In this document: in pieces, positions 1 to 46,190 of the stretch
Layout of the letters: every line of letters starts with the position of its first letter
Position numbering within the stretch: the first letter of the stretch is position 1
Source: Catajapyx aquilonaris
Taxonomy: Eukaryota
DNA: 46,190 bases
Assembly (NCBI GenBank): GCA_000934665.2
Contig: KZ538820.1
Coordinates: forward strand, 1 to 46,190
Reading direction: 5' to 3'
The notes under the pieces: generated by a model
The model's database searches: none
What the model saw: only the letters and a program-made list of their open reading frames with translations
What the model was told of the DNA's origin: nothing
Program-made: the position numbers and the translations under genes

Positions 1-574
1 TTCCATCCCCTCGCCTGCAGAAGTAGCTGATCCAAAGGAACCTCAATCACAAGTTATTAGCAAAGTATATAGACCTATAAATATGATGTAGCCTATATTG
101 TACCTATACACTCTTCTCGCCACTACTTCCTGCAGTGATTCGTGAATAATAATAAATAACTGACCACTAATCATATCCCGACGGATCATAAAGTTACAGT
201 TCAAATGAAACCTATATACAGAGTTATGGTGCAGGATGCCACTAACTTTGGCCTAATGTTGTTTCCATGCATGTCATATTAGACAGTCACACTCTCATGG
301 CCTATATGCGCAACTTCTCAACCAGTACTATATATACAAGCCGCATTTCTTTGTTGTTGAACCGTGACAAGATATTCTCTTGGACCAGCAATGCTAATGC
401 GTCACTCTTGTCCAGTAGGTGCTGCGGATTCCACATCCACACTCATTCGGCAAGAGTTCATAACGAATCTGCAGTGAGCCTGTCGCATTTCAGACACATT
501 TTATCCAATATATTGCTGGAAGTATAGTCAAGGTCTACAGGAACTTTATTTCAATCCTGCCCTCCTTGCCCTAT

Positions 575-670
575 AGCCGGTCTCACACAATAATGTTCTG
601 ATTCTTATCATGTCCTAATGCATTCAGTGCTACAATATATTGTTATTGTTACTTGCTTTGCAGTGACGAC
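575..670 (+). repeat. Duplicated module A (copy at about 11575-11670)
   Basis: Shared GCCGGTCTCAC...ACAATAATGTTCTGATTCTTATCAT...GTTACTTGC.TTGCAGTG. Confidence 0.85.
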
Positions 671-3600
671 AATGGTCGCGTCCACGTCGCGTCTTTCTTA
701 TATACCATTGGAATAAGTATAGTATCGCCACCGGTATTACCACTGAATTCCTCCTGCCCCGTCAATTTGTTCGTGATTTACAACACTAATTTGCACTCGA
801 TAATGACAACATTCCAGCAGAGTACTTACACATGACCGGATAAGCTGCTTTACATTTTTTTTCAAGCTATCATCGTCACCATCATCATATAGAAGCTGCT
901 CTATTTGACCACACCTGGGGATACTGGCCAGTGCAGTGGAACGGGGCGCAAAAAACGACACAAAAAGGAAGGGTGTTGGTGTCATTTTCGTCCCACTGCT
1001 AGTTACTGCTTACTGAGCAGTACCATTGCCAACACTGGTACTGCTAAGTTAGCAGTAACTATCAGTGAGACGAAAATTCCACCCCGAGATTACAATTTCG
1101 GGCGTTTGCGACAATTAAAAGGACCCTGACACTCTCGGAATGCCAAGTGGAATACCCTACATTAATGGTTCCAGAAGACGAAGGACTCCCAGCATAATTA
1201 TGAGAACTATGAGGGGTGAAGGGCCATGAGAGAAGATTCTCTATGCAGAAAGTCAAGTTTGACGATCGATGACGACACTAGTTAGGTCAAGGACACCCAC
1301 GCACAATAATAAAGGCAGTGTCAAGTCCCAGGTAGTGTACAAGGAAGCTATACTTCGATGACGATAACAAAATAATGAAGGGAAAAAACACATTCCTCCT
1401 CTGTTTGGTTTCATATATGGATTGGAATTTTTGAAGCCGTCCAAAATATATTAGTTATAGAGGGACCCTCTCTGTCAGTAAATGCAAACCAGTGTTTTAT
1501 ACATCGTATTCCGATTGAAATTAGTGGTCATCCATTATGGATCCGATTATTATCGAGTGTATGTGCCAACAAAAACGTAGCATGAGTACTGAAGTGGACA
1601 TATAACCAGGAACAAGTACCACGGCTGCAGCCCAAAAGCATCAAAATGCTTTGCTTGACAGTAAGGAAAATATGAGAGGCGCACTGAAACCCAATGTATG
1701 CAGTGTAATTTCAAAAAATTACACCTCATTGCAATGAAGAGACCCTCCCTCCGAGGAGCAGAGATCATTATTTCTACAACCGTCATGAAAAGCATGATGA
1801 TGGCGATCAAAAATCAAGCCGTACACGCACTTACTATGTGTCCAATTGACAATAATTTCTGGCTACCGCAAATAATTGTAAGAATAATTACAATAAATTA
1901 TTGTACTCGTGTATAGCCTGCACGTATACAAAACAGCATCATAATTATACAAGTACATAATATGGGCAAGTCCTGAAGTGTTGCAATGGCGAACCTTTCT
2001 CTGACATCTCACATCTCAACTTCTACAGTATAAGGTGCGACTGTGAGCTTTTAACAAAAGCGGAGACTGTTATGATCACATTATCCTTGCTGATGAGCAT
2101 CAGGAGGGAACCTACTTTGCATCATGTGCATATACTGTAACATACAGCATTATGCACATTATACCATCGCAGAGGTGTATACATAGACTGACGCAGCAGA
2201 GGCGAAAGATTTTGTCGCTTTTGAATGTGCTGCGATGAAATGTCACACTAACATAGTAGGAAGCACGACTCAACAATCCAGCTATTTATGACATAATTCG
2301 TGAAATAAATTAACACCCCCTCACTCCGACTCACCCATAACAAAATTACCTGTATTACTCACCCTTAGTTCGCCTCGGCAACAGCAATACAAAGTTTCCA
2401 CTTTTATTGCGCAGGAATGCCCGGTTGCCTAATATATGCGAGCCAAATAAGAAATAATCTGGACCCAAGCAATGTATAGGCCTAATGTCGAGGTCGATAT
2501 GGTGGAAAACTATTGATGGTCTAATGCTCCAATCAGAGGAAAATCCATCCATGTCTCTGGGCCAATAATTTGAGTATTATTATACGGAGTAGCCTGTACA
2601 GAATCCGTCAGTATAGCAATAAATATTGAAACTGCCACTATAGAAATGCAATACGCGCGGTTCTTCTGATCTGTTGCAAACCGACCAAATAAAATAAATA
2701 AAGCCATTCGGATCAGATCAATAGGCCGCGGTTGAGCAGAGAGAAACTAACTGTGTTACAGAGAACGCGTTGGAACCTTCGAGCATCATCAGTGCGAAAC
2801 ATGTCAAGTATAGGTACGATCTGACGCATCGGAACTAACTGAACTCCATATTACAGTCGTGATGACTCTACAACACTTTCGTCCTTCTTATAGTTTTCAA
2901 TGCAGAGTGAAACCTCTCTCGGTTCACTCTCATTGTATAATGTTTCATTTCACTGCATTATTACTGCGATATAATATTGGCACACAGGCCGCGAAGAATT
3001 CAGTCGGATTCACTGAACGCCAATGTCAGGAAAATATTATAGTCAGGGTGTGGTTGAATGTATATAACACTGCCTGCTTATCGAGCGTTGGTTTACTACT
3101 ATTACTTATGTAACGTATCGATTATCCCGCATTTTGTAGGTAATAATTGATTATATTATAATTATGAAACCTATATATTTACTGCCCCCTGGTGAAAGTA
3201 ATCGTGGGGATCTATGCAATATAAGAAGGGGCTCCACTGAATGTGGAAAAAAACGTACTGTACATAACTGCCTCCCAAAAGAGTATAGGCAACTATCTCG
3301 TTAAAATTAGAAACTATTGCCATTTGACCAATGTGGCTATGATTGCAGGCACAAGTGCGAGAGTGCGACTCTTCTGCATTCATAACTGAAGACATTCGAG
3401 AGCACAGCTAAATTGAGGAAAGGTGTTGCCTTTACCATCGACATAAATCTATAGAACTGAAGCTGATGCAGTGCTATGATGAGAGACAAGCTGCAGCCGG
3501 ATGGAAGGCAGTGCCTTGCAGGTAATGAGAGTCATTTGGTCAGTTGACGGACAGAACTTGAACCATGCCCCTCGGCTGCAGAAGCGCTGATCCAAATAAG

Positions 3601-3949
3601 GAACCGCAATCACAAGTTTATACAAGTATCAGTATCGGTACTTTACACGGCAACTGAATGATGTCGATATATGTATATAACATGATGTCCGCTCACCCGC
3701 CGCTCTCCATCAACCATCAACTACATAACTTATCTGCTTCTGAAATTATGTGTGTGTGTATGGCTCACGTGGAACATAATAATAAACACAATTACTCGTG
3801 ACGTGCCACAACCTGCTCAAAGCAATAAACTGTGCATCCTATATTTGCTGTCCTCACTTTTCTCGGATAATAATCAGCAGCAGAGTGGGTCACAATCATG
3901 CCAGTGTTATTCGGCCACAGAAATGCAACCGCACATAATTATCTCAACT

Positions 3950-4003
<54 letters not shown>

Positions 4004-4012
4004 TTCATCATC

Positions 4013-4062
<50 letters not shown>
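3950..4062. repeat. (ATC)n microsatellite
   Basis: Long CAT/ATC run with two CTT interruptions. Confidence 0.97.
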
Positions 4063-4122
4063 TACTAGGCGCAAGTCTGGACCCTTGACCCACAGCAGTT
4101 TAATATAGGAACATCCCAACTA

Positions 4123-4232
4123 GACAGACCATGGAACAGACTTGACGACCACACAACACACATCAGACTACTTCACGCACATGAAGGGCGTGGCACACAA
4201 ACGTGTTTGTCCTCATGAGGTGTGCAGTTATA
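4123..4232 (+). repeat. Duplicated module J (copy at about 6886-7005)
   Basis: Shared CAGACCATGGAACAGA.TTGACGACCACACAA...CGCACATGAAGG...ACGTGTTTGTCCT...GGTGTGCAGTTAT. Confidence 0.85.
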
Positions 4233-5297
4233 TACTGATGAGTCAATACGGAGATACTGATATGCAGTATAGAGAGGTGCAAATGCCGACACAGCTATAC
4301 ACACCCTCAGTGGTGAGTTTCCCCAAAATATGACTCTAAGGACCGGCGCAAACCAGGAAATGTGGAAGGCACACCAGGCAACTTGCTCGCATAATGCAAG
4401 TAATATGTTTCCTTATACAGGAGACCCAGTCCTGCTGCGAAGATGATCTTTTGAAAGACGCCCGCCAAGGCCCGTCAACTTGCTTTAGAAAAGGAAGACT
4501 ACGACTTTCTCAGCCAGCTATACATTCATGAAACAGATGGGTCAGTAGCGTCACGGAGAGTTTCCGGGATGTTTCACACTTTGAGTGGGGTGGCCCACAC
4601 AACCTCGGTAAAGGGCCAGATCAAACAAACACCTCTAAATTACGCAGGAGGTGATACCCTGAAGCTTAGTCCTATAATCATTGTCAGAGACGTTGCATGA
4701 TGTGCAACAAGGAACAGACTCAACCAGTTGCACTGAAACAAGACGTGACTGACAAGATTATGATGCGGAAGAATGATGCCCATTATATTCCCTCTTCTCT
4801 GGGCTGATTTTTAGTATCATACGCTACTGTTTAGTAGTTGTGCTGTACCTGTACCGTACCAGCCACCTCGCCAAGAATTCTACAAAATAATGTAGACTGT
4901 ATATGAGCAGGTTTTGACTGTAACTCTGTAAGTATATAAGAACCGGTTGTGTGAACACAGTCATATCTCCAAAATGTTTAATCACGAATTGATGCACAAA
5001 AAACCCATAATTATCGTCTGTAACTACTTGGAAAACTACAAAGGTTTTCCTGGATCAACTACCAATCGAATCATCATATCACAACAGTATAATTTGCAGG
5101 AGTATAATAGTAATATGTAACTCCAGCTTTAAAAATCCCACCATCAATCGGGAAAGTAATGTGAAGCATCCTGTCTGTTCACTGACGAAGGAATATGGAT
5201 TACTGCGAATGAACGACCACGTCTGGACTGCGTCTTGAGGAAGCCGAGATGCACTTCAGCGAAGTTCAGGAAATGTATAACCAAGTAGTGGTCTATT

Positions 5298-5338
<41 letters not shown>
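5298..5338. repeat. (ATC)n microsatellite
   Basis: Direct reading. Confidence 0.95.
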
Positions 5339-5460
5339 TGGGGAAAACCCGGCTTGAATTGGTTGCTCCAGCAATTGGCAGTTAAGCAACACCTGCATTG
5401 GAAGCAACAGCATCGGGCTAACTGCAATCGCATAGTAGGCTATACACATGTTATCTATTA

Positions 5461-5595
5461 CAGGATGATTCTCCCGAAACCGAACCCAAACATACCAGGT
5501 AAGTATACTGTACATGTCAATTTTCATTGAGAACCCTACAATAATTAAAACGTTATTGAGAAATGTTTGGGTTCGGTTTCGGGAGAAACACCCTG
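5461..5595. mobile_element. 135-bp Tc1/mariner-type MITE
   Basis: 33-bp TIRs CAGG(A/G)TG(A/T)TTCTCCCGAAACCGAACCCAAACAT with 2 mismatches, TA on both sides (5459-5460, 5596-5597); paralogous empty site near 8720. Confidence 0.88.
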
Positions 5596-5679
5596 TACTT
5601 CTCGTGCTACTGCTGGATTAGGCGTGTGAAAGAATACCACAGACTAATGATGCAGGCACTTCAATTAATATAGCGAAGT

Positions 5680-6075
5680 CACTAATGGTTACGTACATGA
5701 AAATTGGTTAAGTTATGTTCGTCCAAAGACAACTATATACTGGCTACAGTCATCATTCCCTGGTTAGATTTCACATGGCTACACATGCCATGCAGGGTCA
5801 GAACAATGACGAGGTATGACGACGTAGTCGCAAAATATATAAAATGATCATGTCTAAGCAAGTGGAGCGAATCAGCTTCGACCATAATAACTAGAAGCCA
5901 GACTTCAGATGAATCCAAAGCTACGACATTTAAAGTTACAAAGCTACATGGTGCTGGCCAGTCTTCCAATCGTTGTCCTACAATCAGCATTGTTACGGCC
6001 AGATAATATAGGAACGACAAAACGACTACTCCCTGTAAATACTAGTGAATAAAGTGTCTGCTTGCATTAAGAAAT
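5680..6075 (+). repeat. Three-copy module D (copies at about 8965-9355 and 12678-12935)
   Basis: Shared TTATGTTCGTCCAA..ACAACT, TTCACATGGC.ACA, TGACGACG.AGTC.CAAAA.AT.TAAA, CTACGAC.TTT, CATGGTGC.GG. Confidence 0.88.
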
Positions 6076-8021
6076 ATTATCTTCTGCAACGTCTGTTCCA
6101 ACACTCTCATGGTGTTAACATGGAGAGGTTGCATGAAGACCGTCTCTCTATACAACACACTTGATCCAATGAGCAGAGGTCCGGGCCACAGCAACTAACT
6201 TGTAAGTGTAACAATATTATTGTGTAATATCGCATTATTGATTAACCCAACACATTACTGTACTGGCAAAATGTGCCCTCCAGGGCTTCACTGTTATGCA
6301 TAATGTTCTAATTAGTTTCATATCGAAATAATATATAGTTCCAGTGTCAACACCAGTCATCTTCACGTAGACGCAATTTCATGCATCTGCAGTAGATTAA
6401 TAATAATGGGGTACCGCAGTGGTGTTAACTATATGACTCACAACTGTATACATAGCTATAGGGAAGAAAGATGCAAGGTCCCATCCGAGGAGAACTTCGT
6501 TAGAGGACAATGTATATAGCTTGTTGACAAAGGCTATTTTGATCATACATCCTGGCTAATGAGCATCAGCCAGGGGTAATTAATGTTTCACCCTGGTCTG
6601 GTTTAGTCTGGTTTCTATCTGTTTCACTATCCCGACCCAAAAGCCTGCTGGAATGAAGGCCACCCAAAGCCACACCGACAGGGAATCCTACACGCTATAC
6701 AGTAGAAGAGGGCCCAGGCCGACTGAGAGCCATGATGTCACCCAGGTCCAGGTGGGTTGGAAGAACCTCAAGGATGTAATCTGGAAGAGACGAAGCGGGA
6801 CTTTGGCTGCATGGTTCTTCCCTGTATATAGTAGGCCCAGGTCTGGACTCTCAACCTACACCATCAAGCATCACTACAAACCAGGCAGACCATGGAACAG
6901 ATTTGACGACCACACAATCATACACACCACATACCATACTAATACTCCACGCACATGAAGGACTTGGTACGTACACGTGTTTGTCCTATTGTGGTGTGCA
7001 GTATTACTCAGATTACAGAATTTTACAGAGATACAGATAGACACGTGTAAATAAAGACACCATAATTATTATACACCCTCGGTACTGTACGTTTTACCAA
7101 ACCATGAATCCAACTGTGGGTATCAATCGACTCTGTCATCCAATATTTCGACGACCTTTCGGACGTGTTCTCGACGTCATTGACGCAGCATCGAAGATAC
7201 CGGATCCAATTGGCTTTTTTATACACAAAAAAACAATCGGATTAATAATTAATAATATTATTATTGTTTTATATCTTGTATATTGATAATATTATGTGTG
7301 TTCCTCTTGTTCTTTATTATGTATTAATAAGTATGCATTATGTGTATAACAGACATCTTAGAATCTACACAGACACACATGTGGGGATTTTTATCGTCCA
7401 GTCCGCCATGCCCAGCAGTGCTGGTGGAGAGACTGAGGCCACATAATAGGACGTCTATAGGGCCGATGTTCGGGCCTACATAGAGGACCATCACCTCGAG
7501 GCATTGAACCCAACGCAAGCTCAACACTATATAGTCTGGGTTCAGCCCTCTACAGGGAGCTGGACAGAGGGCACCTCTATACCAAACCAAAGCAGGAACA
7601 TTTAAGTTCAATAAAAGTATGCCATTTATTGTGGCGGAATTATTTCATTTGTTAGCGTAAAATAATGAATGACATTGCTGATTGAGTCCAATTTTGGAAG
7701 CTCTATTTACGCAACACCAGTCAAGGAAGTGCGTTTTCGCCCCGTATAAATAACTCAAAGTCTTATTTCGCCTTCTCGTATATTGTGCATGAATCAATGG
7801 TTTCAATATTCAAGTGCGGCGTACATATTCAAGCGAGAGACTACTCTCATTTTCCCCCCAGATTGTGATGGGCCGGATTATGTCGTCCGGAACAATAACC
7901 AAACATCCCGGGCAAATTAGTGGGACGAAGCCCTGTGGGGGCAGAAGGGAAACCACATCAGTTTCGGCCAAGACACCATGACGGTAATGTAGAGGGACTT
8001 GGTATTTATTACGTATTACGT

Positions 8022-8061
8022 ATTATTATTATTATTATTATTATCATTATTATTATTATTA
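8022..8061. repeat. (TAT)n microsatellite
   Basis: Direct reading. Confidence 0.95.
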
Positions 8062-8484
8062 CACGATGATGCAATATACATTGACAAGTGGCTGCCAACC
8101 ACAACTGAGCAGGCTGACACACCGTTTCAGGTCGTCGGTCCCGATGAGGTCGCATCACGACAGCACGTCAACCCACCAACTCAGGTCACCGAGCGCCGCG
8201 CCGCAGTCAGGGCTCATCAATGTGTACCAACCGTCCAGTACATGGAATACGTCTTGATGGCACTGAAGTCGAAGGGCCTCAGTCCGAAGGACCGAAGGAA
8301 CACCGTAACGAGCATATGATGGCCAAGAAACAACTTACCACCGGCATATGATGTAGTGCAGCTCGTCGAGCGGCATAGCAATCACCTGACCATATATCAT
8401 GCCGGCCTCGTGTATACCAGTATAGGAAGAGGTTCCTCCTGACCTCCCTCGGGGGGAAAAAATGCCGCTACACCCCTAATAGAT

Positions 8485-8695
8485 CTCGTATACTATAACA
8501 TTATTTTGGCAACATCCATTGCATTTGTGTGACGGAAGCGCATGATGGTGAAATTTTACATTTTATTGCATATTTGCCGAGAACATTTATACTTAATGTT
8601 TGAAGGTAATTATATCTTAGTGACTAGGCCTCCGAAACCAATAACGACACCCCACTACAACTAGGAAGATGCACTACCACACGATGCCAGGCATA
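8485..8695 (+). repeat. Duplicated module E (copy at about 13835-14065)
   Basis: Shared CATTTGTGTGACG.AAG, TGCCGAGAA, GTTTGAAGGTAATT, GGCCTCC.AAACCAA.AACGACAC, ACGATGCCAGG. Confidence 0.85.
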
Positions 8696-9389
8696 CTGCA
8701 ATCGCATACACGTATCTATTACTCTTCTTGCGCTTCTGGATTATAGGCATAAAGACAGCTCATTATACTAATGATGCAAGCTCACTGTACACCGTGGGGA
8801 GAGCGAATAGAACATGGAGAAAATAATTATCATTACTTCTACAATTGCCATGCAAGCATTACCACCGAAGACTGGCTCATTGTTGGCGGGCACTCCTCTC
8901 TCTGTTTATCTCTGGTGAATTATGACGTACACCGGTAATTGATTAAGCATGCCATGTAAAGGTCATTAGTGGTTACACGAAAATGGGTTACATAAATTAT
9001 GTTCGTCCAAGGACAACTCGCTACATTCCCAGAAAGACTTCACATGGCGACACATATACCGTGCAGGATCGAAACCGTAATGATCTGTCAATAACAGGTG
9101 TGACGACGCAGTCACAAAAGATATAAAATGATCGTGTCTAAGCAGGTGGAGCGAACCATGTTGGACCATAACTAGTATTATCAGGCTCCATCAGATGATG
9201 AATCCCAGGCTACGACATTTTAAAGTTCCACATGGTGCGGGAGAGTCATCCTTCTCATCGTTGTCCGACAATCAACCATTGTTACGGCCAGATATCTACG
9301 AACGACAAAATGACTCAACTCCCTGTAATGACTTAAGTGTCTGCATTAAGAAATACAGCGAAAAAACAACGTGTATTTGTTTCACAAGA

Positions 9390-9665
9390 ATAAGAGGGCC
9401 GATGGAAGTACGTACCTCGCATGGATCTCTCTGTGTGAATGTATATAGGGGAACTGGAATTATTAATCTACATTTTGAGCCGAGAGAGAGAGAGAGAGAG
9501 GACCTTCAGGCAGTCCAAACAACTATATAACCAGAGGTCATCTGATGGTCGGACGTGGCTGAAAAACCAGCACGACGCCCGTTGCCAATATCGAAAAGAA
9601 CGAGCAGATCTTACCGATTATCTAAAAACCTATCAAAAAAATATACTCATTTGCATCAGACTATT
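9390..9665 (+). repeat. Duplicated module F with (GA)n (copy at about 14125-14420)
   Basis: Shared GCATGGATCTCTCTGTGTGAATGTATA, (GA)nGGACCTTCAGGCAGTCCAAACAACTA, AACGAGCAGATCTTACCGATTATCT. Confidence 0.9.
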
Positions 9666-10125
9666 ATACAGTACTTGTTCTGAAGCAAGTGCTCCGCCAA
9701 ATAATGCCCTCTGGGTCTTATAAAACAACACACTGTCACGAGTAAGTATCATTGTATTCCTCAGTTACGACTGGAATATTTTTTGAACTTGCAGTGCCGA
9801 AGACAAAGAGAAAAAAGAGAGACCATATAGACTATACTGAATCAGAGGTGAGTCCGGCCATCAGTGGGGAGAGTTACCCGTTCACAGCTCTATAATGGCC
9901 CCCTCCGACCATACTTTATTCAAGCAGCAGCATCGTAGGGTTCAGCCGAGTATATAGTATATGAGAGTGTATACTCATTCAGAGTGCACCGAGCCCACGT
10001 TACGACCACGGGAGGGTGTCATGCCAGCATAAGGACTTTAGCACAGAGGCATTTGAAGGATCAAAGTCGCTTCTCAACCAGGAATATTGTTTGTGCAATG
10101 GTCAGGACAACATGCCTATAGATAC

Positions 10126-10181
10126 ATTATCATTATCATTATCATTATCATTATCATTATCATTATCATTATCATTATCAT
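10126..10181. repeat. (ATTATC)n hexanucleotide microsatellite
   Basis: Direct reading. Confidence 0.95.
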
Positions 10182-10549
10182 TGGCAGGGGCTAGTTCAGT
10201 TGTTTCGAGAAACCCCCTGCCGACTAAAAGATAATATATTACAGTGCTCATCTCTATACTTTTTTAAAACCCCATCGGGAAGAGCATTTTTAGATGTTGC
10301 GAGTATTATTATTATATACGAGAGGACTCCAGTCCCCCTCGCAGAAAAGCTTAGCAGCATCATATCATATCCATATTAGGACGCCGGTTGATGGTGGTGG
10401 TTGTCAGCAAATAACCGTGGTTATATACTATTCCAACAGGTCCAACATACAGTTATTCTATTCCTCCCTTCGACAAGGGTGGAAGACAGAGCAACTTGCA
10501 ACTTCGGAATTAACCCGCAACATGGATTAAACTATGCGTCTCTTATTAA

Positions 10550-10905
10550 AAGTTTCACGCCTATACTCATATGTGGATGATAGAGGGATTGCCGCTATGC
10601 ATGCACCAAAGAGGTGTTGATACTGTGTCGAAGGCATTGAAAATCCAACAATAAACTTGGAAGAACTACCATGTACCTGAGAGATCTCCATTATCATATG
10701 CGGACACAAACAGGGCTTAAAGGAGTCCCAATATAATACCAGAGATGGCTGGCATTTCCACGACTGATGCCAAACACACCAAAGTTGTTGGAATATTGTC
10801 CTATATGCAAGTGAGGTTGCGCTGTCCCTCTATAGTTGGGGTTGATTGGTCACCAGGAAAAATATTTATTCAAACTGGAATATATGCTAGTATTTCCTAC
10901 CTATA
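10550..10905 (+). repeat. Duplicated modules G/H (copies at about 15495-15800 and 16518-16740)
   Basis: Shared ATGCATGCACCAAAGAGGTGTTGATAC.GTGTCGAAGGCATT, GAGATGGCTGGCATTTC, AGTTGGGGTTG.TTGGT.AC.AGGAAA. Confidence 0.85.
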
Positions 10906-11733
10906 GTTTGCATATTATTTTTGCATGATTACCAGAGGTCACTAGAGAATTCTCATCGGGGTCATCTGCTGAAATTGGTCATGGCTGGCTACCCCGTCAT
11001 GGAATTATTCCATGAAAATGAATGGATTTCAACTCACTCCTGAGTGAGCAAAACAAAAAATTCAGCACAGACATCGACTCCTATACCATAAAAGCATCAC
11101 ATCGCGCTTTGGAACTGAGAAGTGCCCATAAAACACAGCAATATTATTGATGGGCTTGTAGTTTTTTTTAAAAACACACTCCAGTTGGATATAGCTTTAA
11201 AATGATTGATACAACAATAACTGACTCCCTCCCTTGCAGCAAGTATAAGGAAGCAAGCAAGGAAGAGGGCCAACACACACACTTATTAGGACCCTTCAAG
11301 AGAAGCATACACGATTGAACGAGCAGATAAAGACCTCCTTCCTTAGTGTGCAATCGACACTCGACACTATGTAGATCCTCTTCTTCCAATCTCGGAGGAG
11401 AAGGGGGACCTATAATATCGTCTAACAGATCATGACAAGCCGCGACCATATCAGAGACGAATTCTCACTCATGCTGCACCATCAGGAAAGTCCTCTCCAA
11501 CATCTGCAGGAAGACGCAACCTCTTATTTGGATCCTCCTCCTCCTCCTCCTCCTCCTCCTGCCCACACAATCATGCCGGTCTCACTGACACAATAATGTT
11601 CTGATTCTTATCATTATCCTAATGCCATCGCATTTGTTAGCATTGTTAGTGTTACTTGCCTTGCAGTGGCTCGATAGAATCACAGCGAGTTCTTTCACTT
11701 GACCGGACAAGCTGTCTCACATTTTGCAACCCC

Positions 11734-11734
<1 letters not shown>

Positions 11735-11805
<71 letters not shown>
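11735..11805. repeat. (TTA)n microsatellite
   Basis: Direct reading. Confidence 0.97.
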
Positions 11806-12158
11806 GGCAGCACTTGGCGTCTAGAGAAGAAGGCAGAATAATTATTCTTGAACGAGTAAAAAAGCTTTGGTTTCCGCTCGTGTTTCCGTCATCGAGACCC
11901 ACAGAGATCGGACGCCTTCACTTGACCGCGGAGAAATACTCACTATAAATATACATAGAAAACATACATCCAATAAAATATGATTGCTGCCGGCGATGAT
12001 GACGCAGCCAATGACGACTGATCACATACGCTGTGTTCCAATAAATATCCTGGTTTAGTGATTGCAAATTTGGGCCATTGTTATTTTTGTGTGCCCCGAT
12101 CGAAGCCTCAATATTTGACCCCATCGTGAAATACTGGCCAGTGGATTGGGGGGGGGGG

Positions 12159-12175
12159 NNNNNNNNNNNNNNNNN
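12159..12175. other. Assembly gap within a poly-G tract
   Basis: Run of N. Confidence 0.99.
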
Positions 12176-14459
12176 GGGGGGGGGGGGAGGGCGAAACTAC
12201 ACAAAAATAACAATTCCGGGCGAAATTTACGGTAACTAAAAAGACTCATACACTTATATTATGGATCACCTTGCAATACATTCCAGCAGACCGCAGACGA
12301 AGGTCACCCAGCAGACGAGAATGAGGTATGAAGAGCCACGAGAGCAAATTCACAGCGCACAAGAACTATATATATTCTGAAGACACTATTAGACGAAACC
12401 CAAGCACTAGTAAAGGAAGAGGGACACAGGAGGAGGAGACGTTATTGTCACTATTTCTACAACCGTCATGCAAGCATCATTACGACGACCAAATACGAGC
12501 TCGTCATTGTTGGTGGGCTTTCTTCTGTCTCTGTCTCTGTCTCTGTCTCTACCTCGATGCCCTCTGATTAGTTCATGCGAATAGGACAAAGTTAAAAATT
12601 AATAACTTTGTGAACTATGATCAGACACAAGTGAAATTATTCGGAGATATGGCTGTCATTCAATTTATAGAGGTCTTTAGTAATGGTTACTTGAAAATGG
12701 GTTGAATTATGTTCGTCCAAAAACAACTTGCAAAATTCCCCGCAAAATTTCACATGGCTACATATGCGATCGCTACAATGATCTCTCAATAAGAGGTATG
12801 ACGACGCAGTCACAAAAGATGTAAATGTCTGAGCAAAGTGCTGAGAGTTCCATGTTCGTCCACAACAAGAAAGAAGACGAATAAACCCCTACGACCTTTT
12901 CTTAAGTTATACACAAAGCGTCATGGTGCGGGGAAGTGCGACAACCTTGGCTACATATACTTTCGCATTATGTTGTATCACCTCTAACAAACCACATATA
13001 AAGACGTTCTATCTAAACCACAGCGCCACGATGCGTGTGAATGGTGTGATCATATAACGCCCAAAGGGGCCTATGAATAACGTGTCCACTCTGATCCCAT
13101 CGGGGACGTTCAAATGCAACAATGATCTGGACCACGCCACGGTCACCCTTCAGGAGAGAACGACTGATGGGGAAGCAGAGAGTATATGATCTTTATATAC
13201 GGTAGGGTGCTACAAGGCACGTCACTTATACCAGTGCTGTCGTATACGAGAGTAAAAGTCATGCGTCTCGAACAATGTCTGCACCTCAACAAACTGTGCT
13301 TCTCAAGAGTAAGTATATAAGAAGCTATGTACCTAAATCCATATCGGCTGAAATGAGCGCCAGAAGAACGAAATATAAAGGGAAGGAAGAGCCTGTATAC
13401 CCACTGACGTTGACATTTATATATCATCAGGCGGACCAGCCTGATGCAAATACATTATGCCTAGAGAGCGTGTCAAGCCTTGTCTTTTTCCAATCCGCAG
13501 CAGCACAAGTTAGAGGAATACGATATACATGACGTAGAAACACGCAGCAGAATTAAGGAACCCCCGTGCATTATGTCATAGGATGTTGAATACTAACTTT
13601 GTAGGGAAAATCTTCTGGGTGAACGACTCGCAGAGTCATCTTTACATAATTATAGTATCCAACAAAATGCATATTGCATGTAGTGTCCTGGTGGTGTCTC
13701 TGACGACTGGAACATGGGGCACTCCAGTTATACTGTCCATATCGACATTCACAATATATTATCACAGAAAGATGTGCATTACACGGTCTACTATTCCACG
13801 GAAGCATTCACCCCCACCATACGCCGCTACACCTATAATAGACTTATATACTGTAACATCCGATACCATCATTAGCCTACATTTGTGTGACGAAAGATCA
13901 TCATGGTGACGTTCGCATTTTATTGAAAAAAAAGGAGGGACGCGTACCTGCCGAGAAATAATTCTTTTAGACTTCACGTTTGAAGGTAATTTCTGAGTAA
14001 CGAGGCCTCCTAAACCAACAACGACACTACAACATGAAACAATACCATGCCAAACGATGCCAGGGAATGACACATAAGTTTTCCTCAATCATTGCGAATC
14101 GCCACGTACAAGCGCTAATGAGAATGAGAGGGCCGATGGAAGCACCTATTTATAGCATGGATCTCTCTGTGTGAATGTATAGAGAAACTGGAATTAATCT
14201 ACATTTTGAGACGAGAGAGAGAGAGAGAGAGAGAGAGGACCTTCAGGCAGTCCAAACAACTAACCAGCAGGCTCATCTGATGGTCGGACTTGGCTGCAAA
14301 ACCAGCCCGATGCCCATATAATTATAGAGACACCAATATCAAAAAGAACGAGCAGATCTTACCGATTATCTCAAAACTTATCAAAAAAAGGAGACTAATC
14401 TGCATCAGGATGTTACTGTACTTGGGGAATTATTTTGGAGGCATTGCTCCGAGTCAGAA

Positions 14460-14600
<141 letters not shown>

Positions 14601-16740
14601 GAAAACCAGTCCTCGCAGTCAATTAGGTGAGGGACGTGTCCAGTCGCTCTACCCTCGGCGCCCCAAAGGCAAAGAGCCATGGCCCCCAAGATGGCCCATG
14701 TGGAGGTCTATTATGACACAGAGGCCACGTGCAGAGGCCATCGGGGCCGGAACTCGTAGAAGCATGATCATCGCAGGAAAAAATTGTGGCATATATGGCC
14801 GTCCGCAACAAGGGCATGACCCAGGCCGAATGATCACCCTCACTCTCAAGCGAGGGGTCATGTCATATACCGGCATTACACCCAGTCCGATGGCGGTTAT
14901 TATACGCACCTTGGCACAGAAAGGGGAGAAGGACGAGAACCCAAACTATCGGTTATTAGTAACTCAAAAATACCTCGCTCCAATAACAGAAGCAATTAGA
15001 CGCCGATAATGACTGACACTTACATCCCAACATGTTGGACGTATTACATAAACAGTATTTCTGGTCATAGGCCAGTTCCCGAGGATGGAACCCGATAACC
15101 TTTGGTGTGGAAGCCAGGCCATTCAACAATACTGCCTGCTGGGAACCCAAAGCCTTTCCACATTAGTCTAGGCAGACCTACATTATTGAATGAATTCACA
15201 TAATTATAATAAAAGAACCAGGTAGACACTGGACAAACAACAATAAACGAACGTTGATTAAACTGCGCATTGCTTATTAATCTCTGATCATAACGAATAT
15301 AATCAACAGTGATTCATGATCCAATATTCCGAAGACACGACGCGTCGTGTCTTCGAGAAGTGGTATAGACAGGAACTACTGCGAGAACGGCCGACTCCTA
15401 TCAGGTGAGCAGAACTCTAGACAAATTTTGCATCGAACAAAGTTGCTGGACCCTAACCAATTTCCTGAGCCTATACTCGACGACCAGAGTCATCAGAGTT
15501 TCACGCCTATTCATATGGGTCACACTTATGACGATTGACATGTGTTGTGTCCTGACATTATGTGACCAGTTGCCTGACAACTGTTTGTCTTTTGATATAG
15601 GAACAGACTGAGCAGTTGCTCAGTTCTGTACTGGTTCTGTAGCTCTGTCCCAAATACGTAGTACAATATACACCTGTTCGTTCAACATCCTGAGTACCTT
15701 TCTTACCAGCCACCCAGTACACAACAATAACATGCATGCACCAAAGAGGTGTTGATACAGTGTCGAAGGCATTCAAAATGCAACTATATAGACTTGGAAG
15801 ATCAGGTAATGCCCTATAACACCCCGTCCTGCGAGGAGCCAATAATGAAGAGCAGAAAAACGGCTCCGAAAAACCTGCATTTTAAGGCCATCATCGAAGG
15901 GTCTCTAATCATGCCAATCGTTTAGTAGTAATTCGTTGGATGCAGATGAAGTCTTATAGTCTTTCAATGTCGACCAGATGAATTGTTGGACGATACAAAA
16001 TCAAACATCACGGACATGATCACCCGTGGTTTCACTTCACAGACACTCAGACAACCTGGACTGATTCCTCTACTGTTATGTGCAAGAAGCAGAACTATGA
16101 CCAGCTACAACAATATATTGGCTACGGTATACGTAATTACCGGCCGGGTGATGGACCTCTATTTATTGTTTCGCGGCCTAGATGTTTAGGAGAGGTGTCA
16201 AATTTTTTGTCTCAATATATCTACAATCATACTATCCTATTAAAATGGAATACATCATAAATGCAGGACAGATCAGATCACCAATAACATATTCTGCCCT
16301 CCAGGAGAAGAGGGAACATTCCGCAAGAAAATTCAGCGTCCCAAAGTTACAAGTGGACAGAATGATTGCTCCAAGGGCCGCGGGAAAGGAAGAGAATACT
16401 TTTGACAATTATTTTATACATGCAAGACTGTAACTCTGAATTAGCACAAGAGAAAAGTGACGGCACCTCTGTTCGAACTGCCACACCTGAGAAATCTCCT
16501 TTACAAGGTCACAAACCAGCCTAAAAGAGTCCCAATATTAATTGAAATACCAAGCGGAGATGGCTGGCATTTCTACAAAGCACACCAAAGTCGTTGCAAT
16601 GTTGTCCTATACAGTATTGTATAAACAAGTAAGGTTGGACCGTCCCTCAAGTTGGGGTTGCTTGGTGACGAGGAAAACATTAGTTGAGATATATGTATAC
16701 AAACTGAAATAAGTTATGCCAATATTTCCTACCAATACTG

Positions 16741-17880
16741 CTTGGAGGTGCTGCTCTCTCGGGCTCACAATATACACGTACGGCAACACTATATAATGCC
16801 GATGTAGCCTACGAAATCAAATAGGGGTCGACCAGCACCCCAATTCGAACCAAGGAGGAACACACAACCCGCTCTGCTGTGGTCGACAGCTCGTGAGGAA
16901 GTGAGACGAATCTGGTTGGCAAGCCAACAGCAGTCAACAACAACATTAGGAATAGATGCTACCATGACAACGTGGACCTGTCGAGAACATTCTTGTCGAA
17001 AGGAACAGTAAACAAACCATTGTTAACAAAACGTTGGCAACCTTGATCGAACGACCTTCAAAATATTGGAAATGTTTTTTGTTTTTTTTTCTGGCGAGAA
17101 GGTTACTTATTTATTCCTGTTGCCATGCCGACTGGACTTTATTGGGATGAAGATTCGATGGATGGGACTCGGAAATTCAAACATGTTGTAATATTGAATT
17201 AGCATACCTTACAATGAGAAGCAAACGTTCGCAAAGGTGAACCAACCCACCAAAAAAAACACAGGCTATTAAGCTCAAATACGGCGCCAAAATTTAGGCA
17301 CAACAAAAACGTATAAACCACTATTAAGAATATATGGCAGAACAACACAGGCTATAGTAGGCCTATTCTCAAGGTATAAAGTGCAGTCAATTGTAACTCA
17401 GCACAAAGAAAAACCAACCACCAATTATTAACCAGTGTCAGTAAATATTAATCGAAGCAGTTGGCTGGCTTGAAGGATTATGTCACCAACCTATACCAAT
17501 GTCCGATTGGCAGAGGATGACTCTCCCTTGGAGGTGCTCTCTCGGGCTCACACTCTATAACACTAATACCGATGTACGAAATCAAATAGGGGTCGCCCAG
17601 CACCCCCATTCGAACCAAGGAGGAACACACTCTGTTTACAACCCGCTCTGGTCGACAGCTCCTGAGGAAGTGAGACGAATCTCTGGTTGGCAAGTCAACA
17701 GTCAACAACAATGTTCGGAATAATTGTGCTACCATGACAACGGATTGTTGTCGACGGAAACCAGTAAACAAACCATTGTCAACAAAATGTTGCCAACCTT
17801 GTTCGAACGACCTTGATGCTCTCTTCTTTTTTTGCTGCGAGGTTGTTTATTTTATTCGGTTGTCATGACGGCGGAATTTT
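16741..17880 (+). repeat. Near-tandem direct duplication, two units of about 350-400 bp (16741-17135 and 17527-17880)
   Basis: Shared GAAATCAAATAGGGGTCG.CCAGCACCCC.ATTCGAACCAAGGAGGAACACAC, TGAGGAAGTGAGACGAATCT, GCTACCATGACAACG, CAGTAAACAAACCATTGT.AACAAAA. Confidence 0.9.
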
Positions 17881-17983
17881 GGGAGGAACATTCGAGGGAT
17901 TAATATTTTGCTTGGGACGTCAGACCTATACACCAGCACTTGGGACAATAGAATTAGTGGAAATAATGCGCTCCATTTGCTTT

Positions 17984-17989
17984 TTTATT
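17984..17989 (-). terminator. Putative polyadenylation signal of PRDM13-like gene
   Basis: AATAAA on the minus strand about 55 nt after the stop codon. Confidence 0.55.
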
Positions 17990-18044
17990 ATACAAGTACA
18001 TCTGATGACACAAAAAATACATCGTAAATATATTGCCGATGATG

Positions 18045-18201
18045 TCACCCTTCGACGGATGATGAAATGAGGAGAGCGTCTTGACCTCCTGACCCCTCAT
18101 CTACCTCCTCTTCTTCTTCAATGGCCTGTTGAGGATGCCTGGATCGTATGTGTCGCTCCAGGTCACGTCTCCGGACCAACACCTTCCCGCAGTGCTCGCA
18201 T
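18045..18201 (-). CDS. PRDM13: PRDM13-like exon 5 (ZF4 and acidic tail)
   Basis: AAG| acceptor; CEHCGKVLVRRRDLERHIRSRHPQQAIEEEEEVDEGSGGQDALLISSSVEG*. Not present in the supplied ORF track. Confidence 0.92.
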
Positions 18202-19819
18202 CTTTGGGACACAAAATCGAGCGATGATGTCCAGGTTAACGAAGTAAATTAAGCGACGGACATACCTGTACGGAGTGTCTCCCTCGGCATGAAGTCGGAC
18301 GTGCTTGTTGAGATTGGAAGGGTCGCCGAAGGGACGCAGACACACCTTGCATTTCAGGGGCTTGTAACCAGTGTGGGTCCTGAAAATGACGTTTGCATTG
18401 TAAAGGTCACGCAATTGCGCACTCTGAGACAAAACGGTGGCATAATAGCAACAAAAACATGCAAAACATAACGAAATCATAATTATTACCTTGCTAACTA
18501 TAACGAGTTCCAACGCTACGAAAAAAAAAAGAAATTAAATTAAAACAGCGAATAAATTCAACAAACAGGGGCGAATGCTCTGGAAAATTTTATATGGGCG
18601 AGTCGCGTCCCATCTAGCGCGTCTCGAGCGCGTCCACTCTGAGAGCAAGTTGTTGTAAATGTCGTATTACCTGAGGTGGATCTTGAGGCCGTACTTCCTG
18701 GAGTAGAGCTTCCCGCAGTAGAGGCAGAGATGACCGTGCTTGGATCGTCCCAGGCTGCTGACCAAGGCTTCGACGTGGGCGTGGGGGTTGTGAGGAGACG
18801 ACGAGGACGACGCAGAAGCAGGTGACGCCGACGCCGACGCCGAAGAAGACGATGGCATGGGCGAAGGAGGAGGAACTGTGGCCATGTGGGGGATTGACAA
18901 GGAAAGAGGAAGAGGAAACGGATGAGGGAACATGCTTCTGGGTCGAAGAGGCCTGAAGGCGGAGGCTCCAGAGGTCAAAGGTGAGGTCAGAGACGGAGGG
19001 GTCAAGTACGGGATGGTCAGAGGGGGAGTCGATGGGGGCGGGAGGGGCGGAGGTGGTGGCAGCGCTCTGGCCAGGAACAGGGCGAACGACCCCGACCTGG
19101 ATTGACCTTTGCCCTGACCTTCGTGTCTGTCGCACAGCCTCCGCCAGAGCCTGTGTCGTCCAAGTGCCCCGCATTTCAAGGCCAGATGGACCTTGAGAGG
19201 ATTAGGCGCCTCGAAGACTCTCCCGCACCTCAAGCACAAGTACCGGCCTCCACCTGAAAATGACCTTTGTCACAACCAAGCTGACACACAAGCTGACCTA
19301 GCACTGACCTTGTATGTTGGCCGGGGTCAGGAAAGGTAGCCTAAGCTTGAGCGTGAGCTGGTCGTCAAACCATAGCCTGAGAGGATCTCCCCTTCGGATA
19401 TGTCGGATGGCCACCACCACCAATGACCCCCTCTGCTTCCGGTGACCCCCGGTCATCCTCAGCTGCAGATTCTGCTCCTGGCAGTCAGCAGCCAGTGGAA
19501 GTAGAGACGGCCATCCCTGGCTGTTGCCTTCCAGTCTACCGCCCGCTCTGACCCACACCTACCAACATCCAATAATTAACACTTTGCTATGGACTCAGAT
19601 GCAACTAAAGGCTCTCACCTGCATGTCTGCTCGGCTAGTTCGGTCACTGGTGAGGTCAGCAGGTGCAACAGCAGAAGAGCAGCTTCCGGCCGGGATGTCC
19701 ACACCAGCCACCGCTTCCATCTCTTCCTCCTCCACCGGGTCCTCCACTTCCTCCTCCTCCTCTTCCTCTTCCCTGCCCCTGGAGGTGTCTGGTTGTTCCG
19801 TCGCCGCCATCCTGCACAT
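18045..19819 (-). CDS. PRDM13: PR domain zinc finger protein 13-like (5 coding exons: 19819-19619, 19558-19309, 19253-18671, 18379-18266, 18201-18045; 1305 nt, 434 aa)
   Basis: Joined exons give the C-terminal part of a PR/SET domain (VVAIRHIRRGDPLRLWFD), an isolated finger (RYLCLRCGRVFEAPNPLKVHLALKC) and the PRDM13-type triple C2H2 array (GHLCLYCGKLYSRKYGLKIHLRTHTGYKPLKCKVCLRPFGDPSNLNKHVRLHAEGDTPYRCEHCGKVLVRRRDLERHIRSRHP). All four introns are GT-AG (60, 55, 291, 64 nt) with matching phases 0,1,2,2. The total length is divisible by 3 and ends in TGA at 18047-18045. Confidence 0.93.
18266..18379 (-). CDS. PRDM13: PRDM13-like exon 4 (ZF3)
   Basis: TTTTCAG| acceptor; THTGYKPLKCKVCLRPFGDPSNLNKHVRLHAEGDTPY; donor CAG|GTATGT. 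Confidence 0.95.
18671..19253 (-). CDS. PRDM13: PRDM13-like exon 3 (ZF1, Pro/Ser-rich linker, start of ZF2)
   Basis: TTTTCAG| acceptor; ends KIHLR at CAG|GTAATA, phase 2. Confidence 0.93.
19309..19558 (-). CDS. PRDM13: PRDM13-like exon 2 (partial PR/SET domain)
   Basis: TAG|GTGTGG acceptor; encodes WPSLLPLAADCQEQNL...AIRHIRRGDPLRLWFDDQL...PFLTPANIQ; donor AAG|GTCAGT, phase 1. Confidence 0.9.
19619..19819 (-). CDS. PRDM13: PRDM13-like exon 1 (acidic N-terminus)
   Basis: ATG at 19819 with an in-frame stop just upstream (alternative ATG at 19810); ends CAG|GTGAGA, phase 0, matching the next exon. Confidence 0.7.
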
Positions 19820-19847
19820 TGGCTTCCTCCATCACTCTCTTGCCCTC

Positions 19848-19859
19848 CTTATATATATA
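19848..19859 (-). promoter_or_regulatory. TATA-like element just upstream of PRDM13 ATG
   Basis: TATATATAAG on the minus strand about 30-40 nt upstream of the ATG at 19819; would imply a very short 5' UTR. Confidence 0.3.
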
Positions 19860-20556
19860 CGCACATCCCCTCCTCCCAGTGCACCCATTGCAGCATCATC
19901 CCCCATCCACCTCCGCTGCACCCATGAGGACCACTGCAGCTGACGGACTCCCCCCAAGACAAAGCTGGACCACTCCCCCCTTTTATTTCCTCTCCTTCAC
20001 TCCCTCCAGCAACCACCATGGCCATCACCTGCTTCCACCCAGTCAGCATCACCCTTCTTCATGCTGCATCTGGACCACTTGTGCACCACTCCATAACTGT
20101 GCAAACATAGCCTACAGCGCAAGGATTATGCTACAGTTGAACTTCGGCATTCTTGCATATTCTCTCATTTGTGTGCAAGTACGACCTTACCTTTTGCGCA
20201 CAGCAATGCCACTAAACCCACCCCCCATGTTATTGCCCCCACTCCATATAATGACCCTCATCACGCCAACATTTGACACAAATCTGGCCCAATCTGTCTC
20301 CTTTCTTCACCCTTTTTTTTTGGTCAGCATCGATTCGTCCAATGTGGTTCATTGCCATGTGAGTGTGTATGAGTCTTTCGCGAATCCGGGGAATTTCCGC
20401 CCCGCCAGCAATATAAAGTTTGGTCACACATCATGGCACCGAAAATGATTTTTGTCCGGCCCCCGTCACGCGACCTCCACCCACCACAATTTCCGACCCG
20501 CATTAAAACTTTTGGTCAATACGCCGCAAGGTCATGTCCCCGGAGGGCGAGATTAT

Positions 20557-20574
20557 CACCTGGTCACTTCCCAC
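20557..20574 (+). promoter_or_regulatory. E-box + Su(H)/RBPJ composite site (PTF1-J-like)
   Basis: CACCTG-N5-TTCCCAC, about 0.75 kb upstream of the PRDM13 start. Confidence 0.45.
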
Positions 20575-23500
20575 CTATGAATGGACAATCCATTTCACGG
20601 AATCGGACAGGCTTGTAAAACCGCTGCTGGACATTAATGGTGTCGTACTGGTGGCGCCACTATCCGATGCTGGCAAAAGAGCGAATCGAAATTTGCCTCC
20701 AGATGAGAGATGAGAGAGACACATGATTTATGATCGAGGTTAATCGACCGTCAATTGACCATAAATCAATGGTCATCCGGAGACAAATTTCGATTCGCTT
20801 TTTTGCCAGAAGCGGATAGTAGCGCCACCAGTCCGACACTGTGTACACTGCCCCAGTTTCCGGTTTGTTTTCTACAGCAACCAGTTTTGGAGCCGGCGCC
20901 CCTTCCCTTCTCATCAGGCAATAATGAGACACGTGCAGGTCGCGTGTACGGCACACGTACCCTATTGCAGAGATCCAAATAACATAGTAGTGTTGAAGAG
21001 GTCAAAAAGGCCACTTTACCATCCGGATCGATCCGACACCTGACCAACCACACAATATTCAGGAGGCTTTCTTTTCTTTTTTTTTCACTCATACAGCTCG
21101 GCCTTAATTATTGTACGGGCCGGTTTCTGCGTATCGGTACCAGGCAGGTATGGAACAATAATAGCAATAATTTATTTGGCCCAAGCTATAGGAGAGTGAT
21201 GGCGGACGTGTGTTCCGTGTGTTCGTTGTCAGGCGGACTCAATCTAATCGCTCACTTTCCAACCCTAGCATTAAGCGCAGAAAATAGACTGTTTGATGCC
21301 AAGCTATATACTGGACATGATGCATGTGCGGCCGCATGATAAACCCCCTCTCTTCTTGTAGTATATAGACCTGGCACAATTACTTGGTTCTTGAAGGAAA
21401 TGGGCGCCAAGGACATTAGGCCAAGGTTGGCTCCCATACACAAATCATTCTACGTACTATATGAATCTCCAATAATTGAAATTCTTTTTTCAGTTACATG
21501 TTTTTTTCTCGCTAAATATAAAAGCAGCGATTCTTGCTAATTTGCGACCAGATTTGGCTGATGTTACCAGCAGGAGGGCCCAATATTGCGCATCAAACTA
21601 TGTGTCCCATCCTTCATTTTCCCCCATGAAAGTCACAAAAACGGATGCCAGGTGCACTTGTACACATTACCATCAGATAGATGGACCCATTTCCCCCCAA
21701 ACCCCAGCCAAGCACCGGCGGCTTGCTCGTAGCAGCGCGTCAAATGAGCCTCCAATCTCTGCGCGACACCAACGAGACAAAAGGGCGTCACGTGCGTCGT
21801 CTTAACCCCCTCTCAAATCCCACTCTATTCACCATTAGTATTGGTACAGACCATATACAGAGGGAGGGCATAGGGAGGGCATGACCGATTGGCAATAGAA
21901 GGGGGGGACACGTGACTCACTTTTTGTGTGTGTGTGGCATCAGCATCAGCCCCTAAATCCCATTGCCTTCTTCCACCAAACGATTCCAGCAAATCGCTTC
22001 TTAACCTTCAGTATTTGCAATGAGGGAGGCTTTTTTTTCTGTTACTAAATCCCACCCACCATCACTCGAGAGCATTCCCATGCCTCTAATCCGCCTCTGG
22101 AGTGGGCATCTAAATTAAAACAAACGTCGATAACAGGCATTTTGGACCGATATTGACTGATGGTTTTGTTCTTAATAGCCCTTCCCCGTCTAATCAATTA
22201 ACTGCTCGTCGGGTAATAATAGAATCCTTTATAGACAGCCATTCTCACACGAAGTCATCCGGCCAAAATAGATGGTCGTAATTGCAATGTTTGAGGCGTA
22301 TTAGAGTCTTGCAATTGACCAGTACTTGTATAGAGAAGATGGCAGTGGCCGCGGAGTGTGTGCAATAAAGTGCGATGTGGCAGCTAATAAAGGTCGAATC
22401 AAGGCAGCAGCTTGCTTCCCATTAGGCAGTTCACTTCCCGGCAGGCCAGGAACCCTGCCTAAACGACATGTTAATGGCCGCAGCATTATCCCTCCCTTCG
22501 TCTGCAATACCCAGCACCCAGCCCATGAATTATTCTCTCTTCTCTTCGGCTTCTCCCTTCCCTTCCACCCTCCTCCTCCTCTTCACATGTCGCCATGATC
22601 CCGCCAGCACCTGTTGGTCCTCCGATTAGTTCCGCCCACGACGTCTCTTTTGTGCCCTGATTTCAGACGGACCACTGCTGACCTCCCGTTGCCTAATCTC
22701 CAGTCCAATCCAGTCCACAGTCAAAAATCGCAGTCCAGTCAACACCACATGCAATCAAGCCAGCCGTCAATGCTCCATGTACTAACTGTCTTGTTGCTTC
22801 ATGCAAGACTCGTGTATGACCCGCGTATGTCGTGTATGCCACCATTGATTTGGCAACGTGGGTCCCGCAGCTGACGTCCCGGGTCCTTCTCTCCCTCCAC
22901 CCTGCGATCCATCCAAAACAAACCTGTGCAAAATGGGGTGGGTTTGGAGGGTGGAAAGGGGGGGTTGAACCAGAGCGAGGGGTTGTTCCGGGTATGGAAA
23001 ACCCGCACCTGACGATCCCGATCATCATTGTGGTCCAGATCCATTCATTGGTGGGGGCCTGTCTAACACTAAGCCAGCCAAGCAGCAGGCAACGCTCATG
23101 AAGCCCAAATCCATCATATTGTGGCCCATATCGGAACGTGCCGGAACGATCCGGTCATATACACTCGGTACAAATGCGCTTTTACTGTACTGCCTCCTAC
23201 GTGACTGTGCGTGACATAGGAGGTATGGAGCAGGCTTTTTTTACATATAAAAAATCCGCAAACGAGCGTGTCCTTTATGGAGGAGCCCTAAACCACAAGG
23301 TGCACCAAATAAAATGTTCAACATTCTGAACCACGCAAACTCCCCCCCTCCCATCGGGTAATCCGATCTAAATGAGTGGGTGCCGAGCAAGGTGGGGTTG
23401 AAGTGAGGTCATCGTGTGGCTTGCATCTCTTTTCAACCCTCCTCCCTTTACACCCCCCCCCCCCCACCCACCAACCTAACCTAAGGGTATACTAGAGAGC

Positions 23501-23613
23501 ACTCCGAGATTCAATGGTTCGCGAAATGCACCGCACTATAATCCCCCCCACCCCCCACCCCCACCCAAAGGGCGAANCACCCCCACCCAAAGGCCACCCT
23601 CAATACTTCCCAG

Positions 23614-23631
23614 CAGCTGACATTTTCTCAC
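23614..23631 (+). promoter_or_regulatory. E-box + Su(H)/RBPJ composite site (PTF1-J-like)
   Basis: CAGCTG-N5-TTCTCAC, same spacing and orientation as the site at 20557. Confidence 0.4.
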
Positions 23632-24088
23632 ACTTTCCACCCTTCCCCCCCAAAAAACCTTTCAGCCCCTAAGTCAACGAGACACACGCGCCACCTGGAT
23701 CCACTCCACATCTACCAATCAGAAAGAAAAAAGAGGAAATCTGCAAAAATGGTAATGACCCAGAAACATTAAACTATCCTCACTCGCACTTTAATCGCCG
23801 CTTCGTCTTAAGCGTCATCGTCAAACAAAAAAAGAGAGAGCTTCTCCTCTTTTTTTTATAATATATACCTCCAATAGTCAATAACAACATGATCTGTAGC
23901 ACAGTCTATCACTCTGAATGCGGGACGGATCACTTTTTCTCCACTGATTTCTACCAAGGTTTTTTGTAGTACACAGTACAATATTTTCGCGTGCAGAAAT
24001 AGAGCTGCCGCAATTTTATCGAATTAAAAAAAAAATGCGATTTAAAAAAACACACTTCGAGCGCGGTTTTCAACTCGAACAACTTGAA

Positions 24089-24880
24089 ATATCACCATAT
24101 CCAGAAAGTAAGGTCCGTTTATTTGTTATAAAACCCACAATGCACCCCCAAAATTTTCATTTGCACATCTGAAATCGACAACTGTCTATATTTATTCAAA
24201 AATAGTTTCCAAACAAATCGAGGCATTTTTCATCGAGTTACACAATATTTTGTATGCCTATATGTCATAGAGGTCTGCCGCCAGCCATTTCCGCGATCCC
24301 TAAAAGCTCCTCGTCATCGTCAACCTTTTGCTTTGCAAGCCATTTCTCCCTGTCCATGGACAGTGCCGTCAGATCGAAGAAGACCGTAACTCAATATCCA
24401 CTTCCCCTTGCGGCGAGAAAAGAAAGCAAGTGTTACCGAAAGCATCCAAGAGGTGGCGTTAGGGGAAGTGGGAAAAAGGAACGGCACCCCAACTCCACCT
24501 GTTGGATGCTTTCTGTAACACTTGCTTTCTTTTCTGGCCACAAGGGGAAGTGGATATTGAGTTACGGTCTTCTTCTATCCGACGGCACTGTCCATCATGG
24601 ACAGGAAGAAATGATTTGCAAAGCAGAAGGTTGACGATGACGAGGAGTTGAAATCCAGCGTTCAGAGATCGCGAAAATGGCTGACGGTAGACCTACCTCG
24701 ATGACATATAGGCATACAAAATCTTGTGTAACTCAATGAAAGTGGCTCGATTTGTTTGGAAACTATTTTTTAATATAAGTAGATAGTTGTCGATTTCAGA
24801 TGTGCAAATGAAAATTTTGGGGGCGCATTGTGGGTTTTCTAATAAATAAACGGACCTTACTTTCCGGATACGCTAATATA
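24089..24880. mobile_element. Mariner-derived palindromic (foldback) non-autonomous element
   Basis: Inverted arms about 24089-24465 and 24487-24880 around a 21-nt spacer. Outer ends TATCC(A/G)GAAAGTAAGGTCCG are mariner-TIR-like. From 24606 the right arm translates as a decayed mariner transposase C-terminus (KK*FAKQKVDDDEELKSSV...WL...IGIQNLV*, then KWLDLFGNYF after a frameshift). Confidence 0.85.
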
Positions 24881-24989
24881 GCACCCAATATTTTATGCTA
24901 AATTTTACTTCCAAATGAGCATATATTTTCGCCTCAAAAATCAATATGGCATATAATAAAGCTGTTATGGTAAAAAAAATCCCTACTAA

Positions 24990-24995
24990 TTTATT
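24990..24995 (-). terminator. Candidate polyadenylation signal of RSPH3
   Basis: First AATAAA I noticed on the minus strand downstream of the stop (about 725 nt); an ATTAAA also occurs near 25095. Confidence 0.35.
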
Positions 24996-25719
24996 GCTTA
25001 ATTATATTTAGGATTAATTTTTCGCCATTTCCACGACAGGTCCAAACAAAATAGAAAATCGGCCCGACAACAATACAACGCAATAATGGAATTTAATGCC
25101 AATATTATTTCTCCTAATCTTCCAAAAAAAAAACGACGATTGCTCTTCGCCATTTTTTTGTCTGCACGCCACGTTAAGTAACATATATACAACTCTTTCG
25201 TCTTCCTGAAAACACGGATAGAGTCCCCCATATAATTGTCTCTGGGTTATAGAATGCATATAAATTCACCAAGTTCCTCAACAAAATTGTTGTTGATATG
25301 TCGCTCTTGATATTTTTTTCTCGTATCGAATAATTTGTGTTTACTGTGTGTGTGAATGTGTTTTTTTTTCGGTTAAGGAGGTAATGGACAGACCGGGGAG
25401 GAAAAAAAAAGAGATGCTAATGACAATATGGATGGAAGGGAAAAAAATCGTTCCAGGTCTCGTTGAAAGGCACAGATATTATAACATGAATCGCGGCATG
25501 ATTCCTTTTGGAGTCTGGACGGAATCACTTCGGGCTCAGTCTCATCTTCCACTCCTCTCCTCTTTACTCGATCTTCTGCAATATTGTTGAAAGAGGGGGG
25601 ATTTCATTAGTAAATGAGTCTGGTGCAGGGTCATTCACAGGACGTCTCAAGGTTCATTGTCCGTGGGGGGATTTTTTTACGGCCGTTTCGTGGGGCGGAA
25701 GCGTGTCCCGTGTGAATAA

Positions 25720-26066
25720 TTATTGACCCTTGGATATGCGCCTCAAAAATGAACTCACTTCTTCCTCCTCTTTGCTGATGCTTCCTCGGCTGCCTGCTGG
25801 TGGTTCCTCCATCCTGACCGAGGGCTGCTGCGACGGGGCCGGTGACTTGGTAGATCCGAATGACGGAGCTCCAATGTCGGCCACGACGTCCCTGCTCTCC
25901 TCCTCCTCCACCTCCTGCTCCCTCTTCCTCTCCTCCTCCTCCAGCCTCATCCTCTCCTCCTCCTGCTCTTTCATCCTGGCATCCTCCTCGTCGATCTCCT
26001 CTCGAAGCTTCGTCTCCAGACCCACGTACTGCTCCCGACGCGTGTCCGCCACCGCCTTTATTATCT
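25720..26066 (-). CDS. RSPH3: RSPH3 last coding exon (acidic coiled-coil tail)
   Basis: TTTGCAG| acceptor, phase 1; EIIKAVADTRREQY...FLRRISKGQ*; TAA at 25722-25720. Confidence 0.9.
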
Positions 26067-28748
26067 CTGCAAAGGACACACACACACGCATTATTGTCCC
26101 CCCAAACACTTTTGTCCACCTCAATCTCGCACTCACCGTCGACGATCTTCTTGCTGAGGGCGATCTTGAGCAGTTCGTTCTGCACCTCGTTCCTCACCCA
26201 AGGTTGGAACTTGTTCTCCACCTCTGCAAAAAGACACTCCGTCATGTTATATAATTATGTCGAAGGGGGGGGGCTCTTACCCTGCAAGACTGGGTCCTGG
26301 AGGAGTCCGTCCTGCGAGAGTCCGTTGACGACCAAGGGGACGAGGTCCTTGAGCAGCCTCTGGGCGAAGGTGTCCGCGGCCACCCTCTCCTCCAGCTCCT
26401 GCTGCTGGACCAGTTCCTCCGCCTGCTGCTGGATCCTCCTCTCCTTCTCCTCCTCCAGCCTCCTCTCCTGCTCCTCCAGACGCTGCTGCTCCAGCAGCTC
26501 CGCCCTCCTCCTCTCCTCCATGCGACGCTGCTGGTACCTCATCGCCTGCTCCTCCTCCTCCTCCAGGACCTCGATCAGGGACTGCTCCACCGTCTTGCCC
26601 ACCAGGACCTCCAGGATCGGACGCACCTCCGTGTCGAAGTCGAACAGGTCTCCGGGGTAGATCTGCGTCACGACGTCCAGCCCTATCTTGGCAGGGACGA
26701 ACAGGGGCGACCTGGGCCTCTCCGCGAAAGGGTCGGTCTGACAGGCCACCTCCTCCTCAGGGGGCTTCTCCCACAGCTCCTCCAGGTACTTCTCCGTCTG
26801 GACGTCGATGTGTCTCCGGCCTTCCACAGGCGGAGGGGTGGCCATGCCCTTGAAAGGGTACCGGGGTTTCCTCCTGCTCAGGTTACGGCGACGGAGGTCG
26901 GACATGCGGGAACCTCCTCCGGCGCTCTCGGGTACTCCGGCGCTCCCGGGGCCACCGGAGCTCATGTTCTGGGAGACCATGCTCGGAACCAGGCCCAGCT
27001 CGGTCATCGCGTTCTACCAGTCCCATAGGGGAAGGGGGAAGGGAAGAAGAAGAAGAAGAAGACAAGGGTCACCAGCGTTATAGCGGCTCGCACAAATCAA
27101 AGAGCTCTCAACAAGTGCCATTTTATACTATCATGCGCATCGCTTATTTTTGGGGAGGAAGGGCAGATATTATGGTCCCTAAATAAGTATGTACAAATGA
27201 AAAATAAGCACACCAATGTAATTTACAGTCACGTAAGCACTGAACCTCGACGCCATCGAGGATGACTCTCCTGATATTGCACTTATTGGCGTCAAAAAAC
27301 TGCGAGTTTCTCCCATTGTTCCCATCCAATAACGATGCAACTGGTAATATTATTTATCACAATTATTGTTTTCTCAGTTTCAGATGGATCGTATTACTGA
27401 GGAGAACATTATTGCGTAACGACAATATTCCTCTCTTGGTCGTTCTACAGAGGCTAGATTACTCAATTTTAAAAGTCATTGTATTGATTCAGCATGAGAG
27501 AGCTTCGTGAAATTTGACCGTCTATAGATTTCGTGTGTCAGTGTTATTGTACAACCAACTTTATCCTGTAAGTGACATTGACCCGAAAACAATAGAGTCG
27601 CATGGTTGGCTCTCATTAATCAGAGTACGTAAATGCAGTAGGCCTAATTCATTTATTATCCTATCTAATCAGAGTCTCCAACGAGGCTCGAGTCATTTGT
27701 ATTCATGTCCACAAACGGCCCCTTGTCGTATTTTCATTTGGCAGGTCCTTGCAACTATTTTTATAAGCAGATTAATGTCCGGCCTGTACTTTACACGTAC
27801 AATGTTGCAGAGAAAACTGCACGTCTGAAGCGCGTCTATATATACGAAAGGTTTACTCAAACACGACCAAGACGATGCAAGAGACACCTCGCCCACTGCT
27901 GGACCAAAAGGCCGACACAGCACCCGCCATGAAACTACACCAGTAACACAAGGCAAAATTCCTTCGACGGCAATCTACTTATTGCATGCAATCAAGCATC
28001 AAGCCAGATCTATATATGCCAATTGTTCATCAACTAACTCGAGGCCAAATTGTGTCGATGCTGGTATCGAGGCACTTGTCTATAAAGCAAATGCAGAGAT
28101 TGACGTGGATGAAGAAAAGTCGATTGAAAGTGATTAGGAAGAGTCGCAGCTTCAGCCTGTAAGCTAGACTGACCTGCGAACAAGAGAGTCGCATGGGTGG
28201 CTCTGAGCCCTCTCAGGATGTATATAGGAAGAACTCCATCTCAAACTCATCTCCCAAAAATGCAAAAAAGGCAAGGGCCTGGCCTTAGCCCCCACCATTT
28301 TTTGGCAAGGTCCTTTTAACGGGGCCAATAAGTCCCTCATTAATAGTCCAGAAGAGCGTTACGTAACACCCGATGTTCTCAAACAACTCAAAGCCGTACA
28401 ATAGCCGCCTTAATTTATGGGTTCAGCGATGGGACCGAGCAACTGCAATTATTATGCAACGATCACTGTCCCTTCATCAGCAGTACACGGCGAATCGCAC
28501 GCTACTAATTATATTATGGTCGCGGTGCAAGGACATCTGGGATTTATATAAAAAAAAGATGGAGAAGGACGCATGCACGTACTACACTCGACTACACACA
28601 CAATGCACTGTACACTACTCTATTTTACTACTCGCTTTCATTCCATATAGGGCGGACTCCTGGGCCCAATAAAAATGTCGGGTTAAAAAGAGAGAAGAGT
28701 TGCGTAACAAAGCCAATGCTCTTGAAACAGCGGCACGCGTGTGCTGCT

Positions 28749-28782
<34 letters not shown>

Positions 28783-31700
28783 GTAAATGCATGCTGCCGT
28801 GGCGTGTCCACTCTAGCAAAGCCTTCGAACTAGAGAAGCAACAGCACTATACATCTGCTTGAAACGGGATTGCTGTGGTGTAGACAATTTCATGAACTGT
28901 GAGGCTGCTGCGCGTATACTGTGCATTCTAACTTGGCCCTATATGATAATGCAGTGCTCATTTGCATGTGCCGGCCACTACAGACTGACACTGTGCAGCA
29001 GCAGCAGCGTGTATACCGTATGTATGTAATGTATACATCGCACAGTTCGCCCCCCTTGACACCAATGTGTACTACTACATTGTTGGGCCCTTGCTGAGCA
29101 CACTGACCTGCTGGGACAGCAGCTTGGCGTATCCGAAATACGGGTTCCAGCGAGGCTGTTGCTGGAGTGTTAGTATACACAACAGGGCTTGTTAATCGCG
29201 AGGAAAGCAAAGAAAAAAAACCACACACCATGCATATACACACACACCCAGCACACACACCCGATGATAAATAGGCTAAATGGTAATACATAAATACACA
29301 AAGTCCCGAGCTGGTTTCACACAGCAGGCGTGTCGTTGTCTTTGGAATGTTGCGCCCATCTCAACGACCAGCGACTGCACAGTGTGAATCCAGCTTTAAT
29401 TTTCACCCTGGATAATTTTGCTTTTAAAAGACAAAAAAAAAAAGCGAGCCCTTGCGCAATGTGGCCGTTACTCTTAACTGCATCCTGCAGCAAAAATCCG
29501 ATGCGGTCCGCATTAGATTCGCAGTCACGCAGCATATAGGGCAACCTGCGATGCAGATCGTGAGCCGTATCGCGCTTTTTTTTTTTCCTTTTTTTGTTTC
29601 GACCCCCCCCTCTCTCACCCTCCACCCAAACCCATTTGGGCTGTCAACCCAAGAATAAGAAAGCAGCAAGCCAGCAGACGATAAGGGGCCACAGGCTCGC
29701 CTCAAACTTTACGGGGGCCCCCAATGCAACTGTTAATAACCAAGCGGGTTGAAGGGTCACGCGAGAAAAGTGCAACCCTCAGGTGTACAGTCCGGAGCAA
29801 AAAAATACTAATTCCCCTCCACAATATGAACTCGCACACTCTCTTTTTCATATAATATTATGGTGTATAATAACGGAGTCGAACTCACGGTGGGCATCGG
29901 ATGTGAGAAGGTGTTGCCCCTGACGATCCTCCTGTCGTACATCAGGTGGTATCCGCTGGCCCTCCGACGTGCACCCATCATGTCTTCGTTGCTGGCTGTC
30001 CCGGCATCCCTGTTTGGAGGGTACATTGCTTTGGATTAGATGAAAAGAGGGGCAAGGTCGCTCNNNNNNNNNNNNNNNNNNNNNNACACACACACACACA
30101 CACACCTCGCTGCAATCGACCCCGCCATCACCCAACCCATCGGAACTTTCGTGGTGTCGAGGTCGTTAATCATTCAGGTGTAGTGCTGGCCTCTACACTT
30201 CGATTGGTTTGCCAGACACCACGTTTCCCACCGCATTTCGGGACCTCCGATGGGAATATATGCACCGCTTTCATTCCCTCTGGCCCTTCCCGCCCCCACC
30301 CATCCACAACAAACGACTTTTTTTTTCAACGACATTTCAAGAGGGAATCTGCTGGGAAGAGTCAGCATAAAAAGTCGTCCGATGTCAAACCAGCACAAAT
30401 ACCAATTCACACGGTGCCGTCTTGTTGTGTAAAGGACATGACGACGTCGAAAAGGAAGTAGTGTCGGACGAACACATCCTAGTGTTATGCAACCAACATC
30501 GTTCTACCAGTACATGAAAACGAAAATGCACAGTGGTGACTTATTGCACCGGATCAGAATGATTACAGTTTGGCAAAAACCCGTATTAAAAACGAGCCCA
30601 GAAAAGTTCGTTACTCAAACTTCGATTGGCTCAATTTTCCAGAATGAATATTTTTCCATAGAGGCGAGCAATCGGAACTATGTAAGCGATTAATTTCCGT
30701 GAATCAGATGATGAGAGTCGAGAGTTACGTTACGCGATTTTAAACGACTCGTGTCCAATATCGACGACTTCCGGCCACATTTGCGTCACCCATATATAAC
30801 ATAGAGATGTATGTGCCGATTAACTCCTGTTGCGCAAGCGTGTCCAACGCGTACAGTTCGTCCAGCCCACCCATTCAATAAACCATGTCTAATTGCGAAT
30901 ATTGATATATTGTGGTATATTTGCCGAACTGCCGCCCAGCCAAAAATTGCAGGCACCACACTGTATGGGGAAGCCATTCCCAAACGAAAATACAGTACCA
31001 GAAGCTGCAAAAGTTTGGGCCCACGAAAAAAACATCTGCCCTGATGGGCCAGCCAGCCAGCCAGACATAGACCTCTGATGGAAGTTTCCAAAATGTGAGC
31101 AAAAGGGAGATCTATAAATATAGTTGGCGCCTCGAGGCACGCAATCCCTTCTGCGCTGCAAGGGCACAACCAAAAAATGCATCCAGCCCTTTCTTAACCT
31201 GATTCAAGATATGGGAAATAAATGGAGCAACAACTTTTTTTTAAGACAAAAAAAAAACTTGCTGTTTTCCGTATAAGGTTAGCGGCAAATCATCCTTTTC
31301 CTCAATTCGTCGCGTCCATCAATATATCTTCAACGGGGACATGCTCGCTCAATGTATATAACCAAAATGGTATAGCTGTTGCCAACACCTAGCAAGTGCA
31401 AGGTCGACTCAATTATGCACTTTGTGCTGCTCCCCTTGCAATGTGGTCATATAAAAGGAAGTGCGTGTACTTGCGGCCATCTGTCAGCCTTTAAGACCCG
31501 TTTCGTGTCCGAGGCTTCAGGCAGTCGGCACGGAATGGTTTCCCCAAAAAAGGTGACGTCATCCTATCGCCCATTTCCCTCAACACACAAGAAAAAATCC
31601 CCGAATATGACCTCGTTTCAAGGAACCTCATCTGTATAGTAATAATTCGCAGCCATTCACCGGCAGCAGACGGAGGGGAAAAAAAGGATCGAAGCGACAA

Positions 31701-34700
31701 ACCAATCTCTATCGAAAAGCTATATGGTCGATGCATAGTATATACACAATAAGGCGTCGTGGTCAAACAAAACCGATTGAGGTCCAAGGAAAAAAATCGG
31801 GTTAGTTTATTGATGGCGGCTAATGTATAAGGCGGTGAAGTGCGGCAAAGTAAATTCGCAGCCTGTATACTCCCAGCCTGAATAATTCACAAACCGCAAC
31901 TGCTGGGCAGAAAACTGGGCAGAAAGTGAAAGTGCTCGTCATTATTCTGAGGCGTTGCACAGGTTATTTGCAGCGGACCGAATTCAACCATTGTCACGCA
32001 AACTGTTGTCCCCAGATCAATTCGTTCATTGTTCTTCGCAATCCAATTTTAGAGTCGTATATACGCAGCAGTTATAAACGGCGAGGCGTGGGACAGGGAT
32101 TCCCTGTTTCTATATAGGCCAAAGTGGCCTCATCACGGAACCGGTCAGGTAATAGACCCATCTTGACATTATCAAGCGGGAGTTACTGACCGCTACGATA
32201 CGGTAATCTCTGTGTGATTGTTCGACGCAAGATTTCGTGCTCAATTTATTGACATGTTGACGGGGGGAAAAAATAGCAGATGAAACACCGAGTAATGTGG
32301 TAACAACTTTCGTTTTCTACACCGTATAGTGTATTAGTCACAACCATATATAGATTAAGCAGCTACCTTCTTAATCCATATGGTCACAACCATTCCCCCA
32401 TTTTATTGGTTGGGCGAGGCATGCTCATCATGTGTGATTTACGTCGTGTGAAAGGGTTCTCCCCCGTGTAAGTGTGGGCTTTCTCGGGGTCCACTATTAC
32501 ACTAACGCCAGTAGTCACCCACAAGGAATGAGACGCAGGATAATGAATTAAAATATGGTATGCATTACACACATGCATGAAAACAACTCGGCAAACCCGC
32601 CAGATAAGGAGCGACATAATTATAGTTAATAACAGCTTATGATTTTCTTCTTCTTCTGGTGTAGTTAATAGTGGTTAAATTCCTGCTGTTAGTCGGGTGA
32701 GATAACCGTTTTGCATTCGCATCCGCTCGTTAAGCGCACGTAAGGCAAAAGCTCTCTTGCTTTTTCCGGTAGTCAAATAATGAGAGTGGTTTGGTTTGAG
32801 CATAACCAAGTGAGGCCCTCATATAAAACCATGGCCGAATTTCCTCCGCATAGCCCACAATAGAGCCCCCCCACTTCAAGTCATGGCCGACCAGTTACCC
32901 CTTTCTCTCTATGTGGAATGGTGGTGAGGATGGGGAGGGCTTAATCGGCTCATCTGGCACGAAACCCGGTTGCACGCCGGTATATATACGCACAGGGTGA
33001 CTCAGAAACTGCAGTGTCGAGTCCATTCATTCCTCTTCAGACTTTTTTTTTTGTCCATCCTGATATCACTGCGCTCTTCGAGAGGCCTTGTTGTTATATT
33101 AGAGCCCCCCTTTTCCGCCCCCTCTTCTGCAGCGGAAATCTTGTGGGAGGCCAGGCGAGATATATGGGCTTCTACGTGGGCAGGCAGGCCTACCAGCACG
33201 CAAAAGGGCTATTTAAAAATATTGCAACCGGCTGGTGCTGTATAAGGCCGTGGATCATTTGCAGTTGCAGCAGCAGTCCCAGCAGAATCAACCGCCCCTG
33301 CCACACTGGAACAGTCCGAAGTTACGTAAAAACTGCGCCGAAACTTATAATTACAAGGTGTTCGGAAGGGGGGTGACCAGGCCGGAGACATGCCAAGGTT
33401 GCGACAATAATTATTATTGCGCCAAGCCACCGGACAGATTAGACCGGATCGGATCGGAGCTGCTGGCCTTCGAAGGAAAATGGCCGATGGGGAACACTTA
33501 GGAAGAGGAGGAGGAGGCCCCTGTAAATCGGGCTTCCCTGCATGGACCAAGAGTCGGTTGGGTTGCGGCCATCGCAGGATCAACGCCCACAAGAAGCGAA
33601 ATGGTGGCCCATTGCATTGTAACAATCCACTGTAGCAGAATGAATGAATCAACAAACAGCAAGCGGGGCATCATAATAATGACTCAAGTGTTACTTATCA
33701 GAGCAATGTTTTTTCCCTCCCTTGCCATACCTGCTGGCTTTCTTTGCTTAATTTCACTTTTATCGCTTCCTGCTAATTTTAGGCGTTATCTTTTAATGCG
33801 CAGTTGCTAAGTTGGTTGCATAAGCCCGTCACCACTTCTGCCAAATGACTAATCGCAACCGTGCATGCCGTGTGAAGTCTTCCATCGCGCGGGCTTTCTT
33901 TTTCGGCCTCCGAATTTTCCTCGTTCCCTTCCCAAATAGACATTGACCCACACAACTGCTGGGCCGTTTCCATCGCTTCCGTCACGAGAACGTCCGATGA
34001 TTCCCTGTCACAACCAACCCCCAGCAAGATGTTGACATCATCGCCGCGGTCGGCACTTACTTGTCCTGTGGGCTGACGGACTGTTGCTGCCCTCCTCGGC
34101 CCCTGGAGGTGATGACCCTCGACCTCCTGAGGGCCAGGGAGTTGGCCTGCTGGTGCGGGTTGCTGCTCCCGTTGCTGCTGATGGGTCCGCCCTGGGGCGA
34201 CTCCCCGGCAGAGTCCTGGGGCGAGGCGGCTCCCTCGGGCCTCCTCCTCCGACCCAGGTTGTGCACCACCCTGGGCTGGCTCGAGTACGTGTACAGGATG
34301 ACCCCTTGGCCGCCCGGGGGTCGGAGGAAAGATCCGCGACGGACCACGGTGATGAAGGGCGGCCGGCCTTCCAAGGGGCCGCCCCGAGGCGCAGTCCCAT
34401 TCCGGGACACGCTCAGGGGACCCCAGCTGCGGCCACACACCCGGTTATATACTTTGTGTATGTGCAGGGTGGTCAACCGCCCAAGTCCATTTGTTCATCC
34501 CCAAACCTGCGGACTCGGGCAGTCCTCCACCCCGTAGTGTAACAGACACATACGGAATGCATCGTGGGCGTTTATTCCTGTCCGACTTCGTTTCAATTCC
34601 ATCACGCACAATAGCCGTTTTGTCCCTTTCCAAATTGCCCGCCAATCGATATCCGGACCAATTAGAGTGGACCGTAAAGAGAGTTGAGGTGGAGGGGGGA

Positions 34701-37700
34701 GGGTAAAGCAGTCTATTATAATGAATATGGGAATGCACCGACTTTGCCGGTACAACATCCCGTAGGTATTATTAAGGAGTTGGGAGGGGGTAGTGAGGCA
34801 GTGGGGAGAGGGGAAAAGGGAGGAAACTCTATATAAGGTTAGTAGGTTGAGAGGCAGATCAATAGGTTATAGTCATTACAGTGCAGAGATCCCCCTTGGA
34901 TAAAGGACAGTCTGCAAATAAATCCCGGCCCATTTGGTATTCCATATACCAACTCGATTAATATTTTGGAAAGAGCGGGGTTTCGTCACGCGTCCTGATG
35001 GGAACCAAAATGGAGGGGGCCTCGGACACACAGTCGACGTTTAAAACACAACGGAAAAGGTTTAAGACCGTGTTCACACACGAGCATCGTTATTGACTTT
35101 GTGTCGGTGCGGTTGGACGGTTGGCCTATAACAATCACAACCTGATTTGTAGATCCCAGCCGCACAATTCCCATAGCATAAGGTGGCAGTGACCGCGATG
35201 CCGTCTGAGTCAGTCGCACTTGGTTGTCATTTTCACATACCACTTAATTGCGCAGTTAATTTGCCACGTATCCATCCGATAAAGGCAATGTAAGGGAATT
35301 TTTTTACTCGTGCAAATATCCGTAGCATGCGATTATCCGCAAGTATAGATTCCACCGAATATTATGAGCGGTGCTGCGTATTTTCCGTTGCGTTAGAAAC
35401 GCCCGCATTAAGGCCGGTTCCACCATCCCACCCACCTGTCAGTCAATCAGTTTGTTAGCCGACTCCACTTATTTAAGTCACGCGTGGATAAAACGCTTTT
35501 AGACCAGCCCTTTTTTGGTGAGAGAGCGTCGTTGCCATAATGGCCGCAGATATAGCCTGAGTTTCAAAAAGAGAGAAACTTGCCCCTTTCCCATCTAATA
35601 GGTTTCATATTTATGTTTTTTTACAAAAAGAAACTTTGGTACCTCCTAGGGATGGTGGAACCAGTCACTATATACCGTGTGTCCGGGCCTGCAGGGAATC
35701 GTCGGCTAATTATTGTGGAACGAAACGAGTCGGACAGCAACCAGTGCGACATCATATAAATAGAGACCTGTTGGTAAAGGCCCTCCATCCAGCAGAGTTG
35801 TTTTGTGGTTGCTCTTGTTGCGGCATGGAAGCGCTGCATCGGTGGGGGGTGTAGGAGGGCCGTCCGTTGGGCGTCTTGCTGTCCTTCGCCCTGACCCCGT
35901 TGACGGAAGAAGCGGCGCCGTTGGACGCGGTGGACGCGGTGGAGGACGTGGAGGACGCGTCCTGCTGCAGCACCACTCTCTTCAGGCCGTTCTTTCCTCC
36001 GCTTATCACGGCGGCAGGGGGAGTCTCCTGATGGGGCTGCTGGTCTGGGCTTGTGGCAGGGGGCGACACGACCACCTGCTTGAGAGTGGGGCCGCCCATG
36101 GGCCCCACCACGGGCAAGATGGGCTCCGTCACCAGCATCGCTCCCTCGCTCACTGCCGCTCACGTCGCATGCCAGCCCTGCATGCCTCAGCCGGGCACGT
36201 GCTGTCCTCCTGGCGCATGCCCCATTCCCAAGCAGTTCCCATTTTTGGTTGATAGATCACACGGGGAAGGGGGGGGGGGGGCTAATAGACCCTCGCACCA
36301 AAAGCACCAGAGTCTATCGCTCCCTCGGCAAAAAGTGCTTTTCCGGGACAACAACACACTATATAATAACGCGACTGACAATATTGCCATGAAATAATTG
36401 CTGTTTGCATCACACACGCCATCATTGATTCCTATATAGCCCGGATGGATGAGCTGTATAGGGACATTCGATCACGATACTAATCATCCCGTCCCATGCA
36501 CCGTGTACTGTACAACCGAAGAGATCGAACACCCAGGTGAGCCGTAAAGAACTTATTGCTCATGGAGAGGAAGACCACATCGGATATTGCTTTCGAACCC
36601 TTCAAAGGATAATTATATCGTCGCACTTCATTAATTACCGTAACTTCAGTTCCAGCCATTTTATGCCATCAGTATATATACACGGAGTAGGTTCACTCCA
36701 GTTTGATCGTCCCATTCTCCAGGAACCGAACCGTTTCGCTTTATAGCGTACAAAGTATTACTGAAGAAAAAAAAAATCGAAAGTGAGCAGGGTACATGCA
36801 GGTGGCGAGCATGTATATGGATGTGCAGAACAACACCCTTCAAGGTCGCTGCCTTAAAGCCTCCGAATGTTTCGTGCACCTGACCAATACATCAAGGAGG
36901 AGGGGACAGTTGATGGGAATTTCACCACCTTTTTTGATCATGCCGATATGCTGGTATAGGGAATGTCCAGCCCTAATATCAATAGAGGTCATCGCAATTT
37001 ACGCAGCACCACGCACACACCAATCAACCAAAAACGTATATAAACCGTCGAGATTCTTTGAAAAGGGGGAATGAAAGCGAGCTCGTACCGGTATATAAGG
37101 TTTGTGGGACAGGGGGACAAGTCTAGGCAAATCGCAAATCGCGTGACTCTTTCGCCAAAGCAAGAAGCGATCATCTCCCTCCCCCCACCCCACCCCTTCT
37201 TTTACCCCGAAACCAATTTCCTATCCTCAACAAGCAAGAGGAGGACAAAGCCCGCGCAAAAATCTAGGATAACGAGATGGATCCACCCCGCATATAATCA
37301 TCCTAATGGGAGGAAGGACCCATGCAGATTCCTCCGGGTCGACGTTTCATGCCGGTCATTCCTTCCTCCAGCAAATTAAGTGTCGTTAATACCCATGGAA
37401 CGATTTGCAAGCGAATGTCGGTCAGGAGACACACATATCTGACACGCAGGGTCACGCACCGTCGAACATGTGCCCCCNGACAGGTTTTCCACGTGATTGT
37501 GTGAGACCCCCCCCGACGCCCTCCGTCGCGACACTATAGTGTATACAGTCCCCCCGCCCGCCGCCTTGACCTGCCTTAATATTGATCATGTTGTACTGGA
37601 TGCCTCCCTCGAAGACGAACACACAATCATTAATAATAATCCAGCAGAGAACCATTCAGCAGGACGCCAACTCATTCCGGATTGATGCCATTCACAGCCC

Positions 37701-40700
37701 CCGAATTTCGCAACTAGCTGTGGACAAAACACACGGTGCGTTTGTTTTTTGGCCCCCGACCTGGGGCCCCGGGGTTTGCTTGGACGCGATGCCGTGCTGG
37801 CCCTCCGATGAATAAGAAAACAGTGTTGATTGGCGCCGGTCATGCAATCGCTCATTGCGTCCCAGCTCATTCTATAGTTAACGTCAGAATAACCACAGTC
37901 CAGCGGTCAACAATATCGTGGGAAACCAATTCCATAAAATTGCATAAAAATATTAAAGCATTTTTTTTTTTTACCTTTATGAATTGCTCGATGGCTTCCA
38001 TATAATTTTATGCCTTTATTATATAGTTGTATCGAATCTTATTGAGGGAGAGAGAGCTTGAAAATGCTCGGAATAGGTTTTAACGTTTGAATTTCACAAT
38101 GCTCTTGTTGCGTGGTTGTTGTCAGCCACCGTTGCGCACGCTACTTTTCAGGTAATCGACAGACAGTCTCAGGCAGTGCAAAACACGTTGCGAAATGCAC
38201 AGTTTTCCTCCCAGCAGCACGAGCTTGGACGCCTCCTCGTCTGGCGTCGCCACCGCCCAGCTAGCCGTCCTCCCCAAAAACCAGCAGCGAGCGCTCTTTA
38301 TTCACTCGAATTATTGTCATCACAGGAGCTCCAATCCCTCAACAATGAACCCGATGGATGAGAGTATATATACACGAGGACCGGTCGTAGGCACCTGCGT
38401 CACACAGGAACATGTAATTACAAGCCGGTCGCATCAACATTTGCTGTGACGCGAGTCCCTCGCATCGGTAATGATACAAAACAAGTCCGTTTGCGTCACG
38501 TGGATCTATGGACCTCTCGTCGCTTTATTTGGCTTGATTCTTCTGCTGTCTATAGACTATATCCTCCAGCTCCGATGCATGATGCGGGATGGCCCGTATA
38601 TACGCCAATTGGCGTATATTCTGGATTCATTACACCATCTACACATACGCTGCTACATATCTTTGTCAACCGCCTGTGGATTCCAATCCGGATAAAGGGA
38701 GACCACACATATGCTTCAGACTCTATCGTATATTTTAAACTATCCAGCTAGAAATTCGCGGGACCCCTTAACGACCAGTCTCAAGGACAGAAACCTCCAG
38801 AGTCTCGCACCAAAGCCACGCAAGGTATATAATAAAAGGGGAGGCATTTCCGCGCACAAGTGTGTAAATATCTCGGGTCTGGTGGTGGAAATCAATGGCC
38901 GTCTGATGGCAGCACGACGTACAAAATCATTGCTGTTCAAACGGACACGTACACGCCACGCAATTAGTGCACCTGAGTTCCCCCAGCACGAAACCGCATT
39001 TTTTCCCCCCCTGGCCATTTGTATATAAAACCCGATTCCCGCAAATGACATTTACACCTGTTTTCGCGGTATTAGCCGCACATTGTCGTGTACAGCAGGA
39101 TATACTCCATTCAATCCCGGATCCTTATACTAGTGCAATCAATTTATTGGAAAATACCTCGCGGAACAGTCACAATTGTTTCTTTCACTATCTATACAAT
39201 AATATAATACCAGCAGACCTATACATTGTTACCTGACAGCACTGTAGGTTTGACATTTAAAAATAATCTTGCACCTATGAAGTTATGAGATCAGAGCGAA
39301 AAAGCAACCGCCATGTTTGACTAATTTTCCTACAACTAAATGATCCTATAAAACAAGGCAGAACTCTGCACCAAAATGGCGGGGATTTAGAAGAACATCA
39401 TTAAGTCGAACCTTCACTTATATTGTTGCTGACATGGTCTACCCCTCACTAGAGCCAAGAGCTCTTGCTATATATAGCCTTGAAAGGTCCAGACGAATAC
39501 CTGGTTAAATTACTGCTACTTCCAGGAAAAAAAGTGCGCTTTATTTCCTTGGACATCGACCGTTGTTCTGTATACGTATTGGGCCATACTGTTGCCGGTA
39601 CTTTTTTGGCACTTGCGGCTCTGATGATGACGTTTCTTCGGCAAGTGCATCTTTCCATGCTTATTTTCTCCGTCGGATGTTTGTCCGCCATGATAGTACC
39701 GCTATCTCTACCAAGACCTGAGAGTAGCAGGAGTGTGCATAGTGAGTCTGCGCCATCTATATACGTTATAATAAATAGAACTACGTGGTAAATCGGCGGG
39801 CCATGTCCCTCTCATATACTGATACAGTAATAGGTTTTGCCAAATTTTGGCAGCGGGTTCACTACAGTTTGTTTCTAAATGTGGCAGACGTTGCACCAAT
39901 ATTCTTTGCCTCTTGTTAACACCTCACAAGAACGAGGAATCTAATAGGCAGGCAATAAAAAGTTCGCAGGGTAATGAATGCACGTGATCTATACTCCGCA
40001 ATTGAGGGAGGCCATCAAGGTTTGCTGCAATTTAATGCACCTCAGACATGCAACTACATAGGGCCAACCTATAATATAATGAATAGTGTTTTTCCTGCCT
40101 CGTCGGATGCTATTGCCTGCGCCCAATGCATATAACATGCTGCATGGGTCTGCTGGGATTGGCGTTGCGTCACTCTGCACGCAGGCACACTTTGCTTGCA
40201 TTGCTGTTCGATACTCTATAAACAGCCCTGTCGTATACGGAAAAGGCATGGTCATTTGCCAGCATGCAGGGTTAAAGACCTCGTGTCAGGCCGTTGCTGT
40301 TGCCATGAGGTAGAAAGAGCGAAGGACCAATAAAATAAAAAAATCGGGAAGGAATGACCATTTTTTCATTTTTTGTTTCATTGTCCGAGGGTGTACATAC
40401 ATTCCATCTGCTGTACATCAGGGACCTTTCAACAATGAAGGCGATTATTACACACCTTCACGCCCACGAAGAGTGTCGCCCGGAAAATGAGCAGAGTCGG
40501 AGATCGACAACGCCACATGAGATCCGGAAGTCCACTCGACAACTACATGTATCTTCGGAGTGCATCAGCTCATCTATGCATCTACATTTTTTTGTTCGAC
40601 TCTCTTTTCTTTCGGTCTTATGGGTCTTGGGCGTGGATTGCTCCTTTTTATTCCCGGAGAAAAAGGAGGTATATATAGTAGGTGCTGGTTGGAGGAGGGG

Positions 40701-43037
40701 GAAAAAAAAGAGAGATGGGAGAGAGATATTCCCCAATTTGTTCTCCATCCCCCTACCTTATCTTCTCCGTCTCCCTCGTTCCATTCCGATTCGTTTACAA
40801 CACCTCCCGACAAGACGAGATACCACGGACAGAAATGGAAAATAATGCAGCCTCGCCTTCCGGAAACACCTACCTACCTCACTTTGCATACGTGTGTCTC
40901 CTCACAAAAATCTCCAGGATCGGTCAACCCCCGTGGCGTTGCTCCAGGTTATTACAAACCCACGAGGGTTATTTATTTTTTTTGCACGAGGAAGACCTCT
41001 CAGTGTGAAGCAGGTGGTACTTTTCTTTTAACGGAATAAAATGACAAAATGGCTTCCGATAATAATTAGACTCGCATAATTCATGTCAGTCAATCTTTGG
41101 ACTCGTTCAAATCTTTTATTTCGCGACATCAAATTGCGACTCTTTCCAGAACTGTCCAGAGGCCTTTCATATATAACTATGCCAAACTCAATACCATGTT
41201 TTTCATATCATTTTGTCAGAGTGCATGTTAGGCTTTTGGAGTGATTGCTGCTGGGGCTGGCTCCCGCAATAATATTATGCATTTTTTGACAGCAATTCCG
41301 CAATAATAAATGAGCTCGGGTTCCACTTTTTTCGACGTGGAAAAAGCCGCCCCACAATCCCGCCAAGATCACAACTGCACAATTTAGAAAGGTTTACTGT
41401 TATATCAGATTATATGGAGGCTCTCCAAATGTCGCGTGTTGTCATCAGCACCGTGCTCGACGCGGTAATGGCGAAAAAGACTGTTTTTTTTCCAGTCCCT
41501 TTATTGCAGTGCTGTTACAGTCGATATTAATTTGTATATAGGACCTTAAAGCGTCCATTTTACGTTACTTGATGTCGAGGTCTGTTCACAATGTTACGAG
41601 TCAAAGTCTCTCAATTGAACAACTCCCTCCTCCGCACAGAAGGTCGCGTATATAAAAAGCCACGGTCGCTGTTTTACGTAATGAAATCTCAGCAGGTAAT
41701 GTGTCTGACACTGCCCGGCACCCAGATCGATTGATCTCTTCTGGAATCAAGCACACACACACAATATATTTAGGAAGTATAGGGAAGGAACGAACGAAAA
41801 AATGGCATATAAATGTAAATAAAAATGTGGCTCCATGTAGAGGCATATATATAGAGACCTGAAAAGTCACGCGAGGGAATATTGACAGGACCTTTAGTGG
41901 TGCATCAAAGCAGGGGCTCTCTTGCTCCTGCAGGGACACCCATTTCATCGAACAAACAGCGTTAAATTTAAAGGATGGGGCTGCGGATGGGAGGGGGGGG
42001 GCGGAAAAAAGGGAAAAGAGCTTGGGATGCGACAAGAATGCGATAAAAGTGTGGGGAGCAGGATGAGAAGGAAAGAAAAAAAAAGAGGACCGAGAGATTA
42101 AATTAAGGAGATGGAAACTTTCTTGAAGGAGGGAGAGAGGGAAGGTCCAGACTCCCAATTGCCCCAAGTTGCAATTCGCATCTGGCAGGTAATTCATTTG
42201 CGCCATTACCATGCATAAAAAGGTTGCTGCTGGGAAAAGGGGGGGGGGGAGAAAGAACAACGTTTTAGCCTAATTTCATTTAGAGGGGGTGGGGGTCGAT
42301 ATATAATACGAACCACCCTGTATATCGCAATTGGAAAATTGATAGACGTTATCGTCACATCTTGAAAAAGCAGCCTGCGCAAAAACTACAACGGCCAGAA
42401 ATTGGGGTTGGCCATACTAATTGCAAACTTCAAAATCGATATTTTCCATGAAATTCGAGCTGTACATATATTTATACTGAGGCCACAAAAACAAAAGGAA
42501 TTGAAAAATAGATTCGCGAGCGGTCATGCATAATATCTGAGCCCCATTACGGTATAAATCGACCAGAGGATAAACTATTCATAGATCAGCGCCTGTCTGT
42601 TCCCCTCCCCAACCCACCCAATGTACTATACAGATATCAGGTGCGTCTATTTCGGATGGTCCGTGACCAGCACACGTGGCCACATGCGCAATGCGTCATA
42701 ACTATGCTCCTTGTATAGAGCACATGCAACAGGTATACTCGATCGCCATGCATATAAAGGGAGGACTTTCCCAGAATATTGCATAACCCGCGCATATAAA
42801 TAAGATAGTGCCGTCTGTGCCGACCAACATTTCATATATATAATTATGATTGAAGGAGACGTGCCTGTATGGTCCTTTGTTCCTCCTGGCTGCGATGGGT
42901 GTTGGCTCGCTTGAGAACGTGTACATGGCTTGACCACTGGCTGACCCCCTGGCCACCATTCCCCCCTGATCTGGAGGCCCTGCGATCACGGCCCCTCTGC
43001 TGCCTCCTCCTCCGCCTCCAGTGCTGCTACCCGGCAT
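25720..43037 (-). CDS. RSPH3: Radial spoke head protein 3 homolog. Isoform A exons 43037-42865, 30009-29889, 27013-26281, 26223-26137, 26066-25720 (1461 nt, 486 aa); isoform B replaces the first exon with 36138-35768 + 34426-34061 (2025 nt, 674 aa)
   Basis: Conserved RSP3 blocks in order: YT[F/Y]SSxP, LMYDRRIVRGNTF, TPPPVEGRRHIDVQTEKYLEEL, CQTDPF..RP.SPLFVPAKIG.DV.TQI.PGDLFDFD.EV.PILEVLVGKTVEQSLIEV, a coiled coil, and EVE.KF.PW. Splice phases agree at every junction. Confidence 0.88.
26137..26223 (-). CDS. RSPH3: RSPH3 penultimate exon
   Basis: TTTGCAG| acceptor; EVENKFQPWVRNEVQNELLKIALSKKIVD; donor G|GTGAGT; flanking introns 57 and 70 nt. Confidence 0.92.
26281..27013 (-). CDS. RSPH3: RSPH3 core exon (LC8-binding xQT motifs, amphipathic helices, coiled coil)
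   Basis: Long polypyrimidine tract then TAG|AACGCG (phase 0); ends CAGG|GTAAGA (phase 1); unmistakable RSP3 domain sequence. Confidence 0.95.
28749..28780. repeat. (CAG)n microsatellite in an RSPH3 intron
   Basis: Direct reading. Confidence 0.95.
29889..30009 (-). CDS. RSPH3: RSPH3 shared internal exon
   Basis: CCAAACAG| acceptor (phase 2); DAGTASNEDMMGARRRASGYHLMYDRRIVRGNTFSHPMPT contains the RSP3 MYDRRxxRGNT motif; donor ACC|GTGAGT phase 0 joins 27013. Confidence 0.9.
30064..30085. other. Assembly gap next to a (CA)n tract
   Basis: Run of N. Confidence 0.99.
34061..34426 (-). CDS. RSPH3: RSPH3 alternative 5' exon B2
   Basis: GC-rich open frame with LYTYSSQPRVV motif; strong donor AA|GTAAGT in phase 2 joins 30009 in frame. 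The acceptor (CCGCAG| at 34427) is less certain. Confidence 0.7.
35768..36138 (-). CDS. RSPH3: RSPH3 alternative first coding exon B1 (Pro/Ser-rich, low complexity)
   Basis: GC-rich ORF from ATG 36138 (MLVTEPILPVVGPMGG...) with an upstream in-frame stop; weak donor AG|GTCTCT in phase 2 compatible with B2. Confidence 0.55.
42865..43037 (-). CDS. RSPH3: RSPH3 alternative first coding exon A
   Basis: acaATG start; MPGSSTGGGGGG...MYTFSSEPTPIAARRNKGPYR; ends AG|GCACGT (GC donor, phase 2), giving 'PYR|D' on joining 30009 as in the RSP3 N-terminus. Confidence 0.72.
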
Positions 43038-43257
43038 TGTTTCTGTCTGGGGTCCACAATTTAACAACGCGAACTGACGACAACTATACTCGAAACACGC
43101 GCGGATGTTCCTCGACTCTTAAGCATGTCCCCTCGGTGTGGACCACATGGAACTAACTGACCGCCCCTTTCTCCAGTGGTCGTCAACATCAACAAACATG
43201 GGGCCATCTTGGGCGGGAGTACACAACCAACAAACGCAGTGTGGGTGGCCACCGTGG

Positions 43258-43271
43258 GTCGTCATGGAGAC
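43258..43271 (-). promoter_or_regulatory. RFX X-box upstream of RSPH3 exon A
   Basis: GTCTCC-AT-GACGAC (minus strand), one mismatch from GTCTCCATGACAAC, about 220 nt upstream of the ATG of a ciliary gene. Confidence 0.55.
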
Positions 43272-46090
43272 GTTCCTAGTAGTGGACACACAACCGACGG
43301 CGCCGGATTTTGATCGGGGAAAAAAAAAGGGCGGGAGGGAAAACAGTTGGAGCAGCCGAGCACAGATGGCGGGGAAGCCTCCGAAATCTGATGGCCTCTA
43401 ATATACCGTATTGCCCTACAACAATTACCTACGTACACCCCAAAGTGATCCGGATTATTTTTGGATCCATATTCTGCTCACGCAGAGTCGTTAGAAATAC
43501 AGCGTGGACTTTCACTTCTTTACATATTTGAGTCACGAATTTTAGTTGAAGCCTATGCAACACACACGGATGCTTCCAGCCGGTAATTATGTGCCTTAAA
43601 TGAGACGTGAACACAGTTTCTTTTTCTCAAAAAATGCATGTGTGGGCACGTGAACGAGCCTCGGGTATATAATATAATGGTGGTGAGGTGGGCACAAAAC
43701 CACAGGACATGAGCGCATATATCTCTGTTCTTGAACCTTTTCCGCCAACTTATATACTCCTCCGTATAACAACCATTTTCTGAGGGGGGGAAAAAAGCGG
43801 AAGCGGTTAAATGTTCCAAGTACTCCTTTACCCGGTATGACTTATGGGACTGCTGGCCTCCAATTTTCCAGGATAATTTCCACGCCCGAAAAAGGAGAGC
43901 CATTTTCCTGTACGAAAGTGCTGCAAAGTGGACCTAATTTGCACCAAAAAAAAAGCAAGTGCGCTGGGTCATACGTGTTTGGAGTTTCCATGTGTATGAA
44001 TCAGCCAGACACACCCTCGCGGTACATTTTTTATTTCTGTATACAACTATTGGTGGCACATTGTTGCGGATTCTTTCCTCGCTGCCAACAGCAGTTGACG
44101 TGTTGGCTGCTGTATAAATTGGGTCGAGCTGTGCTCTTCTTTCTGTGTGAGAGGCCCTGCAGCATCAGCGGCCATGGAATATAAGGGGGGAAAGGGTTGA
44201 GCGATTAAAAGCGGGGCTAGTAGTAGTAGTACTACCTGAGGGTGTCGTAAATCAAGGGCTTGGAAATTGGAATCCCAACCGCGGCTCTAATTACAGGCGT
44301 GGTCCTCTCCTGTCCAGATTTAGGACCAGAATCCGGCCAAACAACTCGCCCCCCCCCCCNCTTAGAGATATCCCTCGTCCTAACCTCCACATCTTCCTCT
44401 GGTACAAAAAGACGTCTTCACACATCATCCCTTACACGCTCTTGCATTTCGGACATACCATCACACTTACAACATGCCAACCACACACTTCCCACTCTCT
44501 GATTGACAGGCTGCATGTGCTGTATATACACAGCAGGTTGGTCGACGCATCCCCTGATTCTAAACACCCTATGTACACGTTTGGTTGTTATACACTGTAC
44601 TACACACACACACACAGAAAAAAGTGTGCGAAAGAGTTACGACACATCAGGTGACAAACTCTTACTGGTGCGATTCCAATCGTCCAAACACATGTGGGTT
44701 CCACAGACTCAGGTTGCAGGTTACTGTCACCTCCAGACTGATATCGGTTAGTTACTGAGCAGTTTGCCCTCAATTATCAGGTAGATAGGTGACAACTTTA
44801 CGGCATAAAAATTGCAATGATCACAACCGGACTGGGTACGCACCTTCAGGGCGCAATTTACGTGCTTTTTTCAAATTTATCGACCAGTTATAATTCTAGG
44901 GGGTTTACAGTCGTTAACACACCTTCAACAATGGCAACTCCGAATTTATTATAAGGGACAATCATTTTTTGACCGCCCCGTAAAGCTCTTATTATTACAG
45001 CTGCAGGCGGATCATTAAATATAATCGGTGCCCTCATTTACAGCTAAAGTGCATAATTGCAAAAAAATTATCCACTCGGGCCACTTTTAAGAAATGTAAT
45101 TTGTACAAAAGTAAATCAGTGTTTTGCAACGTGAACTAAACCATCCGATCAAACTAGTTTTTCTTATTTCTTACTATCATTTCTATTAATCACACGACTC
45201 AATATTTTGTTAGCTATTATTGCTTTCAATGCTTTGCATTGCATGGATTGCGATATGACCCGGCAGCCATTGCGCAGTGCAAGAGGAGGGCTCGTTATAA
45301 ACATGTTGATCCCCTTGCGTAACATGTAGCATTTTCCTTGAATATGAATGCAAAACTTGATTATCCGACCGAAGCGAGCCGGCCTGTGGGAGAGATAAGG
45401 ACACCAAGAGAGGAACACGCGTAATAAATAATGGTAATGATGGTAACGACAAGCGGCAATTTCCTGCACGTAACATTTTGATAGGCGCAAGAGGGTTTCG
45501 TGACTGCTAATAGCCATTCGACGCAGAAGGATGATTGCGCCCCATTCCAGCCTGATGGAGTAATTGCTCTTTTTTCAAACTACTTCCAACTCCTACAAGT
45601 GCACATACAACAATACACAGCCTGATGCTATAAACCGACAAAGATATTACCTCATCAACTTATTGCACACGAGCAAAGTTGATGTCCACGTGAATTCCGG
45701 TAGCAGGCGACAGGTGTACTAACCACTTGATATTGCACCTGCTTCTGCTCCTTCTCCCGCAAAGATGTGAGCCCAGATGGAGCATGAGGAGAGAGCCCAA
45801 TCAGCAAGGTGTGCCCCCCCCACATCCCTTTTTAGCGCACAGGTCGCGGAAGAAGAGGTCACTCGACCCCGCGTCTCTTTCTCGTAACAATATTTTACAA
45901 CTTCTTTTTTTTGGGGGACTCCAGCACGTCCGGTCTTTGCAGAGGGCACGTATGAAATCCAAGCTCGGACACAATGGACCATGAATATTTCATCCTGGAC
46001 AAGTGGAGATGGACCCGGAATTTTTTACCACATCCGGTAGCCAACTACAGGGTGCGCCCAACAGCAAATTTAGGTACAGCTACACTGCTA

Positions 46091-46190
46091 CAGTACACTC
46101 TCATTCCGTTTCCACTTACTTTTCCACTTATATGACTAAATAAGTGGAAATCGGATACTTTTATGTGGAAACGCCAAATGTAAGTGGAAC
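46091..46190. mobile_element. Possible left end of a pogo/Tigger-like MITE running off the window
   Basis: TA|CAGTACACTCTC start followed by repeated TTCCACTTA / TAAGTGGAA motifs in both orientations; the second terminus is not visible. Confidence 0.4.

Follow-up and report, generated by a model that had tools for sequence, protein, structure and literature searches.

A minus-strand RSPH3 gene with two candidate N-terminal arms upstream of one shared exon

The axoneme-targeting region of RSP3 is bounded at residues 1-85. In mouse, Rsph3a and Rsph3b are tandem gene duplicates that are little different from each other; RSPH3 thus comes in more than one form in this animal, although these are not alternative arms, and the mouse structures use the Rsph3b form. 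The best documented heterogeneity of RSP3 is that of Tetrahymena, in which Rsp3A, Rsp3B and Rsp3C have differing N-terminal features, take part in different spokes (RS1 versus RS2) and may do so as heterodimers (PMC12399478). These paralogues are separate ciliate genes rather than alternative first exons, and in the same paper Chlamydomonas and animals, unlike Tetrahymena, are described as having no three RSP3 orthologues, while the conserved N-terminal region of RSP3 is cited as holding the axoneme-targeting domain (PMC12399478).

Closer to the present case is CG32392 of Drosophila, an RSPH3/AKAP homologue from an arthropod. It is reported to be the one exception among the radial-spoke genes: its expression is found in testis and in chordotonal neurons alike, the 9+0 cilia of the latter are without spokes, and its knock-down affects chordotonal function (PMC6367277). 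Use of the protein in spoke-less cilia gives tangible grounds for expecting two targeting forms of RSPH3, and the idea of separate isoforms for sperm and sensory cilia would fit this expression pattern; isoforms of CG32392 are not discussed in the paper (PMC6367277). We found no published description of a two-arm RSPH3 layout.

The RSPH3 gene and its shared exon

The window, meaning the whole 46,190-nt stretch of DNA analyzed, is from an arthropod-type genome and carries one RSPH3 (radial spoke protein 3) gene, on the minus strand, where all the exons described below lie. The main exon (26281..27013, its donor position having been checked at 26282, off by one) holds the Radial_spoke_3 domain, Pfam PF06098, matched in the ORF 27013-26258 with E 1.3e-74 and 250.9 bits against a cut-off of 26.4. 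The same domain was found in all of the best 120 of 235 homologues, the full set being those at E <= 0.001 out of 7,996 candidates scored. Exon-boundary analysis places the next coding exon, (E)VENKFQPWVRNEVQNELLKIALSKKIVD, at 26137..26223, and it is followed by a Glu-rich C-terminal exon (25723..26066) whose 3' end is uncertain: the frame may close at 25723, with a stop, or the exon may be spliced from a GAA|GTGAGT donor near 25757 to a further exon, none having been found. The AKAP (RII-binding) helix and the Dpy-30-binding helix of RSPH3/RSP3 presumably belong to this shared body and have no bearing on the arms. An optional micro-exon of 18 codons, QQPRWNPYFGYAKLLSQQ (29108..29161, phase 0-0), has TACTAAC located just upstream and was matched by tblastn with P0005 at 84% identity (E 2e-6) and with P0034 and P0113 at 94% identity; isoform pairs differing by 16-17 residues at this site occur in Ischnura, Anoplophora and Amphibalanus.

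The exon shared by the two candidate arms (29889..30009; acceptor AACAG|G, donor ACC|GTGAGT) opens with the third base of a codon and encodes (R/K)DAGTASNEDMMGARRRASGYHLMYDRRIVRGNTFSHPMPT. An N run, an assembly gap at 30064..30085, adjoins a (GT)n tract, 55 nt before the acceptor of this exon. MYDRRIVRGNT is present once, in this exon, and the Y[TS]xxxxP motif is present twice, in exon A and in exon B2; the order typical of RSPH3 N-termini, this motif and then [MF][YF]DRR[VI]VRGNT, is thus found in the window. Exons A and B2 have the coordinates and phase-2 ends that a preliminary description had given them, and the reading frame of each continues into the MYDRRIVRGNT exon. A candidate third exon, B1, would join B2 in frame, and so would exon A, as had also been claimed, its phase 2 suiting the B2 acceptor. 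Two 5' routes with an ATG of their own, A and B1 through B2, are phase-compatible with the one shared exon. The predicted proteins had been put at about 486 and 674 aa; we compute 485 for the A arm and 673 for the B arm, without the micro-exon and with read-through to the stop at 25723, the larger figure being the smaller plus the 564-nt difference between the arms.

RSPH3 had been said normally to have one such motif, and a strict pattern bears this out, 36 of the best 120 of the 235 homologues having one copy and 0 having two; a looser pattern gave 62 with one, 57 with none and 1 with two. A 30-residue profile made from 24 short RSPH3 N-termini was scanned over the six-frame ORFs, 1,893 in number with 77,991 aa in all; it matched just two of them, that of B2 at E 2e-5 and that of exon A at E 6.8e-4, the next E being 0.47. 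Both copies lie 5' of the shared exon on the same strand as the gene, and the paired arrangement exceeds chance. The two exon peptides also align with each other over two sub-motifs, MVARGS/VVRRGS and the motif itself (E 0.001). Arm A has 42 residues between the motif and MYDRR and arm B has 100, the same order as in the homologues (25-34 in 14 short-arm proteins, 48-89 in 16 long-arm proteins), yet both distances are above the homologue ranges.

The explanation that we favor, with moderate confidence, is that this RSPH3 gene has alternative, mutually exclusive 5' arms on one second exon. Arm A would be a lone short ATG exon, supplying a Met, about 38 residues, YTFSSEP and a basic run ending ...YR, while arm B would run from B1 (the likely start) into B2 and supply, after a leader rich in Pro and Ser, RPPFITVV, YTYSSQP and an extended spacer. 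Both would leave in phase 2 into the MYDRRIVRGNT exon, and since each would enter it separately, every protein would have exactly one motif, sited in the part of RSP3 that is cited as targeting it to the axoneme. The Radial_spoke_3 domain and the Glu-rich tail, with the 18-codon micro-exon as an option, would be common to both proteins. We infer that transcripts of both arms are made and spliced in this genome, with B1 feeding B2, from two promoters.

The short arm

Exon A (42865..43037) begins with an ATG at 43037 and has 173 nt, or 57 codons plus 2 nt. Its peptide ends ...GQAMYTFSSEPTPIAARRNKGPY, the R arising at the splice junction, and it constitutes a short RSPH3 N-terminus with MYTFSSEP...RRNKGPY(R), which in sequence resembles the short N-terminus known outside the arthropods. 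Its best phmmer matches are short-form RSPH3 proteins, and tblastn with residues 4-31 of P0017 gave 43% identity (E 0.054). The predicted junction with the shared exon, ...NKGPYR|DAG..., would fit the short-form homologues, as comparison with ...KKYRDAA... and ...RKYRNP... in P0010 and P0006 suggests. A candidate core promoter (43043..43077, minus strand) combines an Inr (TCAGTT, its A+1 at 43075) and, at +28..+33, the sequence AGACAG, which is DPE-like and agrees at 5/6 positions; it lies 38 nt before the ATG and is a consensus match only, sites with an Inr and at least 5/6 DPE positions numbering 11 in the whole window on both strands.

It could be argued that only the long arm B is used, exon A being what remains, silent or decaying, of a short first exon, or else a chance match. 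Codon bias does not support the exon, its score of -3.2 (GC3 0.60) being equalled or beaten by 536 of 866 null windows. The donor is CAG|GCACGT, with GC rather than GT and a mismatch at +4; the GT donor closest to the exon end, at 42861|42860, is in phase 0 and scores -8.7, and an alternative phase-2 GT donor at 42829, AAT|GTTGGT, scores -1.5. The A-type profile match (E 6.8e-4) is modest, the sequence diverges past the motif, with PTPIAARR where the homologues have PRxV, and the annotated insect RSPH3 proteins among the listed homologues are mostly long forms. The ATG of exon A is nevertheless intact, its frame is open and two donors in phase 2 are available to it; the junction gives the ...YR|D pattern of short forms, the Inr and DPE match stands where one would expect it before the exon, and the annotations of a barnacle and of a damselfly include short arms. 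We regard either view of exon A, as a relic or as a chance match, as unlikely, and continue to treat exon A as a putative working arm alongside B.

The long arm

Exon B2 (34061..34426, 366 nt) encodes RPPFITVV, LYTYSSQPRVVHN and a 77-residue spacer, its peptide including ...RPPFITVVRRGSFLRPPGGQGVILYTYSSQPRVVHNLGRRRR.... It is collinear with the insect long arms, having RPPFITVV..G.FL.PP, LY[ST][FY]SSQPRV and then a basic run with E-A-A. The mark of a long arm, KPxF[IV]T.V upstream of Y[ST][FY] in the same arm, is represented in B2 by RPPFITVV, and KPxF[IV]T.V is present in 18 of the best 120 of the 235 homologues (17 insect-named, 1 unnamed). A B-arm profile matched B2 with E 4.9e-10, phmmer against 126 RSPH3 proteins gave E 1.1e-8, and tblastn with P0034, P0008, P0113 and P0005 gave E 2.3e-4 to 5e-3. 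GC3 is 0.85, the GC peak 0.71 and the frame-specific codon score positive. The donor, CAA|GTAAGT, scores 5.5; the acceptor requires 2 carried nt and has a poor pyrimidine tract. On these alignments B2 reads clearly as an insect-type long RSPH3 arm. Comparison of both exon peptides with the RSPH3 N-termini of relatives, a check proposed in the preliminary description, thus found in each an RSPH3-type N-terminus 5' of one shared exon. That only the short arm A is used, with B1 and B2 a dead duplicate or a separate transcript, seems scarcely credible: beyond the weak B2 acceptor and B1 donor nothing specific speaks for it, while B2 is the best of the three 5' exons in homology, codon bias and donor, and is orthologous to the arm of most annotated insect RSPH3 proteins.

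The candidate ATG exon of the long arm, B1 (35768..36138), has 371 nt, or 123 codons with 2 nt over, which leaves it in phase 2; it opens with the first ATG in its ORF, at 36138, and the peptide is rich in Pro, Ser and Thr. Its GC3 is 0.80 and its frame log-odds +27.4 versus -45.9 and -40.4, a codon score attained by 7 of 384 null windows under a model trained on 558 codons, all from the window. Codon bias and phase are the basis on which B1 most likely feeds B2. Upstream there is an Inr with 3/6 DPE positions, 238 nt away, a consensus match only.

A minor possibility that deserves real weight is that B2 is genuine but B1 is not its partner, B2 being fed by some other first exon or by exon A, whose phase 2 also suits the B2 acceptor, and B1 being GC-rich DNA without coding function or part of another transcript. 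No homologue of B1 was detected among the 126 RSPH3 proteins (best E 1.3), its donor, CAG|GTCTCT, is weak (-2.5), with no better GT donor in any phase and no alternative scoring >1, and the GC-rich sequence of this region has more than one open frame. The strong codon signal, however, is in exactly the frame that runs from the B1 ATG and ends in the phase that B2 requires, and the 13-kb interval has just two sharp GC peaks, B1 and B2 (0.68 and 0.71, the remaining 300-nt bins being <=0.55). The leaders of insect long arms are poorly conserved too, a search with the Hetaerina arm having given one distant match. We retain B1 as the probable leader of arm B in the two-arm reading.

Arms in other pancrustaceans

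Duplication of the first exon had been proposed as the origin of the two arms. The alignment of exon A with B2 noted above fits an exon duplication, but pancrustacean annotations indicate that it is not peculiar to this genome; the two-arm layout is probably old, pancrustacean and already present in RefSeq isoform sets. The arms would derive from an ancient N-terminal exon duplication predating the split between barnacles and insects. Among relatives, the two types of arm are represented in one barnacle, two damselflies and one beetle, with no single annotated locus having both as separate isoforms.

The beetle protein P0053 (Exocentrus adspersus, KAJ8913498) has both motifs, at residues 37 and 249, in one gene model, the short-arm motif standing upstream of the long-arm motifs as in the 5'-A...B-3' order of the window. 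It is the only such case, and it might be taken, together with the in-frame splice of A to B2, to point to a tandem protein running from A through B2 to the shared exon, with two docking motifs per chain, as a main or extra product. P0053 is a GenBank KAJ model named "hypothetical protein", though, 119 of the best 120 of the 235 homologues have at most one motif, and in the RefSeq isoforms of the related beetle Anoplophora the long arm begins with a short ATG exon of its own. A tandem product appears very improbable, and separate use of the arms is the reading we carry forward.

In the damselflies, Ischnura elegans isoforms X3 and X4 (P0125, P0006) have a short arm, MRTMETVLPVNPQYTYTFSTRP...RKYRNP, and are 17 aa apart, the micro-exon being optional as in the window, while Hetaerina americana XP_071440387 (P0005) has a long arm, KPLFVTTV...LYSFASRPRV.... 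These arms are on near-identical cores within one suborder (Zygoptera), but in two different species. A search for a long-arm Ischnura isoform with the Hetaerina long arm found none, its 2 matches being the query itself and P0034, so that in no RefSeq gene were the two arms observed together.

The insect long forms compared with B2 (Periplaneta P0008, Anabrus P0034, Cryptotermes P0113 and Homalodisca P0071, for example) agree with B2 in the order of three elements, KPxF[IV]T.V..G.FL.PP, LYSFSSQPRV and a basic/EAA stretch. The window differs from them in its longer spacer to MYDRR (100 residues versus 48-89), in a shorter linker between the two motifs, and in its leader, B1 having no similarity to insect long-form leaders.

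The barnacle Amphibalanus amphitrite has RefSeq isoforms with a short arm (XP_043226538/9; P0127, P0072) and with a long arm (XP_043244857-60; P0128, P0098, P0126, P0129), the cores of which are identical at 384/384 residues. Unlike the single gene of the window, these are assigned in the annotation to two loci, each on a contig of its own, and could represent haplotigs or a recent duplicate; the long arm is without a match to the KPxF[IV]T.V pattern, and the shared exon has diverged, with LMNDKRLIKTGN where the window has LMYDRRIVRGNT. As in the window, there are two arms, each with one Y[ST][FY][SA]S.P motif, an optional micro-exon, QPRWNAYF..., is found at the same place, and the arms meet the core at one point, where the junction residue is K or R, which is what a codon split in phase 2 would give.

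Exon structure of the RSPH3 gene

The RSPH3 gene spans 43.1-25.7 kb on the minus strand of the window. Pfam Radial_spoke_3 (PF06098) matches the open reading frame at 27013-26258 with an E value of 1.3e-74, and a search with this frame gave 235 homologues with E values of 0.001 or less out of 7,996 candidates scored. The domain is present in all of the best 120 of the 235; the top identity is 66%, indicating that neither Catajapyx nor a close relative is in the protein collection searched.

The exons, all on the minus strand, were derived by reading and translating the window DNA. Arm A consists of exon A (43037-42865), and arm B of exon B2 (34426-34061), probably preceded by exon B1 (36138-35768); exons A and B1 each have their own ATG, and all three end in phase 2. 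Either arm would join in frame to the shared MYDRRIVRGNT exon (30009-29889), and the first nucleotide of both the shared exon and B2 is a third codon base. There follow an optional micro-exon of 18 codons (29161-29108), the domain exon with Radial_spoke_3 (27013-26281), a further exon at 26223-26137, and the last exon seen (26066-25723), whose 3' end is uncertain. The predicted products are 485 aa for arm A and 673 aa for arm B (485 aa plus the 564-nt inter-arm difference), with 18 extra residues when the micro-exon is included. The exon coordinates and phases in the preliminary description were all correct; two corrections concern the donors, that of exon A being GC (CAG|GCACGT) and not GT, and that of B1 being weak. 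A weak GT donor, also in phase 2, lies at 42829; another GT, at 42861|42860, was rejected on its wrong phase and a score of -8.7.

A GAA|GTGAGT donor is found near 25757, and 11 codons separate it from the stop at 25723; the last coding exon is thus perhaps not terminal, and a further 3' exon may lie downstream. The window contains five N runs totaling 42 bases (12159-12175, 23577, 30064-30085, 37478 and 44360). The one at 30064-30085 borders a (GT)n tract in the long RSPH3 intron, 55 nt upstream of the shared-exon acceptor, and thus the 3' end of this intron is incompletely known. A neighboring minus-strand gene at 18166-19558 encodes zinc fingers of the C2H2 type (PF00096 in Pfam, E 7e-6 and 4.5e-5); an upstream frame, 19301-19558, has no Pfam match.

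Coding signal and motif copies in the two arms

Two sharp GC peaks stand out in the interval from 30.2 to 42.8 kb, B1 (0.68) and B2 (0.71), and no other bin exceeds 0.55. In their proposed frames, B1 (GC3 0.80) has a codon score of +27.4, equalled by 7 of 384 null windows, and B2 (GC3 0.85) a score of +17.4, equalled by 13 of 390, in a model of only 558 codons whose null set takes in microsatellites and possibly other exons. Long trinucleotide microsatellites at about 3.9-4.1, 11.7-11.9 and 14.4-14.7 kb show up in translation as stretches of I, N, M, Y or D, and inflate any codon-based null model. Exon A (GC3 0.60), unlike B1 and B2, is without codon-score support, its score of -3.2 being equalled by 536 of 866 null windows, and on this basis it could be a relic. 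We consider that unlikely. The closest matches to exon A are short-form proteins, and the junction it would form with the shared exon (...NKGPYR|DAG...) resembles the ...KKYRDAA... of those proteins. The ATG of exon A is preceded at 38 nt by an Inr and DPE (5/6) consensus match, one of 11 such sites on both strands of the window, with nothing comparable upstream of B1.

Each arm carries one copy of the YT[F/Y]SSxP motif. A 30-residue short-arm profile, built on 24 short homologue N-termini, and a long-arm profile, built on 17 insect-type homologues, were run against all 1,893 six-frame open reading frames of the window. The short-arm profile matches only the frames of B2 (E 2e-5) and exon A (E 6.8e-4), followed by a next value of E 0.47, indicating that the window has exactly two copies, each on the strand of the gene and 5' of the shared exon. 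With the long-arm profile, B2 scores E 4.9e-10 and exon A E 0.054. That a single motif is the norm, as had been claimed earlier, is borne out by the homologues: two strict motifs occur in none of 120, and a looser pattern is found once in 62, not at all in 57 and twice in one.

Several comparisons identify B2, at the level of sequence, as an insect-type long arm. In proteins from cockroach, katydid, termite and damselfly, KPLFITTVKSGKFLDPP...LLYSFSSQPRVLHQHHHRAKCEAAA is the collinear counterpart of its RPPFITVVRRGSFLRPP...VILYTYSSQPRVVHNLGRRRRPEGAA; insect long-arm proteins find B2 by tblastn at E 2.3e-4 to 5e-3, and phmmer against 126 proteins gives E 1.1e-8. The pattern KPxF[IV]T.V is present in 18 of 120 homologues, 17 of them with insect names. 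An exhaustive representative search with B2 returned one protein, P0131 (E 8e-4), which is a long-arm fragment of 150 aa; a word-indexed search of longer proteins, covering 539 candidates, gave no scoring match, and a metagenome scan confirmed none of 595 matched pattern stretches. For exon A, B2 and the shared exon Pfam yields no match, and its one hit to B1 (E 0.42) is at chance level.

B1 shows no similarity to the 126 RSPH3 proteins (best E 1.3) and its donor, CAG|GTCTCT, is weak, leaving some chance, though not a large one, that B1 is not the true feeder of B2. The lack of a homologue is unsurprising, because long-arm leaders are poorly conserved: a search with residues 1-165 of the Hetaerina arm returned only itself and one distant relative, Anabrus P0034, and no long-arm isoform from Ischnura. 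We retain B1 as the probable start of arm B.

Origin of the arms and their occurrence in other arthropods

Exon A and B2 align at 34% identity over 47 residues (E 0.001), with two sub-motifs in register, MVARGS/VVRRGS and the YT motif. Such an alignment agrees with an old exon duplication behind the two arms, as judged from their sequences. An assembly artefact or a recent duplicate is ruled out, since the arms are only about 34% identical over those 47 residues. The first-exon duplication proposed in the preliminary description is thus consistent with the alignment, but the layout is not confined to Catajapyx, as both arm types occur in relatives.

The barnacle Amphibalanus amphitrite has short-arm (XP_043226538/9) and long-arm (XP_043244857-60) proteins with cores identical at 384 of 384 residues. 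In both sets the arm meets the core at the same position and the junction residue is K or R, as in the window, which is the mark of a codon split in phase 2. Annotation assigns the sets to two loci, on different contigs. In the damselflies (Zygoptera), the short arm is found in Ischnura elegans X3/X4 and the long arm in Hetaerina americana, on near-identical cores. A beetle protein, P0053 (Exocentrus adspersus KAJ8913498), has the YTFSSSP of the short-arm exon at residue 37, upstream of long-arm motifs (FVTTV..., and YAYASQP at 249), and this A-then-B order is the chromosomal order of the window. P0053 reflects either two alternative first exons joined in error or a genuine isoform with the arms in tandem. 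A tandem A-to-B2 product in Catajapyx is possible but very unlikely; P0053 is a GenBank "hypothetical protein" model, and so is weak evidence for a real one. The arm types of barnacle, damselflies and beetle suggest that the layout predates the barnacle/insect split, and it is already in public annotation as RefSeq isoforms of other arthropods.

The micro-exon (QQPRWNPYFGYAKLLSQQ), just after the MYDRRIVRGNT exon, has a TACTAAC branch-like site upstream. The same insert sets apart the members of isoform pairs in Ischnura and Anoplophora (17 aa in each) and in Amphibalanus (16 aa, QPRWNAYFANARALSN), making the micro-exon a conserved pancrustacean feature. A complete arthropod RSPH3 gene model should have each of the two first exons, along with the optional micro-exon.

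Possible roles of the arms and comparison with known systems

The RSP3/RSPH3 scaffold anchors radial spokes on the doublet microtubule; in Chlamydomonas the axoneme-targeting domain has been mapped to RSP3 residues 1-85. Each arm would be expected to yield a protein with one motif copy in this targeting region. Arm A has 42 residues between motif and MYDRR and arm B has 100, compared with 25-34 and 48-89 in short-arm and long-arm homologues. The motif-bearing N-terminal region is cited as the axoneme-targeting domain of RSP3 in the available text of PMC12399478. In the one literature collection searched, no account of alternative N-terminal exons of RSPH3 came up; the main text of a 2023 axoneme structure paper (PMC10266980) contains neither "RSP3" nor "RSPH3", and a mouse spoke paper is silent on the N-terminal motif.

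Should arthropods retain a pair of interchangeable docking arms on a single gene, promoter choice could generate heterogeneity of spokes or spoke proteins in animals, and the question of why RSPH3 is expressed in spoke-less fly chordotonal cilia (PMC6367277) would become directly testable, arm by arm. It is conceivable, although improbable, that the arms are an ancient pancrustacean address switch, one docking RSPH3 as the spoke stalk of the 9+2 sperm flagellum and the other placing the same AKAP-type scaffold on spoke-less 9+0 chordotonal cilia, or, in a variant, that the arms heterodimerise or mark RS1 versus RS2, like the Tetrahymena paralogues. Were it true, the switch would explain why RSPH3 alone among Drosophila spoke genes is expressed and needed in chordotonal cilia.

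Two published systems make a functional split of the arms plausible. According to the portion of PMC6367277 available, Drosophila CG32392, the RSPH3 homologue, is the exception among spoke genes in being expressed in testis and chordotonal neurons; fly chordotonal cilia are 9+0 and without spokes, and CG32392 knock-down affects chordotonal function. That portion has no discussion of CG32392 isoforms and lists the gene as not dRFX-dependent; in the Catajapyx window, none of nine X-box (RFX) matches is near either start. In Tetrahymena, three RSP3 paralogues contribute to different spokes, an arrangement that the accessible part of PMC12399478 contrasts with Chlamydomonas and animals.
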